Shown: positions 1-64,000 of the stretch, piece after piece
How the letters are laid out: every line of letters begins with the position of its first letter
How positions within the stretch are numbered: position 1 is the first letter of the stretch
Virus record (IMG/VR): IMGVR_UViG_3300049988_000124
Span: 32,001 to 96,000 of that record
Length of the DNA stretch: 64,000 bases
DNA from: a virus
Lineage: Duplodnaviria; Caudoviricetes
Direction: 5' to 3' (one strand)
Made by a program: the position numbers and the translations under genes
The notes under the pieces: model-generated
Databases searched by the model: none
What the model saw: only the letters and a program-made list of their open reading frames with translations
What the model was told of the DNA's origin: nothing

Positions 1-186
1 TCGCAGGGGATACGAACATAGTGCATCACCTTAAAGATTGAGGAGTAAAATCGGCATCACTCCTGAGAGATTTGCATCAAATCATGACTGGAGAGAGAGG
101 AGGAAAAATATCTGACCGATGGGGTGTGACTGGCTCTGGCATCCGATGATATGATTGTACACGTATAGTGCGGGGAATTAGCGCTT

Positions 187-1611
187 ATGATTTTTGTCAA
201 AGAGGAGAGTGTATTCTCCTTGTCACGGGTAACAGCGGGCGCTCTTCCTGGTGACATCACGCTCCTGTTCGAGGAGTTCTACTGTTATTTGCTCCTCGCT
301 GGTCTTCTGCTAGAAGGTCAGCCAACAGGCGGTGGTTGCTACGCTGGTACTGGTGCGATCAGTAACAAGCACTTCCGCATCGATGGTGGCTGCTACAACA
401 ACGTCATTGCCGAGCAGATCTCTACAGGGCTCAAGCAGCGCTTCCTTCAGCTGCGCGCGCACCAGAATGTGAACCCGGCCGAGCTGCGCTTGCTCATGCT
501 CGTTGATCGTCTCTTTGATGACAACAAGGCATGGACCGCTGGTCTTACAGGAATCGATCTCTTCACGGTGTCGGAAGCACGCAACTTCTCGCCCACCATG
601 AAAACGGTTGCTCGCTACGTCTCGGTGATGTTTGGTCGGACCTCGTATCCAGATCCCGCCTCGGTTCCCAAGCTCTATCTCTCCGCCCTCGGCAACATCC
701 ATTTGTCGCGCGATGACTCGGTGCTCCTAGGAAATCCCGAACTACCTTATGGATCTCGTCATGACCGCAGCACTGATGTAACGCCTCTGTGGGCTTTGCT
801 CTCCGCGCAGCTTCAGACGCTGTCTACTGGTTATTGCCCCGGTGAAATCCTGGGTGATATGCTCTCCAAGCTCAAGTTCATGGTGGAGCCGTGTGAGTTT
901 GGAACAACGATCCCTGTGCCGGTGTACGCCGCTGCTCTTTACATGCAGCGGACCATGGGGATCGATGATTATAATCCTGTAGCGGTATCCGCTTCTTTTT
1001 ATCAGAGCTTCCTCTACGGTAGCAATGAAACAAGAACGGTGTCCAGGGCGGCGTTACTGGGTTATTTGTTAGATCTTATGGTGAAGAAGTCAGGTGATAC
1101 TGATTTTGAACTATTTGCTCCTAACTCTCTTTACTGGAGTTTGCGGTCACGGTCGCAGCTCACAGTGAGAAAGCCCGCCCAACCAGCTCTTCTCAAAATT
1201 GCACTCGAAGCACTTGACGACGCAGTCGAGGCTCCTGATCCTGCTGATGCGAACAGTTCTGATGCACCAACCGCTGATGAACCTGAAACTGATCCGCAGA
1301 CAGATGACGGTGGCTTTGATCCTGCTGCACCTACTCCTACTGCCGAGGAGCAGGTGGTGCCACAGAGTGTGAATATTATAGGCCTAATCTCGTTCGATAA
1401 AACGGGCGAAGGGGTCGATGAAGACTTGTATCGGTCAGCCGTTGTTGCCTTGAACGATAAGCTCAAGGCTGATGACACGCTCCCGGTCTCGGCAGATGTA
1501 AGAGAGGCTCTGGATTATTGGGTAAATGGGTTTCTTTATCGGACTGCCATTTCGTCCACCAAAGATCAAGTAGTTGCACTTAAGCTTCAGAAGTACTTCA
1601 AGAAGTTTTAA
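187..1611 (+). CDS. Putative virion/head-associated protein (position equivalent to phiKZ gp119, immediately upstream of the capsid gene)
   Basis: 474-aa ORF ending 20 nt before the capsid gene, with an acidic Pro/Asp-rich linker. Function is inferred from synteny only. Confidence 0.5.
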   Translation: MIFVKEESVFSLSRVTAGALPGDITLLFEEFYCYLLLAGLLLEGQPTGGGCYAGTGAISNKHFRIDGGCYNNVIAEQISTGLKQRFLQLRAHQNVNPAELRLLMLVDRLFDDNKAWTAGLTGIDLFTVSEARNFSPTMKTVARYVSVMFGRTSYPDPASVPKLYLSALGNIHLSRDDSVLLGNPELPYGSRHDRSTDVTPLWALLSAQLQTLSTGYCPGEILGDMLSKLKFMVEPCEFGTTIPVPVYAAALYMQRTMGIDDYNPVAVSASFYQSFLYGSNETRTVSRAALLGYLLDLMVKKSGDTDFELFAPNSLYWSLRSRSQLTVRKPAQPALLKIALEALDDAVEAPDPADANSSDAPTADEPETDPQTDDGGFDPAAPTPTAEEQVVPQSVNIIGLISFDKTGEGVDEDLYRSAVVALNDKLKADDTLPVSADVREALDYWVNGFLYRTAISSTKDQVVALKLQKYFKKF

Positions 1612-1631
1612 CACAAAAGGAATGAGGTTCA

Positions 1632-3872
1632 ATGAGTTACGTTGAAACCGCGCTGTCACAGCGCGTTCGTCTGGCTGCGCAGTCGCTCAACGATCAGGGT
1701 ATCCACCAGGGTCTGTCACTGGCGATTCGCGGCGTCACTGCCCGCATCATGCACGGCTGGGGTGCAGCCACCACGCGCAATGGCGACGGTGGTGCTCTGG
1801 GTCTGGAGTCGCTGGGTTCGGTCGAGCCGATCCGCAACACCGAGTTCAACTCGGCTACTGACGGTTCGCCCGAGGAGCTCCTGAGCGAGCTCGACAAGCT
1901 GGGTATGCCCGAGCGTCACCGTAAGCAGGTCACCGAGACCTGCATGCTCGTCCTGGACGGCAGCTACGATGCCTCGAGCATCATGCGTGGCGGTTACGTC
2001 GCGACTGGTCAGCACGTTGCATCGCTCTCGGACGTCGTGGGTCGTACGTCGGCCGCTGGCGTCGGCGCTGCTGAGAACGACATCGGCACCGAGGCGTTCG
2101 GTGAGGACATCAACCGTCTGAACACCGACGACCGTCTCACCATGAGCCTGGCGATCATGCGTCCCTGGGAGAACATCATGGACAAGGCGTTCGCTCGCGT
2201 GAACGACTCGTCGCCGATCGTGACCATCAAGGTCCCCAAGCCCGAGGTCTACGACTGGTCGCTGACCCAGAAGAACGGCTCGACTGCTTGGGAGCGTAGC
2301 AAGAGCACGCCGCTGCGTGATCTGTATCGCAACCCCTCGCGCGTCAACACCGCTGCTAAGCGCATCATCGCGCTGAACGCGAACGACGACAAGCAGGTCC
2401 TGTTTGCTGGCTCCACGGACGCCAACTTCTACAAGACCGGCAAGCAGATCTCGACGATGGATCTGTCGCGTGACACGAACAAGTTCGGCTACCACCAGGT
2501 TGACCGTACCGATCTGGTCGCCGACGGCGCTCTCCTCGACAAGGTCCTCGTCACGATCACCGATCCCTCGGGCAACGGTGGCGCTGGCGTCAAGGAGACC
2601 TTCGTTCTGAACAGCCGCGCGCTCTCGCTCGCTATGTTCGTGACGCAGGCTGCTAACACCACTTCGGGTGACCGCATCGTTAACCTGCCTTGCAACCTGC
2701 CGATCTCGGCGGACACCAAGCAGTACAACGACGCGCCGTCGACGATCGCAGCCAAGCTCACGGACGCTCGCGTCCTGGTTAAGCTGATGGTCAATGCCAA
2801 CCTCAACCTGCAGACCGGCATCGCTCACGCGTCGGGTTCGGCCAACAAGGAGATCCTCCCGATCGCCGGTGGCACGATCTCGAATGCGACGAACACCTAC
2901 TTTGGCCAGCTGCTGGTCGAGTTCTCGGCGTTCTCGATCGAGTCGTACTTCAACGAGGAAAACCAGCGCAAGGCCAACCTGGCGGTTCTCTGCCAGTACC
3001 GCGAGATGCAGTTCGTGGTGCCGCGTTCACGCGTGTACTTCACCGAGTACGCTCTGGCGCAGGACCTTGACGAGAACGCCATCTCGGCTACATCGTCGGT
3101 CATCGCTCTGGGTAACGGCCGTCGTGGTCTGGACACCGTTGTCAACCGTCTGAACGACGTTGCAGCGACGCTGGACTTCATTGCCAAGTATCCTGAGGTC
3201 GCTGAGTTCAACAACGTCGACGAGACGTCGTTCGTTTCTTCGCTCGTCAAGCCCAGCGTCATCACCGCGACGATGGACTTCGGTACCGAAGAGCTGAACG
3301 TGATGAACGAGTCGACTCGTCTGTCGGAGATCCATGGCCGCTTCCGTGCGCGCCTGCTCTCGGTCGTGACGCAGCTGATGGCGAACTCGCTGATGCTGAA
3401 CCAGTACAAGGGCGGTGAGACCCCGGTCTTCAAGCTCTTCGTGCACAGCACGATCGCTGACATCGTCATCGGTATTCTCGACTATCATCCGGACCTGGAT
3501 GACCGTGAGACCGTGGCGACTGGTGCTGACTACTCGATGAAGCTGCCTAACGGCTACCGCATCGACGTCATCAAGTCGAACATGGACTGCCTCAAGCAGC
3601 GCCTGTACGGCGTGCCGGTCATCGAGTCGGACATGTCGAACCTGCTGTCGGCTGCCTCGATCCGCGATTGCGGTACGGTGACGCTGAACTACAGCCCGAC
3701 CAACGCTGGTGCGGTGGTCCGTCGTGTTGCCACGACGACGCGCGAGATCGTCATGATGTCCAACCCGGTTGGTTTCATGTTCGAGATCAAGGGTCTGGCG
3801 ACTCAGCTTGGCGTTGCCAAGTACGAGGCGCTCAAGCTCGGTGCGGACGACAACGACAAGCTCGGCGTCTAA
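1632..3872 (+). CDS. Major capsid protein, phiKZ gp120-like
   Basis: 746 aa, similar in size to phiKZ gp120. Very strong C/G third-position codon bias typical of the most abundant protein. N-terminal S/A/G-x-E protease sites (GLE, SVE, GTE). Preceded by an AAAGGA/GAGG RBS and followed by a cUUCGg terminator. Confidence 0.8.
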   Translation: MSYVETALSQRVRLAAQSLNDQGIHQGLSLAIRGVTARIMHGWGAATTRNGDGGALGLESLGSVEPIRNTEFNSATDGSPEELLSELDKLGMPERHRKQVTETCMLVLDGSYDASSIMRGGYVATGQHVASLSDVVGRTSAAGVGAAENDIGTEAFGEDINRLNTDDRLTMSLAIMRPWENIMDKAFARVNDSSPIVTIKVPKPEVYDWSLTQKNGSTAWERSKSTPLRDLYRNPSRVNTAAKRIIALNANDDKQVLFAGSTDANFYKTGKQISTMDLSRDTNKFGYHQVDRTDLVADGALLDKVLVTITDPSGNGGAGVKETFVLNSRALSLAMFVTQAANTTSGDRIVNLPCNLPISADTKQYNDAPSTIAAKLTDARVLVKLMVNANLNLQTGIAHASGSANKEILPIAGGTISNATNTYFGQLLVEFSAFSIESYFNEENQRKANLAVLCQYREMQFVVPRSRVYFTEYALAQDLDENAISATSSVIALGNGRRGLDTVVNRLNDVAATLDFIAKYPEVAEFNNVDETSFVSSLVKPSVITATMDFGTEELNVMNESTRLSEIHGRFRARLLSVVTQLMANSLMLNQYKGGETPVFKLFVHSTIADIVIGILDYHPDLDDRETVATGADYSMKLPNGYRIDVIKSNMDCLKQRLYGVPVIESDMSNLLSAASIRDCGTVTLNYSPTNAGAVVRRVATTTREIVMMSNPVGFMFEIKGLATQLGVAKYEALKLGADDNDKLGV

Positions 3873-3899
3873 TCGTACACTGCGTACATCTAAGAGGAG

Positions 3900-3934
3900 A
3901 GAGGAGGGGGCTTCGGCCTCCTCCTCTTTCTTTT
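3900..3934 (+). terminator. Intrinsic terminator after the capsid gene
   Basis: AGAGGAGGGGGC-TTCG-GCCTCCTCCTCT (12-bp stem with one G-U pair, cUUCGg loop) followed by TTCTTTT. Confidence 0.85.
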
Positions 3935-4022
3935 ATGCCGCTATATTTCAATTGGCTTATCTTTATTATCGCTCACCAAACCGTCATCTCATGTATAGAA
4001 GACACCTAAGGTATTTAACACA

Positions 4023-5777
4023 ATGAGTGATGACAAGATCGTCGCTAGAACACTGCTTCATGCTTGCCACGTGCCCAACACCGGACACGGCAAGGATGCC
4101 GTGGTGATCTCTGAGATCATCGAGAATGACAAAGGAGAAGTACGCCCTAACTTAAGGATCTTTCGCTCCCCTAATGTTTCCTTCTGGGTAACTCAGGAGC
4201 CTTACCGAATCCACAATGACAAGAAAGAGTTCGAGGACAAGAAGCGCCTGGATGAGTTCAGTGTTCCCCACGCCACCAAGGACGAGGAGATTCACTTTGC
4301 GCTCTATGGCCGCTATCCTCGCTTCCTAGACCCTAAGCGTCGCCGCGAGATGTACAAGAGCCCTTATTTGTACGGGGGCAACATCATGATCGAAGCGCGG
4401 GTCGCGATGAAGTATAAGAAGGATCTCATTGCCGCTGGTAGAACGCCTCACGCGCCCACTACAGGCTTCTTTGATATCGAGATGTCCCTTCTTAAGTCCT
4501 CGTATGGAAAACTGCCCCTGATGGTCTTTACGTCAGAGAATCAGGTGTTCCTCACGATGAAGCAATCGTTCATGAACGAGATCAGAAATGGTCGCCGGGT
4601 GGACGTGACCGTCGATGACATCACCAAGGCAGCCCACGAACACCTTGATCCCTTGATCGACTCGATCTTTGCTGAGAACAAGGATCTGTCCGACTATAAG
4701 GGGAAGCTCCCTTTCCAATACCACTTCCACGTCGGGGAAACCGAGGTGGAGATGATCAAGTGGATCTTTGGTAAGATGCACGAGACCAAGACATCGTTCA
4801 TCGGTGTCTGGAACCTGGGCTTCGATATCCCTGAGATCATCCGAGTGCTAGAGGAATCTGGTATTCCCCTGGAGGACGTCTTTGCTGACCCATCACTGCG
4901 TCAGTCAGGCTTTGCTCTATCCAGTTACCGGGAAGACCAACGACAGGTCCAGCACTTTACGCAGAAGTGGCACTGGCTCTCTGCTACGGCTCACTTCCAG
5001 TTCGTTGACTCGATGGCGCTCTACAGCTACATCCGCGTCGTTGACGGCAAGGAAGCATCCTACGCGCTCGATGACATCTTGAAGAAGTTTAACCTAGGCG
5101 GTAAGCTCAAGGTCGGGCAGACTGAGGAGCTAGAGGGCCTACAGACGGAGGACTGGCACCGAGAGATGCTGTCTAAGCATTTCTTGAACTACGCGCTCTA
5201 CGCCATGTGGGACGGCATTGGTCTCCAGCTCCTCGAGTGGAACAACAACGATCTGACGGCCATGATGCTCCTGGGTGGCACAACACCGCCTAAGTATTTC
5301 GTGAACCAGACGATCCGAGTGACCAACACGCTCTTTGAGGAATGGCTCGCTAAGGGTCAGGTGCTGGGTACCGGCGTTGATGTGGAAGGTATGCGCGATG
5401 TTGACCTTCTAAACTTCGGTGGGGCCGTCTTGCAGCCGCAGGATCTAACCGGTCGGGGTATGAAGCTCTTCGTTGAATGGCCCAACCACCGGACCAACTG
5501 CTACGCGTGGTTGAACGACGTGGACTTCTCCGCGCAGTACCCAACTAACACCATGTGCTTGAACATCTCCAAGCAAACCAAGATTGCCACCATGGTCGCG
5601 ATCAAGGCAACGCACGTGAACGTTAAGTTCAACGAGAAGGAAGCGATCGAAGTCTTCTGCAGTTATCTCATCACCCCGAACTCCAACGGGGTTGAGATGG
5701 GCGTTGATTTCTTCAACCTTCCAGATTACGCAGAGATGGACACCCAGTTCCAACAGCGCTTGGAGCTCATGCACTAG
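4023..5777 (+). CDS. Split family-B DNA polymerase, exonuclease + motif A subunit (phiKZ-type)
   Basis: ExoI FFDIE, ExoII WNLGFDIP, ExoIII YAMWD and PolB motif A DFSAQYP near the C-terminus. Motifs B and C are absent, as in the split phiKZ polymerase. Confidence 0.8.
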   Translation: MSDDKIVARTLLHACHVPNTGHGKDAVVISEIIENDKGEVRPNLRIFRSPNVSFWVTQEPYRIHNDKKEFEDKKRLDEFSVPHATKDEEIHFALYGRYPRFLDPKRRREMYKSPYLYGGNIMIEARVAMKYKKDLIAAGRTPHAPTTGFFDIEMSLLKSSYGKLPLMVFTSENQVFLTMKQSFMNEIRNGRRVDVTVDDITKAAHEHLDPLIDSIFAENKDLSDYKGKLPFQYHFHVGETEVEMIKWIFGKMHETKTSFIGVWNLGFDIPEIIRVLEESGIPLEDVFADPSLRQSGFALSSYREDQRQVQHFTQKWHWLSATAHFQFVDSMALYSYIRVVDGKEASYALDDILKKFNLGGKLKVGQTEELEGLQTEDWHREMLSKHFLNYALYAMWDGIGLQLLEWNNNDLTAMMLLGGTTPPKYFVNQTIRVTNTLFEEWLAKGQVLGTGVDVEGMRDVDLLNFGGAVLQPQDLTGRGMKLFVEWPNHRTNCYAWLNDVDFSAQYPTNTMCLNISKQTKIATMVAIKATHVNVKFNEKEAIEVFCSYLITPNSNGVEMGVDFFNLPDYAEMDTQFQQRLELMH

Positions 5778-5795
5778 ATAAAGGACAATCGGTCA

Positions 5796-6377
5796 ATGAG
5801 AATGCTCGCACTAGCTGGTGGTAGAATTGACATCCACGATCATCCTTATCTAGGCTGGGAGCCTGATTACCTCTTTGCCCTACTCCAGGAGCACATGCCC
5901 TGGGAACAGCGTTCCGTGGTGATCTACGGCAAGGAGATCCCACAACCACGCCTGGTGGCATGGTTTGGTGACTATGGGTATATGTACTCAGGTCTCATGC
6001 TCCCGCCTCGTCCTTTCCCGTTCATTCTGGAGCAGGTAAGAGATGCAGTATCGCGGTTGACGGGCACTTCGTTTAACGGAGTGCTTCTTAACTACTACCG
6101 TGATGGTCGTGATTCGATTGGGATGCACGCTGATGATGAACCTGAGTTCGGGTTCAATCCGACGATTGCTTCTCTATCGTTGGGTGCAGAGCGGCGCATG
6201 GACTTTCAGCGCAAGGATAAGTCATCCGCTGTTATTAACATCCCGCTCACCCACGGTAGCGTCTTAGTCATGTCCGGTGAGACACAGACCTACTGGAAGC
6301 ACGGTATCACCAAGACCAGTCTACCAGTGGGTCCCAGGATTAATCTGACTTTCCGCAACATCGTCAATCCACGGTAA
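5796..6377 (+). CDS. alkB: AlkB-family 2OG-Fe(II) dioxygenase (ALKBH2/3-like)
   Basis: PQPRLVAWFGD, NGVLLNYYRDGRDSIGMHADDE (HxD), distal H in WKHGI, and RINLTFR (RxxxxxR). Confidence 0.93.
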   Translation: MRMLALAGGRIDIHDHPYLGWEPDYLFALLQEHMPWEQRSVVIYGKEIPQPRLVAWFGDYGYMYSGLMLPPRPFPFILEQVRDAVSRLTGTSFNGVLLNYYRDGRDSIGMHADDEPEFGFNPTIASLSLGAERRMDFQRKDKSSAVINIPLTHGSVLVMSGETQTYWKHGITKTSLPVGPRINLTFRNIVNPR

Positions 6378-6391
6378 AGAAAGGATCTATC

Positions 6392-6628
6392 ATGAGTAAG
6401 CGCGAGGAAGGATCATTTTCAGAGAACCAGCTAAGACTCATTGCTCCCTGGCATGGTTACGAGGTGGAACTGGGTGACTTCGTCCGCCTGAACTCTGGCT
6501 CTCCTCTTGGGCTGGTAACAGATTTGGAGAACGGAGAAGCCAAGGTAACTTGGTTCACCACTCCTATTCAGCACGACGAGATAAACAGTCGTTGTCTCCG
6601 ACCAACGAGAACTCAAAGAGATGGATAG
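6392..6628 (+). CDS. Small YodC/DUF2158-like protein
   Basis: GDFVRLNSGSPLGLV...VTWF resembles the DUF2158 pattern GDxVxLKSGGP..V...W. AAGGA RBS. Confidence 0.55.
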   Translation: MSKREEGSFSENQLRLIAPWHGYEVELGDFVRLNSGSPLGLVTDLENGEAKVTWFTTPIQHDEINSRCLRPTRTQRDG

Positions 6629-6848
6629 AACTGTTACCACCAAGACGACCACTACTGAGCAGGTGGTGTTCGAAGAGGAAGAAATCTTAGCCATTCTCAA
6701 AGAGCAGATGATTGCCAAATATCCTCAGATGGTTGATGCTGAGGGTAATTTCATGACCAAACCAGTACGAGCGGGTTTTGGTAACATGACCCGTGACGCC
6801 AGGTACGTTGTGTTTAACTTACTCACTAATAGTCAAACGACTAACTAA
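6621..6848 (+). CDS. Hypothetical protein
   Basis: 75-aa ORF overlapping the upstream stop codon (translational coupling). Confidence 0.55.
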   Translation: MDRTVTTKTTTTEQVVFEEEEILAILKEQMIAKYPQMVDAEGNFMTKPVRAGFGNMTRDARYVVFNLLTNSQTTN

Positions 6849-6873
6849 CGAGGTGGGAATTCCCACCTCGTTA
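6846..6873. repeat. Perfect 28-bp palindrome (probable terminator hairpin)
   Basis: TAACGAGGTGGGAA|TTCCCACCTCGTTA. Confidence 0.85.
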
Positions 6874-6912
6874 CCACTACCCTATGAGTAGATCTCTTAC
6901 GGATTAAGTATC

Positions 6913-7539
6913 ATGGAGTTAGTGTTACCATACCGCATCTTCGCGGTCGACCCGGCAACGGGTAAGTCCGGGTGGGCGGTGTTGGACATTGTCTCTCTCC
7001 ATCCACTCGAAATCAACATTGTCAAGACTGGTCAGCTAGACGGTGACAAACTCTTTCGTCTCAGGAAAGAGATGGCCCTAATCTTTGGTCGGCAGTTCAG
7101 TGTTCTGGATGCTCTCTTCTCAGCGTATTGTGAACTCATCACCGAGCACAATCCTAACTGCGTGGTGTCGGAGGGTGCATTTGGTTACAACCACATGTCA
7201 GCCTACATCGCCATCAGTATGGCTATCTACGAACTACGCCGTGCAGCTCACGTGACGATTAACCAGGACGTTATTCAGATCCCGCCGACCATTAGCAAGA
7301 AGTCAGCGACTGGTTCTGGTGGCGCTGATAAGGATCTCATGCGGTTGGCTTACCAGACGTCTGAGTTCTTGAAGGGTATTGTTGCAGATGATCTGATCAG
7401 CGAGCACGAGATCGATGCCATCTGGCACGGTGTCGGCTTCATCATGCGTGATGTTCTAAAGCGCATCGTTCAGATATCCGCCAAGGAAGCCAAAGCTGCC
7501 AAGCGACTCAAACAAAAAGAAAAAGAAAGCAAGGGATAG
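6913..7539 (+). CDS. ruvC: RuvC-like Holliday junction resolvase
   Basis: IFAVDPATGKSGWAV (first catalytic D), VVSEG, KKSATGSGGADKDLM and HEIDAI match RuvC motifs. Confidence 0.85.
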   Translation: MELVLPYRIFAVDPATGKSGWAVLDIVSLHPLEINIVKTGQLDGDKLFRLRKEMALIFGRQFSVLDALFSAYCELITEHNPNCVVSEGAFGYNHMSAYIAISMAIYELRRAAHVTINQDVIQIPPTISKKSATGSGGADKDLMRLAYQTSEFLKGIVADDLISEHEIDAIWHGVGFIMRDVLKRIVQISAKEAKAAKRLKQKEKESKG

Positions 7540-7564
7540 AGGGAGGGCTGATGCCCTCCCTCTA
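7537..7564. terminator. Bidirectional hairpin terminator between convergent genes
   Basis: TAGAGGGAGGGC-TGAT-GCCCTCCCTCTA, 12-bp perfect stem. Confidence 0.8.
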
Positions 7565-7569
7565 CTCAC

Positions 7570-8127
7570 CTAGACCCGCTGATAAATCAAGTCGTAAATC
7601 GATCGTAGTTTGACCGATTGACCATGACGTGCCACCCAGGCTCTACCTGATCTGAACACAGGAGGATGGAACCGAGCACTGAGCGTGAATTTATCTGCAG
7701 TCGGTTTGTCTCGCATCATGCTACCTGTACACAGGACTGGTATTCCCATTGAGTTCAGATAGATGTTGCCGACCTTCATCTCAAAACCACGGTCACTCTT
7801 TGGAAGGAACCGAGAGGGATCATCTCGCATGGTTTGAGGAATAACTGTGTAGTCTGGGTAATTACGCTTCTGTGTATCATTGGCTTCTTTGCCCAACGAG
7901 CCGACGGAGCGATTACCCTTACTCAAGTTACTTCCATTGGGATGAAAGCGTTCGTTTTGGTCTGAGTAGAAACGAAACCCTAGAGCATATTCTAGACTAT
8001 CTTCAGGTATCAGTCCAATGATCTTCTGAACGTAACTGGGAACACCAACGAAGTCGTCGTTGCCATCGATGAGATGTTGCTCAGTTACGTAGATCTTTCC
8101 AACTTCCAACTCGACGTCGTGTGGCAT
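7570..8127 (-). CDS. Hypothetical protein
   Basis: 185-aa ORF with GGAG RBS; tiles with neighbours. Confidence 0.6.
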   Translation of the reverse strand: MPHDVELEVGKIYVTEQHLIDGNDDFVGVPSYVQKIIGLIPEDSLEYALGFRFYSDQNERFHPNGSNLSKGNRSVGSLGKEANDTQKRNYPDYTVIPQTMRDDPSRFLPKSDRGFEMKVGNIYLNSMGIPVLCTGSMMRDKPTADKFTLSARFHPPVFRSGRAWVARHGQSVKLRSIYDLIYQRV

Positions 8128-8145
8128 GCGTATCTCCCTCTACTT

Positions 8146-8508
8146 CTACGCCACCGTCTCGTAGGTTGTTTGCTCGTCGGTCTCCCTGTTACGGACCACG
8201 AGTTTCCCTACGGTGTCAGAGCGAACCAGCTCAATCACATCATAGCCCAGCAGGTTTGCAACGTTGGTTGCCATGTTGGGTGTGATCTTGCCCTTATTGG
8301 TGATGAACTTTCGATCAGCGTCTGCTCGCTGCTCATACCCTTCTTGACCACGCTCATCGAAGAAGGCTTCATGATATTTCTTCGTGTAACCCTCATTGGT
8401 GATTTTCTCACCAACCAAGAAAGCCCTGACTGTCTTAGTGAAGGGATATTGACCTTCCTCGATATCCGCTTGAGTGAACATCGGATCACCGTCACCAATC
8501 GTACTCAT
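8146..8508 (-). CDS. Hypothetical early protein
   Basis: 120-aa ORF with AGGAGA RBS; TATATTAC motif about 64 nt upstream. Confidence 0.65.
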   Translation of the reverse strand: MSTIGDGDPMFTQADIEEGQYPFTKTVRAFLVGEKITNEGYTKKYHEAFFDERGQEGYEQRADADRKFITNKGKITPNMATNVANLLGYDVIELVRSDTVGKLVVRNRETDEQTTYETVA

Positions 8509-8571
8509 GGTACATCTCCTGCTAGTGGATGAGAAACAAGAAACAAGTCCGGCTCCTTGATCCTCACATAG

Positions 8572-8579
8572 GTAATATA
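8572..8579 (-). promoter_or_regulatory. phiKZ-type early (virion RNAP) promoter motif TATATTAC
   Basis: Exact GTAATATA on the + strand in an intergenic position. The motif matches the published phiKZ early promoter consensus. Confidence 0.75.
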
Positions 8580-8799
8580 TCGATTAGGGATAAATGAGTA
8601 TCGGCAGAGGAACCCGAAGGTTCCCCCACCAATCGGTATTGTGATACAATTTGAAGCACAGTAGAAAAGCAAAAGAGAATCGATACTGAAGCCTATCTAA
8701 AGATATCTTAGCACATTAGGCTCAAGAGGTTGAATATCTAGATGGGTGCCGATCGATTCAAGAAGCGTTTCTTTTTCAAGGTTTTTGTGTAAACGGGTA

Positions 8800-9117
8800 T
8801 TACTGGTAGAAAATAGACTCAGGCGGATTCTTGGCGCGGCCTTGAAGATGACCGAGAGCTTCGTGCTGGGTGTGGAGTTCACGAGGAATGACGACCTCGG
8901 TACCACATGGCTTGAATACCCGAACTGTGAAAGCGTGGGCATTCTCGGAGAAGAACGGAACCTGATCTCTCGCAACCATCATTGCAGCACAAGCGCTGTG
9001 CTGCACCGAACGCTCTGCCACAACTGCCACCCCGTAGATGCCCTCAGGGCTGCGGTGATTGCTGTGGGCTCTTCCCTCCACCTTCACGAAGAAAAGACTG
9101 CTAACTTCGGTACTCAT
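8800..9117 (-). CDS. Hypothetical protein
   Basis: 105-aa ORF co-oriented with neighbours; competing overlapping ORFs exist. Confidence 0.4.
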   Translation of the reverse strand: MSTEVSSLFFVKVEGRAHSNHRSPEGIYGVAVVAERSVQHSACAAMMVARDQVPFFSENAHAFTVRVFKPCGTEVVIPRELHTQHEALGHLQGRAKNPPESIFYQ

Positions 9118-9209
9118 TGTGTTTCACTCATTAACTCTCTACTGCGGAGACACATCTCCATGATATATTGTACGCAAATAGCGCAGAAACTACCAGAAAT
9201 AAAAACAAA

Positions 9210-9256
9210 CAAAAAAGAAAGAAGGATAATAGACCGGGGTGTTACCCCCGGTCTAC
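9210..9256 (-). terminator. Terminator: hairpin followed by TTTCTTTTTTG
   Basis: 10-bp stem at 9230-9256; CAAAAAAGAAA at 9210-9220 on the + strand. Confidence 0.8.
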
Positions 9257-9272
9257 TACCGTTTAGCTGATC

Positions 9273-9809
9273 TTAGAGACCGAGCTTGGACTTGATCCGG
9301 TCGCCCATGGCACCCGGCAGGTCCTTCTGGATGCGACCGGTCGCATTGACCGAGACGCGGATACGACCGTGGGTCGTCTTGGTCTGACGCTCGCCGTTGC
9401 CGTCGGCATCGCCCCGGAAGGGAATGTTGTTCACCGTCTCCGCCGAGACCGTGACTTCCGTCTTGCCGCCCGGAGTGGGCAGGCGCACCGTGGTGCTGAG
9501 ACCACGACGGGTCTCATCGTTGCTGAGCTCGTCCTTGCTCAGACCACCGATCTTGTCGTGGAGATCCTCCTCCGCGATCAGTGCCGCCGCCGTCGTCGCG
9601 TTGTCGATCGCGTTGGTGACCCGCTTGAAGTCCTCGCCGCTGACGCCGACGCTCAGCATCGCTGCGCTGAAGCCAGCCTTGTTGACCTCGCGAACGCCGT
9701 TCGGCTTGACCTGCGAGTGCTCCAGGAAGGCCGACTTGATGTTCTCGACGGGATCGCCCGAGACGGCGGGATCGGCCTGGGCCTGGGTGGCGGTATCGAT
9801 ATCTGCCAT
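9273..9809 (-). CDS. Hypothetical protein, probably highly expressed
   Basis: 178 aa with capsid-like strong GC3 codon bias, GGAGAA RBS and its own terminator. Confidence 0.75.
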   Translation of the reverse strand: MADIDTATQAQADPAVSGDPVENIKSAFLEHSQVKPNGVREVNKAGFSAAMLSVGVSGEDFKRVTNAIDNATTAAALIAEEDLHDKIGGLSKDELSNDETRRGLSTTVRLPTPGGKTEVTVSAETVNNIPFRGDADGNGERQTKTTHGRIRVSVNATGRIQKDLPGAMGDRIKSKLGL

Positions 9810-9828
9810 GGTATTCTCCTGTATACGG

Positions 9829-10020
9829 TTAACGATTTAGAAAGTCAGTCAAAGGAACAAGGGTTGGCTTGTTCTGTTGGACCCAATCCTCAGCGTCCTC
9901 AACGTTGTCGGGCACTTCGACAATGCTGCTCTCACCAGCATCGATGAGGGTACCAGTTCCCTGATGGTAAACCATTATGGCCATGATGACTCCGTTGAGC
10001 AAACTATAAGTGATGGGCAA
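9829..10020 (-). CDS. Small hypothetical protein
   Basis: 63-aa ORF; the start may be the internal ATG near 9987. Confidence 0.45.
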   Translation of the reverse strand: MPITYSLLNGVIMAIMVYHQGTGTLIDAGESSIVEVPDNVEDAEDWVQQNKPTLVPLTDFLNR

Positions 10021-10029
10021 GGTTGAAAT

Positions 10030-10440
10030 TTAATGCTTGTTACGGCACGCGATCGTGTCGAATTGCATCGGCGGAATGACGCCGAGGGCAACGTGCGCGG
10101 CCAGGATAACGTTTGCCAGGCTCATCGGTACGTCCGTTGCGACTGGACCCTCGTTATCATCCAGGAGGTCCGACTGATAGTCGTAATAGGCCAGATCATC
10201 CTGACGGATGGTGGCCGTGACCTTCTGGTCGTCGTTCGAGAACTCGATCTTGGACACGCGCTTGTCGTCGTCGAGCGTGTACTCGACCTTGAGCGGCATG
10301 CCGTTACCAGCGCTGCGTACTTCAGCGGTGGTATCCGAAGGGGTACTACTCGACAACTTTGTCGACAGGATTTCCTGTGAAACAGGACTTCCTGTTGCTA
10401 CGTCGTTCTCAGTTTCTGCCATAATGAATTTACCTTTCAT
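10030..10440 (-). CDS. Hypothetical early protein
   Basis: 136-aa ORF (likely start MAETEN near 10422 with an AAAGG RBS), downstream of a TATATTAC motif. Confidence 0.65.
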   Translation of the reverse strand: MKGKFIMAETENDVATGSPVSQEILSTKLSSSTPSDTTAEVRSAGNGMPLKVEYTLDDDKRVSKIEFSNDDQKVTATIRQDDLAYYDYQSDLLDDNEGPVATDVPMSLANVILAAHVALGVIPPMQFDTIACRNKH

Positions 10441-10498
10441 TCAAGCGCTTGAGTGAAGATAAGAAACCATATGGTACCTGGTCTCTAACTTCACTTTG

Positions 10499-10506
10499 GT
10501 AATATA
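10499..10506 (-). promoter_or_regulatory. Early promoter motif TATATTAC
   Basis: Exact intergenic match upstream of 10030-10440. Confidence 0.7.
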
Positions 10507-10511
10507 GCTGC

Positions 10512-11210
10512 TCAGTTCTCTTGAGATTTCTGGGTGAACTTCTCCCATGCTTTCTGCCAAGGCCACCGGTCATCGACAATGGTTACGGTGACATGTAAAT
10601 CTCCTCTCTCACCTGTCGTGGTTTTCAGACCAACATTGTCAAACACGACTTCGTCACCCGACTGGATATTGAACCTCTCATTATCGAAGCTAATGTTTAA
10701 ACCAAGAAACATCGGATACTCATCAAGATGAAAAGACATCTTTTTCTTCTTGAGTTTAGACAGGGGAACATCAAGCGAGCACTTGAGATTTTTACCCTCA
10801 ACAGTGAAATGCTCATCAGGCAAGAACACAACGCTGAGCTTTAGAATCTTGTCGGGGAGTTCGTACTGGAGCATGTCTCCAGGAAGCTTTCCTGGATCAA
10901 TCTTCAGCAGGTGACCTTCATGGTTAATGATAGTACCGTGAAAATTTGACCAGAGTGTTGTCTGAACAGTTCCTAACCACACTGTTTTACCGTTCTGCTG
11001 AACAGTGGTTTGCGTAAGTACAGTGTCCATCGGTTTGCGCTGAAGGATAGCGTCGTAGGCTTCGGTGACTCGTGTGAAAATCTCAGTTGCTTCGGGATTG
11101 TTCTGATTGTGATCCGGGTGGAGTTCTTTGGCTAGCTTGCGGTAAGCTTTCTTGACTTCATCGTCGGATGCCTCAGGTGAGACACCCAAAATAGCGTAGC
11201 GATTATTCAT
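10512..11210 (-). CDS. J-domain (DnaJ/CbpA-like) co-chaperone
   Basis: N-terminal J-domain YAILGV...VKKAYRKLAKELHPD (HPD motif) plus a degenerate DnaJ C-terminal region (GERGDLHVTV). No zinc finger. Confidence 0.88.
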   Translation of the reverse strand: MNNRYAILGVSPEASDDEVKKAYRKLAKELHPDHNQNNPEATEIFTRVTEAYDAILQRKPMDTVLTQTTVQQNGKTVWLGTVQTTLWSNFHGTIINHEGHLLKIDPGKLPGDMLQYELPDKILKLSVVFLPDEHFTVEGKNLKCSLDVPLSKLKKKKMSFHLDEYPMFLGLNISFDNERFNIQSGDEVVFDNVGLKTTTGERGDLHVTVTIVDDRWPWQKAWEKFTQKSQEN

Positions 11211-11234
11211 GAGTGTTCTCCCAATTCCAATACG

Positions 11235-11242
11235 GTAATATA
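11235..11242 (-). promoter_or_regulatory. Early promoter motif TATATTAC
   Basis: Exact match 25 nt upstream of the J-domain gene. Confidence 0.7.
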
Positions 11243-11356
11243 CCTTTGTATCTTTATTGATTTCTCAAAGGGTAAACCAGCGAAGTTAATTACCACCCCT
11301 CTTGCTGGGATGCTATTGATCCAAACGAATAAACGTTTTTATACAAGGAGACTGGC

Positions 11357-13894
11357 ATGCGCGTAGCCAGCATGATCTTGAGGGACTTTGTTCCCTTCAA
11401 GGACGCAGGTATCAGAGAGTTACAGGTTACCTTCAGCGAGAAGGTACAGATTGTTATCGGCACGAATGGTAGTGGTAAGAGCCAGTCCTTGAAGCAGCTC
11501 TCCCCCATTCCCCCAGTTCGCTCCGTCTTCGGTAAGCAAGGCTTTAAGAACACCGTCTACGAGAAAGGCGGGATCTACTACCGCCTGGAGTCCGAGTTCG
11601 AGAAGCCATCTTCTCCCCATCTCTTTTTTGAAGGAGACAGTGAGGAGAATCTCAATCAAGGTCGTACCACCGAGACCCAGCGCGAGCTCATCGCCGAGCA
11701 TCTAGGGATTACACCGCTCATCAACGACTTGATGATGAACAACTTCGTCTTTCCCAAGATGACCGCATCGAAGCGCAAAGAGATCTTGATGCAGATGAAC
11801 CCGGATGATATCGGGTTCGTGCTACCGCTTCACCGCCAGACTGCCTCCAAGGTAAAAGCGTGCCGGGCTAACTTGGCTAGGCTGACGGAGCGCAAGATCA
11901 TGCTCGAGCAGCAGTTGATCGATGATGAGAGCATGGAGGCGCTCCTTACCGAGAAAGATCAGATCGGTCAAGAACTCTCCGGGTTCCAGCAGATCCTCAT
12001 GAACCTGGAAGTAGGGACGCGCACCCTGGGTCCAGTGGGTGAGGTTACCCTGGCTCATCTCCCGGAGATCAAGCAGACGGTACGGCGTTGTCGTAACACC
12101 TTGATGACCCTCTCTCACGTTACCCGTGATGATCACAAGCGACAGATCAAGCGAGAGAACATCTTGTCCGCGATCGCTGTTTGTACGCAGCAGATCACCG
12201 AGAAGGATGAGGAGATCGGTCGTCTCTCAGCGGATCTTCAGGAGAAGGAAACTCGCTACCGAGAGATTGCCGTCGATGGTGATCTAAAGATCGCTGATCT
12301 GACGATTGACCGACTAGAGGCTGAAGTAGAGCGCCTGCAAGTCTCGCGTCCTCCTTTTGAATTGTCGCAGCAAGACTTGGATCAGCGCTACGAGGATCTG
12401 GACCGTATTCGTGAGCAGTTACTCATGTTCGCCAATCTCACGGTTCCCCTTCTTCCAGCCAAGCGTCGTCAACACCGTGAGCGGTTACTGCAGAACTTGC
12501 AGTACCGCCAATCTAGTCTCGGAATGAGGCAGTCAGAGCTCGAGACGCAATATGAGGATCTATCGCGTCGTCACAAACTCAGCCCCAGTGATATCCCCGA
12601 TGCTCCTTGTGCCAAGAATGCCTGCCCGCTCTACTCGCACTTCATGTCGCGCTTCGAGACCACAGAGGCCGAGCGGGTACAAGTAGGTCACGCGATTGCG
12701 CGTGGACAGCGGCGCATTGCTCGCGTGAATCAGTTGGTCGGCATGCTCGCTACCTACTTTGAGCAGTCACGCCCTTACACCGATCGTATCCAGTGGCTGG
12801 TGAACCAGGCTCAAGGTAATCCTGTTCTCCACCACGTCCTGCGACAGATTGACATCTTGTCGGTACTGGCTAGTTCACCTAACCGGATCACTCGTCTTCT
12901 CCAAGAAGCCTATGATCACATCGGTCAGTGGTTGAAGCTAAAAACGGTACTCGCCGACCTAGAAACAGCTCATGCGCTTAAAACGCGTCAGATTAGCTCA
13001 GAGGACCACGATACCATTAAACTGGTGTCTGCCATTGAGTCTACCAAAATGTCGCTGTACGAGCTTCGTGAGGGCATTGAAGAGCTATCTAAGCGCAGGG
13101 TCACGCTTAGCATGGATCTGTCGCACCTCATTACCTTCGATGAGATCAAGAAAACCATGCTGGGGATCCAGCACCAATACGTCACCACCATGCACGAGAT
13201 GGCAAACGGACACGAGAAAGATCGACTGTCTATTCTTCGCAGAGGTGTTGAGTCAGTACGTGATCGTCACTTCCTTCGCATGAGTGAGATTGAGAGTGCG
13301 CTTCGCAATCAGTCCATCGTGCGTGGTCGCTATGAAGAGGAAGTCGTCTCCCAGATCCTGATTATCGAGAAAGAGCTCCGGGACCTAGAGATCATCGTTG
13401 AGGCGCTCACGATCATTCCGAAGGAAAACATGATCGGCTTTATCAACGATATCTTCGTTCAAGCCAATAGCCTCATTGACAAGATCTGGACGGTTCCCCT
13501 AAAGATCGAACCGCTCTCGATGGATGATACCTTGGACTATACGTTCAAAGTAACAGGGGACAATCAGTCAGAGCGTGAACTCAGTGAGTGCTCAGAGGGT
13601 CAGACAGAGATTCTGTCACTGGCTATCAATCTTGCCATCAGGATTGTGCTGCAGCATTTCGACTATCCCTTGATGCTCGATGAGACTGGACGCACCTTTG
13701 ATGAGAAGCATCGCCAGAACCTCATCACGCTCCTGAAGCGACTAATGGATGACAAGGTCATCTCCCAGTTGTTCCTAGTCTCTCACCATGCCGCTATCCA
13801 TGAAGCATTCACCGATAGTGAGACCATGGTGATCCGCGAAGACAACATTGTTCTTCCTCCGGGCGGGTACAATCAACACGCAACGTTTAAGTGA
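11357..13894 (+). CDS. sbcC: SbcC/Rad50-like ATPase
   Basis: Walker A GTNGSGKS, long coiled coils with a central Cys hook-like CAKNAC, signature CSEGQ, Walker B LMLDE and H-loop VSHH. Confidence 0.88.
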   Translation: MRVASMILRDFVPFKDAGIRELQVTFSEKVQIVIGTNGSGKSQSLKQLSPIPPVRSVFGKQGFKNTVYEKGGIYYRLESEFEKPSSPHLFFEGDSEENLNQGRTTETQRELIAEHLGITPLINDLMMNNFVFPKMTASKRKEILMQMNPDDIGFVLPLHRQTASKVKACRANLARLTERKIMLEQQLIDDESMEALLTEKDQIGQELSGFQQILMNLEVGTRTLGPVGEVTLAHLPEIKQTVRRCRNTLMTLSHVTRDDHKRQIKRENILSAIAVCTQQITEKDEEIGRLSADLQEKETRYREIAVDGDLKIADLTIDRLEAEVERLQVSRPPFELSQQDLDQRYEDLDRIREQLLMFANLTVPLLPAKRRQHRERLLQNLQYRQSSLGMRQSELETQYEDLSRRHKLSPSDIPDAPCAKNACPLYSHFMSRFETTEAERVQVGHAIARGQRRIARVNQLVGMLATYFEQSRPYTDRIQWLVNQAQGNPVLHHVLRQIDILSVLASSPNRITRLLQEAYDHIGQWLKLKTVLADLETAHALKTRQISSEDHDTIKLVSAIESTKMSLYELREGIEELSKRRVTLSMDLSHLITFDEIKKTMLGIQHQYVTTMHEMANGHEKDRLSILRRGVESVRDRHFLRMSEIESALRNQSIVRGRYEEEVVSQILIIEKELRDLEIIVEALTIIPKENMIGFINDIFVQANSLIDKIWTVPLKIEPLSMDDTLDYTFKVTGDNQSERELSECSEGQTEILSLAINLAIRIVLQHFDYPLMLDETGRTFDEKHRQNLITLLKRLMDDKVISQLFLVSHHAAIHEAFTDSETMVIREDNIVLPPGGYNQHATFK

Positions 13895-13924
13895 TAGAGA
13901 GGAGGGCATCAGCCCTCCTCTCTA
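13895..13924. terminator. Bidirectional hairpin terminator between convergent genes
   Basis: TAGAGAGGAGGGC-ATCA-GCCCTCCTCTCTA, 13-bp stem. Confidence 0.8.
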
Positions 13925-13932
13925 CCTTTAGG

Positions 13933-14805
13933 TTATTCTTGATTCAGGTAAGCGCTGACTGAGTAGCCCACCAGTCTACCCTGCGTTATTCCCATCATGT
14001 CTGCAGAAATACACCCAACCATTAGACTAAGATTGAGTATACCCGTTGCTCGATCCAGAGTTGCCGTAATATCGAACCTGAGGGTAACGAAAGAGCCAGC
14101 AGGTATTCTTGAAGCAATCGCAGATGAGTCCATCTTACGCTCGCGTGTACGATTGTTCATCACGAACGAGATCTGAGAATTGATCTCTTCGTGCGATTTA
14201 TGCTGCAGATTCGAAGGAGTTCTAAACACCAATGGTTCAGATTCTGAAACCTTGGGGAATGTTCCCTCACCAATGTCACCGGGAACATTTACCTGGAACA
14301 CTCCTTTATGACCATCCTGGTCGGTCAGTTCAATCAAGAGTGTATCCAGGGTTACTCCTGGGGCTATAAAATTAGTTCGGTCGAGTTGACGAAACCCATA
14401 TTCGACCGGGGAGCGTGATAGATCAAATAGTGATACATCTACATCTGGCTTATAGAAAGCAACGTCACCATCTAGAAGATAGATAACGTTACTGACATCA
14501 TTCTCTCTTCGAGGAATGATCTTCATCAGATCACGCTGAGGCCCGCTAGTGATGTTGTGAAAGGCTGTAAGTTCGTAGCTAGTTTTACTACGTCCTTCAC
14601 CGGTCTGAAAATCATGGTTGACGATATCTGACTCTAGATTAATGTCAAATTTAAGCTCACCATTTAAGTTGTGTACGGCTGAGACATTTCGTATTGCTAC
14701 CTCAATCGCTTGGTTAAGATCATCTGCTAGCCGATTGTCTCGCATTAGTGCGGGGAAATTACCGTTGAAGAGGTAGGATACATCGACTTTAAGTTTGTTA
14801 GCCAC
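13933..14805 (-). CDS. Hypothetical protein (possibly structural)
   Basis: 290-aa ORF with GTG start and GGAG RBS. Confidence 0.6.
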   Translation of the reverse strand: MANKLKVDVSYLFNGNFPALMRDNRLADDLNQAIEVAIRNVSAVHNLNGELKFDINLESDIVNHDFQTGEGRSKTSYELTAFHNITSGPQRDLMKIIPRRENDVSNVIYLLDGDVAFYKPDVDVSLFDLSRSPVEYGFRQLDRTNFIAPGVTLDTLLIELTDQDGHKGVFQVNVPGDIGEGTFPKVSESEPLVFRTPSNLQHKSHEEINSQISFVMNNRTRERKMDSSAIASRIPAGSFVTLRFDITATLDRATGILNLSLMVGCISADMMGITQGRLVGYSVSAYLNQE

Positions 14806-14841
14806 ACTGCTTCTCCTTCAACACCATTGACCAGATACAGA

Positions 14842-14890
14842 CAAAAAAAGAAACACATCCTAAAGGGGGAGCATTACGCTCTCCCTTTAG
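14842..14890 (-). terminator. Terminator: hairpin followed by TTTCTTTTTTTG
   Basis: Stem at 14860-14890; CAAAAAAAGAAA at 14842-14853. Confidence 0.75.
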
Positions 14891-14898
14891 AGTGGTAG

Positions 14899-15168
14899 TC
14901 ACAGGTGATATTTAGCAATCTCTGTTCCAGCATTGCTGAGTACGTAGACATCAGCACATTCCAGATCGTCGAAAGTCAGCGGTACTCGAGGAGCGTCGAA
15001 CGCAATGCTTTCACCGAGCCGACCGAGAACAACTTTCTCGCGACCCGGAACCACGCTGACGTCCTTACCATGGAGAGTGAGCGCTCCTGGTTCATACTCT
15101 ACTCTATCACAACAGTAGATGGTCTGCTTACCTTCCAGCTTCTCGACCCGTACGATCAACATAGTCAA
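14899..15168 (-). CDS. Hypothetical protein
   Basis: 89-aa ORF with AAGGA RBS, directly after the HD gene. Confidence 0.6.
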   Translation of the reverse strand: MTMLIVRVEKLEGKQTIYCCDRVEYEPGALTLHGKDVSVVPGREKVVLGRLGESIAFDAPRVPLTFDDLECADVYVLSNAGTEIAKYHL

Positions 15169-15176
15169 TTCCTTTC

Positions 15177-15878
15177 TTAGAGTTCTTCGAGTAAGTCCTT
15201 GATGAACTGTTCCATGCGACCAAAGAGGAGTTTGCCCTCGATTTGTCCCAGTGGAGTCTTCAGGTTATCGACGAGTTTCACCAGCTTGACGTAATAGTGA
15301 TCAAGAGTGTAAGCAATTTCGTCTGGCTCCCGGTTGAGCGCAGTGGGGTCGGTAGGATGAAAGAGTGGACGACCCATAGCACCGCCTGCTGCGAACACCC
15401 GAGCTATCCCTAGTGCTCCCAGCGACTCCATTCGGTCAGCGTCCTGAAGACACGCAGCCTCGAAACTCTCAACAGCAATACCACCGGTCCAGCTATGAGC
15501 TTCAATGGCGTTGCGGACAATTAAACTCTGGGTAGACTCGTCTCGAAGAAAACCACGATGGTAGAGAAGATCGAGCGCTTTGCCCGCTGACCAGATCGAC
15601 GCCTTAGAACGATTGGGGCTGTCTTTGGGTACGTTGACGAGATCGTGGAGAAGGGCTGCTACTGCAATGGTTTCCACATCACCTTTTGGTGTACCAGCCG
15701 GTGGTCTTTGTCCGTACCACACAGCCTTGCGTACTACTCGCAAGATGTGATCTTTATCGTGAACTACATCACAGTCCATGTTGTCGAGAATGTCAACGGC
15801 TGCTGCTGTCATCGGAGAGATTGCAGCAACTTCCTCGAGTGTCTTGTACATAGCGCGATAGGGGTTGAGGATATTCAT
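15177..15878 (-). CDS. HD-domain metal-dependent phosphohydrolase (YedJ-like)
   Basis: HDKDHILRV, LLHD, IEAHS and LQDADRMESLGALGIARVF. Confidence 0.9.
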   Translation of the reverse strand: MNILNPYRAMYKTLEEVAAISPMTAAAVDILDNMDCDVVHDKDHILRVVRKAVWYGQRPPAGTPKGDVETIAVAALLHDLVNVPKDSPNRSKASIWSAGKALDLLYHRGFLRDESTQSLIVRNAIEAHSWTGGIAVESFEAACLQDADRMESLGALGIARVFAAGGAMGRPLFHPTDPTALNREPDEIAYTLDHYYVKLVKLVDNLKTPLGQIEGKLLFGRMEQFIKDLLEEL

Positions 15879-15929
15879 GAGATTAAAACCCTTTGTCTAA
15901 AATGAGTCATGGAATAGATCATCAAAGGG

Positions 15930-15937
15930 GTAATATA
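15930..15937 (-). promoter_or_regulatory. Early promoter motif TATATTAC
   Basis: Exact match 52 nt upstream of the HD gene. Confidence 0.7.
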
Positions 15938-15971
15938 TAGATTAACTCAGATGACATAGGGGGGACGACCA

Positions 15972-15995
15972 CGAGGAGGGTGTTACCCCTCCTCG
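15972..15995 (-). terminator. Hairpin terminator
   Basis: CGAGGAGGGT-GTT-ACCCCTCCTCG just downstream of 16003-16347. Confidence 0.6.
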
Positions 15996-16002
15996 CAGTA
16001 GA

Positions 16003-16347
16003 TCAGTCTTTCGAGGGAACGAGATGTTGTGGAAAAGAAACGTCGGTGTAGCGAACAGGGAAGAAGTCGTGATGTAGAAAAAGACCATTACCCAGCTGAT
16101 AACGTGCAGCTGTAACTACCTCGGCAATACCACCGGTCACACCACCGCAAGGAAGCGGAGTATCGGCGATACACATCAGGTTGTTAAACATCCACTGTGA
16201 ACCGGTGGGGGTGTCAATGCGCCTGATAATGGCAGACGCGCGCGTGAAGCTGTGCGTGCTACCGACGGTTTCTTTGTGTTGGATCAGAAGAGCATCACCT
16301 CTGACGTCATTGCTCATCTGCTGGAGTTGACTAGTTAAACGACACAC
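16003..16347 (-). CDS. Hypothetical protein
   Basis: 114-aa ORF; the start may be the internal MSNDV. Confidence 0.45.
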   Translation of the reverse strand: MCRLTSQLQQMSNDVRGDALLIQHKETVGSTHSFTRASAIIRRIDTPTGSQWMFNNLMCIADTPLPCGGVTGGIAEVVTAARYQLGNGLFLHHDFFPVRYTDVSFPQHLVPSKD

Positions 16348-16401
16348 GGGATGGATACCTCTTTGAGCCTTAGGCTATATCATTAGGTACCCACCCAGTC
16401 C

Positions 16402-16779
16402 TCAGTCGGCCGTACTAGTATCCATGGCCATGAGTTTGTCCAATACGCCCGGACGCATGACTTCGATTGCATCCCAGATGTTGGAGATGACCTCTGCTGG
16501 CATATCGCGCTCACCGCTAATCATCTGCTGGAGAATCTTGCGCTTCACACCGATGCGCTGACTAAGGGGACGCACACCGACTTTAGTATAATCGAGAAGA
16601 GTCTGGACTGCGCCCACGGCCGAGGTAGGTCCACCAGCTGCTGCTGACTGGGAAAGGATCTGATGCTGCTGGATCTTGGAGGAGATCATGGCAGGGCCCA
16701 GATGCTCCAGGCTAGCGCGCATATCAGTCTGCAGCTCTTTCTGGAGAACGGCAACTTCGTTATCGTGGTGATCAGTCAT
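16402..16779 (-). CDS. Putative HTH (XRE-like) DNA-binding protein
   Basis: GVRPLSQRIGVKRKILQQMISGERDMP resembles an XRE helix-turn-helix. Confidence 0.5.
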   Translation of the reverse strand: MTDHHDNEVAVLQKELQTDMRASLEHLGPAMISSKIQQHQILSQSAAAGGPTSAVGAVQTLLDYTKVGVRPLSQRIGVKRKILQQMISGERDMPAEVISNIWDAIEVMRPGVLDKLMAMDTSTAD

Positions 16780-16830
16780 TGTTGTCTAAAACCTTGAAGG
16801 GTGTCTCTGTAGGATATTGTGTCAAATGAG

Positions 16831-16877
16831 CAAAAAAGAAACAGGTATAAGAGGGAGGGCTGATGCCCTCCCTCTTA
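16831..16877 (-). terminator. Terminator downstream of phuZ
   Basis: TAAGAGGGAGGGC-TGAT-GCCCTCCCTCTTA (13-bp stem) plus CAAAAAAGAAA at 16831-16841. Confidence 0.85.
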
Positions 16878-16889
16878 CCTTATCAGATC

Positions 16890-17930
16890 TTAAAGGAACA
16901 GATCACCCGCACCAGCAGGCGTGTTCAGCCGGTCGACTTGACCGTAGTTCTGAGCCTGATCGATGTTCTGAACGCGCTCCACTGCATCAATGACGCTGTC
17001 CACCGCCTTGATGTCACCAGTAACCTTGCCGACGATGGCACGGCTATTCTCCTGATGAAAGCCGACCTTCTTCATCCGGCTCATGGGGAGCTCGATACCA
17101 GGCAGTGATTCCTCACCACTGTTCTGGATAATGAGAAGCGAGTCGACGATCTCGGGCGAGTCCTGACCGATGATGATCTGCGGATCATCCGGGGTCTGCT
17201 CAGAGACCAGCTGCATGAGCTTCAGACCAGGCTTGGCTCCGACGACCTTCAGGGGATCGATGAAGTTCAAGCGGTCGTTGCGGTCCACCTCGTAGAGCGG
17301 CTTGGTGAGGAGCTCGATAAGATCGCCCACCAGTACCTGCACTGCCTTGTCCACGCCAGTACGACCCTTGGGGGTATCGTTGGAGAGGATGATGGCGGGC
17401 AGGTAGAGACCAGCGTTGTTGGCGATGGCCGACATGGTCTTCAGGGTGTTGATGGTGTTCTTGGCCGCGATTGTCGAGCTGGTGTCCGTGACGACGATCA
17501 TGACCACGCGCATACCGCGCCGCGCATAGTCACGCGCGATGACTGGAGCGATGACCGAGCCCGAGCCACCAGCGCACGAGGAGATCACGATGCCAACATC
17601 GGCAAGACCGATCTCTTCGTTGGTGAAGGCAGAGACCACGCGCTCGATGTCACGCGCATTCTCTGAGCGGATGGACCCTGAACCATTGCCGTTGGTGACG
17701 ACGTTGACGCGCTCCTCGTAGCGCGAGTTCGCCATCGAGGTATCGAAGTTCAAGACAGTGGCCTCAGCCTTGCCGCCTGCAAACATCCGACCCAGGTTCA
17801 TGCCACATCCACCGCACGCGGCGATGGTAACCTTGACGACGGAGGGCTGTGCCCGCTCGGGCTGAGCGATGATCGCAGGCGCGGACTGCGAGGACGTGTT
17901 AACCGGATCGGGGGCGCGAAGATCGACCAT
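16890..17930 (-). CDS. phuZ: PhuZ phage tubulin
   Basis: ACGGCGMNLG (T1), FDTS, GNGSGS, tubulin signature CAGGSGSVIAP (GGGT/SGS), EVDRNDRLNF (T7-like), and a short hydrophobic C-terminal tail GDLFL. Confidence 0.9.
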   Translation of the reverse strand: MVDLRAPDPVNTSSQSAPAIIAQPERAQPSVVKVTIAACGGCGMNLGRMFAGGKAEATVLNFDTSMANSRYEERVNVVTNGNGSGSIRSENARDIERVVSAFTNEEIGLADVGIVISSCAGGSGSVIAPVIARDYARRGMRVVMIVVTDTSSTIAAKNTINTLKTMSAIANNAGLYLPAIILSNDTPKGRTGVDKAVQVLVGDLIELLTKPLYEVDRNDRLNFIDPLKVVGAKPGLKLMQLVSEQTPDDPQIIIGQDSPEIVDSLLIIQNSGEESLPGIELPMSRMKKVGFHQENSRAIVGKVTGDIKAVDSVIDAVERVQNIDQAQNYGQVDRLNTPAGAGDLFL

Positions 17931-18062
17931 GGTGATAATCCTTAACTGATGTGTGAAAATCTATATCATCCAGTCTACCGGGGTAGATAAGAATAATAGA
18001 ACCAACAACGTGTGAAGTGAAGGAGATGTGTCTCATCGACACAGCGTTCTACCTTCACCTCA

Positions 18063-18070
18063 GTAATATA
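18063..18070 (-). promoter_or_regulatory. Early promoter motif TATATTAC upstream of phuZ
   Basis: Exact intergenic match 133 nt upstream of the phuZ start. Confidence 0.65.
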
Positions 18071-18102
18071 AGGATGAAACCACCATGGTTATTTGGGAGC
18101 GT

Positions 18103-19050
18103 TTAGTTGACAGCGGATAGGTAATCGAGTGATCCGCGATTTGTCCAAATGTTACCGTTCTTCATCGTGTGTAAAATAATAACGTCGTGGGGAGTTCTTG
18201 AAAAAGCACTGGGACCATCGTAGCACGTAAAGGCCAGCTCCACTGCTTCATAGTGAGTGCGAGGACAGAAGTGCTTCTCATCGAGCTCACCGTTGATGCA
18301 CATGAGATCAATGCCCGCTCTCAGTAGATCGGTAATCTCGGTGTCCCCGCCAAAGACACGAGGTAGCTGATGGTTCTGGTAGCAGATCTGCCCGGTGATA
18401 TTGCGCCAGCGGCGCTTGGCATCGAGCTGCGACATTCCGCAGATAATGACTGGTCGGAACAAGAGCCCACACGGTAGCGGCATGAGGATCAAGTGACAGT
18501 CCTCGTTCAAGAACTCCAAGGCTCGGATGTTCTTGGTTCTAGAATAGAACATGTCCATGATACCACCCAATTGCGGTCCCACGTCGCTATCTGGATCAGC
18601 CTTGTAGAGCTTGTTCAGCTGAACCTGCAGATCCGTTAAGATCTCCCGACGCCGGTTGTCCGGCGCACTGATGATGTTGACTTCGATCTGGCCCTTGGAC
18701 TTTACCCTGATCGACCAAATGATGTCCGCCCGTTCACGCTTGCCGCCATCGTGGCAGTAGAAGATATCACCATTGTGCGACTCCGTGGCCCAGACTGTGT
18801 CTGTGACGAAGCGAACGAAGTGGTTCTGATGAACGCTGCGAAGTCGCTCAAAGAAACGCCTGATGACTTTCTGCATTTCCTCGTCCTTGGGACAATCAAC
18901 CTCCACACCGATATAGGTGGGGGTGACTGACACGGTACGATCGAACTTGACTTCCTTGAACGTATAGTCAACAACACGCCCCATCGACTGATCGAACTTG
19001 TTGAAGGAAACAAAGCACTGGTGCTGAAATCTAGGATGCACGTCGTTCAT
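18103..19050 (-). CDS. Hypothetical protein
   Basis: 315-aa ORF, no recognised motif. Confidence 0.65.
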   Translation of the reverse strand: MNDVHPRFQHQCFVSFNKFDQSMGRVVDYTFKEVKFDRTVSVTPTYIGVEVDCPKDEEMQKVIRRFFERLRSVHQNHFVRFVTDTVWATESHNGDIFYCHDGGKRERADIIWSIRVKSKGQIEVNIISAPDNRRREILTDLQVQLNKLYKADPDSDVGPQLGGIMDMFYSRTKNIRALEFLNEDCHLILMPLPCGLLFRPVIICGMSQLDAKRRWRNITGQICYQNHQLPRVFGGDTEITDLLRAGIDLMCINGELDEKHFCPRTHYEAVELAFTCYDGPSAFSRTPHDVIILHTMKNGNIWTNRGSLDYLSAVN

Positions 19051-19135
19051 GGTGATTCTTCTAAGGCCGGGTTATGGTCTTAGCTCCTTTAGGTTACTGG
19101 GGTGGATAGATAAAAACCCATGACATAGTAGCCAA

Positions 19136-19165
19136 TGCTGGGCAGAGGTTTCCCCCTGCCCAGCA
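19136..19165 (-). terminator. Hairpin terminator after the inner-head-like gene
   Basis: TGCTGGGCAG...CTGCCCAGCA inverted repeat. Confidence 0.65.
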
Positions 19166-19197
19166 CGTGCTTATGTTATCAACGAAATCGCTGATGA

Positions 19198-20967
19198 TTA
19201 CGCCGCCTGCGCGCTACCACCACTGATGGGGAGGAGAGCACGGAAGGTCGAGGCAATCATGGTCATACCACCGACCACGACGGTCTTCACCAGCTTGACC
19301 AGCGTACCGACCAGACCGATGAGGAACGAGTAGTAGCCCGAGCTAGCAGCCCAGCCAGCCAGGCCAGCAACAGCGCGACCCTTGCCAGCGCTGAGACCAG
19401 CCTTGACCGCAGCCGTACCAGCAGCCTTAGCAGCGCCGCTCTGAGCAGCTGCGCCACCAGCGGTGACAACACTGGCTGCACTCTTGACAGCACCGACAGC
19501 AGCGCCAGCACCCGACTTGACCGAGTTAGCCGCCGACATGCTGCGCGTACCGAACGCAGTCCAGCCACCCTTCAGGGTCTGCCAAGCGCGGGTCAGCTGA
19601 CCCTGGATCGCCTTGACAGCATTCGCCGTCCAGCCGAGCTCCTTGGCCGAGCCCATCGCGTAGTTACCAGCCATCGGCTGATAGCCCGACTTGACAGCCG
19701 CCGCAGGCTTCACCGCGCTAGCAACCTTCGAGGCCGCATCCGAGACGGTCTTGCCAGCCGTAGCCGCTGCACCCTTAACCGCACTGGCGGCAGTGGAAGC
19801 ACCAGCCTTGGCGGCGTCCACAGCCTTGTCACCAGCCTGGTAAGCCGTACGGGCGAGATCCTTGGCACCCTTGGCAGCGCTGCTCGCTGCGTTCGAGACA
19901 GTCGAAGAAGCAGTCGACGCCGCACCCTTAACCGCGACCTTGGCATCGCCCACCGCGAGCATGATCTTGGTGCCCGCCTCGTTCAGGGTAGCCTTGACCG
20001 AACCACCAGCCCACTTGACCTTGGTGCTGATGTCCGATGCCAGCTTCGTCATGAACGCCTTGACGACGTTGATGTTGGCACTCATGGCCGGAGCACCGCC
20101 GCAGTACACGACAATCGCAGCAACAGCAGCAATCGCTGCGACGACACCGGCGATGGTCTTGTAGGGATGCGCCTTGATGGTCTGACCGACCGACTTAGCA
20201 GCGTCCCAGGTCTTCGACGCGAGCGTCGTAACCAGGCTCTGGACCTTGTTCCAGACCGAGGTGATGATCGCCAGGATCTTCTGACCACCAGCCTTGACGA
20301 CGTTGACGATCTTGGCAGCGAAGGACGCGGCCTTCTCCTTGATCTTCTCGCCGAGCGCCTCGAGCGCCATCATCGACTCAGCGTCACCGGGGACGGGGGC
20401 CGAGAACGACTCCAGGCCGACTGACTCGAGTGCGGTACCATTCAGCAGACCCGTGATCTGCATCACAGCGGCCGTCGAGGGACCCATGCCGTATGACTCG
20501 ATCGCGATGCTCGTCTGGCTCAGCTGCTCGATCTCCATCGACAGCATCTCGATGTCGTTGCTGTCGTTGTCGATCTCACGGTCGACCGAATCAGCGTCGT
20601 CGTAATCCGACTCGTCCTCATCGTCGCCGATCTCGTTCTTGAACGTGGCATCGGTGTCGTCGGCATCGACCTTGACGTCGGTGGTGCCGGTCACGTCGGC
20701 GTCATCGCCGAAGTCGCCGTCGGGCAGCTTGCCGCCAGTATCCTCGCCCTGATCGATCTGCTGCTCTTCGAGCTGGGTGTTGTCACCCTCGCCGTTCAGC
20801 TCAATCTGCTGACGCTCAGCAGCGAAGGCATCGTCGATAATCTGGAGGGGATCAACCGCACCATCCTGCGTCGCATTGGTGTCGAGGCTCTGATCATCGA
20901 GCGCCTCAGTAGCGATGGTCGAAGCGATCGCCTCAGCGCCGCCCTTGTACTGACCGAAAATAGACAT
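19198..20967 (-). CDS. Putative internal head / ejection protein (phiKZ processed head-protein type)
   Basis: Acidic N-terminal pro-region with repeated S/A/G-x-E sites (SME, AIE, ALE, GLE, ALE), a hydrophobic helix IAGVVAAIAAVAAIVVYC, Ala/Lys/Ser/Thr-rich repeats, and strong GC3 bias. Confidence 0.65.
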   Translation of the reverse strand: MSIFGQYKGGAEAIASTIATEALDDQSLDTNATQDGAVDPLQIIDDAFAAERQQIELNGEGDNTQLEEQQIDQGEDTGGKLPDGDFGDDADVTGTTDVKVDADDTDATFKNEIGDDEDESDYDDADSVDREIDNDSNDIEMLSMEIEQLSQTSIAIESYGMGPSTAAVMQITGLLNGTALESVGLESFSAPVPGDAESMMALEALGEKIKEKAASFAAKIVNVVKAGGQKILAIITSVWNKVQSLVTTLASKTWDAAKSVGQTIKAHPYKTIAGVVAAIAAVAAIVVYCGGAPAMSANINVVKAFMTKLASDISTKVKWAGGSVKATLNEAGTKIMLAVGDAKVAVKGAASTASSTVSNAASSAAKGAKDLARTAYQAGDKAVDAAKAGASTAASAVKGAAATAGKTVSDAASKVASAVKPAAAVKSGYQPMAGNYAMGSAKELGWTANAVKAIQGQLTRAWQTLKGGWTAFGTRSMSAANSVKSGAGAAVGAVKSAASVVTAGGAAAQSGAAKAAGTAAVKAGLSAGKGRAVAGLAGWAASSGYYSFLIGLVGTLVKLVKTVVVGGMTMIASTFRALLPISGGSAQAA

Positions 20968-21163
20968 GTGAAAATAGCTCCATTAACGCGTTATGGTAGA
21001 AACCCTACCACGTCCTATTGTTACCATGGTAATAGAACCTGGTAGCAGATCTGGCGGTTATGACAATTTCCGCCAAAACCCCAATAGAATAGATATTACG
21101 TTTGTACTACTCTTTCTACGTTATGGGATTACAGTATCTTCACGTGCGATACTCGATGACACC

Positions 21164-21195
21164 AGACAGAGAGAGCCGCGAGGCTCTCTCTGTCT
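21164..21195 (+). other. 14-bp perfect stem with GNRA (GCGA) tetraloop in a ~550-bp intergenic region
   Basis: AGACAGAGAGAGCC-GCGA-GGCTCTCTCTGTCT. Confidence 0.8.
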
Positions 21196-21498
21196 AAAGA
21201 CTCTATCTGAGCTACCTTGGTACCTATCGCTTTATCTGCCTTTACGGCACTCAACTCAAAAGACACTAGCTAGTCAGGGAGATCGTACCAAAGATCGAGC
21301 AGAGGCGGGTTGGCGACAAAGTGTCTGTTCGGCCTCAGTGCTGTCTCAGTAACGACGACCCGGTATGGTTCGCTAGTAACTTTTAGGGTATGTTGGAAAC
21401 TAACTTCAATTGGTATTCTAGTTCAGTCATTCGTTCGTTCATATCAGTACAGATACATTGGTTGTAAAAAATGTCAGATTAGATAATGACCAGGTACA

Positions 21499-21524
21499 CA
21501 GGGTAGGGCTAATGCCCTACCCTG
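21499..21524. terminator. Hairpin terminator after phoH
   Basis: CAGGGTAGGGC-TAAT-GCCCTACCCTG, 11-bp stem. Confidence 0.75.
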
Positions 21525-21531
21525 CATAATG

Positions 21532-22308
21532 TCAGCTGTTACGATAAGCGAGGATGACGTCCTTACAAAAACCAGAGCGAACAATGTCGTCCGCTGTGAA
21601 CTCCACGTGACCAACCGAGGAGAGACTCTTCAAGCGACGAATGGCATCTTCCATACCACTCATTCCCTCGATGAACTTCTGCTCTTGATAGTCACCAGCG
21701 ATCACGATCTTGGAATCATGACCGACACGCGTCAGGAGTGCCTTCATCTGCTGGGGAGTGCTGTTTTGCATCTCATCGCCGATGATGGTGGCATTGTCGA
21801 AGGTAGTCCCCAGGATGCTTCCCAGGGGCTCAAACATGATACGACCAGCATTCATTAGGTTCTCCAGGTGGCTAGCACCCAGGAGCTTTGTCAGAATGTC
21901 GCGCATCGGACGCATGGAGACGGCAATCTTGTCGTCCTTATCACCCGGCAACGTGCCGAGCTTCTCACCAATTTCGTGGGCAGGATTTGTTAAAACAAAA
22001 ACGTGTTCTCTATCGTCTAGCAGTCTGGGTAGGCGTTCGGCAATCGCAACGTGGGTCTTGCCGGTACCCGCAGGCCCGGTTGCAAAGGTAGCATCGTAGT
22101 TACGAACACAGGAACCGAGGATCCGCTGATTCTCGGTGAGATACTCAATAGGCTTGCGAATAGAGATAATTGCGTCGCCCGGAGTGCGATCACGGTGTAC
22201 CTCTACTTTGGCGCGGTGGGACATCTTGTCCCGATAGTCTCCGCGTCTCTCACCTTTGGTCTGGGAATGGTGGGCATTAGAACTGCCCCTGCGCGCTGGC
22301 TTACCCAT
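21532..22308 (-). CDS. phoH: PhoH-family ATPase
   Basis: ATGPAGTGKT, VLTNP, LGTLPGD, IIGDEMQN, LLTRVG..SKIVIAGD..Q and DIVRSGF. Confidence 0.93.
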   Translation of the reverse strand: MGKPARRGSSNAHHSQTKGERRGDYRDKMSHRAKVEVHRDRTPGDAIISIRKPIEYLTENQRILGSCVRNYDATFATGPAGTGKTHVAIAERLPRLLDDREHVFVLTNPAHEIGEKLGTLPGDKDDKIAVSMRPMRDILTKLLGASHLENLMNAGRIMFEPLGSILGTTFDNATIIGDEMQNSTPQQMKALLTRVGHDSKIVIAGDYQEQKFIEGMSGMEDAIRRLKSLSSVGHVEFTADDIVRSGFCKDVILAYRNS

Positions 22309-22421
22309 GTGTTCACCTTTAGAGTTACAGAAGAACCGAGCATAGCCCTTCCATAACAGCTACGGTGTAGCTAAAGGTGTTTAGCCGCTACTCTTATATC
22401 AGCTAAACACCTTTAGGATCG

Positions 22422-23309
22422 TTACTTACCATTCAGCCAGGTAAATGCTGCATCGAACACGGTCTTGAAGAAACCATGACGAGGAGCAGGAGTTGGACCA
22501 GGTGCTGGAACGCCTTGGGGGTAGAGGCGATGAATCATGTCGTTGTACGATTCTTCGCGGGGACGACGCTCGTAGATTGCTCGGTGAGCAAGTGCTGCAG
22601 CACGTGGGTTAGCCAGAATGCTCGCATTCGCATCAGCACCAGGAGCCACTAGTCCGTACGCGAACCCGAGTGCTGTATCGAGTTCCGGTGTGATGATGAG
22701 CGGGCCAGTGGGATCGGTGTTCACGGGCTTTGGACCACGGATCTCCTCGAGAATGTAATCCCAGTCTACTCCACCCGTACCACGAGCAAAGCCACCGGCG
22801 ATCGAAGGGAAGTGAACCTTCAAGGCTTCCAGTAGACCAAAGACTCGGTCATTGTAGTCGAGTACACCAGCAATGTCTTCTTTCTCCTCGACGGGAGGAG
22901 TAACAACCTCCACAGGAGCAGGAGGATCAAGCGGAGCTACGTAGCTAGCAGGTGAGGGTGAGAGAGAATCGAGTGTAAAAGTCTTCAGGGTCTTCTTGGT
23001 GGCGGCACTGGCGGAGTAAATGAAATGCTCGTGATCGATAACGGCCTGTGAGTAGATGTGACCCTCACCCAGGCTAAGCAGTGCGCGCTTCAGGGAATCC
23101 TTGCTGAGGTGGGGAAGCTTGTCGCTGATGTTCTCGAAGGAAACAGTGTTGCGATAAGAGGCTACGACCATCAGCACTTCAGCCTCGGTCTGGGTTACCT
23201 CGAACTCGTCCATAATGGCACGCATGAGGCGGACGCCCAACCAGGGAGCATCAATCGTGCGCAGATCACCGCGCAGATCATTGTGGTAGGGGTATAGTCG
23301 ATTGTACAT
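22422..23309 (-). CDS. Hypothetical protein with a possible N-terminal winged-helix domain
   Basis: VTQTEAEVLMVV...FENISDKLPHLSKDSLKRALLSL resembles a MarR-type wHTH; Pro-rich linkers follow. Confidence 0.5.
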   Translation of the reverse strand: MYNRLYPYHNDLRGDLRTIDAPWLGVRLMRAIMDEFEVTQTEAEVLMVVASYRNTVSFENISDKLPHLSKDSLKRALLSLGEGHIYSQAVIDHEHFIYSASAATKKTLKTFTLDSLSPSPASYVAPLDPPAPVEVVTPPVEEKEDIAGVLDYNDRVFGLLEALKVHFPSIAGGFARGTGGVDWDYILEEIRGPKPVNTDPTGPLIITPELDTALGFAYGLVAPGADANASILANPRAAALAHRAIYERRPREESYNDMIHRLYPQGVPAPGPTPAPRHGFFKTVFDAAFTWLNGK

Positions 23310-23336
23310 GATAACTGAACCTTCTTTTCTAGGGAT

Positions 23337-23365
23337 GATGGGGTTAGGGCTACCCTAACCCCATC
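23337..23365 (-). terminator. Hairpin terminator after folA
   Basis: GATGGGGTTAGGG-CTA-CCCTAACCCCATC. Confidence 0.7.
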
Positions 23366-23375
23366 GGTGGTCGAG

Positions 23376-23918
23376 TTACGATGCAGATGCCTCGGCCGTC
23401 TCCTTAACCTCTTCAGGCTCTTCTTCCTTGGGACGGATGTAGGATTCAAACGTACAGATGAGTTGATCATCTTCGCGGTACTGTTCTGATGAGTCGAGGA
23501 TCCAGTCATCGACGTTGAATCGAAAGAACACATCTGCTTCAAACGTGCCGAACACCCTGGTCAAGAGGATGCGATCAGCATAACGTAGTGCGTGGTTGTA
23601 GACATCAGCCCCACCGATGATGAAGATCTCTTCCTCACCGAGTTCGGTATACTCGTTGAGCGCCCTCTTCAGATCGTGGACGACCTCGACACCGTCGGCC
23701 TTCCAGTTGGGGTTGGTGGTGAGGACAATGTTGGTGCGATCCTTCAGCGGAGCACCCAGCGTCTCAAAGGTCTTGCGACCCATGATCACGACGTGACCGG
23801 TGGTAGCTTGCTGGAAGAACTGCATGTCCTTCTTGATACGCGGCCACGGAAGACTTGTACCGTTTCCGATCGCACCAGCCTGGTCCTGAGCCAGGATCAT
23901 TGTAATACGCGTAGTCAT
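23376..23918 (-). CDS. folA: Dihydrofolate reductase
   Basis: ILAQD..GAIGNGTSLPW, DMQFF, IMGRKTFE, PLKDRTNIVLT and FIIGGADVY. Confidence 0.96.
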   Translation of the reverse strand: MTTRITMILAQDQAGAIGNGTSLPWPRIKKDMQFFQQATTGHVVIMGRKTFETLGAPLKDRTNIVLTTNPNWKADGVEVVHDLKRALNEYTELGEEEIFIIGGADVYNHALRYADRILLTRVFGTFEADVFFRFNVDDWILDSSEQYREDDQLICTFESYIRPKEEEPEEVKETAEASAS

Positions 23919-23935
23919 ATAGGTAATCTCCTGTC

Positions 23936-24742
23936 TCAGACCGACACGTCGGCTTGGATGTGAGGATGAGGATCGTAACCCTCCACGATGAAATCTTCGA
24001 GTTCATACTCGTCGATGGTCGCAGGCGTGCGACGAAGCTTCAGCGTGGGGAGTGCACGTGGTTCACGGGTAATCTGCTCTCGTGCCTGATCAAGGTGATT
24101 GTTGTAGAGGTGGATACTACCACCTGTCCAGATGAAGTCACCGACTTCCAGACCACATTGATCAGCCAGCATGTGCGTCAGAATCGCGTAGGACGCGATG
24201 TTGAAGGGCACGCCCAGGAACAAGTCAGCGCTGCGCTGATAGAGCTGTAGGTCGAGTTTGCCGTTGGCAACCCTGGTCTGGAAAAGACAATGGCACGGGC
24301 TGAGAGCCATCTTCGAGAGTTCGCCTGGGTTCCATGCCGTGACGATCTGCCTCCGGCCTGCGGGATCGCGCTTGATGGAGGCAACCAGGTCTGCGATCTG
24401 ATCGATATGGCTCCCATCGGGTGCTACCCAATCACGCCACTGCTTGCCGTAGACGGGACCCAAGTCACCATTCTCATCTGCCCAGTCGTCCCAGATCTTG
24501 ACACCCCTGTCCTTGAGCCAGCCGATGTTGGTATCACCGCGCAAGAACCACAAGAGCTCAACGATGATCGATCGGGTGTGAAGCTTCTTGGTGGTGAGAA
24601 GAGGGAAACCCTTGGACAGGTCAAAGCGCATCTGACCCCCGAACGTGTCAAGCGTTCCAGTACCAGTACGGTCTTGCTGAGGTACGCCTGTATCCAAGAC
24701 GTGTTGAAGCATCCGCTGATATTGAAGATCCGTGTCGTTCAT
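23936..24742 (-). CDS. thyA: Thymidylate synthase
   Basis: [54 protein letters not shown] and HLYNNH. Start reassigned to MNDTD at 24742 (AAAGGA RBS). Confidence 0.97.
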
Positions 24743-24752
24743 GATAAATCCT

Positions 24753-25214
24753 TTACTGAACGTGGGGCTTGTCGGTAATGAGAACACCTTGGAGGTGATC
24801 CATCTCGTGCTGGATGATGCGCGCGAGCATCCCTGAGAAGTTACCGGTGTGGAAATTACCCTCTGGATCCTGCCAGGCAATCTCGCACTTTGCTGGGCGA
24901 CTAACCTTGCGACGAAGACCAGGGATAGAGAGGCAACCCTCCTCCATCACTACTTCGCGGTTGAGCTTCCTGATATACTCAGGATTGATCATCACGTGCA
25001 TTTCTTTGTCAGCGAAAGCAACAATAACGCGCTTGGCGACACCGATCTGGATTGCCGACAACCCGATTCCCTGATTGGTGATCATGGCAGCGAGCATTTG
25101 CTCGATAAGCGTCATCAAGGATTCGTCGAACTCAGTGACGAGGGCAGAGACTGTACGCAGTTGCGGATCGTCATCACGGACGATCGGCTTGATGTCAGGC
25201 ATTACTAGAGACAT
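24753..25214 (-). CDS. def: Peptide deformylase
   Basis: Motifs [15 protein letters not shown] and QHEMDH; very short C-terminus. Confidence 0.96.
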
Positions 25215-25825
25215 GCTCTCTCTTCCTCGACTTGCTTTGTCAGGTCGTATGCTAATATTACACCGTCGTGCGCTACTTCGATCTCGTCAGCGCGAGGAGG
25301 ACCCACGACCAATCGCATCAGAGCAACCCTGAAGTTATTTTCTAGGATACGACGCTCGAGGGGTGAGGGCTGTAGTGCATCAATGAAGTCACCGACCCGG
25401 AATGAGTAGGGATCAAGACGCTTGGGCTCTAGTACTTCTAGAACGACTTCATTGACATTGTCAAAATAGCCGCGATGTAGCATATCACGAAGATAGCGAA
25501 ACGACCGACCAATCCAACCAACTGATTTCTCACGACGAAGCGACACTGCCGCCACGCGCTTGTTGTAATAAATGATTTTACCAACTTCATAATCCGCCGT
25601 TGATCCAGGCTTACCCAGGTCCATTCGGAGCTTGCAAAGGCGACACGTCGACTTAAAAGTAGTAGCTACGTTAAAGGGCATGTGAAGAAGTTCGATCACA
25701 TCCTCTGTTTCAACAACTACTGTGTCCCATAGTTCGGTGAGGTAGTAGTTAACATCCCCACCCGTCAGAGTCTGCTGCTTTTGAGAGGCTAGTCGCCGGT
25801 CCTCTCCAGTCCTTTGTTCCGTCAT
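25205..25825 (-). CDS. DUF3310-like protein (T7 gp1.7-like nucleotide kinase family, tentative)
   Basis: GGDVNYY...ETEDVIELLHMPFNVATTFKSTCRL...GKPG...YEVGKIIYY fits the DUF3310 pattern; located in the nucleotide-metabolism cluster. Confidence 0.5.
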   Translation of the reverse strand: MTEQRTGEDRRLASQKQQTLTGGDVNYYLTELWDTVVVETEDVIELLHMPFNVATTFKSTCRLCKLRMDLGKPGSTADYEVGKIIYYNKRVAAVSLRREKSVGWIGRSFRYLRDMLHRGYFDNVNEVVLEVLEPKRLDPYSFRVGDFIDALQPSPLERRILENNFRVALMRLVVGPPRADEIEVAHDGVILAYDLTKQVEEERACL

Positions 25826-25855
25826 TGTTGCTATCCTTGTCTACGTTTGTACCAT

Positions 25856-26290
25856 CTAGTCGGTAACTACGACCGAGGTATCATTCCCGGACATGACCTC
25901 ACGAACGATGCCGATATGGGGAACGGAGGAGCAGAAGAAATGGTAGCCGTGTTCCTCCATTGCTCCCTCTTCACCAGAAGGAGCTAGTACCTTTAGCTCT
26001 CGTGTATCCCGGTCGAAGACGACAATGGCTGGATAGTGACGACTGCGACCATGGACCTCACCACGGCACCAAACATGCTCGTTTGGAGTACAAGCGGCAA
26101 TGCGTGCCATGCACGCCATTTCCAACTTCATCCAATCCTCGTGAGAACCACGACGTTCCTTGATCTGGTCCAAGAGCGCCCGCAGCTCAGGACTTACACC
26201 ACCCAGGGCGTCTTCCACTGCCTTTTGCATCTTCATGACTGTAACTCCACTTCTCTTGTGTAAAGATAGATTCCATCTAATCGTACCCAA
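25856..26290 (-). CDS. Hypothetical protein
   Basis: ORF tiling upstream of the DUF3310-like gene; true start probably near 26239. Confidence 0.55.
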   Translation of the reverse strand: MGTIRWNLSLHKRSGVTVMKMQKAVEDALGGVSPELRALLDQIKERRGSHEDWMKLEMACMARIAACTPNEHVWCRGEVHGRSRHYPAIVVFDRDTRELKVLAPSGEEGAMEEHGYHFFCSSVPHIGIVREVMSGNDTSVVVTD

Positions 26291-26472
26291 AGGTGTTATT
26301 TTGATTTTCGTTCATCGAAGGCCTATACGAGACAAAATTACTACCCCGAAATCATATGACCACACGCCAACAAAAATCGCACTAGGCGATCATCATGGCT
26401 GTTGTTTTTTAGTAAGGGTGTTATCCCTTCCCAAACAGTTTCAAGTGTTTTTTATACAAGAAGGAAAAAGAC

Positions 26473-29400
26473 GTGGCTAAAGTCAAACTCCTGACCCTGG
26501 CTGATGCCTTCCTGGCGATGGTTCCCAAGCTCACCTTCAAGACCACGACCCTGGCTGCCGGTAGTTCGGTAACGATCGGTACCGTGACGAGCGGGACGGA
26601 CTATGAAGTCACCCTGGGTCTGCCCAGTGGTCCTCGTGGTCTCACCGGCCTTACCCCGAACTTCACCATCGGCAACGTGGTTGCTTCCTCATCGGGCGGT
26701 GCTGCTAGTGCAGCTCTTCGCGGCACGGTTGATAACCCGATCCTTGATCTCACGATCCCTCGTGGCCTAACTGGCGCTACCCCGAACATCTCAATCGGCT
26801 CGACCTTGACCAGTGCTGCTGGTGGTTCTGCAACGGTGTCAGTGGGGGGCACTGCTGAGTCACCAGTGTTGACCTTTACGATTCCGCGTGGTAACACTGG
26901 CCTCACGCCCAACCTGACCATCGGTACGGTCAGCACTGGTGCACCGGGTACTTCGGTGATTGCTTCGTTCCGGGGCACCACGGACAATCCCATCTTGGAC
27001 CTGACGGTTCCGCGTGGTACAACGGGGCTCACTCCGAATCTCACCATTGGTAACGTCACTTCTTCGGCGGCTGGTACGAGTGCGACAGTATCACTGCGCG
27101 GTACCACTGACAATCCGATCCTCGATGTTAACATCCCGCGTGGTGCAACAGGGCTTACACCCTCGATCACGGCGGGTACGATCACGACCGGTGCTCCTGG
27201 TAGCTCGGTAATTGCCAGCTTCCGTGGCACGACCGATAACCCCATTCTGGATCTCACGATCCCTCGTGGTACGGTTGGTGTCACGCCTGCTTTCACGATC
27301 GGTAACGTTACAACTGGTGCATCTGGCACGGCAGCTGCTGCGGGGCTTCGTGGTACAGCGGAGAGTCCGATCCTTGATCTCACGATCCCTCGTGGTCTGA
27401 CGGGTCTCACCCCAAACCTTACGATCGGTAACGTCACCACCTTGACACCGGGTTCAAACGCTACGGCCAGTTTCCGTGGTACGGTTGATAACCCGATCCT
27501 TGATCTCGCCATTCCTCGTGGTACGGCGGGTGCTGGTACGGGCGATGTGGTTGCTGCCAACAACGGCAGTGAGTACGCCACTAACAAGGATAGCTTCCAC
27601 GCTAACCTGGGTGCAGGGACCGGCGTTGGTGGTGGTCGTAGTGTCTACTACGCAACCGATGCAGCAGCGGTTCGCACCGCGATTGGTGCTGTGGCAGCGT
27701 CTGCTATCGGTACAGCGGCGATGTACAACGTTGGAACCACCAGCGGTACAGTCGCAGTCCTGGAATCAAACGGTGTCTTCAACGCTGCTCGTATTCCTGT
27801 CATCATGGGTCACGCCCTCGACGTTCTGACGCCTGATGGTAGCACTACTGCTCCTGGTCTGCGCGTTCGCGCTGCCTCATCGTCGTCGTCGGTCAATGCC
27901 AACACCGCAGTGCTTCAGCTCACCGCGAACGATGGTACCGTTTACGGTAGCCTGACCTCACCTGGTGCACAGCAGCTGAACTGGGATGGTCTCTTCTACC
28001 TTCCGGCTGCCACCAACGCTCTCGGTTCGTTCTTCCGTGCTGGTACTAGTACTGCGGTGATGAGCATTGCGGGCTACTGGAATGCACTGAATACAGTCGC
28101 GTTGACAGACAATGCCAGCATCACGCCTGATTTCTCCACTGGTATCAACTTTACCCTGACGATGACCACTGGTGTTGGTGTGTCTCGCAGCTTCAACGCT
28201 CCCACTAACCTCAAGCCTGGTCAGCGCGGATTCTTCCGCATTGTTCAGCCAGCGGTCACTGACGCTGACTACCGAGTTAACTGGAACTCGTCGACGTGGA
28301 AGTGGCTCGACAGTAACACCATCGAGCCGAGGTTTAACGTTGGTAACAGCGCTGTAACCACCCTCGAGTATTTGGTTACCCAGGCAGGTGAAGTTCAGCT
28401 TTTCCCTGGTAAGTTGTTTGCTACTGTTTCTGACATCAGGGTGGGCACCCATAATGGTGCAGCACTGACACCTGGTAGGTGGTACGACGCTCTGCAGCCG
28501 GTAGGCTTGACTGATGCTTCCTCGATCAACCTGGACTTGTCAACGGCGATTAACTTCACCTTGACAATGACCACCGGGATCGGTGCGACCCGTGCGCTCA
28601 CGCTCTCGAACTCCAAGGTCGGCCAGCGCGGTTTCATTCGCTTCGTGTCACCTGCTGGCATCGCAGCGGGTACCACCTACGTCTCGACCTTCAGTAGTGG
28701 TTTCCGCTTCGATGGTGGCACTGCGCCGCTCTTCAACGCTGGTCCCAACGCTGTCACGGTTCTGGACTATGAGGTTACCGCATTTGGCGAGCTCACCATC
28801 ACTGGTGGTAAGACAAGCACACTTGCGGCTGGTAGTGCTAGTGACTTCACGACTGGTACAGCAACCACAGCGGTTAGCCCGGCATCATACTGGGGAGCGC
28901 AAGTTCCTGTCGCCTTGACCGATGCCGCGACCGTAGCCATCGATCCTACGACGGGTATCAACTTTACGTTGACCATGACGACGGCAATTGGTACGAGCCG
29001 TATCCTTGCTGCTAGTAACACTGCATCAAAGATTGGACAGCGCGGATTTATCCGCATCGTACATCCGGGCTCGGCTACACCGCACGGTATTTCATGGAGC
29101 AGTGCTTACCGCTTCATGGACGGTGTTACCATCGCACCCACGTTGAATCAAACCGCTTTCGGTGTCACGGTCATCGACTATGAGATTACGGCGAGTGGTG
29201 AGATTTCCCTGGGTCAGGGTAGGATGATTGCTACTAGCAGCGATATTCTCGCTGGGACGAGTAACACTTTCCTGACACCTGCCACGTATTGGGCGTCACA
29301 GACAACCACTACGTTGACCGATTCGGCGCTGGTGGTATTCGACTTTGCGACGGCCATCAACTTTAACCTGGTCCTAACCACAGCGGTCGGTACGAGCCGT

Positions 29401-31248
29401 ACCTTCACGGTAAACAACCCCAACCTTGTGAGAGTGGGCCAGCGTGGTTTCATTCGCGTGGTGCAACCTGCTGGTATTCCGGTAGGCACTGTTTATAGTG
29501 CAGCGTTCGGCAGTAACTTCCGGTACGGTGATAACTCAACCTCACCTCTGTTTAATCCGAATGCCAACGCCATCACTGTCTTTGACTATGAGATCACTGC
29601 CTCGCAGGAAATCAGCATCACAGGCGGTCGTACATTTGCTACGACCAGCGAGTTCCTCACAGGGACGAGCACAGCAGCGCTCAACATCGCCACTTTCTGG
29701 GCAGGACAAACTCCGGTTGTTCTAACTGATGCTTCAACTGTTTCGCTGGATCTTTCTAAGGGCATTAACTTTGCTCTGGATATGACCACGGCGACCGGTG
29801 CCACACGTACGGTCAACTTCTCGAACCTCCGGGTGGGACAGCGCGGATTTATCCGGGTCACTCAGCCAACAGACTTCGGTCTGAACAACTTCACCGTCAA
29901 CTGGGGTAGTAACTATTACACCAACAGTGGAGCTGATCCTGTACTCAATACAGGCTACACTGCTGTTACGATCATTCACTACGATGTCACCTCTGCCACT
30001 CGCATTCTGTTGAGTGCCGGTAAGCCTGCTGTCGTCAACTCCGAAGCCACGGCTGCTGAGTATCGTTCGGCCACTCCTGCTCGTGTCCTTGCACCTGATA
30101 AGGTCTGGGCCGCAAACGCACCGGTGACGCTGAGTGAAGCTGATTTCCAGAACGGTGTCAACTTCAACAACTTCATCAACGCAACTGTGACTATCAGTAC
30201 TTATAGTTACGGTTATTTCAACAACGTTGCTAATCCAGTTGCCGCTGGCATGAAGCCTGGTCAATCTGGTTGCATCACGTTTGTTGTTCCAACTGCTGGT
30301 TCTGGTGGACTTAACAACATCATTCCATTTTTCAGTTTTAACGATCAATGGTTCTTTAGTAACGGTACAGTCCCCACGTTCCCCATAAACAATCCTGGCT
30401 ACACGTTCAGGATGTACTACACCATCACTTCCACTAACACAGTGGACGTGTTCTTTGCCATGAACATGGGTCGTAGCTACGACGCTCAAGCTAAGGCTTA
30501 TTTCGATGCTATGACGCTACAGCCAGAAACTTCTCGTAAAGTTCTCATTAACAATCTGATTGTTGGTCTGAAAAACGATGGCGTCTGGTCTTTGCTTGAC
30601 AATCTATGGCTCCTTGCGAGTCATGATAATCAGTCGAGTCGCGTTAATGCAGTACGTCCATCAAACGTATTGACGTTATATGGTAGCCCCTACTTTGTAA
30701 CCAATCTGGGGTGGCAGGCAACTAGCACTTCAGGTCAGGTCGCCAACGTTGGTCTTCAGACTCCTGATGCCTACAACGGTGGCGTCAATAGGCGGCAGTC
30801 GGCAAGTGATGGTAGTTTTGGTTTTTGGCAGAATACAACGAACAGTGAAACCGGTAACGGTTATCTGATCGGTGAGGCTACCAACAACTTCTACGATTAT
30901 CTGGGCCACAGCAGTGCAAACACGTTAACCGCTCGCATTGCTGGATCTAACTCTGGTCTTGCAACCGGTGGTCAGGCGAAGGGTCTCAGGGCCGTTAGTC
31001 ATGTGACCGGTGATGCTAACCAGACTATCTTCTACAATAGCACTGGTTATACTTCTGCTTATGGAAACCAGAACAACATGACGGGAAGTGCCAAGTTCTA
31101 CTTGCTAAATGCTGGTAACCCTGGTTCCTACACCGGTACTACGAACCGTCAGGCAGCTGCGTTCACTGGTCAAGGTATGACCAGCACTCAGCTTGTTGCA
31201 ATGAATAACCGTCTAAATACCTACCTCACTGCGATTGGTGCAAACTGA
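26473..31248 (+). CDS. Long modular tail fibre protein
   Basis: 1591 aa, Thr/Gly/Ala-rich: 7 x 42-aa N-terminal repeats, 6 x ~135-aa middle domains, and a ~250-aa C-terminal domain shared with two downstream genes. GTG start with AAGGA RBS. Confidence 0.8.
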   Translation: MAKVKLLTLADAFLAMVPKLTFKTTTLAAGSSVTIGTVTSGTDYEVTLGLPSGPRGLTGLTPNFTIGNVVASSSGGAASAALRGTVDNPILDLTIPRGLTGATPNISIGSTLTSAAGGSATVSVGGTAESPVLTFTIPRGNTGLTPNLTIGTVSTGAPGTSVIASFRGTTDNPILDLTVPRGTTGLTPNLTIGNVTSSAAGTSATVSLRGTTDNPILDVNIPRGATGLTPSITAGTITTGAPGSSVIASFRGTTDNPILDLTIPRGTVGVTPAFTIGNVTTGASGTAAAAGLRGTAESPILDLTIPRGLTGLTPNLTIGNVTTLTPGSNATASFRGTVDNPILDLAIPRGTAGAGTGDVVAANNGSEYATNKDSFHANLGAGTGVGGGRSVYYATDAAAVRTAIGAVAASAIGTAAMYNVGTTSGTVAVLESNGVFNAARIPVIMGHALDVLTPDGSTTAPGLRVRAASSSSSVNANTAVLQLTANDGTVYGSLTSPGAQQLNWDGLFYLPAATNALGSFFRAGTSTAVMSIAGYWNALNTVALTDNASITPDFSTGINFTLTMTTGVGVSRSFNAPTNLKPGQRGFFRIVQPAVTDADYRVNWNSSTWKWLDSNTIEPRFNVGNSAVTTLEYLVTQAGEVQLFPGKLFATVSDIRVGTHNGAALTPGRWYDALQPVGLTDASSINLDLSTAINFTLTMTTGIGATRALTLSNSKVGQRGFIRFVSPAGIAAGTTYVSTFSSGFRFDGGTAPLFNAGPNAVTVLDYEVTAFGELTITGGKTSTLAAGSASDFTTGTATTAVSPASYWGAQVPVALTDAATVAIDPTTGINFTLTMTTAIGTSRILAASNTASKIGQRGFIRIVHPGSATPHGISWSSAYRFMDGVTIAPTLNQTAFGVTVIDYEITASGEISLGQGRMIATSSDILAGTSNTFLTPATYWASQTTTTLTDSALVVFDFATAINFNLVLTTAVGTSRTFTVNNPNLVRVGQRGFIRVVQPAGIPVGTVYSAAFGSNFRYGDNSTSPLFNPNANAITVFDYEITASQEISITGGRTFATTSEFLTGTSTAALNIATFWAGQTPVVLTDASTVSLDLSKGINFALDMTTATGATRTVNFSNLRVGQRGFIRVTQPTDFGLNNFTVNWGSNYYTNSGADPVLNTGYTAVTIIHYDVTSATRILLSAGKPAVVNSEATAAEYRSATPARVLAPDKVWAANAPVTLSEADFQNGVNFNNFINATVTISTYSYGYFNNVANPVAAGMKPGQSGCITFVVPTAGSGGLNNIIPFFSFNDQWFFSNGTVPTFPINNPGYTFRMYYTITSTNTVDVFFAMNMGRSYDAQAKAYFDAMTLQPETSRKVLINNLIVGLKNDGVWSLLDNLWLLASHDNQSSRVNAVRPSNVLTLYGSPYFVTNLGWQATSTSGQVANVGLQTPDAYNGGVNRRQSASDGSFGFWQNTTNSETGNGYLIGEATNNFYDYLGHSSANTLTARIAGSNSGLATGGQAKGLRAVSHVTGDANQTIFYNSTGYTSAYGNQNNMTGSAKFYLLNAGNPGSYTGTTNRQAAAFTGQGMTSTQLVAMNNRLNTYLTAIGAN
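26650..27531 (+). repeat. Seven tandem 126-nt (42-aa) coding repeats
   Basis: Consensus LTPNLTIGxVTTxxxGxxAxASxRGTxDNPILDLTIPRGxTG, repeated 7 times in exact register. Confidence 0.92.
28075..30470 (+). repeat. Six tandem ~135-aa degenerate domains
   Basis: Units start at 28075, 28480, 28888, 29287, 29695 and 30103. Motifs W..xxxLTDxxxxxxDxxxxINFxLxMTT ... GQRGFIR ... NAVTVxxYE. Confidence 0.88.
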
Positions 31249-31263
31249 TCTGATCTACTGGTC

Positions 31264-31291
31264 ACAGAGGAGGGCATGCGCCCTCCTCTGT
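31264..31291 (+). terminator. Hairpin terminator after the long fibre gene
   Basis: ACAGAGGAGGGC-ATGC-GCCCTCCTCTGT, 12-bp stem. Confidence 0.75.
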
Positions 31292-31301
31292 AGACTATTA
31301 T

Positions 31302-31319
31302 AAATGCCAATCTTATGAC
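31302..31319 (+). promoter_or_regulatory. Putative late promoter (TATG-containing), copy 1 of an identical 18-mer
   Basis: AAATGCCAATCTTATGAC, identical to 36177-36194. phiKZ late promoters have TATG at the start site. Confidence 0.6.
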
Positions 31320-31377
31320 GCCTATTCCCGCACAAAGATGCAAGAAGGCCACGTTATTTTTACATATGAGGTAAACT

Positions 31378-33210
31378 ATGAGCACTATTACACCTCGTCT
31401 ACTGGAAGATTCTGAGACCTTCCGCACCGCGTTCGATGCTCCCAAGTATAGCGGACCGGTTGTTACCGGTGCATACGTTGAAGCTGTCACACCAAACGGT
31501 CCTGGTACCACTGGTGGTGTACGTATTCGTGTCAACGCAGCTGATGAGGCTTACCTCCAGATCCTCAGCGCTGATGGTGTTGCTGAGCGGTACAATCTGA
31601 AGTTCAAGGCTGGCCTCATGGTTGCCTCGGGGATGGTCACCACCCTGCGCGCAGCCGCTGATGCCAAGAACGACTTCCTGACAGCAGCTGCTGGTGTGTT
31701 TATCACCGCCGATGGTTTCTGGCAGGGAATGCGCATCTTTGATCTGACTGATGCCCCGATCATCACCATCGATTATTCCAAGTCAATCAACTTCAGTGTC
31801 ACCATCACTGATAACCGGACGCTTGATTTTCCACAGAACCTGAAGCAGGGTCAGCGCGGATTCATTCGTGTTCGCCAGGACTCAACTGGCGGCCGCCTGC
31901 TGGCTTTTGCCTCTGGCTACCGCTACGAAGATAACGTTACGGCTCCGATCCTGAACTCAGCCGCGAATGCTGTCACGGTTCTTCGCTACGAGGTGACGGG
32001 GAGTGGTGAGGTTACCATCTTCGGCGGTAAGGCAGCGAGTGCTCCTGTTATCGTTGAGGCGACCGCGCAGGAATATCGCTCAGCAGTTGCTGGCAAGGTG
32101 GTCACGCCGGATAAGGTGTGGATTGCAAACCAGGTAGCCCCGATCACTGAGGCATCCCTTGTCACCGGTGTCAATTTCAACAACTTCATCAATGCCAGTG
32201 TGACGCTGACAGGTAACCGCGTGATCGGTAACCCGGTCGGTGGCATGAAGCCTGGTCAGTCAGGTTGCATCACCTTCACCATGGGTGGTAGTGGTGGTTA
32301 CACACTCACCTTCGGGGATCAGTGGTTCTCCTCAGGCAGTGTTGTTCCAATGCTTCCCGCCGCTGTTGGCGGTGTGCACCGGATGTACTACACGATCACT
32401 GATACCAATTCGATCGACTTCTTCTTCGGCGTGAACATGGGTCGTACGTACGATCCTGACGTGCAGGCTTATTTCACCGCCATGACGAGCCAGCCCACAG
32501 CTACCCGCAAGGCGTTGATCAACAACTTCATCTTGGGGTTGAAGACTGACGGTATCTGGACGCTTCTGGATAACCTGTGGCTCCTTGCCAGTCATGATGA
32601 GCAATCATCACGGGTTAACCTGATTCGTCCCTCAAAGCTCCTGGTGAAGATTGGTACTCCCGTCTTCATCGCTGATCTTGGTTGGCAGCAGGATGCAACT
32701 GGCGGTGCTACGGCCAACAACCAGCTTCAGAGCCCTGATGCTTACTTCGGTCCGAACCTGCGTCGCACAGCCCTCCACAGCCTGTCCTACGGTATCTGGC
32801 AGAACACTGCCTTTACCGAGACGCAGAACGGCTACTTGTGCGGTGAGGCTAGCAATAGCTTCTACGATTACCTGCTCTGCAACAACACAGCCACGGTTGG
32901 TCGCATTGCCTCTTCGTCAGCATCAATTAACTCTGGTCAGGTGAAGGGCTTTAAAGCCGTTACGCACGTGGTGGGTGATGCCAACATGTTCGTGACGCAG
33001 AATAACACGTCTGGCTCGGGTGCGTATAACAACACGAACAACAATTCGTCCTCAACGTTTGCTCTTCTGGGTGCAGGCGCATCGAGTGCTTACCCTGGTA
33101 CCAATAACCGTCAGGCCGCAGGCTTCACAGGCACGGGTCTCACGACCGCGCAGTTGACCAGTCTCTACAATCGTCTTAACACGTATCTCACAGCCATTGG
33201 TGCAAACTAA
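31378..33210 (+). CDS. Short tail fibre paralog
   Basis: 610 aa with two ~135-aa middle domains plus the same C-terminal domain as 26473-31248 (LLDNLWLLASHD.QSSRVN ... YNRLNTYLTAIGAN). Confidence 0.8.
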   Translation: MSTITPRLLEDSETFRTAFDAPKYSGPVVTGAYVEAVTPNGPGTTGGVRIRVNAADEAYLQILSADGVAERYNLKFKAGLMVASGMVTTLRAAADAKNDFLTAAAGVFITADGFWQGMRIFDLTDAPIITIDYSKSINFSVTITDNRTLDFPQNLKQGQRGFIRVRQDSTGGRLLAFASGYRYEDNVTAPILNSAANAVTVLRYEVTGSGEVTIFGGKAASAPVIVEATAQEYRSAVAGKVVTPDKVWIANQVAPITEASLVTGVNFNNFINASVTLTGNRVIGNPVGGMKPGQSGCITFTMGGSGGYTLTFGDQWFSSGSVVPMLPAAVGGVHRMYYTITDTNSIDFFFGVNMGRTYDPDVQAYFTAMTSQPTATRKALINNFILGLKTDGIWTLLDNLWLLASHDEQSSRVNLIRPSKLLVKIGTPVFIADLGWQQDATGGATANNQLQSPDAYFGPNLRRTALHSLSYGIWQNTAFTETQNGYLCGEASNSFYDYLLCNNTATVGRIASSSASINSGQVKGFKAVTHVVGDANMFVTQNNTSGSGAYNNTNNNSSSTFALLGAGASSAYPGTNNRQAAGFTGTGLTTAQLTSLYNRLNTYLTAIGAN

Positions 33211-33962
33211 TGTTTGCCGGGATGACGAGTGTCCTTGGAATTGCTAGTTCCAGGGTAGGGGGTGGGTTCAGTTCAGAGCCCATCACCGATTGGTTCACGA
33301 CGGATTCGAGGGGACAGACCCAGACGATCTTTATTCCGAAACGACCCGGTTTCACAATCGCCAGGATCACGTGCATTGGTCCCGGAGAGAAAGAATCATC
33401 CAGTGTCTTTTACCAAACAGAAGGCACCTACTACAGTGGTCGAGGTGGTACTGGTGGAAACTGTTCCACCTCGATTGTAGAGCTGGGTGTCAATGATAGT
33501 CTCTCTGCTTACTTTGATCCCAGCCACGCATTCTTTCGTAAAGATGCAGTTAACGTAGTTGGGGCAAGTTACGGTAGTGTCAGTATGCCGGACAATCTGG
33601 GAGACGTGATCTTCCGAGGTGGTCGTGGTAGTGGCTACAACGCTTACTATCCCAACGGTAGTTCTCAGTCAGGTGCTTTCTTGGCAACGGCTGGTGGCTC
33701 TCCTGCCGGTGTGTTCGGCGATGCCATCAACGGCACTAGCGGTTCAGGTACTGGTAGTGACCGTCTGGGAACAGCTGGTTCTCGTGGTCCAGGTTTCATC
33801 TGGACTGATGCCTCCACTGGTAAAACAGCAACCAATGGTACTGGTTTCAGTGGCGGCGTTACCGATGCTCAGCTTGACTTCGGCGGCGGTTCCGGTAGCG
33901 GTGGTAAAACCGGACGAGGACTCGTTGTCGTCGAATGGGGTACCAGAGATCTGTTTATCTAA
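33210..33962 (+). CDS. Gly-rich tail-fibre accessory protein (paralog 1)
   Basis: ITCIGPG, GGxGG and DFGGG...GRGLVVVEWG; paralog of 34696-35352. Confidence 0.7.
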   Translation: MFAGMTSVLGIASSRVGGGFSSEPITDWFTTDSRGQTQTIFIPKRPGFTIARITCIGPGEKESSSVFYQTEGTYYSGRGGTGGNCSTSIVELGVNDSLSAYFDPSHAFFRKDAVNVVGASYGSVSMPDNLGDVIFRGGRGSGYNAYYPNGSSQSGAFLATAGGSPAGVFGDAINGTSGSGTGSDRLGTAGSRGPGFIWTDASTGKTATNGTGFSGGVTDAQLDFGGGSGSGGKTGRGLVVVEWGTRDLFI

Positions 33963-33966
33963 AGAG

Positions 33967-33996
33967 CATAGGGGAGGGGGAGACCCTTCCCCTATG
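33967..33996 (+). terminator. Hairpin terminator
   Basis: CATAGGGGAGGGG-GAGA-CCCTTCCCCTATG. Confidence 0.65.
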
Positions 33997-34051
33997 GCTT
34001 CATTTTATGACCCCATTCTAGCACGATCGTGCTTTGTTTTAATGAAGGATA

Positions 34052-34699
34052 ATGATCATGAGCTATGCGTACAAGCATGACGGTGAGTGGATTCCGATCA
34101 CCGGTGAGTTCACGATTGGTAACCAAGCCTATATCGGCGACTGGTTGCACAATGAGACGCCAGAGTCTCTGGCTGAGGACGGTATCTATTTCATCGGTGA
34201 AGAGGACAATCCCAAGCCCGGTATTCGCGGTGCTCGCCATATTGAAGAGCGTGACGGTAAGCCTGTTTGGGTATACAAGATCCTGCCCGTCTTCAACGAC
34301 GCTGAGCGGGCTGCCAGGAAAGCAGAGATCAACGGTCACATTGCGGCCGCTTTCTTTCGTGGTTTTGTTCCCGATCATCCTGCGTTCATCGGCGAGCGTC
34401 TCCAGGTTCGCGACAACGATGACAAGACCAATTGGATGGAGGCCCTGCGCCGTTACTCCAAGAAGGTAGAGGCAGGAGACGGTGACCTCGTTGAGGCTAA
34501 GTTCCGTACTGAGGGTAACAAGACCATCTACGTGTCGTATAATGACGCAGTAGTTATCCTTGAGGCACTCTCTGATTGGGCGTTTGTCATTACCGAGCGT
34601 GGTTGGGCGTTGAAGGATGCAGAAGCTGAGGGTGAGGAATACGACGTCACCACAGGCTGGCCCACTGAGACGGTTGTTGTTTCATCAGATCCGGAGTGA
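34052..34699 (+). CDS. Tail fibre assembly chaperone-like protein (DUF4376-like, paralog 1)
   Basis: GERLQVRDNDDKTNW...FRTEGNKTI...RGWALKDA...YDVTTGWP; paralog of 36753-37394. Confidence 0.65.
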   Translation: MIMSYAYKHDGEWIPITGEFTIGNQAYIGDWLHNETPESLAEDGIYFIGEEDNPKPGIRGARHIEERDGKPVWVYKILPVFNDAERAARKAEINGHIAAAFFRGFVPDHPAFIGERLQVRDNDDKTNWMEALRRYSKKVEAGDGDLVEAKFRTEGNKTIYVSYNDAVVILEALSDWAFVITERGWALKDAEAEGEEYDVTTGWPTETVVVSSDPE

Positions 34700-35352
34700 C
34701 ATCAATGCTTCCAGGTATGACATGTTTGTCCGGAATAGTGACTCCCGGACTTATTCTTCCCGTTGACTGGTACACCAGTGTTGGTACTGGTGGTTCATCT
34801 GAGACCATCCAGATTGTCAATCGACCAGGTTTCAGTAAGGTTCGTATTACATGTATCGGCCCAGGTGGTGCTGGTCAAGCTTATTACTACTACGAGCAAA
34901 GTAACGACACGGAGTATTACGATGTTTACGGAGGCGCCGGTGGTAACATCGCCACTAGTCTTCTAACTATCGGATCAAGTGCCAGCCTGAGCGTTTTGTT
35001 CAACAATGCCAACACTTACTTTCAGGTAGATTCCTCTCAACCTGTTTCTGCCGCAACATCTGGTCAAGGTGGTAACAGCGGTACCGTAATCTATAATGGT
35101 GGCGGCGGTGGATATGTGAGTGATGGTGGGTCAGTTGCGAACGGTGGTGGCGCTGCTGGTGTTTATGGTGCTACTAGTGGTCCTACTCGTGGTAGTGGTG
35201 TCACTTGGACAGACACCGTTAAGAAACTGACAGCTACCAATGGCAATGCTAATCAAGACTTCGGTGGCGGAGAAAGCAGAAGCTACAGTAATACTGGTAC
35301 CAGAGGTCGTGGTCTTGTTGTGCTTGAATGGGGCATTGAGAAGCTTTACTGA
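34696..35352 (+). CDS. Gly-rich tail-fibre accessory protein (paralog 2)
   Basis: ITCIGPGGAG and DFGGGE...GRGLVVLEWG; probable start MLPGMT at 34705. Confidence 0.7.
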   Translation: MTSMLPGMTCLSGIVTPGLILPVDWYTSVGTGGSSETIQIVNRPGFSKVRITCIGPGGAGQAYYYYEQSNDTEYYDVYGGAGGNIATSLLTIGSSASLSVLFNNANTYFQVDSSQPVSAATSGQGGNSGTVIYNGGGGGYVSDGGSVANGGGAAGVYGATSGPTRGSGVTWTDTVKKLTATNGNANQDFGGGESRSYSNTGTRGRGLVVLEWGIEKLY

Positions 35353-35375
35353 TTTAACATATTAGGAGAACAATC

Positions 35376-36125
35376 ATGCTTCCGGGTATGACATGTTTAT
35401 CGGGGTTAGCTGGCGGGATTCTATTAGATCCAAGCGCACTAGCCTACATCAATGCGATGTCGGTAAAACCCGACGACAACAGAGCAGTGGTGATCAACAA
35501 TCTCGTTGTTGGTCTAAAGAAAGCTGGTTTCTGGAATCCACTCAATCAGCTCTATCTTCTTGCAGCACATTCCATTGATGCAGCACAGTTGAATCTGTTC
35601 AATCCAGCCTCTGCTGGTACGTTTCACCCTAGTAACTTCACCAAGAACAGAGGCTTGGCTTACGCTGGTGTTGCTTACAACACCGTTCCAAAAGTCAACT
35701 ACACCGCGAATCAATCGACGCTGGGTCTTTACCTGAACAATGGCTACACTTCTGGATACAGTTTGGTTGCTCCATCAAGTGCTGATGGAAATAATCCTAA
35801 CGCTTATTCAGGTGACGATTATCTGTATATCTACGTCTCGAGGGCCGGGGGCGGGGGTACGGGTACGAGTGGTTTCAAAGCCCACTATGCTCTGTCTGCC
35901 CTAAGCGCCACGACGTGGAAGTTCTACAAAAGTGGAATCTCACTTGGAGGAACAACGAATGCTGACGGCGATGCTAGCATCTCTACTAGTCCGCTGTACA
36001 TCGCTAGTGACAATCAACAAGGTATGTCCTTCTTTTACACACTGGTGACTAGTACTTCAGACGCAGACATGGTTATCCTTGACAAACTTCTCAATGACTA
36101 TCTAGCTGCTGTGGGTGGTCTGTAG
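35376..36125 (+). CDS. Stand-alone copy of the fibre C-terminal domain
   Basis: AYINAMSVKPDDNRAVVINNLVVGLKKAGFWNPLNQLYLLAAH ... LNDYLAAVG aligns with the C-terminal domains of both fibres. Confidence 0.75.
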   Translation: MLPGMTCLSGLAGGILLDPSALAYINAMSVKPDDNRAVVINNLVVGLKKAGFWNPLNQLYLLAAHSIDAAQLNLFNPASAGTFHPSNFTKNRGLAYAGVAYNTVPKVNYTANQSTLGLYLNNGYTSGYSLVAPSSADGNNPNAYSGDDYLYIYVSRAGGGGTGTSGFKAHYALSALSATTWKFYKSGISLGGTTNADGDASISTSPLYIASDNQQGMSFFYTLVTSTSDADMVILDKLLNDYLAAVGGL

Positions 36126-36136
36126 AACTTCTGGTT

Positions 36137-36166
36137 AGTAAGGGAGTCCTTCGGGGCTTCCTTACT
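36137..36166 (+). terminator. Hairpin terminator with UUCG loop
   Basis: AGTAAGGGAGTCC-TTCG-GGGCTTCCTTACT. Confidence 0.75.
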
Positions 36167-36176
36167 GATCTTTATA

Positions 36177-36194
36177 AAATGCCAATCTTATGAC
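36177..36194 (+). promoter_or_regulatory. Putative late promoter, copy 2 of the identical 18-mer
   Basis: AAATGCCAATCTTATGAC directly after a terminator, as at 31302. Confidence 0.6.
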
Positions 36195-36236
36195 ACCCTT
36201 AGCGATGGTGATAAGTCGCTAGCTGGATAAGGATTA

Positions 36237-36725
36237 TTGTTAGTGATGGCAATTGTTCAACCTCCCCCTACCGAACCTGTTAGCCTTTTTACCACCGCTC
36301 GGTTCGTCGACACTGAAGAGTTCCGATACGGAAGGCGTCTGCGCGCCGTCTATGACTTACATTACGAGCTTTTCTACAAAGGATCTAGGCTCGCCATCCG
36401 TGTTCCAGATGGCTTCAAGACCGATGGACCATCATGGCCTATCTGGGTAGATCATCTCTTGGCGATCATCAAATCGATCATGCGATTGATTGGCTTAGAA
36501 GCGTACATCCCTTCGCTACCTGATCTCCACATGGTGCGTTCTAGTGCCTTGCACGACTTCTTGCGTGAGCGTCTTCTTGTTCCCAAGATCGTGGGAGATT
36601 ACATCTTCTTGTCGGCGCTAAAGGCTGAAGGATGTTCGCTCGTCTTTCGCTGGCTCGCATTTCTTGCAGTCCTGTGTAATGTTAGTCGCAAGCGTGGGAC
36701 GACCCTACCCATTCCATTAAATTGA
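36237..36725 (+). CDS. DUF1353-like protein
   Basis: IRVPDGFKTDGPSWP ... SALHDFL ... GDYIFLSAL matches DUF1353 (VPxGFxTDxASxP ... A.LHDxL). Confidence 0.75.
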   Translation: MLVMAIVQPPPTEPVSLFTTARFVDTEEFRYGRRLRAVYDLHYELFYKGSRLAIRVPDGFKTDGPSWPIWVDHLLAIIKSIMRLIGLEAYIPSLPDLHMVRSSALHDFLRERLLVPKIVGDYIFLSALKAEGCSLVFRWLAFLAVLCNVSRKRGTTLPIPLN

Positions 36726-36752
36726 ATAGTTTTTGAACACGAGGAATAACCC

Positions 36753-37394
36753 ATGGCATTTGCCTATTTTGACAATGACAAGTGGAACGAGATCACCGGT
36801 GACTTTACACTAGGTGAGGATTCCTACACTCTGGAAGACGTTATCTCTTCCTCAGAAGAGGCTCTTGATGATCTCGGTATCAAGGTTATCCAAGAGCCAA
36901 CTGAATCGTTCAAGGGTGCACGCGGTGAGCGTCACATCGAAGATCAGGAAGGTGTTCCTTTCTGGAAGTACGAGATCCTTCCTGAAATTGATCCCCTGGA
37001 AGATGCTCGTAAAGCAGCTGAATTAGCTGCCGCTAAACAAGCCATTGAGAATCGTATTCAGCAGGCTTTCAATCGAGGTTATCTCGTTGATCCGGTTAAG
37101 TATCCGGACTTCATTGGTGAGCGCCTTCAGTGCCGTGATGATTCCGATCGCACCAACTGGTTGGTGGCTGAGAAAGAATATGTCAAGGCTGTAGATGCCG
37201 GGGCAGGTGCAATAAAGTCGGCTGAGTTCCGGGTCATGTCAAACAAGACCATCAAAGCTACCTTCGACGATGCTGTCTCCATTCTCAGTGATCTGACCGC
37301 CTGGGGTTTCATCATCATGAAGCGTGGTTGGGCCTTGAAGGATGCACTGGCTGCTGGTGACGAATATGATCTCGAGGCTGGTTGGCCCGCGTAA
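36753..37394 (+). CDS. Tail fibre assembly chaperone-like protein (DUF4376-like, paralog 2)
   Basis: GERLQCRDDSDRTNW...FRVMSNKTI...RGWALKDA...YDLEAGWP. Confidence 0.65.
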   Translation: MAFAYFDNDKWNEITGDFTLGEDSYTLEDVISSSEEALDDLGIKVIQEPTESFKGARGERHIEDQEGVPFWKYEILPEIDPLEDARKAAELAAAKQAIENRIQQAFNRGYLVDPVKYPDFIGERLQCRDDSDRTNWLVAEKEYVKAVDAGAGAIKSAEFRVMSNKTIKATFDDAVSILSDLTAWGFIIMKRGWALKDALAAGDEYDLEAGWPA

Positions 37395-37402
37395 CTTTTA
37401 GA

Positions 37403-37451
37403 CAAAAAAGAAATAGGAGAAGAGTGAGGGGGCATCTGCCCCCTCACTCTT
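37403..37451. terminator. Bidirectional terminator between the fibre locus and the early region
   Basis: AAGAGTGAGGGGGC-ATCT-GCCCCCTCACTCTT (14-bp stem); CAAAAAAGAAA at 37403-37413 on the left and a T-tract on the right. Confidence 0.85.
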
Positions 37452-37788
37452 TCTTTGTAGATTTCCACCCGGGATCATTCACCGCTCTCCACGTGGGTTT
37501 TGGAACCGAGTGTACCGGTGTACTCCCTTCCCCTCTCATGACCTTGGTGAGATTACTGACAAGGGCTTCAGCTCCTTCAGCGCTAATGACTAGTCTTGTT
37601 TTTAATCCGTCCTTGTTCACGAATTGAAGACCGTAACTACCGTCACTAAGTGCCACAGTAGTAACAGTTGATCCTTCGATTGGTTCGCTATGAACTTCTC
37701 TCAGCCCTACGATCCGATCACCCATTTTTGTGCTCAACCCGGTCAATGGAGATACTGCTCGGCCTGATGGTGTAGTGAAGAACATCAA
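37444..37788 (-). CDS. Hypothetical protein
   Basis: ORF ending at the terminator; the start is probably the internal MGDRIV. Confidence 0.5.
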   Translation of the reverse strand: MMFFTTPSGRAVSPLTGLSTKMGDRIVGLREVHSEPIEGSTVTTVALSDGSYGLQFVNKDGLKTRLVISAEGAEALVSNLTKVMRGEGSTPVHSVPKPTWRAVNDPGWKSTKKE

Positions 37789-38071
37789 CGTGTGCAGTAC
37801 CTTCCTTCATGGTAGGGACGACCTGGCGATAATCCTCTTCGAAGACCTGATTAGTAACGACGATCTCGCGATCATCCTCGTACTTGATGATCCAATCACC
37901 ATCCGCGATTGGCGAGGTGAGCGTGCCGGATCGAAGATAATGGGTGATGCCCGTTGGCGTTGACATATTGGTACTGAGAGGGTGAACGCTGGGATGGGTA
38001 TCACCAAGGTGCCACTGGGTGGCAGTGGCGAGATGTCGCTTACTAACGTAGCGAGTAGGAAAGAGTTCCAT
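37718..38071 (-). CDS. Conserved-type phage hypothetical protein
   Basis: QWHLGDTHP...IADGDWII...VFEEDY, a recurrent phage ORF pattern. Confidence 0.6.
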   Translation of the reverse strand: MELFPTRYVSKRHLATATQWHLGDTHPSVHPLSTNMSTPTGITHYLRSGTLTSPIADGDWIIKYEDDREIVVTNQVFEEDYRQVVPTMKEGTAHVDVLHYTIRPSSISIDRVEHKNG

Positions 38072-38517
38072 TAAACTTTCTCCGGATCAAAGTTAAGAAA
38101 GAGTAGGTTAGCCTCGAAGTCAGCCCTGGTCTCATGCGCTAGGTGAACAACGTCGTCTGACAAATGAGCAGTAGGCCCAAGCTTACTGTACCCGCCGTAG
38201 CGGTGACGAAGGGTACCAGGTAAAACTTCTGAGGGAACCATGTTGCCGAAGTAATCATCCAGACACTGTGTCGGATTAGTCACCCGGTCAACGTGAGTGA
38301 ACAAGCAGATCCAACTAGGACCCTTTGCTCCTGCGGGAAAGACCGATCGGTTGTTACTGTGTCGAAGAGCATCCAAGGTCATCGAGCACAATGCAAATTG
38401 TCGGTACATCCTCAGAACAACGGGACAATGGTTAAGGATAGCTTCTAGAATGTTGGGCGCGTCTCCACGCCCAACCGATAGCGGCTTGATAACGACCAAG
38501 CCAAACGGCACGCTCAC
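38071..38517 (-). CDS. ndk: Divergent nucleoside-diphosphate kinase-like protein
   Basis: VVIKP..V.RG, GP, G...P.E..PGTLR..YG and TAHLSD (catalytic HxSD) in NDK order; 148 aa. Confidence 0.6.
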   Translation of the reverse strand: MSVPFGLVVIKPLSVGRGDAPNILEAILNHCPVVLRMYRQFALCSMTLDALRHSNNRSVFPAGAKGPSWICLFTHVDRVTNPTQCLDDYFGNMVPSEVLPGTLRHRYGGYSKLGPTAHLSDDVVHLAHETRADFEANLLFLNFDPEKV

Positions 38518-39218
38518 GGTGTTGGTAGTTGAGAGGTGATGGGAACATCCTCCTCCCGCTCCTCGTTGAGCTCGATGTCACCAGTAATTCCAGGCTCCTT
38601 CATGCGCACCGGATTGTCCATGGCAAACTTCTCGAACTCGTCGATCCGGTCCTGTACCGCTTTCTTGTGGTGATCGTCGTGGATGAGGTAGAGGTAATCC
38701 TTCAAGACTGCCAGGCTATGGAAGTCTCGTGCCCGAAGGATAAAGGTCGGCTCATCCTTGGGGATGGGCTCGCCGGAGATCCGGTTAACGAACTGACCGT
38801 TCTCGAACTTGTACTTGCGGTCCTGACCACCTGGATCAGTTGAGTGTGATTCCTCTTTGATTTCCTTCAAGGCGTTCTGAAGAATCTCCCACGGATTACC
38901 ACAATCGTAGATGATGTGCGGCTCATCAAAACCATCATTACCCGTCGACACACTGGGCGTACATTTCAGCGCACTCTCGATGGCATCACTGAGAATCTTC
39001 ATACCCTTGGTTGTGTAGATGGGGTACAGTTGCGTCATGGAACCGGTGAACCATTCCACCAACGAGTCGAAAGTCTCAAATGTTTCATCGAACGCTTTGA
39101 TCTCGTGGCTGTAATAGCCGCTCCCGTTATCGTCGTCGGTCTGGGTCTTCAGTTTCTCTAACGCTCCGCGCCAAGCGTCACGGTGCGTCTTTACATTCAG
39201 CAGTCTATCCATGATCAT
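38514..39218 (-). CDS. Hypothetical protein
   Basis: 234 aa; the C-terminal GEPIPKDEPTFILRARD segment resembles a recurrent phage domain. Confidence 0.65.
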   Translation of the reverse strand: MIMDRLLNVKTHRDAWRGALEKLKTQTDDDNGSGYYSHEIKAFDETFETFDSLVEWFTGSMTQLYPIYTTKGMKILSDAIESALKCTPSVSTGNDGFDEPHIIYDCGNPWEILQNALKEIKEESHSTDPGGQDRKYKFENGQFVNRISGEPIPKDEPTFILRARDFHSLAVLKDYLYLIHDDHHKKAVQDRIDEFEKFAMDNPVRMKEPGITGDIELNEEREEDVPITSQLPTP

Positions 39219-39231
39219 CGTTTCTTCTCCT

Positions 39232-40200
39232 TTAGTAGGGCATGTCTTCTTCGATCATGAGATCCTCGGTCTCAATGTCGGTTCCAGGATCACCGAAGAT
39301 TGCTACCCGCCTGGTGCGCATACCAATCTTTTCCTGACTAGCCAACCACACTTGCATGGCGGACAGTCGGTTGTTGTTGTGACCCTTGGGTTTGATCAAG
39401 ATAACGTCGTCGGCCATCTCGCACATCAAGTTACCCTGATGTAGATTAGCACCAATCCCGTTCTTGGCCTTGTTGGGTTTAACAACGAGGCAAGGCTTTC
39501 CTGTCTTGCGGTGAACGTAGGTGGCATCCTGATCCTTTAGAAAGTCAGTACCACCGATATACGCATCGACCCCTGGGTACCCACCAGAGATAATGCCGTC
39601 ATAGTCACTGAGTGACAAGCCCATCTTGACTTCGAGGGACTTCTCAATAGCCCAGTCAATCGCCTCCTGCTCTTTTTCCGTGAGACCATAATCGAGGGGA
39701 CCTGCGATCATGAGGTACTTGGAGCGAATGTCTGTCTTGTCCGGTGACATGGACAGGAAGATCGTGGCATCGAGATCACCTAGGAACTCGATCATCATCG
39801 GGTAAACCGTGTCGTAGGTCTGCTTCCCCAGACCACAACCGAGCATCGGCATACCAACGGCGGCGTAGCGATATTGATCTTGCAAGAGAACTTCACGCAA
39901 AGCAATAAGCCCGCGCTTGATATCTGCTTCCTCCGACTTGTTGACGTAGTGATCCTTGGTGGGAAAGTTAATAATCCCCCACGGCTGATCAGTGTCGGTG
40001 ATGATCTGAACCGTGCCGATGCGCAGTTCCTTACTGCGACACGCTGCCCGGTACACTTCGATGTGGTTGGGAGCCTTGTCCCTGAAGACGGCGGCGAGGC
40101 CTGCACCCGATACACCCCTGAGGTTAACCGGGTTGACCATGAAGTCCATGACTGATTCGAACTCGAACATGTCGTGAGTCACGCGGTGAATAAGCGGCAT
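39232..40200 (-). CDS. DarG/Poa1-like Macro domain fused to a SLOG (YspA-like) domain
   Basis: Macro: VNPVNLRGVSGAGLA..F, IINFPTKDH, MPMLGCGLG. SLOG-like: LMIAG, IISGGYPGVD, GNLMCEMADDVILI. Confidence 0.75.
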   Translation of the reverse strand: MPLIHRVTHDMFEFESVMDFMVNPVNLRGVSGAGLAAVFRDKAPNHIEVYRAACRSKELRIGTVQIITDTDQPWGIINFPTKDHYVNKSEEADIKRGLIALREVLLQDQYRYAAVGMPMLGCGLGKQTYDTVYPMMIEFLGDLDATIFLSMSPDKTDIRSKYLMIAGPLDYGLTEKEQEAIDWAIEKSLEVKMGLSLSDYDGIISGGYPGVDAYIGGTDFLKDQDATYVHRKTGKPCLVVKPNKAKNGIGANLHQGNLMCEMADDVILIKPKGHNNNRLSAMQVWLASQEKIGMRTRRVAIFGDPGTDIETEDLMIEEDMPY

Positions 40201-40217
40201 AACACCTCCTAATTAGG

Positions 40218-40574
40218 TTACCCGAAGATGTCGGAAAACCCCGATTCATGAGTCGCGATGTGAATGATGGCATCCACTGGATCAGTCTCGCAACGAGAGA
40301 TCTCGTAATTACGAACACTAACGCCGCGCCGCTGATATTGAAACAAGACGTAATTAACAGCATCGTCAGAACGCTCACTGACTACCCGGTGAGTTTTAAC
40401 GTGACCTGGTTCGTACTGAGCATCGGTAATCGACTTTTTCTCTTCTTCCGATTTGTCTAGAAACATCCTTGACTGGAAAATATCTTCACGCTGATGACGC
40501 AGTCGCTCGAACGTGACATCGATGGTGTGAATAAACAAACGCTGTTTTGCCATGGTAGATACTCCATCACTCAT
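40218..40574 (-). CDS. Hypothetical protein
   Basis: 118-aa ORF (start possibly MAKQR); tiles in the operon. Confidence 0.6.
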   Translation of the reverse strand: MSDGVSTMAKQRLFIHTIDVTFERLRHQREDIFQSRMFLDKSEEEKKSITDAQYEPGHVKTHRVVSERSDDAVNYVLFQYQRRGVSVRNYEISRCETDPVDAIIHIATHESGFSDIFG

Positions 40575-40603
40575 ACCGAGTGTGCTAAAGGGTATTAATG
40601 ATA

Positions 40604-40633
40604 ATCAGAGGAAGGGTCGCCCCCTCCTCTGAT
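40604..40633 (-). terminator. Hairpin terminator after the CtrA-like gene
   Basis: ATCAGAGGA...TCCTCTGAT inverted repeat. Confidence 0.6.
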
Positions 40634-40666
40634 ACCAGTAACAACCACTTATGTGTGAAAAGATAC

Positions 40667-41086
40667 TTACGCAGCTTGATCGAGTTCACGGGGATCATTA
40701 CCCCAGGCCTGGATGATGTCGATACTGGCCGCATCCAAGTAGTAACCTCGACCCCAAGATGTCAGCACTTCAAGACCGTAGTTCTTCATCTTCTTGCGAA
40801 GCTTGCAAACAAAGACGTCGACGATCTTTGGTTCCGGCTGATCTATCTGATCGTAGTAGAGGGCGTAGAAGAGACGCTCTCTAGTAACGACTCCGCCTTT
40901 GGCTACGTAAAGTGCGGCAACGATGCGAGCCTCTTGCGTAGTAAGCCCAATCTCAATAGGTGGTTCCCACTCAGGAGGACGAAGAGTAAGGCGAAGCTGA
41001 GTGATCTCTTCTTCTTTCTCACTGAGAAGAGCTTTCAGTTGTCTGATCTCCTCTCTCAGGAGAACAGGATCATCGACTTTAAGCAT
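40667..41086 (-). CDS. CtrA-like OmpR/PhoB winged-helix DNA-binding domain with an N-terminal coiled coil and no receiver domain
   Basis: LTTQE...LY..EPKIVDVFVCKLRKK...TSWGRGYYL closely matches the CtrA C-terminus (EPELKIIDVFICKLRKK...TVWGRGY). Start reassigned to 41086 (GGAG RBS, overlaps the upstream stop). Confidence 0.85.
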   Translation of the reverse strand: MLKVDDPVLLREEIRQLKALLSEKEEEITQLRLTLRPPEWEPPIEIGLTTQEARIVAALYVAKGGVVTRERLFYALYYDQIDQPEPKIVDVFVCKLRKKMKNYGLEVLTSWGRGYYLDAASIDIIQAWGNDPRELDQAA

Positions 41087-41957
41087 GTTTGTTAATCTCC
41101 TGCTTAATGAATGATGCCAGGTGCCAGAACTGCGCTTCTCGCTGATTACCAGCTTCTCTGGCATGTGCCATCTTGGAGGCGACCTCCAGATCCTTTACCC
41201 CTCCCCGACCAACAGCATTGATGATCTGAAGGTCAACAGTTGCAGGCGCACCCTTTAGCGCTAGTGGACTGTTGGGCTTCAGGGTCAGCTCAGTCAGAGC
41301 CTTGATCCAGAGTTGCGAAACGCCAGGGAGACGGAGCTCTACGGCAAGGCTCATGATTCGCTGAACATAAGGACGACCACCTTGGCTGGCGAGCTCGAGA
41401 AGCGCACCAACGCAAATAGTCTCACCAACGCGCATGTCGCCGTAAGGCTTGGGACGCTTGATGACGGATGCTTCCGCGCGCTGACATCCCTCAACAACTT
41501 CAAGGGCATCCTCGTCCTTAGAGGCAACCATGGCCCAGAAGTTCTCCACCGGCGTCACTGACGTACGCTGATTGTTAAGCTTCACGAACGAGCTAGCACG
41601 GCTCTCCTTGGTCTCGCCGACCCGTCCGGGCCAACACCACAATTCACGAATGTGACCGTTGGTGAGCGCCGCAATCGAGGTGTGCTGACCATCTAGGATC
41701 TCGTAGAGAGGCAGACCTGTAGTCTCATCAGTCTCACCGATAGGCGAGACGACTGGCATGTGGAAAAGTTCCCAATCGAATTCAAGCGCAATCTTGGAGG
41801 CAAGTCTGGAACTGTCGCGACTGAGCTGTCGCTGATATTCATCGTTGATTCGAAGCTGACTAGTTTTCAGGAGGATAGGGGAGGGAGTGGGACCAGGATC
41901 GCGCTTCTCCTTACCCTTGGGAAGGATGAGTGCACGAAGTCTGCGTAGCTGAGTCAT
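41079..41957 (-). CDS. ParB/Srx-like N-terminal domain protein (DUF6551-like)
   Basis: SQLRINDEYQR...FDW..F..PVVS...YEILDGQHT..AA. Start reassigned to 41957 (AAAGGA RBS). Confidence 0.7.
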   Translation of the reverse strand: MTQLRRLRALILPKGKEKRDPGPTPSPILLKTSQLRINDEYQRQLSRDSSRLASKIALEFDWELFHMPVVSPIGETDETTGLPLYEILDGQHTSIAALTNGHIRELWCWPGRVGETKESRASSFVKLNNQRTSVTPVENFWAMVASKDEDALEVVEGCQRAEASVIKRPKPYGDMRVGETICVGALLELASQGGRPYVQRIMSLAVELRLPGVSQLWIKALTELTLKPNSPLALKGAPATVDLQIINAVGRGGVKDLEVASKMAHAREAGNQREAQFWHLASFIKQEINKHA

Positions 41958-42030
41958 GGGCACACATCCTTTCATTCGTGTGAGTGCGTCTATAACAAGA
42001 TTGTTTAAAAGGTTGTAATCTTCTCTGAGT

Positions 42031-42071
42031 AGGAGTGGTACACCTTAGGTTAAGTAAAGTGTACCACTCCT
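42031..42071 (-). terminator. 13-bp stem / 15-nt loop hairpin between mucR and the ParB-like gene
   Basis: AGGAGTGGTACAC...GTGTACCACTCCT; no clear U-tract, so it may be a leaky terminator or processing site. Confidence 0.55.
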
Positions 42072-42076
42072 GGTAA

Positions 42077-42520
42077 TTACTTCTTCTTGGTGATCTTCTG
42101 ACCAGCCTTACGACCCAGGCCCATCTTCTTGGCAGTCTCACTGCGCTGCTTCGAATACGAGGGAGCGACCACCGGATAGTCATCCTTCAGTCCGTAGCGA
42201 GCCCGGTACTCCGCTGCGGTCAGACCGTGACCGGTGAGATGTCGCTTCAACGTACGGTAGGGTTTCCCGTCGATCATGGAGATGATGTAGTCGGGCAGCT
42301 TGGCGAGTGACTGACGCACCGTGACTGCCTTGGTGAACGTCTCCGGTGCTTCCTTGGCAACAGACACGCCTCCGTTACCGATTTGCTGAAGCGTAGTGTC
42401 GATGCTCGTGAGAAGAATAACAGCGTCCTCGGCGGTAGCCTTATTCGATGGGTTCTCGAGGAACGCGGCCGTAATCACTGCTGCTACATTGACACGGTGT
42501 GCAGCGTTAATGGGGAGCAT
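42077..42520 (-). CDS. mucR: MucR/Ros-family transcriptional regulator (zinc-less type)
   Basis: AVTVRQSL...DYIISMIDGKPYRTLKRHL..HGLT..EYRARYGL..DYPVVAPSYS..RS..AKKMGLGRK is the Ros/MucR signature. GGAGG RBS. Confidence 0.93.
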   Translation of the reverse strand: MLPINAAHRVNVAAVITAAFLENPSNKATAEDAVILLTSIDTTLQQIGNGGVSVAKEAPETFTKAVTVRQSLAKLPDYIISMIDGKPYRTLKRHLTGHGLTAAEYRARYGLKDDYPVVAPSYSKQRSETAKKMGLGRKAGQKITKKK

Positions 42521-42586
42521 AAGAACCTCCTATTGGGTTGTGGAAAACAACAAGGAACAAGGGCACATAGCAACCTGTCCAAGGTA

Positions 42587-42594
42587 GTAATATA
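42587..42594 (-). promoter_or_regulatory. Early promoter motif TATATTAC upstream of mucR
   Basis: Exact match 67 nt upstream of the mucR start. Confidence 0.75.
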
Positions 42595-42598
42595 AAGG

Positions 42599-43477
42599 TT
42601 GACTAGCGATGGAAAAAACAATGACCGCCATCGTATGACCCCTCAAGTTTTATCAAGGTGTACCATGCCACAACCCGCTATGTCCTACGTACTCTCCCAC
42701 GTTATGCAGAACATTCCTCGCCAGCTCCTCGACCTGGCATTTCGCCCTCGCCAGTTCAACACCACTATTGAACAGCGCATCATCTCTGAGGTAGTTGAGG
42801 GACCCGTCCTTCTCGACCTTAACCTGGTCGGTGGTAAGCAGCGCACCATCATCATGAACTCCCAGTGGCAGATGCCGCTCGATCACGTGGAATCATTCGG
42901 GCTAATCGGTGTTGGTATGGAAGCGACCTTCTACGCCATTCCGCCTGAAGCACGCGAGTATCGCAACATCTCTTCTGTATTGGGGGTGAGTGCATTTGCT
43001 GGTGGCGCTGGTTACGGTGCTGGCGCTAACATGAATGGTCAGGATTTCGGTAACACTGCTACCTCACTCCTCAGTGAGATGCTGGGAACTCATACTGGTC
43101 GCAACAACGCGATCATGCCCCAGATGTCGCTGGAGGGATCGAACATCATTCGCTTCTATCCAGAGCTCATCACCGATGGTCTGGCGATCCGTGTCATGTT
43201 GGAACAGGACTCAGAGTTCCTCAACATGAACACCTCAGCGATCTTCGCGCTGCGAAATTTCTGCCTGTGTGCCACCATGCGCTACGTGGTCAACAACCTC
43301 ATCGTTCCGGTTGATGAGACCGAAGTTGTCGCTGGTATGGAGATCGGGGTAATCAAGACGCTGATCATGGAGTATAAGCAGGAAGTCGAGAAGTACAACG
43401 AACTCCTTGTCAAGCTGAAAGGTGCTATGCACTTTGATCAGCAGACCATTGGTCGCATGATGTATTTTGCACTATAA
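42599..43477 (+). CDS. Putative phiKZ-like virion structural protein
   Basis: Lone + strand gene in the early region. Likely start at 42665 or 42680, with TATGAC at 42634. The IPRQLLDLAF N-terminus resembles phiKZ-like structural proteins, from recall only. Confidence 0.55.
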   Translation: MTSDGKNNDRHRMTPQVLSRCTMPQPAMSYVLSHVMQNIPRQLLDLAFRPRQFNTTIEQRIISEVVEGPVLLDLNLVGGKQRTIIMNSQWQMPLDHVESFGLIGVGMEATFYAIPPEAREYRNISSVLGVSAFAGGAGYGAGANMNGQDFGNTATSLLSEMLGTHTGRNNAIMPQMSLEGSNIIRFYPELITDGLAIRVMLEQDSEFLNMNTSAIFALRNFCLCATMRYVVNNLIVPVDETEVVAGMEIGVIKTLIMEYKQEVEKYNELLVKLKGAMHFDQQTIGRMMYFAL

Positions 43478-43487
43478 GCACGAAGAA

Positions 43488-43519
43488 AGTAAGAGGAGGG
43501 CGTCTGCCCTCCTCTTACT
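43488..43519. terminator. Bidirectional hairpin terminator
   Basis: AGTAAGAGGAGGGC-GTCT-GCCCTCCTCTTACT, 14-bp stem between convergent genes. Confidence 0.85.
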
Positions 43520-43521
43520 AA

Positions 43522-44127
43522 TCAGTCACGATGTTCAACCGTCCACATTCCGACCACGGCCAGATCAGTCTCTGTCTCTCCTTCGCGAGCAGCCTGCTCC
43601 TGGAGAAGAATAACAGCGTCCAGTGGATCGTTGAGGAGTACAGAGACGAATGCCTTGAGGATCGTCTCGGAGACGCGCTTGACCTGCGGCAAGGGAGGCT
43701 TGGGGGTTAGCTCCAGCGCATTCATGATGGCGGTGTTGAGGGCAATCACGATCGAAGGACGAATCACCTCCATCGTGATATCCTCGTTGATCCCCTGGTT
43801 CACGTTGGCGTAGAAGCCGTTCATGAACTGGTCGATATCAATCGTGCTCTCGAGGCGCACATCGTCCTTGATGCTGAAGATAGCACCATTACCGTTGAGG
43901 CTGGTGATGTTGATCAGGATGCGGGTTGCATCACCGTCCTCATCGGTGCGACGATGTTCCTCAGATAAAAGCTGCGATACCTGCATCTGGGTAGCAGGGT
44001 CTGCTGCCAGGAACCCCATGAAGTTCTCATCAGCATTCAGGCGGTAGAGCTTACTCTCCACGATGAGCGGCTTACTATCTGTTCCCACCAACACTGCGGT
44101 TTCTGCCACCGGGGTTGTGTCTTCCAT
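43522..44127 (-). CDS. Hypothetical protein
   Basis: 201-aa ORF with GGAG RBS. Confidence 0.65.
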   Translation of the reverse strand: MEDTTPVAETAVLVGTDSKPLIVESKLYRLNADENFMGFLAADPATQMQVSQLLSEEHRRTDEDGDATRILINITSLNGNGAIFSIKDDVRLESTIDIDQFMNGFYANVNQGINEDITMEVIRPSIVIALNTAIMNALELTPKPPLPQVKRVSETILKAFVSVLLNDPLDAVILLQEQAAREGETETDLAVVGMWTVEHRD

Positions 44128-44177
44128 GTATAAACTCCACGTCTAAAAGGTTCATAAGTGAGTCGACCAAACGACTA

Positions 44178-44224
44178 CAAAAAAGAAATGGGGAAAGAGG
44201 AGAGGGGCATATCGCCCCTCTCCT
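44178..44224 (-). terminator. Terminator: hairpin followed by TTTCTTTTTTG
   Basis: AGGAGAGGGGC-ATATC-GCCCCTCTCCT at 44198-44224; CAAAAAAGAAA at 44178-44188. Confidence 0.8.
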
Positions 44225-44245
44225 TACTAAGTTGTGTGAAAGATA

Positions 44246-44530
44246 TTAGGCAGCAGCAAGCGCGAGTTGGGCAGGGTTCTTGGGAGCTTCTTGACGAACG
44301 ACGGTGAACACCGAGGGGCTCTGGAGTTCATTATTAAGCGTCTGCAACATGACGATCATCTCGCTCAGTGCCCTTTCGTCGAGCTTGTCAACGATGGTCC
44401 TGGCAGCGGGCGCGTTGTCGGTCGCCAGCTTGAACCACACGAAGAGCTCATGCCTCAGATACTTGACGTAGTCGGTATGGATCTCACCATCCGAGGACGT
44501 CCACGACGGAACTCCGTTGAAGTTACACAT
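44246..44530 (-). CDS. Hypothetical protein
   Basis: 94-aa ORF with AAGGA RBS. Confidence 0.6.
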   Translation of the reverse strand: MCNFNGVPSWTSSDGEIHTDYVKYLRHELFVWFKLATDNAPAARTIVDKLDERALSEMIVMLQTLNNELQSPSVFTVVRQEAPKNPAQLALAAA

Positions 44531-44572
44531 AGGTAATCCTTCTTGCTACTAGAGGAAAATAAAGGCTCTTGA

Positions 44573-44950
44573 TTATATTTTCAGCAGTCCAATGACGTAG
44601 ACGAAGATGTGAGCAACGATGACAATAACGTTGAAGATAGTTAGCCCGTGGATTATTCGTTGGCGATGGCCAAATCGAATCCAAATGGCTTTCTGTTCTT
44701 CTTCGTCGACACCGTAAGCCTTCAAGATCTCATCACGACTATGTCCGCGAAGCTTAGTGTGAATGATTTCACTACCGACCATTCGGCGGATTCTGGTCAT
44801 GATGCGAAACTTGGTCTTGTCTCCCATCCTCCCCCACGTCTGGACCGTGAAGTTCTCGTAGTCATACTCGAGACCATGGCTAGTGCCTTCCCAGTCCACA
44901 GGACCAGGAATGTCGATCCCTTCAGGCGGGATGTCATCAAACTTGATCAT
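44573..44950 (-). CDS. Hypothetical protein with a C-terminal TM helix
   Basis: C-terminal LTIFNVIVIVAHIFVYVIGLL. Confidence 0.6.
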   Translation of the reverse strand: MIKFDDIPPEGIDIPGPVDWEGTSHGLEYDYENFTVQTWGRMGDKTKFRIMTRIRRMVGSEIIHTKLRGHSRDEILKAYGVDEEEQKAIWIRFGHRQRIIHGLTIFNVIVIVAHIFVYVIGLLKI

Positions 44951-44966
44951 GTGGACTGGTCCTTTA

Positions 44967-45218
44967 CTAACCGCGTGCTAGTGCACCCAGTGTGCCGGTA
45001 CCGAAGATGAAGCCGAGATTATACGGCCATCCGGTGTTGACGGCTTCGTAGATTCCGACAGTGTTGTCGAAGAACGAGATGATGAACGCCGGAACAAGAA
45101 TGATTCCGTGCCATAGTCCAACCCAGAAACCAGACTGAGCACCGTCCACGGCGGGGATTGCATCTGCACAAGCACTAAGTGCCAGGCAGAGAATCAGAAC
45201 ACAAGCAATCTTCTTCAT
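44967..45218 (-). CDS. Small membrane lipoprotein
   Basis: MKKIACVLILCLALSA|C lipobox (start reassigned to 45218, AAAGGA RBS), followed by hydrophobic FWVGLWHG...YNLGFIFG. Confidence 0.7.
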   Translation of the reverse strand: MKKIACVLILCLALSACADAIPAVDGAQSGFWVGLWHGIILVPAFIISFFDNTVGIYEAVNTGWPYNLGFIFGTGTLGALARG

Positions 45219-45234
45219 AACGCTAATCCTTTCG

Positions 45235-45897
45235 TTAGTAAGGCAGGCGCTTGTAAGCCTGACCCACAGCAGTCGCCAACGTGATCGAATCATCGAGGGA
45301 ATTGTGGAGTACACCGTGACGATGTTTCTTCATCCAAGCGCTGTGATCACCCACAGCGGCTGCATCAAAGATTGTGCGGCTATCGCGCGGTGCGCGGTAG
45401 TGCCAGGGGACAGGTAGTCCCACGACATGGAACCACGCCTCGATGATCGGGGGATCATAGGCACGTCCGTGTCCCCAGACCCGACAGCTGTTCTCATTCT
45501 CCGGGTCAACACCCAAGGAGCGCATCCACTCGGAGAACGCGATGAGACCTTCCTTCAAGTCGACCGGGTTCTCGAACGCAGCTTGTGCTTCTTGTGGTTG
45601 CGCATGCCACCATTTCACCGTATCAGGGTCACGCCACAGACCCGGCCACCGCCTAGGTGAGTTCATCGAGTCGAGGTCGATCTGTGTGTAATGAGTGGGT
45701 GAAAAGAGTCCCTGGAGCGGATTATGGAGAGCAACGTGGAAAGCGTAGCCGTGCTCACCGTCCAGGTCAGAGCGATCGTCATCGGCAACGAACTGCGTGT
45801 GTGGATTGAACACAATCCCGCCGATACTGCGTGCATCGCAGCCAGCGCGCTTACCCCAAGTCTCCGTGTCCAAAGCAATATTGATTGGTGATTTCAT
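45235..45897 (-). CDS. DEDDh 3'-5' exoribonuclease (Rv2179c/DUF5051-like)
   Basis: IALDTETWG, VWGHG..YDPPII, PWHYR..RDSRT and HNSLDDS. Confidence 0.85.
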   Translation of the reverse strand: MKSPINIALDTETWGKRAGCDARSIGGIVFNPHTQFVADDDRSDLDGEHGYAFHVALHNPLQGLFSPTHYTQIDLDSMNSPRRWPGLWRDPDTVKWWHAQPQEAQAAFENPVDLKEGLIAFSEWMRSLGVDPENENSCRVWGHGRAYDPPIIEAWFHVVGLPVPWHYRAPRDSRTIFDAAAVGDHSAWMKKHRHGVLHNSLDDSITLATAVGQAYKRLPY

Positions 45898-45982
45898 GAC
45901 TTATCCCCTAACTGATTTATCATAGCTTCAACCTAACGTGGATATTAATAATGGGTAGCCGATCATGGCTACCCATTATTAA

Positions 45983-47140
45983 TCAATCATTGCCTCCCCA
46001 GCCACCATCGGCACCGCCACCACCGAAACCGTTGTCACTTCCACCACTATCGAAGGTGTCGGACGAAGGAGCCGTGTAGCTGTTGCGATTGGAATCATCA
46101 TTACTGTTGTCAGATGATCCAAACATCGAACCGATGGCAGCACCGGTAATGAAGTCGCTCGCTGAGTCATTGTCATACGAGCGCGATGGCCTAGGCGTCG
46201 GGGTAGGGGCCACCGGCCGTGCCTTCGAGGGGGGAACATACCGAGCGGCCTTAGGTGGCGTCGGGTCTCGGTGAACCTGTCGCTGCGCTGCTTCGAGGGC
46301 AGCAAGATCCGACTTGCTATACCTACCAGGACTTCCGATATGACGGGGGGCTGCTTGAAGACCAGCTGCGCCACGCGGAATGTCGAGATCGAGAGGTGGC
46401 TTGTAGCTCGAACCGGCAGCAGAGTTCTTCCGACGCTCGAGTTGCTCGGCACGAAATACTGCTTCTTTCTCTTCTTCTTCGCGGATCTTCCGAAGACGCT
46501 CAATCTCGAGTTCTTCCTCCTTTCGGCTTTGACGAATGAGAACGGCTCCAGCTGCTCCCAGGATCGCCACCAGACCGATTAAGATCCACCCGAAGCCCGA
46601 ACTATCACTCTTGGTCGACGGGGCTGTAGCAGCCTTCTGGGGCATCACAGCAGGCGGCGGAGCAGTGATGCTCATGATCGCCTCTGATGCTGCAGTCACC
46701 GCTCCCATTGGGTCATTCTCTCTGGCCCGAGGAAGGATCACATCATCGATGATATCTTTGGAGACCGCATCGGTGAGAACGTATTCCAACCCTCGACCGA
46801 CCTCAACACGAGCGATCTTCTCCTTAGGCGCATAAATGATAATCGCGCCGGTGCTCTCACTGGCCATCTGACCATTACCGAGCTTCCAGAATCGACCTAG
46901 CTTATAGCCATAGTCTTTGATGCTGAGTCCTTGGAGCGATGCAGGTACTGCTACAACGAGCTGGCGGCCGGTGCTCTTGTTCCAGGCAACGATGCGATTG
47001 TTGAGGATACGCTCCTCGCTATCGGGAAGGATGTTGGCTTCATCGACGACTGCCAATCCTTTTCGGTCCGGGAAAGTCTGAGCCTGCGCTGCCACAGGCG
47101 AGAGCATCAATGCTAAACACAGCAGAAGTTTCTTGTTCAT
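45983..47140 (-). CDS. TPM-domain (YgcG-like) membrane protein
   Basis: Signal peptide; VVDEANIL...QLVVAVPASL..SIKDYG..L...WKLG...RVEVGRGLE..LTD; one TM helix; Gly-rich C-terminus GFGGGGADGGW. Confidence 0.88.
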   Translation of the reverse strand: MNKKLLLCLALMLSPVAAQAQTFPDRKGLAVVDEANILPDSEERILNNRIVAWNKSTGRQLVVAVPASLQGLSIKDYGYKLGRFWKLGNGQMASESTGAIIIYAPKEKIARVEVGRGLEYVLTDAVSKDIIDDVILPRARENDPMGAVTAASEAIMSITAPPPAVMPQKAATAPSTKSDSSGFGWILIGLVAILGAAGAVLIRQSRKEEELEIERLRKIREEEEKEAVFRAEQLERRKNSAAGSSYKPPLDLDIPRGAAGLQAAPRHIGSPGRYSKSDLAALEAAQRQVHRDPTPPKAARYVPPSKARPVAPTPTPRPSRSYDNDSASDFITGAAIGSMFGSSDNSNDDSNRNSYTAPSSDTFDSGGSDNGFGGGGADGGWGGND

Positions 47141-47171
47141 GTGTAAACCCCTTATTCTGTTAGAGCGAACG

Positions 47172-47492
47172 TTAACTTAAGCCTTCCATATACTGCGAGA
47201 GATTGTGACCCCCTCGGTAATTGTCGATCACCCACTGATACGGATGGACCCAACCATCAGGGGTGTCCCGTACTTCGCGAGGATAGATCAACTCCAGGAG
47301 ATGATACATAGCAGCGCCGTGGAAGAAGGGAATATTGTTGTCTTCCCACTTCTGTCGGTACTGGTAGTATTTATCCCCCGAAGAGGTGAAGCTGCCTTCC
47401 AAGCCGATCAGATCGGCTCTTCCCATGTTGGTGAGAATGGTGTGAAAATGGTCGTCGAGGAATTTGTAATGACTGCGTGGACGCTGTAGCAT
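47172..47492 (-). CDS. Hypothetical protein
   Basis: 106-aa ORF with GGAG RBS. Confidence 0.6.
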   Translation of the reverse strand: MLQRPRSHYKFLDDHFHTILTNMGRADLIGLEGSFTSSGDKYYQYRQKWEDNNIPFFHGAAMYHLLELIYPREVRDTPDGWVHPYQWVIDNYRGGHNLSQYMEGLS

Positions 47493-47873
47493 AACTCAAC
47501 TCCTGTTGCAAGTGGGTGATAGAAAATGGTCTACCCCTCATCTCGCGAAGGGTGACTAGCTGGTGTTGTAGGTCTTTAATGGAGCGGATACGGAAGCTAT
47601 CGGGATTCTTTTCCTTGTGTAGGAATCGAAGTGCCGATATCAGCTTTCTCCGCTTAAAGACGTATACATGTTGATCATGCACGACATACCTCCCTATCTG
47701 GTTTGGTTGATGTTCCTATCTGCCCTCTGGATCATAGCCATCGACTCACGCAGTGAGGTGAATACGACACTATCTTGATCAGGCTTCAGTTTAACGAACA
47801 CGTCCTCCACTTTTCGGTAAGCGTCGAACAGCTGTTGACTATTCCAAGCGTGTACTTGGGCTTGGGCCATTGA

Positions 47874-48164
47874 TTACTCCTCTGGTCCTAACATGGGCAT
47901 CTCCCAACTAGGATTACCCTTTTGACATTCTTCCCTGGTCTTGGTCGCTTCTAGATTGTCCCCGTAGTCCGAGTCCCCGCATTTGGTGCAGGAGTAGACT
48001 GGAACGGAGCAATCGCAAGCATCACCTAGATCACATGAAGCGTTCTTACCCCCGGCGAACTGCATATCGCATCCTACCTTTCGGCAGTCTTCCGACTTCT
48101 GTTTACGCTCTAGACGGGCTAGATGATCTTTGGCTTTCTCGATTTCTTCTTGCAGAGTATCCAT
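47874..48164 (-). CDS. Small Cys-rich hypothetical protein (possible zinc binding)
   Basis: C..C...C..C.C..C..C pattern; AAGGAG RBS. Confidence 0.6.
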   Translation of the reverse strand: MDTLQEEIEKAKDHLARLERKQKSEDCRKVGCDMQFAGGKNASCDLGDACDCSVPVYSCTKCGDSDYGDNLEATKTREECQKGNPSWEMPMLGPEE

Positions 48165-48169
48165 GAAAG

Positions 48170-48388
48170 TTACTCCTTAGATGAGTCCATCGTCTCGGCT
48201 GCAAGTTTGAGAGCCAAGAGCTTTGTAATACTGAGCTCCAAGATACCAATTGCGACGTTCGCTTCGCCCGAGGTGACTTGGATTCCGTTAATGATCTTAC
48301 CACCAGCATCGGCAATTTCTTTCCAGGCGAGTTTCATCGCCTCGAGTTCCACTGCCGAAGCCATGATCAAATCTTCTAGTTGCTTCAC
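48170..48388 (-). CDS. Hypothetical protein
   Basis: 72-aa ORF with GGAG RBS. Confidence 0.55.
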   Translation of the reverse strand: MKQLEDLIMASAVELEAMKLAWKEIADAGGKIINGIQVTSGEANVAIGILELSITKLLALKLAAETMDSSKE

Positions 48389-48456
48389 AGCTACTCTCCA
48401 AATGACTATTCAACAATAGGGTGGAAGCATGACGCCCCCACCCCCAAGTAGACTAG

Positions 48457-48672
48457 TCAGGTGGTGGCACCCGTCATGTCGATGACCAGGTGACCGAACT
48501 GGGGAAAGCGCATGCGCCGCCACGCACCCTTTCGCCAGACGTACGGATCGAGGCCGTATTCCATCTCACAGCGGATCGCTTTGTGGTCACGGTAGACGCA
48601 CAAGAGCTTGCCCCTGGACAACTTCTTTGCGGCCTTCTTCATGATGGCGGGGATATTGGTGATCTCAGTCAT
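48457..48672 (-). CDS. Hypothetical protein
   Basis: 71-aa ORF with GGAG RBS and high GC3. Confidence 0.55.
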   Translation of the reverse strand: MTEITNIPAIMKKAAKKLSRGKLLCVYRDHKAIRCEMEYGLDPYVWRKGAWRRMRFPQFGHLVIDMTGATT

Positions 48673-48738
48673 GATTGTGTCTCCGACCCATAATTAGGTC
48701 AATCGTAGAATAACAGTTTCATCTGTTTGTTTCTTCTT

Positions 48739-48945
48739 TTAACTTGGTGTCAAAGATAAGGAATCTTCATAACGAAGATGATCAATCCATTCTTGAGCTT
48801 TTACTTTTGAAGGAAATGATTCCAAGGCACCATGTTTGTCTTCCACAACAAAACACTGTGCTTGAGATTCACCACAATCATACCAACCATTACCTTCTCC
48901 TTTGAGTTCGGCTTGTGGTTGGATGAAATAATCGTCTTTAGCCAT
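48739..48945 (-). CDS. Hypothetical protein
   Basis: 68-aa ORF with AAAGGA RBS, coupled to the upstream gene. Confidence 0.55.
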   Translation of the reverse strand: MAKDDYFIQPQAELKGEGNGWYDCGESQAQCFVVEDKHGALESFPSKVKAQEWIDHLRYEDSLSLTPS

Positions 48946-48946
48946 G

Positions 48947-49231
48947 TTAATTCCTTTCCTGGTTGACCAGTTGTTCTCTGATTACTGGCCAGCTATTGAC
49001 TAACTCAGCAACAAAACGAGCATTGGCTTCTTGATCCCATTCGGGCCGACAAGTCGAGTTGCACGAGAAATCAGCAATGGGATGAATGTTGCAGTCATCA
49101 TCACTGTAGATAACGACGTCAGACTTGGTGGGATAGTGGACCTTCTCACCATCGCCACTAGTTACTTCCCATTTACCCTGGGTTGCTTGTTTGGCGAGTT
49201 CATCCAAACGTTCGATATCAACCGTGGTCAT
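48947..49231 (-). CDS. Ead/Ea22-like phage protein
   Basis: IERLDELAKQATQGKW ... ANARFVA..VN pattern. Confidence 0.5.
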   Translation of the reverse strand: MTTVDIERLDELAKQATQGKWEVTSGDGEKVHYPTKSDVVIYSDDDCNIHPIADFSCNSTCRPEWDQEANARFVAELVNSWPVIREQLVNQERN

Positions 49232-49785
49232 GGTAGATTGATCTCAGCGTAGTGGGTCGGCTGATAGATGTCCGAGTAGGCGCGCACTGCTCGCATCTGC
49301 CACACCCAAACCTTCAGCTTCTTGCTCCACTTTCCAATAATGATCCGCTCATGGTAATCCGAGAGAATACCCAAGTCATACTTCAGGAGAACATTGCGTC
49401 CGTCCCTCAGTTCTTCGCGCATCTCCTCAACCGGATGCCAAGTAATGTCACCTGGTTTGTCAGCAACATCGTTCATGGCTGATGAACGAACTATTGGATC
49501 AGAAGATCTTTCCTGATACCCCTCGATGTCAGTTAGGTCGAAGCTAGAAACGATACCAAGACTGGGATTACCCGTGCGCATCATCATCCATCCAGGACCG
49601 ACGTTGGCGTGCTCAGCGAAGTAATATTCCTCACGAGCACGAGTAGTCACGTGGGTAGCCATCACCGTCTGGAAGAGTTCACTAAGGGCAGTGATATGCT
49701 TGTACTCACTGCGCTCCTCTGGGGTCAGTCTAGCGTGAGCATCCTTATCGAGCTGCACCAAATCTACTTCGTTACTGTCGCTCAT
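49228..49785 (-). CDS. Hypothetical protein
   Basis: 185-aa ORF with AAAGGA RBS; ATGA overlap with the next gene. Confidence 0.6.
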   Translation of the reverse strand: MSDSNEVDLVQLDKDAHARLTPEERSEYKHITALSELFQTVMATHVTTRAREEYYFAEHANVGPGWMMMRTGNPSLGIVSSFDLTDIEGYQERSSDPIVRSSAMNDVADKPGDITWHPVEEMREELRDGRNVLLKYDLGILSDYHERIIIGKWSKKLKVWVWQMRAVRAYSDIYQPTHYAEINLP

Positions 49786-49796
49786 GTTTTTATCCT

Positions 49797-50111
49797 TTAA
49801 GCTAGTTGAGAAAGCAGGAGCTCAGCCATGGTTCGTCCCTGATCGGTCGGAGCAAAGCGAGCAACGATATATCCGCCTTCTGTGAAATGGGGATCGAGTT
49901 TCAGCATCTTTTCTGGATCGATGTTCATCACCAGAATTTTACTGCCCTCGAAGTTCGTGCAGCCAGGATAGATCACTTCAGCTAGGAAGTACTGACCTAT
50001 CTGCTTGGAAGACCTAAGCTTGAAGACATAGGGGTTTGGGTTACCGGCATCCCTGCGGGCGGTAGATCCTTCTTCCTCAGTGGATGAACTCAGTCCCATT
50101 TTCATACCCAT
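49797..50111 (-). CDS. Conserved-type phage hypothetical protein
   Basis: NPNP..F...YPGCTNFEG.KILV...LDPHF...ARFAPT pattern; GGAGGA RBS. Confidence 0.65.
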   Translation of the reverse strand: MGMKMGLSSSTEEEGSTARRDAGNPNPYVFKLRSSKQIGQYFLAEVIYPGCTNFEGSKILVMNIDPEKMLKLDPHFTEGGYIVARFAPTDQGRTMAELLLSQLA

Positions 50112-50129
50112 GATCTTCCTCCTTGAGAT

Positions 50130-50159
50130 ATAGGTCCCTGCGTTATTGCAGGGACCTAT
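50130..50159 (-). terminator. Hairpin (12-bp stem)
   Basis: ATAGGTCCCTGC-GTTATT-GCAGGGACCTAT. Confidence 0.65.
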
Positions 50160-50168
50160 CGTTATCCA

Positions 50169-50360
50169 TCAAGGGATCTCATCTTCCTTGATGTACTGGG
50201 GCCAGCGCTGCTGGATCTCCCTCATCCAAGTACGCATGCGCTCGGTCTGCTTGACGTAGAAGTCACCCTCTTTGTCCTTGAATCGCTCGACCCAAGGCTT
50301 CCAGGCGTTGAACGTCCTGAGATCAGACTGCCAGCGCGAGTTCTTGAAATCGTAAGCCAC
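50169..50360 (-). CDS. Small hypothetical protein (Trp-rich, charged)
   Basis: 63 aa; GTG start with AAGGA RBS. Confidence 0.55.
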   Translation of the reverse strand: MAYDFKNSRWQSDLRTFNAWKPWVERFKDKEGDFYVKQTERMRTWMREIQQRWPQYIKEDEIP

Positions 50361-50451
50361 GAGATTCCTTCCTTATAGGCGAGATGCCTATATATCGAAA
50401 AGAACCCGATTCCACATCCTGAACTGGATGTTCATGGTGTTTTCCTTTTCG

Positions 50452-50634
50452 TTACATGGATACCTTAGCACAGTGGTAAGTGACGTATCGACTCTCGCCG
50501 ATGCGCTTGACGAAAATATCACCGGTAGCCTTGCAAGCTTTCTCGGTTTCAATTCGCTCCACAGTGAAAGACGTAGTTCCCGACGTCGAGCCCGCGCCAC
50601 CGCCGAGAATCACAACAATGAGAGTCCAAAGCAT
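50452..50634 (-). CDS. Small secreted/membrane-anchored hypothetical protein
   Basis: Hydrophobic N-terminus MLWTLIVVILGG and a two-Cys pattern; AAGGA RBS. Confidence 0.55.
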   Translation of the reverse strand: MLWTLIVVILGGGAGSTSGTTSFTVERIETEKACKATGDIFVKRIGESRYVTYHCAKVSM

Positions 50635-50653
50635 CCGTTAATCCTTCTTCAGA

Positions 50654-50854
50654 TCACGAGTTGTTCTTAACGACCATCTCGAGAGCATTCATCAGACGAT
50701 TGATCCCACTCAGGCTGAGATCAACACGACTACCATCGATGTCGACCGAGACAATAGCTCCGTCGCGAAGCTGTTGATCTTCTTCATCAGACACGGTGAT
50801 ATGATTAGAGTGATCAGACCTAAGTTGACCAACCCCGCTAATAATAACAGCCAT
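50654..50854 (-). CDS. Hypothetical protein
   Basis: 66-aa ORF with AAAGGG RBS. Confidence 0.55.
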   Translation of the reverse strand: MAVIISGVGQLRSDHSNHITVSDEEDQQLRDGAIVSVDIDGSRVDLSLSGINRLMNALEMVVKNNS

Positions 50855-50857
50855 CGG

Positions 50858-51079
50858 TTACCCTTTCTGAAGTTTGTCTTGTATTTTCTGCCTGATGACA
50901 GAGGGATCAGCAGCTCCGCCCGCAATCTTCATTCCCAAACCCACTAGCACGTTTATGGCGTTTGGGCTCGACTGCACTCGTTTAACTAAGTCAGGATTAT
51001 CTGCAAAGATGTGATCCAGCGCTGCGTCAATATCGAATGGTCGCATTTGCTTAAGTTCTTTTGGATCAGAATTAACCAC
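50858..51079 (-). CDS. Stand-alone GatB C-terminal (GatB/YqeY tail)-like domain
   Basis: IDAALDHIFADNPDLVKRVQSSPNAINVLVGLGMKIAGGAADPSVIRQKIQDKL resembles the GatB tail (..NP..V.......ffVG.vMK...GkAnP..v...l..kL). Confidence 0.55.
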   Translation of the reverse strand: MVNSDPKELKQMRPFDIDAALDHIFADNPDLVKRVQSSPNAINVLVGLGMKIAGGAADPSVIRQKIQDKLQKG

Positions 51080-51093
51080 GTTAATTCTACTCC

Positions 51094-51486
51094 TTACTTC
51101 TGAGCAACGTCCATGACAGCGGGGAGCGGTTCTGCGCGCTTACCAACAGGAACGCTTACCTTCTCGGTGTAAGCATCTTCGAAAGCTCGCTGCCCATCGG
51201 GAGGAATATACCCTTTGGTATAACGAGTTAAGTACAAGTCGAGTTTTCGCTCAACTTGATTGACCTTTCGCACCATATCAGCGGCAACGTCGGCCACCTT
51301 TTCACCAGGTTTGACGTTGATGTTACCGAACCATGTCGCGAGTTCGCCGTCTGTTGTCTGAAATTCGGCCCTGATGTGCCACCAATTGGATGGTTCTTCC
51401 ATCACCGAGTCGTCCGGCATAAAGCCTCCATCCTCGTCAATTGTACCAATGCTACCCACTGATGATCTCCTCAGTATACCGAACAA
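51094..51486 (-). CDS. Hypothetical protein
   Basis: ORF tiling in the operon; the true start may be internal (MPDDS, GGAGG RBS). Confidence 0.5.
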   Translation of the reverse strand: MFGILRRSSVGSIGTIDEDGGFMPDDSVMEEPSNWWHIRAEFQTTDGELATWFGNINVKPGEKVADVAADMVRKVNQVERKLDLYLTRYTKGYIPPDGQRAFEDAYTEKVSVPVGKRAEPLPAVMDVAQK

Positions 51487-52019
51487 CCGTACTCATCGAT
51501 CGAACCCCAACGAATCCGTTCCAAGAGTCGCTGAACCTTCTGCTCGAGAACAGCGAAGCCAATGAGGTAACGCTGCTCGGATAGAGGTGCATTGCGAAAG
51601 GGGGTGTATTCGCTTGGTGTGTACAAAGACCGACCTCGGTAAGGCTTTGCGTAACGACGACAGGTACGATCCGACTCGGATGCATCGATCGACTTTTGGC
51701 GTAGCCTAGCAGCTAGCTCAGGCGAGCACTCGCGGTGCGACTCTTGTGCCTCGCGGGCTACCTGATTGTGTTCGTACTGCTTGCCCTTGGTGTGGCTCTT
51801 CCAGTTCTTGTGATCGTCCTTGCGACCACGACCACCCCAGCGACCGCCGCGCCAGTTGCCAGTGGGATGAGCACCGGTCCGAAGACCCATCGCTACTTCC
51901 TTACCGCCGGAGAGAAAGTGGCTAGCACCTCGCTCTTCGATGTTGGTCATCTCAGCATCCGGATTATACCGGAGGCCATCGGACGGCGTGATCCGCCTTC
52001 TTCCTGACCCTTTACTCAT
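51471..52019 (-). CDS. Basic hypothetical protein
   Basis: Arg/Gly-rich (RGGRWGGRGR) segment followed by NWKSHTK..QY. Confidence 0.55.
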   Translation of the reverse strand: MSKGSGRRRITPSDGLRYNPDAEMTNIEERGASHFLSGGKEVAMGLRTGAHPTGNWRGGRWGGRGRKDDHKNWKSHTKGKQYEHNQVAREAQESHRECSPELAARLRQKSIDASESDRTCRRYAKPYRGRSLYTPSEYTPFRNAPLSEQRYLIGFAVLEQKVQRLLERIRWGSIDEYGCSVY

Positions 52020-52022
52020 GAT

Positions 52023-52463
52023 TCATTCCTTTCTTGGAAACAGTTTGGGGTTCGCTTTCTTCCAGCACGGAATACAGAGAAAACCCGGAAAGCGCTTACT
52101 GCGAATACCTAGCCACAAGAATCCTCCACGGACCTCACGGACGTTGCGTAGGTGAACGTTCTCGGTCGTACCGCAGTCCTCGCACCTGATCGGGGGAACA
52201 GGGCCGTCGGTAAACCCTAGAACGAAGAGCTCATCCTTGGGCATTCCGTCGAGACGACCACGAACGATGTGGGTGTCATTCCACCCGATCCGATCATCGC
52301 TAGCGTAAGGCTCCACGACAATAGAGTCTCGGATGAGTACCGCGTTGAAGGATGCGAGATCGGAGGCCAAGTAGGCCTCTAGGCGATGACGATCCCTGAA
52401 ATACTGAACCGTCTTCATGCTGTCATCGAGACTACCACGATGATCTCTGTAGAGAAAGCCCAT
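52023..52463 (-). CDS. Conserved-type phage hypothetical protein with a C-terminal Zn-ribbon
   Basis: YRDHRGSLDDSM...DDRIGW; CEDC...CIPC. Confidence 0.6.
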   Translation of the reverse strand: MGFLYRDHRGSLDDSMKTVQYFRDRHRLEAYLASDLASFNAVLIRDSIVVEPYASDDRIGWNDTHIVRGRLDGMPKDELFVLGFTDGPVPPIRCEDCGTTENVHLRNVREVRGGFLWLGIRSKRFPGFLCIPCWKKANPKLFPRKE

Positions 52464-52478
52464 GGCTTTATCCTTTTC

Positions 52479-52703
52479 TTATCGCTGACCAGCGTAGCGG
52501 TCGAAGCGGCGAAGCCAGACACCGAACATCTCATTGTCTCGCGTGTCCCGCACAGGGAGCTCCTGTAGCTCACCCGCCTGGTCATAGAGCTTCAGGATCA
52601 AGGCATCACCTCGGCGCTCGAATGGATGGGAGGGAACCATGGCTCCAGCCACGAACTCCACGGTACCCTCATCATCGGCCGTTAGGTGAAGATCACCCTT
52701 CAT
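52479..52703 (-). CDS. Hypothetical protein
   Basis: 74-aa ORF overlapping the upstream stop. Confidence 0.5.
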   Translation of the reverse strand: MKGDLHLTADDEGTVEFVAGAMVPSHPFERRGDALILKLYDQAGELQELPVRDTRDNEMFGVWLRRFDRYAGQR

Positions 52704-52948
52704 CGCACAGGGCGATCTGTTACGTTAACGATGGCGACTCCCACGCTACCCTGAGGCATGATCGAGGCTATGGAACTGGAACGATTCCAATCCCAGCCGG
52801 AAAGCTTGAGGTCTTTATCCATGCTGTTGAGCGCCATGGAAACCTTGCCGAGTTCGGCGACTGCTGCCTTGGCGCGGTTCTCAAGTGCGATGAGCTTGCG
52901 AGCGTTTTCCAGTTCTACTGCTGCCGACATTACGAATGTCCTTTCCAA
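52700..52948 (-). CDS. Hypothetical protein
   Basis: 82-aa ORF; the start may be the internal MSAAV. Confidence 0.5.
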   Translation of the reverse strand: MERTFVMSAAVELENARKLIALENRAKAAVAELGKVSMALNSMDKDLKLSGWDWNRSSSIASIMPQGSVGVAIVNVTDRPVR

Positions 52949-53173
52949 ATAAAGAGATAGATCACGAGAATGAGAACAATCCCGATGATCGACAAGGAAA
53001 ACACAGGGGAATGTTTTTGATCTGGGTCTTTCAAGTTAACCATCGGGATAATCCTTTATTAGTTATCTTTGGAGGAGCAAGGACATCATTTCTGCTAGCA
53101 TAATGAATGACAGCAGAAACAAAGCCCAATCTCTTTTGGTGACCGATTTAAACTCTTCAGTCATTGATATCTC

Positions 53174-53938
53174 CTACCGATGACGCTTGTTGATGGGATG
53201 CACAGCCTTGCGCTGACGCTTGCGCTGCTTGCGCGTCTTTTCCTTGCAGAACATGTGACCAAACATCACGCCGATGATGGTCATGTCGTTGATCCAATAC
53301 GGGTAAGGCCGCATGCTCTCTGCGAAGTAGAAGGTCGCACCACCGGTCATGTCCTTGCTGATTCCAGCGAGGATTTCCCCGGCGATCTTGTCGGCCTTCA
53401 TGAACGCGATCCAGTCAGGATTATTCTCATCCATCGTGGGCAGCTTGGTCATGTGAAGCTTGTTGGGATCGTTCTTGTTGTGGCAGCTGAACTGCTTACG
53501 CTTGTAGCAAACGCCGTGAATGCCGAAGCCGAAGCGCTTCTTATCAGCCTTGACCCGGTTCATGATCACGTGACCCACAGCACGCATGCCGTTGGTACCG
53601 TAGCCACGCGCCTCACCCCAGATGGTGAGGGCCAGGTCCCGGCGATTACCCGGCGTGTCATAGGTGCGCTGAGCACGCAGACTGCGTGACTTCAGACGCG
53701 TCTTGTGCTTGGTCTTGGACCCTTTGGTCCGCTTCCGCCACTGATCCTGTGACCGCTTATAAGGCGGCTGTGCCCGCAGTAAACGCTGACGGTTACGAGG
53801 AGGAACAATCTGGGTACGACACGGATGATTGGTGTCGCACGCCTTCGCGAACGCTTCAGTGGAAATCAGAGCAACGGCTCCGACTGCGACGCCTGTCCCC
53901 ATGCGAGCAAGGAGCATACGGCGAGAAAGCATAGTCAT
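53174..53938 (-). CDS. SleB/Hydrolase_2 cell-wall hydrolase with a twin-arginine signal peptide
   Basis: LSRRMLL Tat motif and AFA cleavage site; LALTIWGEARG (catalytic E), AVGHVIMNRV, QFSC and GGATFYF. Confidence 0.88.
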   Translation of the reverse strand: MTMLSRRMLLARMGTGVAVGAVALISTEAFAKACDTNHPCRTQIVPPRNRQRLLRAQPPYKRSQDQWRKRTKGSKTKHKTRLKSRSLRAQRTYDTPGNRRDLALTIWGEARGYGTNGMRAVGHVIMNRVKADKKRFGFGIHGVCYKRKQFSCHNKNDPNKLHMTKLPTMDENNPDWIAFMKADKIAGEILAGISKDMTGGATFYFAESMRPYPYWINDMTIIGVMFGHMFCKEKTRKQRKRQRKAVHPINKRHR

Positions 53939-53999
53939 GTGTAAAAACCCTTTGGTATAGGCGTCGATGTAGATAGTCGACGCAGATTGGAACGAGCGC

Positions 54000-54308
54000 T
54001 TACTTGCGCTTCTTTTCCTTCAGTTCGAGATCGTAACCGTAGACCCGGAGGATCTCGCCGAGGTCCTTGATTCTGATGTCGGCATCGTCCGCGAAGAAGC
54101 GCTTGACCTTCTTCTTGGACCAGCCCATCTTGACAGCGAAGTGCTTGCGCTGTACTTTGAACAGGCGACGCGTCTGCTTGGGATCGGTTTCCTCGCACTC
54201 GCGAGGATTACCGTGCGCTTGATTGAGCACCTTCTGGACGAGCACTTGTGCATCGACCAAGGCGGTCTCACGAGCGTAGAGACGCTGGTCAATAGGGAAT
54301 TCAGTCAT
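54000..54308 (-). CDS. XRE-type HTH protein
   Basis: RKHFAVKMGWSKKKVKRFF...IRIKDLGEILRVYGYDLEL. Confidence 0.65.
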   Translation of the reverse strand: MTEFPIDQRLYARETALVDAQVLVQKVLNQAHGNPRECEETDPKQTRRLFKVQRKHFAVKMGWSKKKVKRFFADDADIRIKDLGEILRVYGYDLELKEKKRK

Positions 54309-54321
54309 GGCGGAAATACCC

Positions 54322-54852
54322 TTACGAGAACAGATCGAGCTCGAGGCTGACCGGTTTGTCGGTGATGATCACGGTTGCTCCGCGATCTACGATTGCGTAG
54401 AGCTTCTCGGCGAAAGCATGGGGGAGATGGACACAGCCATGGCTGGTCGTGCGACCAGGCGTCGAGCCGCTGTGAAGAGCAACACCGTCGTTGTTGATCC
54501 ACATCGTCCAGGGCATGTCAGCCTTGTACTTCTTGGACCAGTGATTGTCTTCCTTGCCCAGGATGGTGAAACGCCCGGTCGGGGTCTCATAGCCGTCCTT
54601 GCCCGAGGAGATGTTGGTGATGCCGACCAGGATGTTGCCACGCATGACGTAGGCCATCTGGGTTAGGAGATTGATGCGCACGGTGACCTTACCGGTGAGA
54701 CCGGCATCATCGTCCCAGCCGAAATCACCGGGAGCCAGGATCGAGCGCTCGTGGAGCGTGCCCATCATGTCCTCGGAGACCGGACGGGCAGATGCCACCG
54801 TCGCGGTGAGCGACAGGGCAATGGTAGCGGCAATGGCGAAAAACTTGTTCAT
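54322..54852 (-). CDS. L,D-transpeptidase (YkuD family), secreted
   Basis: Sec signal peptide; ISSGK.G..TPTG.F; ALH...SHGCVHL (HxxxxSHGC catalytic motif). Confidence 0.92.
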   Translation of the reverse strand: MNKFFAIAATIALSLTATVASARPVSEDMMGTLHERSILAPGDFGWDDDAGLTGKVTVRINLLTQMAYVMRGNILVGITNISSGKDGYETPTGRFTILGKEDNHWSKKYKADMPWTMWINNDGVALHSGSTPGRTTSHGCVHLPHAFAEKLYAIVDRGATVIITDKPVSLELDLFS

Positions 54853-54939
54853 AGGAAAACCCTTTCTAGGTTATTAATGATTTACAAAGGTGGTAACCCC
54901 AGGGCCTTAAGCCCTGAGGGTACCGGATGAGTGATGATG

Positions 54940-55389
54940 TTAATACATCCGCTCGACGCGGACACGAAAGCGAGTACCACTGTGATCTTCCAGAACGAAT
55001 GAAGGACACGGTCCCTCGCTCTTGAAGACTTGGTAATGCTCACTGGTCTGCGGATTGGTGTTGATGACATTCGCGATTCGCTCCGCGAGCGCGCTTGTCT
55101 CAGGGTTGGGGGTGTCGTCGTTCCTGACAGCTGGAGGCGTGAGTGTCTTGGGAATACCAAGTGCATCACACAACTCACTAGCAGAGCGGTACCCGACACC
55201 AGGAGTGCGCATGAGCTCACGCCAGGTGAGTCGTTGTTCTTCGTCCTGAATCGGATAGCGAAGGATGGCGGTGTTGATACGGCGACACGTGGTACCCGAC
55301 AGCGTCACCAGACGATCAGGTGTGACCCCGATCGTCTTGGCTAGTCTTGCACGCTTCTGCGCATCATTCTCTTTGGGATGAAGGCTCAT
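54940..55389 (-). CDS. Hypothetical protein (possible RNAP-alpha CTD/HhH-like segment)
   Basis: TLSGTTCRRIN...LTWRELMRTPGVGYRSASEL resembles the alpha-CTD pattern (L..L..ELL..PNLG.KS..EI). Confidence 0.45.
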   Translation of the reverse strand: MSLHPKENDAQKRARLAKTIGVTPDRLVTLSGTTCRRINTAILRYPIQDEEQRLTWRELMRTPGVGYRSASELCDALGIPKTLTPPAVRNDDTPNPETSALAERIANVINTNPQTSEHYQVFKSEGPCPSFVLEDHSGTRFRVRVERMY

Positions 55390-55820
55390 CGTGAAACCTT
55401 CTTGGTCAGTCGATCATCTACCCAGAGTTGGAGAGCGAGCAAGACGCCGATGAGTGCCCCCGTGAATGCTGCAACGATCGTCAAGACACCGAATGCCAGC
55501 ATGGCTTGTCCAGCGCTCATGTCAGCGAACATCCATTTACCCGGTTGTACCACGAAAGTGAAGATCAGCCACATGAAGAGGCCAACAACAGCACCGACCG
55601 ATCCGTAACTCCACTGAATCTCAGACTTCGACACTGCCGTTGTTTGTTTCCTAGTCAGTGCCTTTCTGACCTGTTCCTCGGCGTAATTCTCCATGGCCGG
55701 AAGAACCATGCCAGGAGAAAGATAACATTCTAGATCATGAGTCTTGTCCATGATCTTACCGGTGTTCATCATGTCCTGAAGGACATAACGGGCTTCTTCG
55801 TGAGAAATCTTCTCAGGCAT
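55386..55820 (-). CDS. Membrane protein (two TM helices)
   Basis: Two hydrophobic segments in the C-terminal half; GAGGA RBS. Confidence 0.65.
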   Translation of the reverse strand: MPEKISHEEARYVLQDMMNTGKIMDKTHDLECYLSPGMVLPAMENYAEEQVRKALTRKQTTAVSKSEIQWSYGSVGAVVGLFMWLIFTFVVQPGKWMFADMSAGQAMLAFGVLTIVAAFTGALIGVLLALQLWVDDRLTKKVSR

Positions 55821-55832
55821 TGAAATATCCTC

Positions 55833-56495
55833 TCATTGATCATAGGCAAAAGCAAACGAGTCCCAGAAGTAAGAACGCTCTTCTCCCTTGACTGGTTTCC
55901 ATTCGCCCTTGGGAAGTTTACCGAAGTGCTTCTCTGCTTCTTCCTGAGCTTCAGCGCGATAGGATCTGATAACCGCGAACTCAACTTTCCACTGTCCCTC
56001 GACACGAAATCGAAATTCGACAGGATCAGGAGCCGACAGATCATCGGGCTCACCTACCGGAGAAAGTACGCCTCCTTTGCTAACTTTCTGGAGGCCGTAG
56101 TTGCTGTTACTCCCACTTCCGTAGGTTCCTCCTACTTCGTGTACGATCTCACCGGTGTAGAGATCAACCACGTGCCACCAGTGAAATGCGTCATAATTCT
56201 CTTTGTATTCTTCGGTTAGTTCGACACCGATTTCGATTGCTCGTTCCTGGGTGTCGGCACTACCGACTAGATCATTGAAGCCACCACGGGAGTAGTAATT
56301 GGCTCCACCCAAAATAGCAAAACGCTTCATGGGACGCTCGCGGTCGATGAGACCTTTGTGAGCGAGGATGGCAGCAATCCCGGCGCGTTGACTGTACTCA
56401 CTGCGATTACCAGCCACGGCGATGAGTGAAGCCTGAGCGCGTTTGCGCTCAGGATCAGTCTCGATAGGTTTGGGGTTGAGGTTGAAGTCAGTCAT
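55833..56495 (-). CDS. Conserved-type phage hypothetical protein
   Basis: FAILGGANYYSRGGFND...WWHVVD pattern; GGAGG RBS. Confidence 0.6.
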   Translation of the reverse strand: MTDFNLNPKPIETDPERKRAQASLIAVAGNRSEYSQRAGIAAILAHKGLIDRERPMKRFAILGGANYYSRGGFNDLVGSADTQERAIEIGVELTEEYKENYDAFHWWHVVDLYTGEIVHEVGGTYGSGSNSNYGLQKVSKGGVLSPVGEPDDLSAPDPVEFRFRVEGQWKVEFAVIRSYRAEAQEEAEKHFGKLPKGEWKPVKGEERSYFWDSFAFAYDQ

Positions 56496-56540
56496 AGCTA
56501 GTGACCTCCGAAGATGTGGGATGAGGTAGTTATTCTTTAA

Positions 56541-57134
56541 TCAATACTGGCAAGTGTGCTCAATCGTCGTGATCCGGTCGAACTCGAAGGGACCAGGACG
56601 CTCGAAACGCTTGGTCATGTTACCAACAACCAACCGCGAGAAAGGACGACCCGTCTCATCGAAGCGCGCTTGGAGGCGCTCGTAGAGAAGGTTCATGGGG
56701 CATGTGAAAATAAGACCGATCTTCTGGTACGTGTCAGGCAAGCGCAAGAGGAGATCACTGCGATCATCCTCGGTCAGGTTGTGGCGATCGATGATGATGT
56801 CGCGGCGCACGCCGAGGGCTGCACTAAAGAGTTCCTGACTCATGCGCTGCTGCTCCTCGCGGTCGACGCGCTCGACGACCTCGGCGTAGCTCTCACCAGT
56901 GCGACGACATTCCTGATCGATCAGGTCATCCTCGCAAATAAGGGTGGGATAGACGCCCTTCCATTTACGAAGAGCAGAGCTTACCCAGCGGGACTTACCA
57001 GAACCAGGCAGTCCCATGAGAACGTAGCAGCGATTGGTGAAGCGACCATCGGTCTCCACCGGGGTGGGATCAGCGCGCGGTGCTTCAATAATCTTGTTAA
57101 CCGGACGCCGGAGCGTCAGTGTACCTTTACTCAT
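56541..57134 (-). CDS. P-loop kinase (AAA_33 / polynucleotide-kinase-like)
   Basis: YVLMGLPGSGKS, IIIDRHNL....R and lid LYERLQAR. Confidence 0.8.
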   Translation of the reverse strand: MSKGTLTLRRPVNKIIEAPRADPTPVETDGRFTNRCYVLMGLPGSGKSRWVSSALRKWKGVYPTLICEDDLIDQECRRTGESYAEVVERVDREEQQRMSQELFSAALGVRRDIIIDRHNLTEDDRSDLLLRLPDTYQKIGLIFTCPMNLLYERLQARFDETGRPFSRLVVGNMTKRFERPGPFEFDRITTIEHTCQY

Positions 57135-57262
57135 GGCGTGTTACTCCTTCTGTAGAATGGTTAACAAACATGTTAAATTATACTTGGTACATTCTAGCAT
57201 CAAGTATGATCAAATATGTCTGCACGGGGAGACTAGGGGTGCTTGACTGCACCCCTAGTAAC

Positions 57263-57787
57263 TTAGACCTTGATGATGTCCCGTTGACGTGGAACCTCGA
57301 GCACCGGCACGGGGTCAAGAGAAGAGACGTCCAGCGGCTGGAGGTGGAGGTCGATGATCGCATTTTCACTATGGCGGGTCACCTCCACGAGGAGGAGCTG
57401 CCAGTAGAAGCGCCACATGTACTGCACGTCCTGGACGTGCTTGCTGTGAAGATCGGCCCGGTCAAGAATTGATTTCACGATGACATCATTGTGACGAGCT
57501 CGCAGTACCCACTTACCACCGGCTCTCTCGCCCAAGTAGGACTCGGGTCCGTGGAGCCAGTAGTTATTACCCCAGTCAGTGAAGCACTGATCCTTGGCGT
57601 TCCAGTGGACTTCCTTGTCGCCCGAGGAACCGTCGGGAAACGTGAGGGTGATGTGGGAGCCGATCGCGAGGCGGTGCTGTGCGGCCCAGAGAATGTCTTT
57701 CTTGGCCCCCATTGCTTCGATCGAGTATGCGCCGGTCTTACCGTGCGCTTCCGAGTAGCGCATCGTAGCTGCGGTGATGCTCTTCAT
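57263..57787 (-). CDS. Hypothetical early protein
   Basis: 174 aa with GGAG RBS; TATATTAC 58 nt upstream. Confidence 0.6.
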   Translation of the reverse strand: MKSITAATMRYSEAHGKTGAYSIEAMGAKKDILWAAQHRLAIGSHITLTFPDGSSGDKEVHWNAKDQCFTDWGNNYWLHGPESYLGERAGGKWVLRARHNDVIVKSILDRADLHSKHVQDVQYMWRFYWQLLLVEVTRHSENAIIDLHLQPLDVSSLDPVPVLEVPRQRDIIKV

Positions 57788-57844
57788 GATAGTTCTCCTT
57801 GGAAAAACAAAGATAATAAGGAAGGTAGACTCCCTATCACGTGA

Positions 57845-57852
57845 GTAATATA
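57845..57852 (-). promoter_or_regulatory. Early promoter motif TATATTAC
   Basis: Exact intergenic match. Confidence 0.7.
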
Positions 57853-57870
57853 TCGACCAATCTAGATGAA

Positions 57871-58263
57871 CTAGCCACCGTAATCGACAGCAACGATACG
57901 ACCATCCAAGAGACCAAAGCTATCGGCTTTCATCTCGATAGGTAGACCTTGTCGAAACTCAAGTACATCTAAGTTCTTGAACAGATCAAGAGGCAGCGGT
58001 TCTGCTCGTCTCGCAATTAGCACCGATCCGTCTTTCTTTGACCACAACACTGGACAAAGCTTGTCGGGATGAAGAACAGAAAGCCGCGCTTCTGTGAGGT
58101 TAGCTCGTCTACCGTGATTATTCTTCAGAAGAACACCGTCATCGGGTCTGGCTATCTTTACTACCGTGTGTTCCAGCAAGATCACTATTCTGGTAAGACC
58201 AGAGGTGATCCGGCGTGGTTTGAACTCAGGTTGCATCAGCGAGGTGACGAGTGACGACGTCAA
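57871..58263 (-). CDS. Minimal kinase-like-fold protein (degenerate)
   Basis: SGLTRIV...VVKI...ANLTE ... EMKADSFG...IVAVDYG resembles the kinase VAxK / E / HxDxxxxN / DFG order. Confidence 0.45.
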   Translation of the reverse strand: MTSSLVTSLMQPEFKPRRITSGLTRIVILLEHTVVKIARPDDGVLLKNNHGRRANLTEARLSVLHPDKLCPVLWSKKDGSVLIARRAEPLPLDLFKNLDVLEFRQGLPIEMKADSFGLLDGRIVAVDYGG

Positions 58264-58597
58264 CCGCTTTCAGCGCACCCCTCGATGTAGGAGTGACCAT
58301 GGTGGGTTGTCCAGCCATATACGCCTTGGCGGATAGGACATTGATCACCCACCCGATCTGCTGCTCCCGCATACTGAAATAGGGAAGTCGGTCATCTTGA
58401 TCCATGCGAAGATCGTTGGTGATGGACTTGGCTTTGAAGAAGAGTTCCTCGAGCTCAGCGTCTGACTTACCTCGACATTCCTCGAAGCCTTTCAGTCCAC
58501 CTTCTTTCTTCAGCTGTTGATCAGGTCTGGTATACGTGTCGTTGATTTCCTTGATGCCGTCATCAATGACAGCGGTGAGAAAGATTACGCGGTCCAT
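58226..58597 (-). CDS. Hypothetical protein
   Basis: 123 aa with GAGGA RBS. Confidence 0.6.
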   Translation of the reverse strand: MDRVIFLTAVIDDGIKEINDTYTRPDQQLKKEGGLKGFEECRGKSDAELEELFFKAKSITNDLRMDQDDRLPYFSMREQQIGWVINVLSAKAYMAGQPTMVTPTSRGALKAVDVVTRHLADAT

Positions 58598-58640
58598 CTC
58601 TAAGCTATCCTCTCTCTTGTTGAAAAAAACGGTGACAAAG

Positions 58641-58668
58641 TAGGTAGGTCGGAATTCCGACCTACCTA
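58641..58668. repeat. Perfect 28-bp palindrome
   Basis: TAGGTAGGTCGGAA|TTCCGACCTACCTA, followed 11 nt later by a second hairpin at 58680-58703 (GGTCCCTTG-GAATTT-CAAGGGACC). Confidence 0.85.
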
Positions 58669-58715
58669 TAACAAGCTAGGGTCCCTTGGAATTTCAAGGG
58701 ACCTAAGTGTTACCA

Positions 58716-60065
58716 TCAGGCAGCTTTCTTCATTCGTCCTGCCTCATATGCATCTTCAGCATCGAACAATCGCTGAAGATCAGCATCTTGCTCGCGCTGT
58801 GTCATCTTGGCTAGTCGCCACGCCCTCATCCTGGCAGCTTTCTCTTTCTTCTCCGATTCAGTGAGGGGCTTGTACTTCTTGCGCGTTTCTGGATCACGCG
58901 GTTTACGAGGAACGTAGATCTTCTCCAGTTCCTTCATCTCAGGGCGACGACGCAGGATCAGAACAGAAACTGGTCCAGCGCAATACTTCTTACCCGTCCG
59001 CTCGAACAGCAAGCGACCGCACTCACCGTACGTCCACTTGACTGGATCACTACGGCGAAGCTCAATGATCTCGTCGATGAGCTCATCGGGAAGATCTGAC
59101 TTCCACTTACGCTTGGTCTTGGTCGGCGCACGCCCCTTGGGAGCACTACGCGCATCAGCATCAGTGATCGGCGCTACCTGATCGTTGAGCCGACGAAACG
59201 TAATACCCTTAGCAGCGTAGGCGACACTCGATGGTGCGACCCGGTATTCCTTAGCAAGCTTCACCCAGTCCTTGATACCCGATGCCCGAACCCGACGCCT
59301 AATCTCTAGGACCTGCTCGTCAGTGAGAAGCTGGGGCCTACCGGGCCTAGCTGCCTGCTTGGCTGCGGTACGCTTCTTTCGCTCACCGTGGCGTGCATCA
59401 ATGAGATCAGCGCACCACGCAGCAACGCGTTCGTTGGAGATCTTCATCTTCTTGGAGATATCGTGGGTGGTGACCCCACCGGCAGCGTAGAGAGTGCGAG
59501 CCTGCTGGCGAAGCTTTTTGTTACTCTCCTCTCGCTCTTGGTTCCTCACCTGAATAAGATCAGACAACCACCGAGAAACAGAAGCACTCGACACCGGCCT
59601 TCCTGCCTTAGCCATCGTCTTCTTGATAAGGCGACAGCCAATCTTCTTCTCGGTATAGAGTCGCCGAACCTCCAAGCGCTCACTGTCTTTCTTGATGTCC
59701 AAACAAACAGGAGCTGCTTTTGAATTCAGGTGAGTGTGCGTAATACCCCGCAGTGCTTTACGAAGGGTGACATCACTCAGCTGGAGCTTGGCCATGTACT
59801 TCTTGATGTCCACCGCTTGGGACTTGGCTACCTCTAGGCGCATCTCTACGATTCCCTGGTCGATCTCCGCTGTTCGCGCATCTGCCTTCTGCCTATTTAA
59901 CGCAATGAGGTCAGGGCACCAGGCTCGTATCGTAGTTTTGGGGATACCTGTTCGCTGGCTGGTCACCACGACGTTACCGGTCTCTATGAGGACCGAACGC
60001 ACTTCCTCCAGCCTGTCGTCCATTCTACTCATATCCACAACTCCCTCGAGTTTACGCAAACGCAC
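58716..60065 (-). CDS. Basic protein with multiple tandem HTH-like domains
   Basis: Repeated HTH-like units: VTSQRTGIPKTTIRAWC, VSSASVSRWL, ISKKMKISNERVAAWC, LTDEQVLEIRR...LAKEYRVAPSSV, LIDEIIELR. Lys/Arg-rich. Confidence 0.65.
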   Translation of the reverse strand: MRLRKLEGVVDMSRMDDRLEEVRSVLIETGNVVVTSQRTGIPKTTIRAWCPDLIALNRQKADARTAEIDQGIVEMRLEVAKSQAVDIKKYMAKLQLSDVTLRKALRGITHTHLNSKAAPVCLDIKKDSERLEVRRLYTEKKIGCRLIKKTMAKAGRPVSSASVSRWLSDLIQVRNQEREESNKKLRQQARTLYAAGGVTTHDISKKMKISNERVAAWCADLIDARHGERKKRTAAKQAARPGRPQLLTDEQVLEIRRRVRASGIKDWVKLAKEYRVAPSSVAYAAKGITFRRLNDQVAPITDADARSAPKGRAPTKTKRKWKSDLPDELIDEIIELRRSDPVKWTYGECGRLLFERTGKKYCAGPVSVLILRRRPEMKELEKIYVPRKPRDPETRKKYKPLTESEKKEKAARMRAWRLAKMTQREQDADLQRLFDAEDAYEAGRMKKAA

Positions 60066-60153
60066 CGGGCCATTTTGTTCTCAGGTCTCCGATGTGTTCT
60101 CGTGCGTGTGTTTTAACTAACTCTTCTTTTGTCTTTGTGGCCAAAGTAGCTAG

Positions 60154-60614
60154 CTACTTGCGATTGGGTACCATCTCTTTAACTCGCACTTCCTTCGCGG
60201 AAGAGGGAGGAATAATCTTGATGTCTATCGCGTAGAACACCACTAGGTTCGCCACGCTCCTAAATGCCGAGACGTAGCTCATGGTGTTACCAAAAACAAT
60301 GATGTTCTTGATATCGATGATCAACAAGATGTAGAACACTATCCTCATGTAAAAAGACAGGTTGCTTCCACCGCGCCATGTCTTGCCTGTTTTGTATTGA
60401 TAAACGGCAAACAGGATGGAAGCGCCAGTCAGAATGAACAACATGGTCCACATCGGATCAGTGAAGCGCATGAAGCTCATGCCAACGAGGCATTGTAAAA
60501 TAAAGAAGTGATTGGCAAATGAAAATTGGTCAAGACCTGTTACTTGACAGGCTTTAACGATGGGCGGAAAGAACAGATGCTTTCCGATCCATCCATCAAT
60601 CTTTCTGATAATCA
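60154..60614 (-). CDS. Multi-pass membrane protein
   Basis: Several hydrophobic helices. Start reassigned to MIIRK near 60614 because the annotated upstream part spans a terminator hairpin. Confidence 0.6.
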
Positions 60615-60680
60615 TGATAGATCTTTTCCTATCCCACGCATGTGCATGGTATTTTAGTGAAATAAGACATAATTTCAAAT

Positions 60681-60712
60681 CGTGAGAGAGGGGCGATTGC
60701 CCCTCTCTCACG
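60681..60712 (-). terminator. Hairpin terminator
   Basis: CGTGAGAGAGGGGC-GATT-GCCCCTCTCTCACG, 14-bp stem. Confidence 0.8.
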
Positions 60713-60718
60713 CATCTG

Positions 60719-60976
60719 TTAGATGAAACGAAGAGCGATGTTCACCACCGCGAGGATGACGAGCACGACGCCGAAACCGACCACGGTGCTCTGAAGGTTA
60801 TCAATCTTGCCGCGAACCTCGTCGATCTCCTGGGCAACCGCCTCGATACCAGCAGCGATCGTCGTCTGCTGCTTGGTAATGGTCGCCAGCGTCTGATCCC
60901 AGACCTCAACCTTCTTCTGAGGGATGATGACGTTGGCAGGAGGCGTGCGCTTGGTGGGTGCTGAATTGTCAGCCAT
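60719..60976 (-). CDS. Small coiled-coil protein with a C-terminal membrane anchor
   Basis: Heptad-like segment plus VVGFGVVLVILAVVNIAL; strong GC3 bias; GGAG RBS. Confidence 0.7.
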   Translation of the reverse strand: MADNSAPTKRTPPANVIIPQKKVEVWDQTLATITKQQTTIAAGIEAVAQEIDEVRGKIDNLQSTVVGFGVVLVILAVVNIALRFI

Positions 60977-61085
60977 GGGTATTCTCCGATGTTTAAACGT
61001 TGTTGTTCACATGTGACATGACCAGACGGATAAACAAAGTATCTGATCACATGATGTCGAAGTTAATATTGATTTTTTATTTCGA

Positions 61086-61424
61086 CTACTTTAGAGGATC
61101 ATAGCCCCAGTTCATCAGCGAATATCGCCACTTACTGTGCTCTTTGTCCTCCTTGGGCCCACCTTGCGCTGTGTGCCTTGCCACGTAGCTGACCGTGCGT
61201 TTCATCTGGTCAAAGTCGGCAGGAGTGTACTGCGACTTATTCTTGCGCAAGATAGCAGCGATGGCACGACCGGACTTGTGTCCGATCGACTCACCATTGT
61301 CACCCCGGCGTTGTCCGACCTTCTTGCTCTCGGGCGTCTTTAGAAACGCTTCAATTGCCCCAGCGGACATGTTAACCTTGCTGTGGAAATCCCGGATTAA
61401 TTGGTCGTTGTTGGTTTGCGGCAT
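61086..61424 (-). CDS. DUF3140-family protein
   Basis: VNMSA..IEAFL.T.ESK.VG...GESIGH.SGR...IL.K...M...V.Y..RH...KWRYSLMNWGYDP is the DUF3140 signature. Confidence 0.8.
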   Translation of the reverse strand: MPQTNNDQLIRDFHSKVNMSAGAIEAFLKTPESKKVGQRRGDNGESIGHKSGRAIAAILRKNKSQYTPADFDQMKRTVSYVARHTAQGGPKEDKEHSKWRYSLMNWGYDPLK

Positions 61425-61469
61425 AAGCCCTTTATCCTTCCTATGTCTCCATAGGAAAGACGCGGTGAC

Positions 61470-61673
61470 TTAATTGTTAGGTAACTTACTGACTTTGCAG
61501 CGGCTGATTGTCTCCGATGCATCATCAGCCATTGCTTGAAGAATATCAAGCGAACCGTTCAGGATCTTGGTGGTATGCTCTTTGTTCTCTGGTGAAACGG
61601 GCCAGACTTTAACGAGAAGATTAATGCACCACAGTGCGATGATCTTCCTGATTTCAATGATAAGGAGTTTCAT
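61470..61673 (-). CDS. Hypothetical protein
   Basis: 67 aa with GAGG RBS. Confidence 0.55.
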   Translation of the reverse strand: MKLLIIEIRKIIALWCINLLVKVWPVSPENKEHTTKILNGSLDILQAMADDASETISRCKVSKLPNN

Positions 61674-61926
61674 AACTACCTCTTGAGGAGTTTACCTGGG
61701 TGAACAGGATTAAGTGGATTGGTCGTTGACACCACCGTCTCCTTTCTTGATGATCCCACTGTTCAGCATGTCCTCGATCATCGCCAAGCGACTCTTGATT
61801 TCATGAACAGCGAAAGGACCAAAGACCTCAGGAACACATCCCTCGATAGTGAGGTAGTATTTGAGTGGTTGGTTAAGCGGTTTGTTTCGCCTGACCTCGA
61901 CTCTGCGCCCGAGCGTATTACTCAGA

Positions 61927-62211
61927 CTACGAGAGAGGCTTCCGATCAGGGATGTCGTCACTAACGTCGTTGCCATTGTACTTCTCCGGTAGAGGGTTCT
62001 TCTCGATGGCAATCGCCATCGCACGAGCGAGACCGAGTTTCGATTGCTGGTCAGACAGTTCCTCGATATTCTCAGGCGTCAGCCCACCGAAACCACCCCA
62101 CAGAGCAGTGTAGTCGAGGAAATCTATCGCACGCTTGAACATCAGCTCGAAATGCTCATCTCCTTCACTGAACTCACGGGCATCGCCCCGGTAGTTACTG
62201 GTGGTACCCAT
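61927..62211 (-). CDS. Hypothetical protein
   Basis: 94 aa, coupled to the upstream gene stop. Confidence 0.55.
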   Translation of the reverse strand: MGTTSNYRGDAREFSEGDEHFELMFKRAIDFLDYTALWGGFGGLTPENIEELSDQQSKLGLARAMAIAIEKNPLPEKYNGNDVSDDIPDRKPLS

Positions 62212-62678
62212 CAGGTTGGACCTTTCTCGTCGAACTGCAAAGGTACCGTGGTTCCCTTGGGGAAGTAGAGACTCTTGACGCGGTACTCCATGTTCGGTAG
62301 GACGTACTCTACCTCCACGATCTCCTTATCCTTCACCATCTGGTTAAGGATGTTGACCGGGTCACTGGTATCATCGTTCAACCCGTTCTCGAACAAGGTG
62401 GTGATGATCTCGGTGACGAGTTCAGTTCCCTTGATGGCGGGTTTGTTGTTGACGAGGTAGGTGATCACGTCCTGCGTGGTCGCCAGGGCCAGCGAGTATA
62501 GCGTACCCTGATCTCCAGTCTGCCTACGCTTGACCTTTCCTTCTTGAACGAGTTCCAGGAGCGGAGAGGCGAGGTGCTCACCTCCTCTCAGGATCAGCTC
62601 AGCGTACCTGATTTCTCCTGAGTGTTTGAGGATGGTGAGGATCTTGTCCTTTTCCAAATCCTCAGGCGTCTTACCCAT
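62211..62678 (-). CDS. Hypothetical protein with wHTH-like segments
   Basis: Start reassigned to MGKTPE near 62678 (GGAG RBS). ILTILKHSGEI...LLELVQEGKVKR resembles a wHTH. Confidence 0.55.
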   Translation of the reverse strand: MGKTPEDLEKDKILTILKHSGEIRYAELILRGGEHLASPLLELVQEGKVKRRQTGDQGTLYSLALATTQDVITYLVNNKPAIKGTELVTEIITTLFENGLNDDTSDPVNILNQMVKDKEIVEVEYVLPNMEYRVKSLYFPKGTTVPLQFDEKGPT

Positions 62679-62901
62679 CGAGTTTCTCCGTGGCGATGAT
62701 GGACACCGACAACGTCCGAAAGGTAGTTGCCAGCATCTTGCATTGCTCTGCGCTGAGTACAGCACCGGTTAGGGTACCAGCACTGAACATGCGTGAGAGC
62801 TCAAAGAATTCATCAGGGGTGGGAAGGAGGTCGACATCAAGCCGACCCTGCCTTTCCTCCATATCTCGAATGATAGCACCAATGTTCATGCCCATGATCA
62901 C
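62671..62901 (-). CDS. Hypothetical protein
   Basis: 76 aa with AAAGGA RBS. Confidence 0.55.
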   Translation of the reverse strand: MIMGMNIGAIIRDMEERQGRLDVDLLPTPDEFFELSRMFSAGTLTGAVLSAEQCKMLATTFRTLSVSIIATEKLDG

Positions 62902-62917
62902 GAATCCTTTCGTTGGC

Positions 62918-63949
62918 TTAGAGTTTATTCACATACCGCTGCATGTGGTCAGACGAGCAAAAGTTAATGCCGTGACTCACCATCTTGGATGACAAGAAAC
63001 GACCGCAACACTTGCAGTGTGAGGGTTTGAACTTCTGCTCTTTCACCGCGTGGGTGAGGAGCGGCATGGATTCCTGCGTTGAGTCTCCGTCGGTCTCTGC
63101 TGCTTGTACGATCAGCCAGTAAATAAACAAGCTAATCGGAAGCTCAGCGAAGTCCTTCCGGGTCATCTTCTGCTCAGCGCAGTAAGCGATGAACTCCTCC
63201 AACAGATCAGAGGCATTCAGGAACTTGTTAAAGCCCCTGGTTGCTTCTGTCCGGTAGAGTTGTCGTCCGTCCTTCTCGTCGATCTCGATGTGATCGTCGG
63301 GAAAGAGGTTGATCTTCACCCCATTGGGTAGGGTAAAGGTAGCGTGCGCGTTAGCGGTTGCAGGAATATGGATGTCACTGAAGTGACAAAAAGCCAGTGC
63401 CTCGTACAAAGAGAGCTTGTCAGAGGTGACGTCAATCACCTTCTCCCTGGCGTTGATGAACTTCTCGACGGTCATGTTGCCGTCGTGGTCGGTCTGCAGA
63501 TACGTCCCATCGGGAAGTTTCAAGGTTGCCCCTGGTCCCAAGATGTGATCAGCATCAGAGAAGTCAATCGTGCCGTAGTGGCTGACCGGTACTGGCCGCA
63601 GCTTCTCCGAGCCCTCTTGGTGACGATGTTCCACCACGGGCTTACCGTCGCGAATCTTCAGTCGTGACCCATCGGGAAGCTCGACACCGGCACCTTCCAG
63701 AATACGGCGAAGCGTGGAATGACCAGTCCCATCGCTGTGGTGCTTTATGTTGTCCTGAACGTCGCTCAAGTATTGGTTGATCAACACCACACTTTGCTGA
63801 AAAGTATTTGTTGTTGCGTTGGTGACCTTGTGAGCGTTGTTATGTATTTGGTTGACGTAGACCGTCGGACAAACAGTAGAATTGCCTGTACTGACGTGGC
63901 TGTTGGTTACCCACACCGAAGGAAGAGTATGCTTTGACTTGGTTGGCAT
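62918..63949 (-). CDS. Hypothetical protein with three LP(D/N)G beta-hairpin motifs and a C-terminal zinc finger
   Basis: ELPDGSRL, KLPDGTYL and TLPNGVKI; C-terminal CKCCG...FCSSDH. Confidence 0.65.
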   Translation of the reverse strand: MPTKSKHTLPSVWVTNSHVSTGNSTVCPTVYVNQIHNNAHKVTNATTNTFQQSVVLINQYLSDVQDNIKHHSDGTGHSTLRRILEGAGVELPDGSRLKIRDGKPVVEHRHQEGSEKLRPVPVSHYGTIDFSDADHILGPGATLKLPDGTYLQTDHDGNMTVEKFINAREKVIDVTSDKLSLYEALAFCHFSDIHIPATANAHATFTLPNGVKINLFPDDHIEIDEKDGRQLYRTEATRGFNKFLNASDLLEEFIAYCAEQKMTRKDFAELPISLFIYWLIVQAAETDGDSTQESMPLLTHAVKEQKFKPSHCKCCGRFLSSKMVSHGINFCSSDHMQRYVNKL

Positions 63950-63975
63950 GATACGCCTTCCGATAAGACGATTAG

Positions 63976-64000
63976 ATACAGGGGCTTGCGACCCCTGTAT
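63976..64000. terminator. Hairpin at the window end
   Basis: ATACAGGGG-CTTGCGA-CCCCTGTAT. Confidence 0.5.

Follow-up and report, generated by a model that had tools for sequence, protein, structure and literature searches.

A conserved ParB-fold/CtrA-type gene pair, with an inserted mucR gene, behind a likely early promoter of a giant phiKZ-like phage

Introduction

Several global regulators of the host have phage copies that are known from annotation, namely phage H-NS, phage MucR and the 'CtrA-like' genes of roseophages. To our knowledge, the mode of action of such phage regulators in Alphaproteobacteria has not been studied. In Caulobacter, the S-to-G1 switch is set jointly by MucR and CtrA (PMC4083442). 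Phage-borne MucR copies are scattered and have been read as signs of lateral transfer (PMC7710501), and an AT-rich motif is found near the -10 position of early operons in each RNAP-encoding jumbo phage (review, PMC7598289). For ParB-fold proteins, passages of a recent preprint (10.1101/2025.10.10.680097) report that the arginine of the GxxR motif is required for nucleotide binding in the proteins tested there, and that phage ParB-CTPase-fold proteins fused to DUF6551 bind CTP or ATP, fusions to Sigma70 being found as well.

Here we describe a three-gene unit from the 307,821-bp genome of a giant phiKZ-like phage recovered from leaf metagenomes. A sequence-only reading of the window (the whole 64,000-nucleotide stretch of this genome under analysis) had proposed that an early mucR/ParB-like/CtrA-DBD module forms an undescribed system directed at the cell-cycle and silencing network of the host. 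We found that the ParB-like/CtrA-type pair is a conserved cassette, and that mucR is an insert of this phage lineage.

Results

Locus, genome and presumed host

The entire unit lies on the minus strand and runs from a promoter core through mucR, a hairpin, the ParB-fold gene and the CtrA-type gene to a terminator hairpin (Table 1). All features that the sequence-only reading had listed were present where it had placed them, and its three gene identities held.

Table 1. Features of the unit, in order of transcription, with positions in the window
Feature	Position	Strand	Evidence
Putative promoter core TATATTAC	42587..42594	(-)	oriented motif; conserved flanks ~42567-42624
mucR, 147 aa	42077..42520	(-)	Pfam ROS_MUCR, E 1.7e-32
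Strong hairpin	42031..42071	(-)	folding energy vs shuffles
ParB/Srx-fold gene, DUF6551-related, 292 aa	41079..41957	(-)	AF2 model and fold searches
Receiver-less CtrA-type gene, 139 aa	40667..41086	(-)	Trans_reg_C, E 1e-12
Terminator-type palindromic hairpin	40604..40633	(-)	genome-wide palindrome family

The phage genome has two RNAP beta-like genes or gene sets, a weak match to a PhuZ-like tubulin and, elsewhere, a hybrid kinase with a CckA-like core; phiKZ gp54, used as the chimallin query, gave no match in it. At the DNA level, only a 182-nt piece of mucR resembled any deposited phage, and single-protein scans of IMG/VR with the ParB-like and wHTH genes returned no close relatives. Judged by the taxonomy of the homologues and the habitat only, the phage probably infects an alphaproteobacterium that lives on leaves, and the Sphingomonadales are the most likely group.

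A strictly oriented motif upstream of mucR

The entire genome had 24 copies of the core TATATTAC, all on the minus strand and none on the plus strand, and these sites had common flanks, with the consensus T-N2-TCA-N7-T-N2-A-N-C-N2-TATATTACT-N-A-N2-TGA. From its flanks alone, the site of mucR scored +6.3 bits (leave-one-out), ranking about 16th of the 24. phiKZ DNA also has TATATTAC in one orientation (5:0), with one copy 80 nt upstream of gp54, and in two relatives (L019 and L020) the motif stands upstream of the same operon. Because the motif is strictly oriented here and oriented likewise in phiKZ, it is likely a phiKZ-type early promoter for the virion RNA polymerase, a class assigned by motif, and this agrees with the early expression proposed before. 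A scan for sigma-70-type promoters gave sites no more frequent than in shuffled sequence.

The ParB-like and CtrA-type genes are conserved together, and mucR is not

The ATG of the CtrA-type gene sits behind AGGAG and overlaps the stop of the ParB-like gene by 8 nt (ATGCTTAA). A longer start of the ParB-like gene, at 41975, was rejected, as it has no ribosome-binding site and is unused by the relatives. All nine related-phage contigs with recorded downstream DNA (L008, L009, L012, L018, L019, L020, L026, L027 and the P0126 contig) had the ParB-like gene followed by an overlapping wHTH gene. The pair extended to the wider family, being present in 25 of 50 IMG/VR viral loci and 11 of 21 genome loci (about 19 of these 21 from named Alphaproteobacteria), and the two genes were fused in at least three proteins, namely that of L056 and two library representatives. 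In many phage and prophage contigs of 40-65 kb, the pair occurs amid regulatory and replication-type genes. A complex prediction for the ParB-like and wHTH proteins scored 0.03 against a mark of 0.32 and counts neither way.

The slot before the ParB-like gene was empty in the closest relatives or held unrelated small ORFs, as in L020 and the P0126 contig. mucR was absent from this promoter-proximal slot in every close relative, and the cassette can therefore function without it. Among 83 other loci, a MucR gene near the ParB-like gene was found in one, the unrelated prophage-like contig L087, which has two MucR genes directly before the ParB-like gene. These results show that conservation lies in the ParB-like/CtrA-type pair, a translationally coupled, widespread and previously undescribed cassette, and that mucR is a lineage-specific insert between promoter and cassette. 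The three genes are real, yet they are not one conserved system. The idea of a co-evolved three-gene module is thus not supported; what stands of the proposed undescribed system is the conserved pair, with mucR as an accessory.

The ParB-like protein has a ParB/Srx fold without the GxxR arginine

Foldseek matched the AF2 model of the ParB-like protein (pLDDT 81) to pNOB8 ParB-N, KorB (including the KorB-KorA co-complex), Noc and ParB with a probability of 1.0, at E ~1e-3 and TM 0.3-0.4, and ParB/Srx clusters of AFDB matched at E 5e-15. By these fold searches, the protein has the arrangement of ParB proteins, a ParB/Srx N-terminal fold and then a helical DNA-binding domain. No match to ParB_N was obtained in the protein or elsewhere in the genome. 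DUF6551 scored 16.7 bits, below the Pfam cut-off of 26.8; relatives drawn from the ParB-like profile do pass this cut-off (e.g. P0138 at 41 bits), and at the search E-value DUF6551 matched 16 of 25 and 18 of 43 family members. The family comprised 2512 representatives, and other members were fusions to DnaA domain IV, GcrA or ECF sigma regions 2/4. At the place of the GxxR (GERR) nucleotide-binding motif the protein has DGQHT, with D, G, Q and H unchanged throughout the family and Thr at the Arg position. A ParA-type ATPase was looked for in the phage genome as an AAA_31 match, and none was found.

The third protein resembles CtrA in its DNA-binding domain

Among NCBIfam models, CtrA was the best at 57 bits, vs 33 for PhoB, the next model; the 57 bits of the 139-aa protein are far below the CtrA cut-off of 350 bits. 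Aligned with CtrA, the recognition helix PKIVDVFVCKLRKK and the wing WGRGY are nearly identical to their counterparts there. These comparisons support a DNA-binding domain that is specifically CtrA-like, as the earlier CtrA-DBD label implied. The AF2 model (pLDDT 83) has a coiled-coil helix at residues 7-35 and then an OmpR/CtrA winged helix. Neither a Response_reg domain nor a phospho-acceptor Asp was found in the protein, and the sole receiver in the phage genome belongs to the hybrid kinase. Since a short coiled coil replaces the CtrA receiver in the model, dimerisation and DNA binding of the protein are expected to need no phosphorylation.

The CtrA box TTAA-N7-TTAA was absent from the entire phage genome (0 found vs 1.35 expected), and beside the cassette in 57 related loci it occurred at chance level at most. 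The CtrA half-site TTAACCAT was found 12 times vs about 5 expected, in placements without meaning.

The phage MucR combines a conserved DNA-binding domain with a divergent N-terminus

The phage MucR matched ROS_MUCR at 112.4 bits (cut-off 25.4) over profile positions 3-123, and its nearest homologues, at 50-59% identity, came from Sphingomonas and Novosphingobium. Its DNA-binding domain shared 73% identity with Sphingomonadales MucR, vs 77% among cellular proteins; for the N-terminal oligomerisation region the values were 31% vs 62%, so that the divergence seen by the sequence-only reading was borne out. That reading had considered poisoning of host MucR filaments, and the divergent N-terminus would weakly speak against poisoning through co-assembly with host MucR. 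A MucR with an unrelated N-terminus is also encoded by the viral contig L006. In the alignment with Ros87, both cysteines of the Cys2His2 zinc site (C-x2-C...H...H) are replaced, by Ser and Asp (ISMIDG), and this zinc-less S-x2-D type was common to all nearest Sphingomonadales homologues. Zinc is not needed for folding and DNA binding in Ml4 and Ml5 (PMC9779718), and the phage MucR therefore represents a known subtype. The gene has an intact frame and a strong AGGAGG ribosome-binding site directly behind the early promoter, and its GC content is 56% vs 52.6 +/- 3.7% for the phage.

Hairpins between mucR and the pair and at the end of the unit

The hairpin begins 9 nt past the mucR stop, with arms at 42031-42047 and 42055-42071. 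It has the perfect 13-bp core reported before, or 17 bp counting G-U pairs, and no U tract. Its folding energy was -30.8 kcal/mol (z -5.2), and none of 200 shuffles was equally stable. As the normal terminator of the phage it was ruled out, being outside the GAGGAGGGC palindrome family; it may be an attenuator, a protector of the RNA 3' end or an operator. A strain about 95% alike (contig 12, from an independent study) keeps the mucR 3' end and the hairpin. Run X3 gave no cover of 42320-42510, and JGI metagenome contigs had no hit to a 30-mer taken from the unlike extension. The terminator hairpin after the CtrA-type gene is one of about 60 intergenic palindromic hairpins genome-wide, the standard type of this genome, and L008, L018 and L019 have a terminator of the same kind after the wHTH gene. 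A single promoter-to-terminator transcription unit from mucR to the CtrA-type gene, as suggested earlier, is plausible. Transcription may end or be attenuated at the hairpin behind mucR, and this gene would then be uncoupled from the pair. No RNA run was listed as containing this stretch.

Discussion

Our main reading, to which we give about an even chance (roughly 0.5), is that the locus is an early unit in which a DUF6551-type ParB-fold gene and a coupled CtrA-type gene form a cassette that, with the inserted mucR, overrides the host programme. Timing, DNA targets, physical partnership and host effect of the three proteins are what we infer here. The virion RNA polymerase would transcribe all three genes soon after injection. 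Because the phage genome has no CtrA boxes, the CtrA-type dimer is expected to occupy those on the host chromosome, and the ParB-fold protein would work with it as an effector or clamp. The phage MucR would bind the AT-rich targets of host MucR, assembling through its own orthogonal N-terminal domain, and jointly the proteins would override the CtrA/MucR-controlled programme of the host (replication origin, motility, envelope and silenced islands). Nucleus building or early degradation of host DNA by the phage may leave regulators of host transcription little weight.

The pair might instead serve the phage's own DNA, as a KorB/KorA-like promoter regulator or as a genome positioning or partition factor, with the wHTH protein reading phage sites. 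The best fold matches, ParB-N, KorB with its KorA co-complex, Noc and ParB, fit such a role, as does the position of the cassette amid regulatory and replication-type genes in many phage and prophage contigs. We consider it unlikely, however, given a recognition helix that is almost that of CtrA, boxes that are missing from the genome and no more than random beside the cassette, the lack of a ParA-type ATPase, the lost GxxR arginine, and a repeated candidate site that was looked for near the operon and not seen.

A wider form of our main reading is speculative, and we would not expect it to hold as a whole. The DUF6551-type ParB-fold would be a portable effector that alphaproteobacterial phages aim at host master-regulator sites through pairing or fusion with a borrowed CtrA winged helix, DnaA domain IV, GcrA, sigma region 4 or perhaps MucR. 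In this phage, it would be loaded onto the CtrA boxes of the host, the replication origin among them, and together with the phage MucR and the CckA-like kinase it would make up a multi-part cell-cycle takeover.

For mucR, it is rather doubtful that the protein acts mainly as a Ler-type anti-silencer, which would rival host MucR on AT-rich phage DNA (e.g. early promoters) without forming a silencing filament and so guard phage DNA of 52% GC inside a GC-rich host. The conserved DNA-binding domain beside a divergent oligomerisation region, and the unrelated N-terminus of the MucR of L006, are what such a protein would have, and the early promoters, being rich in AT and containing T-A steps, are of a type that MucR proteins favour (PMC9779718). 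Against this, the relatives manage without mucR, phiKZ-type phages shield their DNA, and with the GC content of mucR near the average of the phage, there is no sign of a recent arms race.

That the three genes are one dedicated, co-adapted system for taking over the cell-cycle and silencing network of the host is improbable. A common promoter and terminator on the same strand, the established MucR-CtrA link in Caulobacter (PMC4083442), the two MucR genes of L087 and the CckA-like kinase elsewhere in the genome would suit it; what counts against it is a slot without MucR in every close relative, with unrelated ORFs there in L020 and the P0126 contig, the absence of MucR from 82 of the 83 other loci, and the strong hairpin between mucR and the pair. 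Least of all do we believe that mucR is a passenger captured from a host or prophage and without a role in infection, since the variable slot and the lateral transfer read from scattered phage copies (PMC7710501) are outweighed by an intact frame with a strong AGGAGG directly behind the early promoter, a composition brought near that of the phage, and a 3' end and hairpin kept in the independently sampled strain.

Two points are new. A CtrA domain without a receiver is linked to a ParB-fold partner in a conserved cassette; dozens of loci in phages and prophages have it, and the majority of these belong to GC-rich Alphaproteobacteria. In other proteins, the ParB-fold family of this cassette is joined to modules of DnaA, GcrA and sigma factors. 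The cassette thus offers a concrete handle on phage interference with the CtrA/DnaA/GcrA/MucR circuit. If the host assignment holds, phiKZ-type jumbo-phage biology is extended to leaf-associated Alphaproteobacteria.

Compared with known systems, the ParB-like protein shares a broad family with the ParB-CTPase-fold/DUF6551 phage proteins of the survey cited above (10.1101/2025.10.10.680097), differing in that its subfamily has DGQHT for GxxR; the passages of that survey at hand make no link to CtrA-type, DnaA or GcrA modules. Like KorB-KorA of plasmid RK2, the pair joins a ParB-fold protein that has a helical, DNA-binding-like domain to a small and, here, presumably dimeric and site-specific DNA binder, but KorB is matched in its fold only (TM 0.3-0.4) and the arginine of GxxR is missing. 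Like the Ros/MucR silencers, the phage MucR matches ROS_MUCR over its full length, with a DNA-binding domain near that of Sphingomonadales MucR and a zinc site of the zinc-less Ml4/Ml5 type; unlike them, it has an oligomerisation region of 31% identity and no C-terminal basic tail. Whereas phage-borne MucR is already known from Erythrobacter phage vB_EliS_R6L (gp61) and Mesorhizobium phage Cp1R7A-A1, the present mucR follows a likely early promoter, in a jumbo phage of lytic type. The promoters share with the early promoters of phiKZ the identical, strictly oriented core upstream of operons, in a genome with RNAP beta-like genes, and differ in their flanks (TCA and CG upstream, TGA downstream) and in the probable class of host. 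RDJL Phi 1 gp38 was considered as a ParB-like protein and rejected (hhalign probability 0.1%). The third protein has, like CtrA and the 'CtrA-like' regulators of roseophage RDJL Phi 1 and Rhodobacter phages, a winged helix closest to CtrA, but it differs from CtrA in having a coiled coil in place of the receiver with its phospho-acceptor Asp; and while the 'CtrA-like' versions of Rhodobacterales siphophages are joined to or adjoin DUF6456, the partner here is a ParB-fold protein.

Arrangement of the unit and its promoter

All the elements that the sequence-only reading had combined into one early module (promoter core, mucR, hairpin without a U tract, ParB-like gene, CtrA-DBD gene and terminator) were present, and all of them lie on the minus strand. 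The winged-helix (wHTH) gene starts with an ATG behind AGGAG and overlaps the ParB-like stop by 8 nt. The hairpin 3' of it belongs to a set of about 60 intergenic perfect palindromes in the genome (consensus TAGAGAGGAGGGC-N4-GCCCTCCTCTCTA; in the window, for example, 37420-37451, 43488-43519 and 44198-44224), which are probably the two-way terminators of the phage. The same kind of palindrome occupies the same place in the related-phage contigs L008, L018 and L019, followed in L008 by a new TATATTAC. The hairpin after mucR differs from these palindromes in kind.

Features of the unit and two further genes of interest. Positions are those of the window, except that G000:C1 is the full genome contig of the phage.
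Feature	Position	Strand	Remarks
Promoter core TATATTAC	42594..42587	minus	
mucR	42520..42077	minus	ROS_MUCR, E 1.7e-32
Hairpin 3' of mucR	42071..42031	minus	-30.8 kcal/mol, z -5.2, no U tract
ParB-fold gene	41957..41079	minus	292 aa
wHTH gene	41086..40667	minus	139 aa, Trans_reg_C
Palindromic hairpin closing the unit	40633..40604	minus	
Macrodomain protein	39232-40200	minus	DarG antitoxin model, 107 bits, E 1.3e-30
Hybrid histidine kinase	G000:C1:250289-251806 (L079:990-2507)	minus	505 aa, outside the window

All 24 copies of TATATTAC in the whole genome are on the minus strand and the plus strand has none, against a chance expectation of about 4-5 per strand. The sites have common flanks, and the mucR site scored +6.3 bits on the flanks alone. 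A 24-kb piece of phiKZ DNA carried the motif five times on one strand and not at all on the other, and one copy lies 80 nt upstream of the phiKZ shell gene gp54. TATATTAC also precedes the operon in the relatives L019 and L020. According to a review, every RNAP-encoding jumbo phage has an AT-rich motif near the -10 of its early operons (PMC7598289). Judged by its sequence, the promoter before mucR is of the phiKZ early type. From the oriented motif with its common flanks, the phiKZ copies and the review, we infer on good grounds that the unit would be expressed early.

The ParB-like and wHTH genes form the conserved pair

About ten relatives of the ParB-like protein share 59-62% identity with it and a further one 42%; every one comes from a metagenome contig. 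Wherever downstream DNA was on record (L008, L009, L012, L018, L019, L020, L026, L027 and the contig of relative protein P0126), the ParB-like gene overlapped with a following gene for a wHTH protein of about 135 aa (9/9); L027 is a smaller, different phage whose ParB-like protein has 31% identity. The slot that separates the divergent DUF7484 gene from the ParB-like gene, which holds mucR in the window phage only among the contigs compared, was empty in L008, L009, L011, L019 and L026. It held an orphan of 81 aa in L020 and one of 109 aa in the P0126 contig, and a large SMC_N-like gene lies upstream of the pair in L012. The macrodomain gene matching DarG, downstream of the cassette, is kept there in L008, L018 and L019.

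A wider survey used the family profile with custom HMMs of the wHTH and MucR. Among 50 IMG/VR loci, the wHTH was directly downstream in 25, fused in one (L056) and neither in 24; overlaps were typically 4-20 nt, and MucR was found in none. The adjacent pair was present in 11 of 21 loci from cellular genomes, about 19 of which were named Alphaproteobacteria, e.g. Brevundimonas, Caulobacter, Paracoccus, Rhizobium, Methylobacterium and Hyphomonas. In L031, L037, L047, L048, L054 and L096, the ParB-like gene is followed by two wHTH genes in tandem. In a proteobacterial MAG, one prophage-like contig (L087:615-3268) has two MucR-family genes directly 5' of the ParB-like gene and no downstream wHTH.

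The proposal of a single module hijacking the alphaproteobacterial cell-cycle and silencing network was partly supported. The three genes do not form a triad that is kept across phages: mucR is absent from the slot of the relatives, and MucR adjoins the ParB-like gene at one of 83 further loci. The unit that matters is the ParB-fold/coiled-coil-CtrA cassette; in the lineage of this phage, mucR is an accessory.

A strain about 95% alike was recovered from an independent 2018 phyllosphere run (X3). One of its contigs retains the 5' end of the ParB-like gene, the hairpin and the final 21 codons of mucR; a second retains DUF7484 and the promoter core, followed by 255 or more letters that do not resemble the window (42140-42585, both flanks conserved). 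This strain may have a different 5' untranslated region and a different N-terminal half of mucR, or the assembly may break there.

Predicted properties of the three proteins

Sequence models barely detected the ParB-like protein (DUF6551, 16.7 bits; no match to ParB_N). Among PDB structures, its AF2 model (pLDDT 81) matched pNOB8 ParB-N, KorB (with KorA), Noc and CTP-bound ParB; in AFDB it matched ParB/Srx clusters (E 5e-15). The profile retrieved 2512 cluster representatives, many above the DUF6551 cut-off. Among 43 long members, the extra domains were GP88/DUF7227 (8), ECF sigma factor (4), DnaA domain IV (3), Trans_reg_C (2) and GcrA (1). The box matching ParB GxxR reads DGQHT family-wide. 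A 2025 preprint states that phage ParB-fold/DUF6551 fusions bind CTP or ATP, and that mutation of the GxxR arginine abolishes binding (10.1101/2025.10.10.680097). No ParA was found in the genome.

For the wHTH protein, the top NCBIfam model was CtrA, 24 bits ahead of PhoB (57 vs 33 bits). CtrA also led in L008 (58 bits vs 33 for the next model) and in the more distant L012, there by only 5 bits. Full-length homologues are CtrA proteins (47% identity over the domain), and the phage protein's recognition helix and wing hardly differ from those of CtrA. The predicted model has a long helix (residues 7-35; four heptads with Leu/Ile at a and d) before the winged helix. Val stands at the position of CtrA T168, and T170 is retained (PMC6847485). 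The C-terminus (40667-40690) ends in ..DQAA and that of the closest relative, P0282, in ..KLAA, reminiscent of ClpXP-type tails; the ends of other relatives differ.

TTAA-N7-TTAA was absent from the whole genome (0 vs 1.35 expected), and none beyond chance occurred around related cassettes. If the wHTH has the specificity of CtrA, its targets have to lie in the host. The products of mucR and the cassette may act on the host.

The nearest homologues of the phage MucR are Sphingomonas and Novosphingobium MucR (50-59% identity). In the phage protein and in all these homologues, Ser and Asp replace the two Ros zinc cysteines; Ml4 and Ml5 are known examples of this zinc-less type (PMC9779718). Phage-borne MucR genes have already been annotated, and discussed as lateral-transfer agents (PMC7710501). 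The GC content of mucR is close to the phage mean. The DNA-binding part shares 73% identity with cellular proteins (77% among themselves), and residues 8-45 share 31% (62% among themselves). Dominant-negative poisons of H-NS retain the oligomerisation domain, and Ler-type competitors retain the DNA-binding domain with the rest altered. By analogy, the phage pattern would fit a Ler-type competitor or an orthogonal silencer. A viral contig (L006:4833-5261) also encodes a MucR whose DNA-binding domain is host-like and whose N-terminus bears no relation to the one usual in the family.

Genome context and comparison with known systems

The full record has 307,821 bp at 52% GC (window, bases 32001-96000), and metagenomes from leaves and the phyllosphere contain the stretch. 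Two RNA-polymerase beta-like ORFs and a weak match to PhuZ-like tubulin were found in the genome; a search with phiKZ chimallin gave no match. The relatives L008, L012, L018, L019, L020 and L026 have 33% to 49% GC despite the common cassette and promoter type. The sole receiver domain of the genome sits in the hybrid histidine kinase, whose kinase and receiver core had CckA models as best named matches (264 and 228 bits), behind one generic kinase model. Neither GcrA nor a separate ChpT was found in the genome.

No description of a ParB-fold/coiled-coil-CtrA cassette was found in the literature searched. A CtrA-like winged helix also occurs in Roseobacter, Rhodobacter and Paracoccus siphophages (L023, L024 and L025), but its partner there is DUF6456 rather than a ParB-fold protein, adjoining the winged helix in RDJL Phi 1 (gp38) and fused to it in RcGingersnap gp59 and vB_PmaS-R3 gp25.

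What the first reader, a model, noticed from the sequence alone, without database searches (positions are those of the whole stretch)
40667..41957. Receiver-less CtrA-like DNA-binding protein translationally coupled to a ParB-like protein
The wHTH recognition region is nearly that of CtrA (KIVDVFVCKLRKK...WGRGY), but the phospho-receiver is replaced by a short coiled coil, which predicts a constitutive, phosphorylation-independent dimer. It overlaps the ParB-like gene by 8 nt (ATGCTTAA). CtrA is the established master regulator that blocks replication initiation and controls division, pili and flagella. A constitutive mimic could freeze the host cell cycle or remove phage receptors (inference). 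Similar gene pairs, as I recall, occur in alphaproteobacterial prophages, so the novelty is the lytic jumbo-phage context.
Basis: partly seen in the sequence, partly recalled or inferred. Interest (0 to 1): 0.75.

Follow-up and report, generated by a model that had tools for sequence, protein, structure and literature searches.

The report
Phage CtrA look-alike paired with ParB-like protein
A 308-kb jumbo phage, probably of a sphingomonad, carries a conserved two-gene unit: a ParB-fold protein coupled to a small, self-dimerising copy of the DNA-binding half of the bacterial cell-cycle master regulator CtrA, most likely used to act on the host's CtrA-controlled genes without needing phosphorylation.

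Summary
On the minus strand, a 139-aa gene (40667-41086) overlaps a 292-aa gene (41079-41957) by ATGCTTAA.

- **The small protein.** It is an OmpR/PhoB-type winged helix. It scores far better against NCBI's CtrA model than any other regulator (57 vs 33 bits). It keeps CtrA's recognition helix and wing almost letter for letter. The receiver domain and the N-terminal beta-sheet are replaced by a heptad helix, which models as an in-register parallel dimer (ipSAE 0.48, best control 0.00).
- **The large protein.** It is a divergent ParB/Srx-fold protein of the DUF6551 family (Z 12.3 to ParB). It has no Pfam ParB_N hit, and the GxxR phosphate motif reads GQHT.
- **A real unit.** CtrA-like genes sit beside 25 of 52 DUF6551 loci in alphaproteobacterial prophages and viral contigs. 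Both gene orders occur, and natural fusions exist.
- **No phage targets seen.** The phage genome has no TTAA-N7-TTAA box, so host targets are the likelier reading. This is inference.
- **Prior knowledge.** Receiver-less phage CtrA was already noted in roseophage RDJLPhi1 (Hynes 2016, Fogg 2019). This scan has noted the ParB-like/CtrA-like pair on another genome. The conserved ParB-like partner, the coiled coil and the jumbo-phage setting are the new parts. Function remains untested.

The parts
40667..41086 (-). Gene for the 139-aa receiver-less CtrA-type DNA-binding protein (P0001)
   Evidence: Translation. Pfam Trans_reg_C E 6e-13. Best NCBIfam family is CtrA NF045991, 57 bits against 33 bits for PhoB. 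Homologues of 113-145 aa start at the same position.
40982..41068 (-). N-terminal heptad helix (residues 7-35), the predicted parallel coiled-coil dimerisation element
   Evidence: AF2 helix H7-35, pLDDT above 90. Homodimer model ipSAE 0.48 against 0.00 for the best control, with in-register contacts 10-10, 14-14, 17-17, 21-21, 24-24, 28-28 and 31-31.
40736..40954 (-). Winged helix-turn-helix domain (residues 45-117); recognition helix 88-101, wing 107-117
   Evidence: Pfam profile positions 3-77 of 77. Foldseek matches to SaeR, AdeR, ArlR and PhoB DNA-binding domains at about 2 A over 73 residues. Residues K87 I88 D90 V91 C94 R97 W111 G112 G114 Y115 are invariant in 21 receiver-less relatives and shared with bona fide CtrA.
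41079..41086 (-). ATGCTTAA stop/start overlap between the two genes
   Evidence: Sequence read. Overlaps of 4-20 nt are kept in L002, L003, L008, L011 and L067.
41097..41101 (-). AGGAG ribosome-binding site for the wHTH gene, inside the 3' end of the ParB-like gene
   Evidence: Read directly from the sequence; 10 nt before the ATG at 41086.
41079..41957 (-). Gene for the 292-aa divergent ParB/Srx-fold protein of the DUF6551 family (P0002)
   Evidence: Translation. 1397 representative clusters of relatives. 41 of 60 relatives hit Pfam DUF6551. AF2 model pLDDT 94. Top structural matches are Noc, ParB and KorB.
41562..41885 (-). ParB N-terminal (CTPase-fold) domain, residues 25-132, with the invariant YQR (41-43) and DGQH(T) (89-93) motifs
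   Evidence: VIA-align Z 12.3, rmsd 2.3 A over 94-97 residues to M. xanthus and C. crescentus ParB. Invariant columns.
40607..40627 (-). Terminator-like G+C hairpin just after the wHTH gene; member of a genome-wide repeated hairpin family
   Evidence: Terminator scan. Inverted-repeat family AGAGGAGGGC/GCCCTCCTCT with about 21 copies in the genome.
42031..42071 (-). 17-bp-stem hairpin between the MucR-like gene and the ParB-like gene
   Evidence: RNA fold -26.9 kcal/mol, z -6.0. The aligned position in the related contig L002 carries TATATTAC.
42077..42520 (-). Upstream MucR/Ros-family gene (context; same strand, same probable early transcription unit)
   Evidence: Pfam ROS_MUCR E 1.7e-32. Nearest named homologues are Sphingomonas and Novosphingobium at 50-57% identity. 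Absent at this position in relatives L002 and L067.
42587..42594 (-). TATATTAC promoter-like motif upstream of the MucR-like gene
   Evidence: Seven exact copies in the window, all on the minus strand, against 0.5 expected. The same octamer lies about 90 nt upstream of the ParB-like gene in L002.

Best explanation
This is an early, accessory two-protein unit of a PhuZ-encoding jumbo phage whose host is probably a sphingomonad.

**Protein 1** is a divergent ParB/Srx-fold protein of the DUF6551 family.

**Protein 2** is translated from an overlapping start. It is a CtrA DNA-binding domain without the phospho-receiver, held as a permanent dimer by an N-terminal parallel coiled coil.

**Proposed mechanism.** The recognition helix, the loop before it and the wing are those of CtrA. 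The dimer therefore most likely binds CtrA-type TTAA half-sites. The phage genome carries no TTAA-N7-TTAA box, and the phage has its own RNA polymerase. The likely targets are therefore host CtrA-controlled promoters and possibly the origin. Binding there would not depend on the CckA-ChpT phosphorelay.

The ParB-fold partner works with the wHTH protein as one unit, since some phages encode the two as a single polypeptide. It probably acts as a nucleotide-gated cofactor that is brought to, or stabilises, the bound sites.

**Shown and not shown.** Shown: the anatomy, the CtrA-specific likeness, the dimer model, the ParB fold, conservation of the pair, and the absence of boxes on the phage. Inferred: DNA specificity, host targeting, the sign of the effect (activation or blockade), and the partner's role.
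For: **CtrA-specific likeness**
- The CtrA model NF045991 scores 57 bits; the next family, PhoB, scores 33 bits.
- Where the source gives a name, the two-domain hits of a 5.8-billion-protein search are called CtrA; the rest are unnamed or generic response regulators.
- The recognition helix PKIVDVFVCKLRKKM compares with CtrA's LKIIDVFVCKLRKKM, and the wing WGRGY is identical.

**Dimer**
- ipSAE 0.48 (three runs 0.47-0.50) against 0.00 for the best control. At least 56% of contacts agree between runs, and partner pLDDT is at least 70.
- The mark was reached by 20 of 30 solved pairs of one chain and 1 of 23 single chains.
- The interface is residues 5-35, in register.

**ParB fold**
- Foldseek probability 1.0 to Noc, ParB and KorB.
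- Z 12.3, rmsd 2.3 A, 94-97 residues.

**A conserved unit**
- The pair with overlapping genes is present in related jumbo-phage contigs (L002, L067), in other phage contigs (L003, L008), and in reversed order in a Mu-like prophage (L011).
- A CtrA-like wHTH lies next to the DUF6551 gene in 9 of 15 alphaproteobacterial genome loci and 16 of 37 IMG/VR contigs.
- Natural fusions occur in both orders: P0216, P0255 and P0253.

**No boxes on phage DNA**
- There are 0 TTAA-N7-TTAA sites in 307,821 bp.
- One-mismatch sites at N7 number 35, against 37-80 at other spacings.
- No boxes occur within 3 kb of the pair in 15 prophage loci.
- No 5-mer direct repeat is enriched at a spacing of 10 or 11 bp.

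**Position and context**
- The pair lies downstream of a TATATTAC motif. The motif is directly upstream in L002 and reaches the pair through the MucR-like gene here.
- In the Mu-like prophage the pair sits in the accessory early region beside GemA.
- The phage has a phiKZ-type RNA polymerase subunit.
- Elsewhere the phage encodes a hybrid histidine kinase whose best named matches are CckA, and a MucR homologue sits next door. Several parts of the alphaproteobacterial cell-cycle circuit are therefore present in one phage.
Against: - No binding or phenotype data exist for any member of this family.
- Zero boxes against about one expected by chance is not significant in itself. Single TTAA half-sites (576 in the genome) could serve as phage sites, especially with a partner protein.
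- The domain lacks the N-terminal beta-sheet of OmpR-type domains, and T168/L169 of CtrA are V/V here. Specificity or RNA polymerase contact may therefore differ.
- A symmetric coiled-coil dimer need not place the two domains head-to-tail as phosphorylated CtrA is thought to.
- In small temperate phages the CtrA-like gene sits near candidate late-gene regulators. Examples are the GafA homologue in RDJLPhi1 (PMC6363796) and the Crp-like and NusG-like genes in L003. This fits a role on phage promoters.
- The partner lacks the GxxR arginine and fails Pfam ParB_N, so nucleotide gating is not assured.
- The host is inferred only from gene likeness.
Confidence: 0.5

Rival explanations
1. The pair regulates the phage's own DNA. 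The wHTH dimer would bind phage sites, either TTAA-type half-sites or a diverged motif. The ParB-fold partner would load or spread there, to switch phage transcription or to organise, partition or package phage DNA. In this reading the CtrA likeness reflects ancestry, not a host target.
For: - In RDJLPhi1 the CtrA-like gene lies between homologues of the GTA activator GafA and rcc01866 (PMC6363796, PMC5026251).
- In L003 the pair is followed by Crp-like and NusG-like genes and then a small terminase.
- In L010 a lone CtrA-like gene directly precedes the portal gene.
- DUF6551 domains are also fused to an ECF sigma factor, a DnaA domain-IV HTH and GcrA. This suggests a general transcription-factor accessory.
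- ParB-family proteins classically act on the replicon that encodes them.
Against: - There is no full CtrA box anywhere in the 308-kb genome, and no enrichment at N7 with one mismatch.
- No repeated 5-mer pair occurs at 10-11 bp spacing.
- No boxes lie within 3 kb of the pair in 15 prophage loci.
- A phiKZ-type phage transcribes with its own polymerases (own knowledge), so an activator built to contact host RNA polymerase has little use on phage promoters.
- The base-contacting positions of the recognition helix are kept exactly as in CtrA across 21 relatives. That conservation is unexpected if the target motif had drifted.
Confidence: 0.28
2. The wHTH dimer guides a ParB/Srx-fold enzyme or clamp to host CtrA boxes in order to damage or silence host DNA. 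This could be nicking, or KorB-like long-range repression, in place of mimicking CtrA's transcriptional output.
For: - The fold is closest to the CTP-dependent clamps ParB, Noc and KorB, including the KorB-KorA co-complex 8qa9 (Z 10.8 over 166 residues).
- Natural fusions show that the DNA-binding module and the ParB-fold module act in one complex.
- Phage ParB-fold proteins carrying DUF6551 bound CTP or ATP in vitro (bioRxiv 10.1101/2025.10.10.680097).
Against: - The GxxR arginine needed for triphosphate binding in ParB is a threonine here, and Pfam ParB_N is not matched.
- No nuclease motif was identified.
- The proteins tested in the preprint were selected by a ParB_N hit that this protein lacks.
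Confidence: 0.15
3. The pair is a recently acquired passenger from a temperate alphaproteobacterial phage, with no selected role in the jumbo phage.
For: - The pair is far more common in 16-89-kb phage and prophage contigs than in large ones.
- The neighbouring MucR-like gene is a lineage-specific insertion.
Against: - Related jumbo-phage contigs keep both genes intact at about 62% identity. They have the same neighbours (DUF7484 on one side, a macro-domain gene on the other) and keep the overlap.
- Nine clusters of P0002 relatives at 59-62% identity exist.
- That much divergence with intact frames implies purifying selection.
Confidence: 0.05

Closest known systems
CtrA, the essential cell-cycle response regulator of Alphaproteobacteria (NCBIfam NF045991)
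   Same: - It is the best-scoring family for the wHTH.
- The recognition helix, the preceding D-x-P-E-x-K loop and the WGRGY wing are nearly identical.
- The protein ends in Ala-Ala, as many CtrA proteins do.
   Different: - There is no receiver domain and no phospho-acceptor Asp.
- The N-terminal four-stranded sheet of the DNA-binding domain is missing.
- A coiled coil replaces the receiver.
- Two extra C-terminal helices are present.
- It scores 57 bits against a cut-off of 350, so it is not an orthologue.
Receiver-less CtrA homologue of roseophage RDJLPhi1 (gp37) and relatives in Rhodobacter and Paracoccus phages
   Same: - It is phage-encoded and keeps only the CtrA DNA-binding part. This was already noted in PMC5026251 and PMC6363796.
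- Identity is 35-47% over the domain.
   Different: - The RDJLPhi1 gene is flanked by GafA and rcc01866 homologues, not by a ParB-fold gene.
- It has a C-terminal extension in place of the N-terminal heptad helix.
- Its phage is a 62-kb siphovirus, not a 308-kb PhuZ phage.
KorB-KorA of plasmid RK2 (ParB-family CTP clamp plus small dimeric DNA-binding partner)
   Same: - A ParB-fold protein is encoded with a small dimeric sequence-specific DNA-binding protein.
- KorB, including the KorB-KorA co-crystal 8qa9, is among the best structural matches of P0002.
   Different: - KorA is a plain HTH repressor, not a winged helix.
- KorB keeps the GxxR motif and its own operator-binding HTH.
- No interaction has been tested here. 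The resemblance concerns how the unit may work, not family membership.
DUF6551 (PF20188) phage and prophage ParB-fold proteins
   Same: - 41 of 60 relatives of P0002 match the family.
- Phage proteins carrying this domain bound CTP or ATP in DRaCALA assays (bioRxiv 10.1101/2025.10.10.680097).
   Different: - P0002 itself scores 16.8 bits, below the 26.8 cut-off.
- It lacks a detectable Pfam ParB_N hit.
- No function is known for the family.

Membership tests
OmpR/PhoB-type winged-helix DNA-binding domain (Pfam Trans_reg_C) | Profile match above the curated cut-off | tested here: met
   49.1 bits against a cut-off of 26.2, profile positions 3-77 of 77. Confirmed on the whole genome as the only copy.
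OmpR/PhoB-type winged-helix DNA-binding domain (Pfam Trans_reg_C) | Three-helix core with recognition helix followed by a beta-hairpin wing | tested here: met
   AF2 model has H50-61, H69-77, H88-101, E107-110 and E114-117. Foldseek matches SaeR, AdeR, ArlR and PhoB domains at about 2 A over 73 residues, probability 1.0.
OmpR/PhoB-type winged-helix DNA-binding domain (Pfam Trans_reg_C) | N-terminal four-stranded antiparallel beta-sheet preceding helix 1 | tested here: not met
   No strands occur before residue 50 in the model. In the alignment with CtrA, the stretch corresponding to the sheet is replaced by the heptad helix and the PPEWEPP linker.
CtrA orthologue (NCBIfam NF045991) | Full-length match above the equivalog cut-off (350 bits) | tested here: not met
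   57.1 bits; only model positions 148-221 of 224 are matched.
CtrA orthologue (NCBIfam NF045991) | Receiver domain with phospho-acceptor aspartate | tested here: not met
   No Response_reg hit in the protein. The only receiver domain in the genome lies in a hybrid kinase at G000 250322-250633.
CtrA orthologue (NCBIfam NF045991) | CtrA-type recognition helix and wing (K-I-[IV]-D-V-F-[IV]-C-K-L-R-K-K ... W-G-R-G-Y) | tested here: met
   Alignment with five two-domain relatives (three labelled CtrA by JGI; one, P0065, also labelled as a generic response regulator by NCBI; one unnamed). CtrA is the best family by 24 bits.
CtrA orthologue (NCBIfam NF045991) | Binding to TTAA-N7-TTAA boxes | not testable with these tools
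   Only the absence of such boxes on the phage genome could be measured.
ParB/Noc/KorB family (ParB N-terminal CTPase fold) | ParB/Srx fold of the N-terminal domain | tested here: met
   Z 12.3, rmsd 2.3 A, 94-97 aligned residues to ParB of M. xanthus and C. crescentus. Foldseek E 4e-5, probability 1.0. Model pLDDT 94.
ParB/Noc/KorB family (ParB N-terminal CTPase fold) | Match to Pfam ParB_N (PF02195) | tested here: not met
   No match in the whole phage genome at E 0.01 or better and none in the Pfam scan of the protein.
ParB/Noc/KorB family (ParB N-terminal CTPase fold) | GxxR phosphate-binding motif (Box II GERRxR) | tested here: not met
   The equivalent turn reads D89-G90-Q91-H92-T93. G, Q and H are invariant or nearly so in 60 relatives, and T93 is nearly invariant among the 12 closest relatives; no arginine is present. 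The mapping onto ParB boxes rests on my own knowledge of ParB sequences.
ParB/Noc/KorB family (ParB N-terminal CTPase fold) | Central helix-turn-helix DNA-binding domain | tested here: inconclusive
   KorB aligns over model residues 26-237 (Z 10.8, rmsd 5.5 A, 166 residues) and Noc over 25-228, but with rmsd 12 A. No sequence-level HTH hit was found.
ParB/Noc/KorB family (ParB N-terminal CTPase fold) | CTP (or other NTP) binding | not testable with these tools
   The only evidence is indirect: DUF6551-bearing phage proteins bound CTP or ATP in bioRxiv 10.1101/2025.10.10.680097.
DUF6551 (PF20188) | Profile match above the curated cut-off (26.8 bits) | tested here: inconclusive
   P0002 itself scores 16.8 bits, E 0.005. 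41 of its 60 aligned relatives match, best E 6e-13.
Translationally coupled gene pair | Overlapping stop and start, with a ribosome-binding site inside the upstream gene, conserved in relatives | tested here: met
   ATGCTTAA overlap and AGGAG 10 nt upstream. Overlaps of 4-20 nt in five other loci. Coupling of translation itself is inferred.

The most novel reading that the evidence does not exclude
The pair would be a phage-borne, two-part DNA-silencing or re-programming device aimed at the host cell-cycle regulon. The permanent CtrA-domain dimer would mark host CtrA boxes and the origin, and would load or lock the ParB-fold partner there. The logic is KorA-KorB-like, turned against the host. 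In this jumbo phage it would work together with a phage MucR homologue and a phage CckA-like kinase, taking over the whole CckA-CtrA-MucR circuit from the cytoplasm while phage DNA is transcribed by phage polymerases.
Probability: 0.15. Interest if true: 0.85.

Novelty: new variant of a known kind. Interest (0 to 1): 0.6.

Why it matters
CtrA is the master switch of the alphaproteobacterial cell cycle, motility, pili and gene-transfer agents. Its activity is normally set by phosphorylation and timed proteolysis.

A phage protein that keeps CtrA's DNA-reading surface but dimerises on its own would be a natural phosphorylation-independent allele. It would also be a direct handle on how phages seize or freeze the host cycle.

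The recurrent ParB-fold partner, including natural fusions, points to an uncharacterised use of the ParB fold as a cofactor of transcription-factor domains. The same DUF6551 family is also fused to sigma, DnaA and GcrA modules.

The pair sits in a PhuZ-type jumbo phage that also carries MucR-like and CckA-like genes. This suggests that large phages of Alphaproteobacteria assemble sets of host cell-cycle regulators. That idea is testable with simple expression and ChIP experiments.

Tried and rejected
- **Nucleotide search.** A megablast of the 6-kb region against 50,697 phage records found nothing.
- **PDB sequence searches with P0002.** Alone it gave no hit. As a 60-sequence profile it gave only chance-level hits. 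The ParB likeness is visible only by fold.
- **First genome-contig scan.** It was repeated with 12 closer sequences.
- **RDJLPhi1 gp38.** It is not related to P0002, so that phage does not have this pair.
- **Neighbours of the six DUF6551 genome loci without a CtrA-like gene.** They gave only an MT-A70 methylase and an HNH nuclease in one locus and nothing in the others. No alternative partner was identified there.
- **GcrA.** No homologue was found in the phage.
- **Chimallin.** The 605-aa ORF next to the RNA polymerase subunit and a 621-aa ORF gave no hit to PDB sequences. The 605-aa ORF, and the 576-aa ORF on the opposite strand of it, gave no hit to phage records. Neither candidate matched a named PHROG. 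The ESM Atlas, queried with the 605-aa ORF only, gave no hit. Nucleus formation is therefore unverified, not excluded.
- **Literature.** A search for the TATATTAC motif gave only irrelevant papers. Its likeness to the phiKZ early promoter rests on my own recollection. The RDJLPhi1 genome paper does not mention CtrA. The 2026 Roseobacter/CtrA paper does not discuss a phage-encoded CtrA.
- **Longer ORF.** The 165-aa ORF starting at 41164 was rejected as the wHTH gene. It would overlap P0002 by 86 nt, and homologues start at the position of the ATG at 41086.
Full report
**What is there**

The window is bases 32001-96000 of a 307,821-bp IMG/VR virus record. The record carries several jumbo-phage markers:
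- a PhuZ-type tubulin (phrog_4733, E 6e-38);
- a capsid protein of the large-phage type;
- a DNA polymerase whose nearest relatives are phiKZ-like jumbo phages such as 201phi2-1, RP12/RP31 and Xoo-sp14;
- a phiKZ-type RNA polymerase beta subunit just outside the window (phrog_2987, E 1e-76).

The two genes of the finding lie on the minus strand.
- The downstream gene runs 40667-41086 and gives 139 residues.
- The upstream gene runs 41079-41957 and gives 292 residues.
- They overlap in ATGCTTAA.
- An AGGAG sits 10 nt before the downstream ATG.

**The small protein**

Pfam Trans_reg_C matches residues 45-117 (E 6e-13). Among NCBI's curated regulator models, the CtrA equivalog is the best by a wide margin: 57 bits, against 33 for PhoB and less for 19 others.

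A search of 5.8 billion proteins gave two kinds of hit:
- short receiver-less proteins of 113-145 residues;
- two-domain response regulators, which are called CtrA wherever the source gives a specific name (the rest are unnamed or labelled as generic response regulators).

Aligned with the two-domain proteins (three of the five labelled CtrA by JGI), the recognition helix reads PKIVDVFVCKLRKKM against LKIIDVFVCKLRKKM. The loop before it keeps D-x-P-E-x-K, and the wing WGRGY is identical. In 21 receiver-less relatives the residues K87, I88, D90, V91, C94, R97, W111, G112, G114 and Y115 never vary.

Three things are missing or changed:
- The receiver domain is absent.
- The four-stranded sheet that normally precedes helix 1 of an OmpR-type domain is also absent.
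- The AlphaFold model (pLDDT 89) shows one long helix (residues 7-35), a proline-rich linker, the three-helix core with its wing, and two extra C-terminal helices.

Its structural neighbours are OmpR/PhoB-family DNA-binding domains, at about 2 A over 73 residues.

Two copies of the protein model as an in-register parallel coiled coil through residues 5-35. The score is ipSAE 0.48 (three runs 0.47-0.50) against 0.00 for the best of three controls. At least 56% of contacts agree between runs, and partner pLDDT is at least 70. The mark was reached by 20 of 30 proteins solved as pairs of one chain and by 1 of 23 solved as single chains. This supports, but does not prove, a constitutive dimer.

A further detail: 31 of 43 distinct receiver-less relatives end in alanine, and 20 end in Ala-Ala. 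The phage protein ends QAA. From my own knowledge, the terminal Ala-Ala of CtrA is a ClpXP determinant. Whether it works here is untested.

**The large protein**

It has no hit in NCBIfam or in PDB sequences. Its only Pfam hit is a sub-threshold match to DUF6551 (16.8 bits).

An exhaustive search found 1397 representative clusters of relatives, and 41 of 60 aligned relatives match DUF6551.

With that alignment AlphaFold gives a confident model (pLDDT 94).
- Its best matches in the PDB are Noc, ParB and KorB (Foldseek E 4e-5 to 1e-3, probability 1.0).
- Residues 25-132 superpose on the ParB CTPase domain with Z 12.3 and rmsd 2.3 A over 94-97 residues.
- KorB aligns over residues 26-237 (Z 10.8).

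'ParB-like' is therefore right as a fold. It is not a canonical ParB, for two reasons:
- Pfam ParB_N finds nothing in the whole genome.
- The turn that carries GERRxR in ParB reads DGQHT, with no arginine.

The invariant YQR (41-43) and N128 would correspond to ParB boxes I and III. That mapping rests on my recollection of ParB sequences.

A 2025 preprint reports that phage ParB-fold proteins carrying DUF6551 bind CTP or ATP (bioRxiv 10.1101/2025.10.10.680097). Those proteins were chosen by a ParB_N hit that this one lacks.

**The two genes are one unit**

Pairs with overlapping genes occur in several places:
- Related jumbo-phage contigs keep both genes at about 62% identity. The genes overlap and have the same neighbours: DUF7484 on one side, a macro-domain gene on the other (L002, L067).
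- More distant pairs occur in an 18-kb phage contig (L008) and a 31-kb one (L003).
- A Mu-like prophage of a 5.1-Mb genome has the pair in the opposite gene order, beside GemA (L011). The source names the protein as from an uncultured Cohaesibacter.

A pattern scan of one genome per prokaryote species found 15 loci, all in Alphaproteobacteria: Hyphomonadaceae, Caulobacteraceae, Rhizobiaceae, Methylobacterium and Paracoccus. Nine of them have a CtrA-like winged helix immediately downstream.

In IMG/VR, 16 of 37 contigs have it. All 37 are between 7 and 89 kb.

Three representative proteins are natural fusions of the two parts, in both orders: P0216, P0255 and P0253. The junction of P0253 looks like a possible frameshift artefact.

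The same DUF6551 domain is also found fused to an ECF sigma factor, a DnaA domain-IV helix-turn-helix, a GcrA segment, and GP88/DUF7227. The ParB-fold module thus looks like a general companion of DNA-binding or transcription modules. Several of those modules derive from alphaproteobacterial cell-cycle regulators.

An earlier follow-up in this scan, on another genome, reached the same conclusion about the conserved ParB-like/CtrA-like unit (e1-5345127). I reached it here from independent searches.

**Where does it act?**

I counted CtrA boxes on the whole phage genome.
- There are 576 TTAA sites but no TTAA-N7-TTAA; about one is expected.
- With one mismatch, N7 gives 35 sites, against 37-80 for spacings 4-11.
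- No 5-mer direct repeat is enriched at 10-11 bp spacing.
- No box lies within 3 kb of the pair in 15 prophage loci or within about 5-6 kb in the metagenomic contigs.

On its own, zero against one expected proves nothing. Three other facts add weight:
- the CtrA-type base-contacting positions are exactly conserved;
- the phage has its own RNA polymerase;
- the pair sits in an early or accessory position.

On position: a TATATTAC motif occurs seven times in the window, all on the minus strand, against 0.5 expected. It precedes the MucR-like gene here and lies directly upstream of the ParB-like gene in L002. Together these make host DNA the more likely target.

The phage also carries other parts of the same host circuit:
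- a MucR/Ros homologue immediately upstream (E 1.7e-32), whose nearest named relatives are all Sphingomonas or Novosphingobium;
- a 505-residue hybrid histidine kinase, 180 kb away, whose best named matches are CckA;
- a permuted tmRNA of the alphaproteobacterial type.

**Mechanism proposed, and its limits**

The most likely reading (about 0.5) has four steps:
1. The pair is made early.
2. The coiled-coil dimer of CtrA domains occupies host CtrA boxes regardless of the CckA-ChpT phosphorelay.
3. The ParB-fold partner joins it as a nucleotide-gated cofactor.
4. The host's CtrA regulon, and perhaps replication initiation, is imposed or blocked.

The sign of the effect cannot be told from sequence.

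The main rival (about 0.28) is a role on phage DNA. Smaller phages suggest this, because there the CtrA-like gene lies next to candidate late-gene regulators (RDJLPhi1: PMC6363796, PMC5026251; L003).

A guided-clamp or guided-enzyme version (about 0.15) and a neutral passenger (about 0.05) remain possible.

**Novelty**

Receiver-less CtrA homologues in phages were noted in 2016 and 2019 for RDJLPhi1, and are annotated in GenBank. That part is known but uncharacterised.

In the held literature I found no description of three things:
- the conserved coupling to a DUF6551 ParB-fold gene;
- the N-terminal coiled coil;
- any occurrence in a jumbo phage.

I class it as a new variant of a known kind. 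It is of fair interest to people working on the alphaproteobacterial cell cycle, ParB-fold proteins and jumbo phages.

Noticed in passing
G000:C1:250289-251806 (minus strand; outside the window; locus L028:1468-2985): A 505-aa phage-encoded hybrid histidine kinase (HisKA, HATPase_c and receiver) without an obvious sensor region. Its best named NCBIfam equivalogs are CckA (264 and 228 bits, far below the cut-off); the best overall hit is PRK13557. It could act on the same CckA-ChpT-CtrA pathway as the CtrA look-alike.
   Followed up: partly
window 42077-42520 (minus): A MucR/Ros-family gene lies directly upstream of the pair. Its nearest named homologues are all Sphingomonas or Novosphingobium (50-57% identity), which points to a sphingomonad host. 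The gene is absent at this position in the related phage contigs L002 and L067, so it is a lineage-specific insertion.
   Followed up: partly
window 42031-42071 (minus): A perfect 17-bp-stem hairpin (-26.9 kcal/mol, z -6) lies between the MucR-like gene and the ParB-like gene. Its loop region aligns with the TATATTAC motif of the related contig L002, as if an old promoter had been overwritten.
   Followed up: partly
window 41990-42002 (minus); L002 about 4095-4107; L067 about 9960-9972: A conserved T[GC]TTAT(A)GA element lies about 35-40 nt upstream of the ParB-like start codon in three related phages. It is possibly a second promoter for the pair.
   Followed up: no
whole genome; one copy at window 40607-40627: A repeated inverted-repeat family (AGAGGAGGGC ... 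GCCCTCCTCT, about 21 copies) looks like a shared terminator hairpin. One copy closes the ParB-like/wHTH unit.
   Followed up: no
C-termini of 43 receiver-less CtrA-like proteins (P0001, P0003-P0049 and loci L013-L057): 31 of 43 end in Ala and 20 in Ala-Ala, resembling the C-terminal ClpXP determinant of CtrA. This suggests that protease control was retained although the receiver was lost.
   Followed up: partly
proteins P0181, P0197, P0209, P0185, P0212 (relatives of P0002): The DUF6551 ParB-fold domain is naturally fused to a DnaA domain-IV HTH, an ECF sigma factor, a GcrA segment and GP88/DUF7227 domains. This range of DNA-binding and RNA-polymerase-binding partners recalls the domain make-up of the GTA activator GafA.
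   Followed up: partly
G000:C1:302824-303274 (minus; outside the window): ARAGORN calls a permuted (two-piece) tmRNA next to a cluster of tRNA genes. Permuted tmRNAs are typical of Alphaproteobacteria.
   Followed up: partly
G000:C1:12186-14003 (minus; locus L029:2187-4004): A 605-aa ORF sits next to the phiKZ-type RNA polymerase beta subunit, in the place where phiKZ has chimallin. It has no detectable sequence relative in PDB, phage records, PHROGs or the ESM Atlas. Either it is a very divergent shell protein or the phage lacks one.
   Followed up: partly
window 39232-40200 (minus): A 322-aa macro-domain protein (Pfam Macro E 3e-9; phrog_335 'phosphatase') lies two genes downstream of the pair. 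It is conserved in the same place in L067.
   Followed up: no
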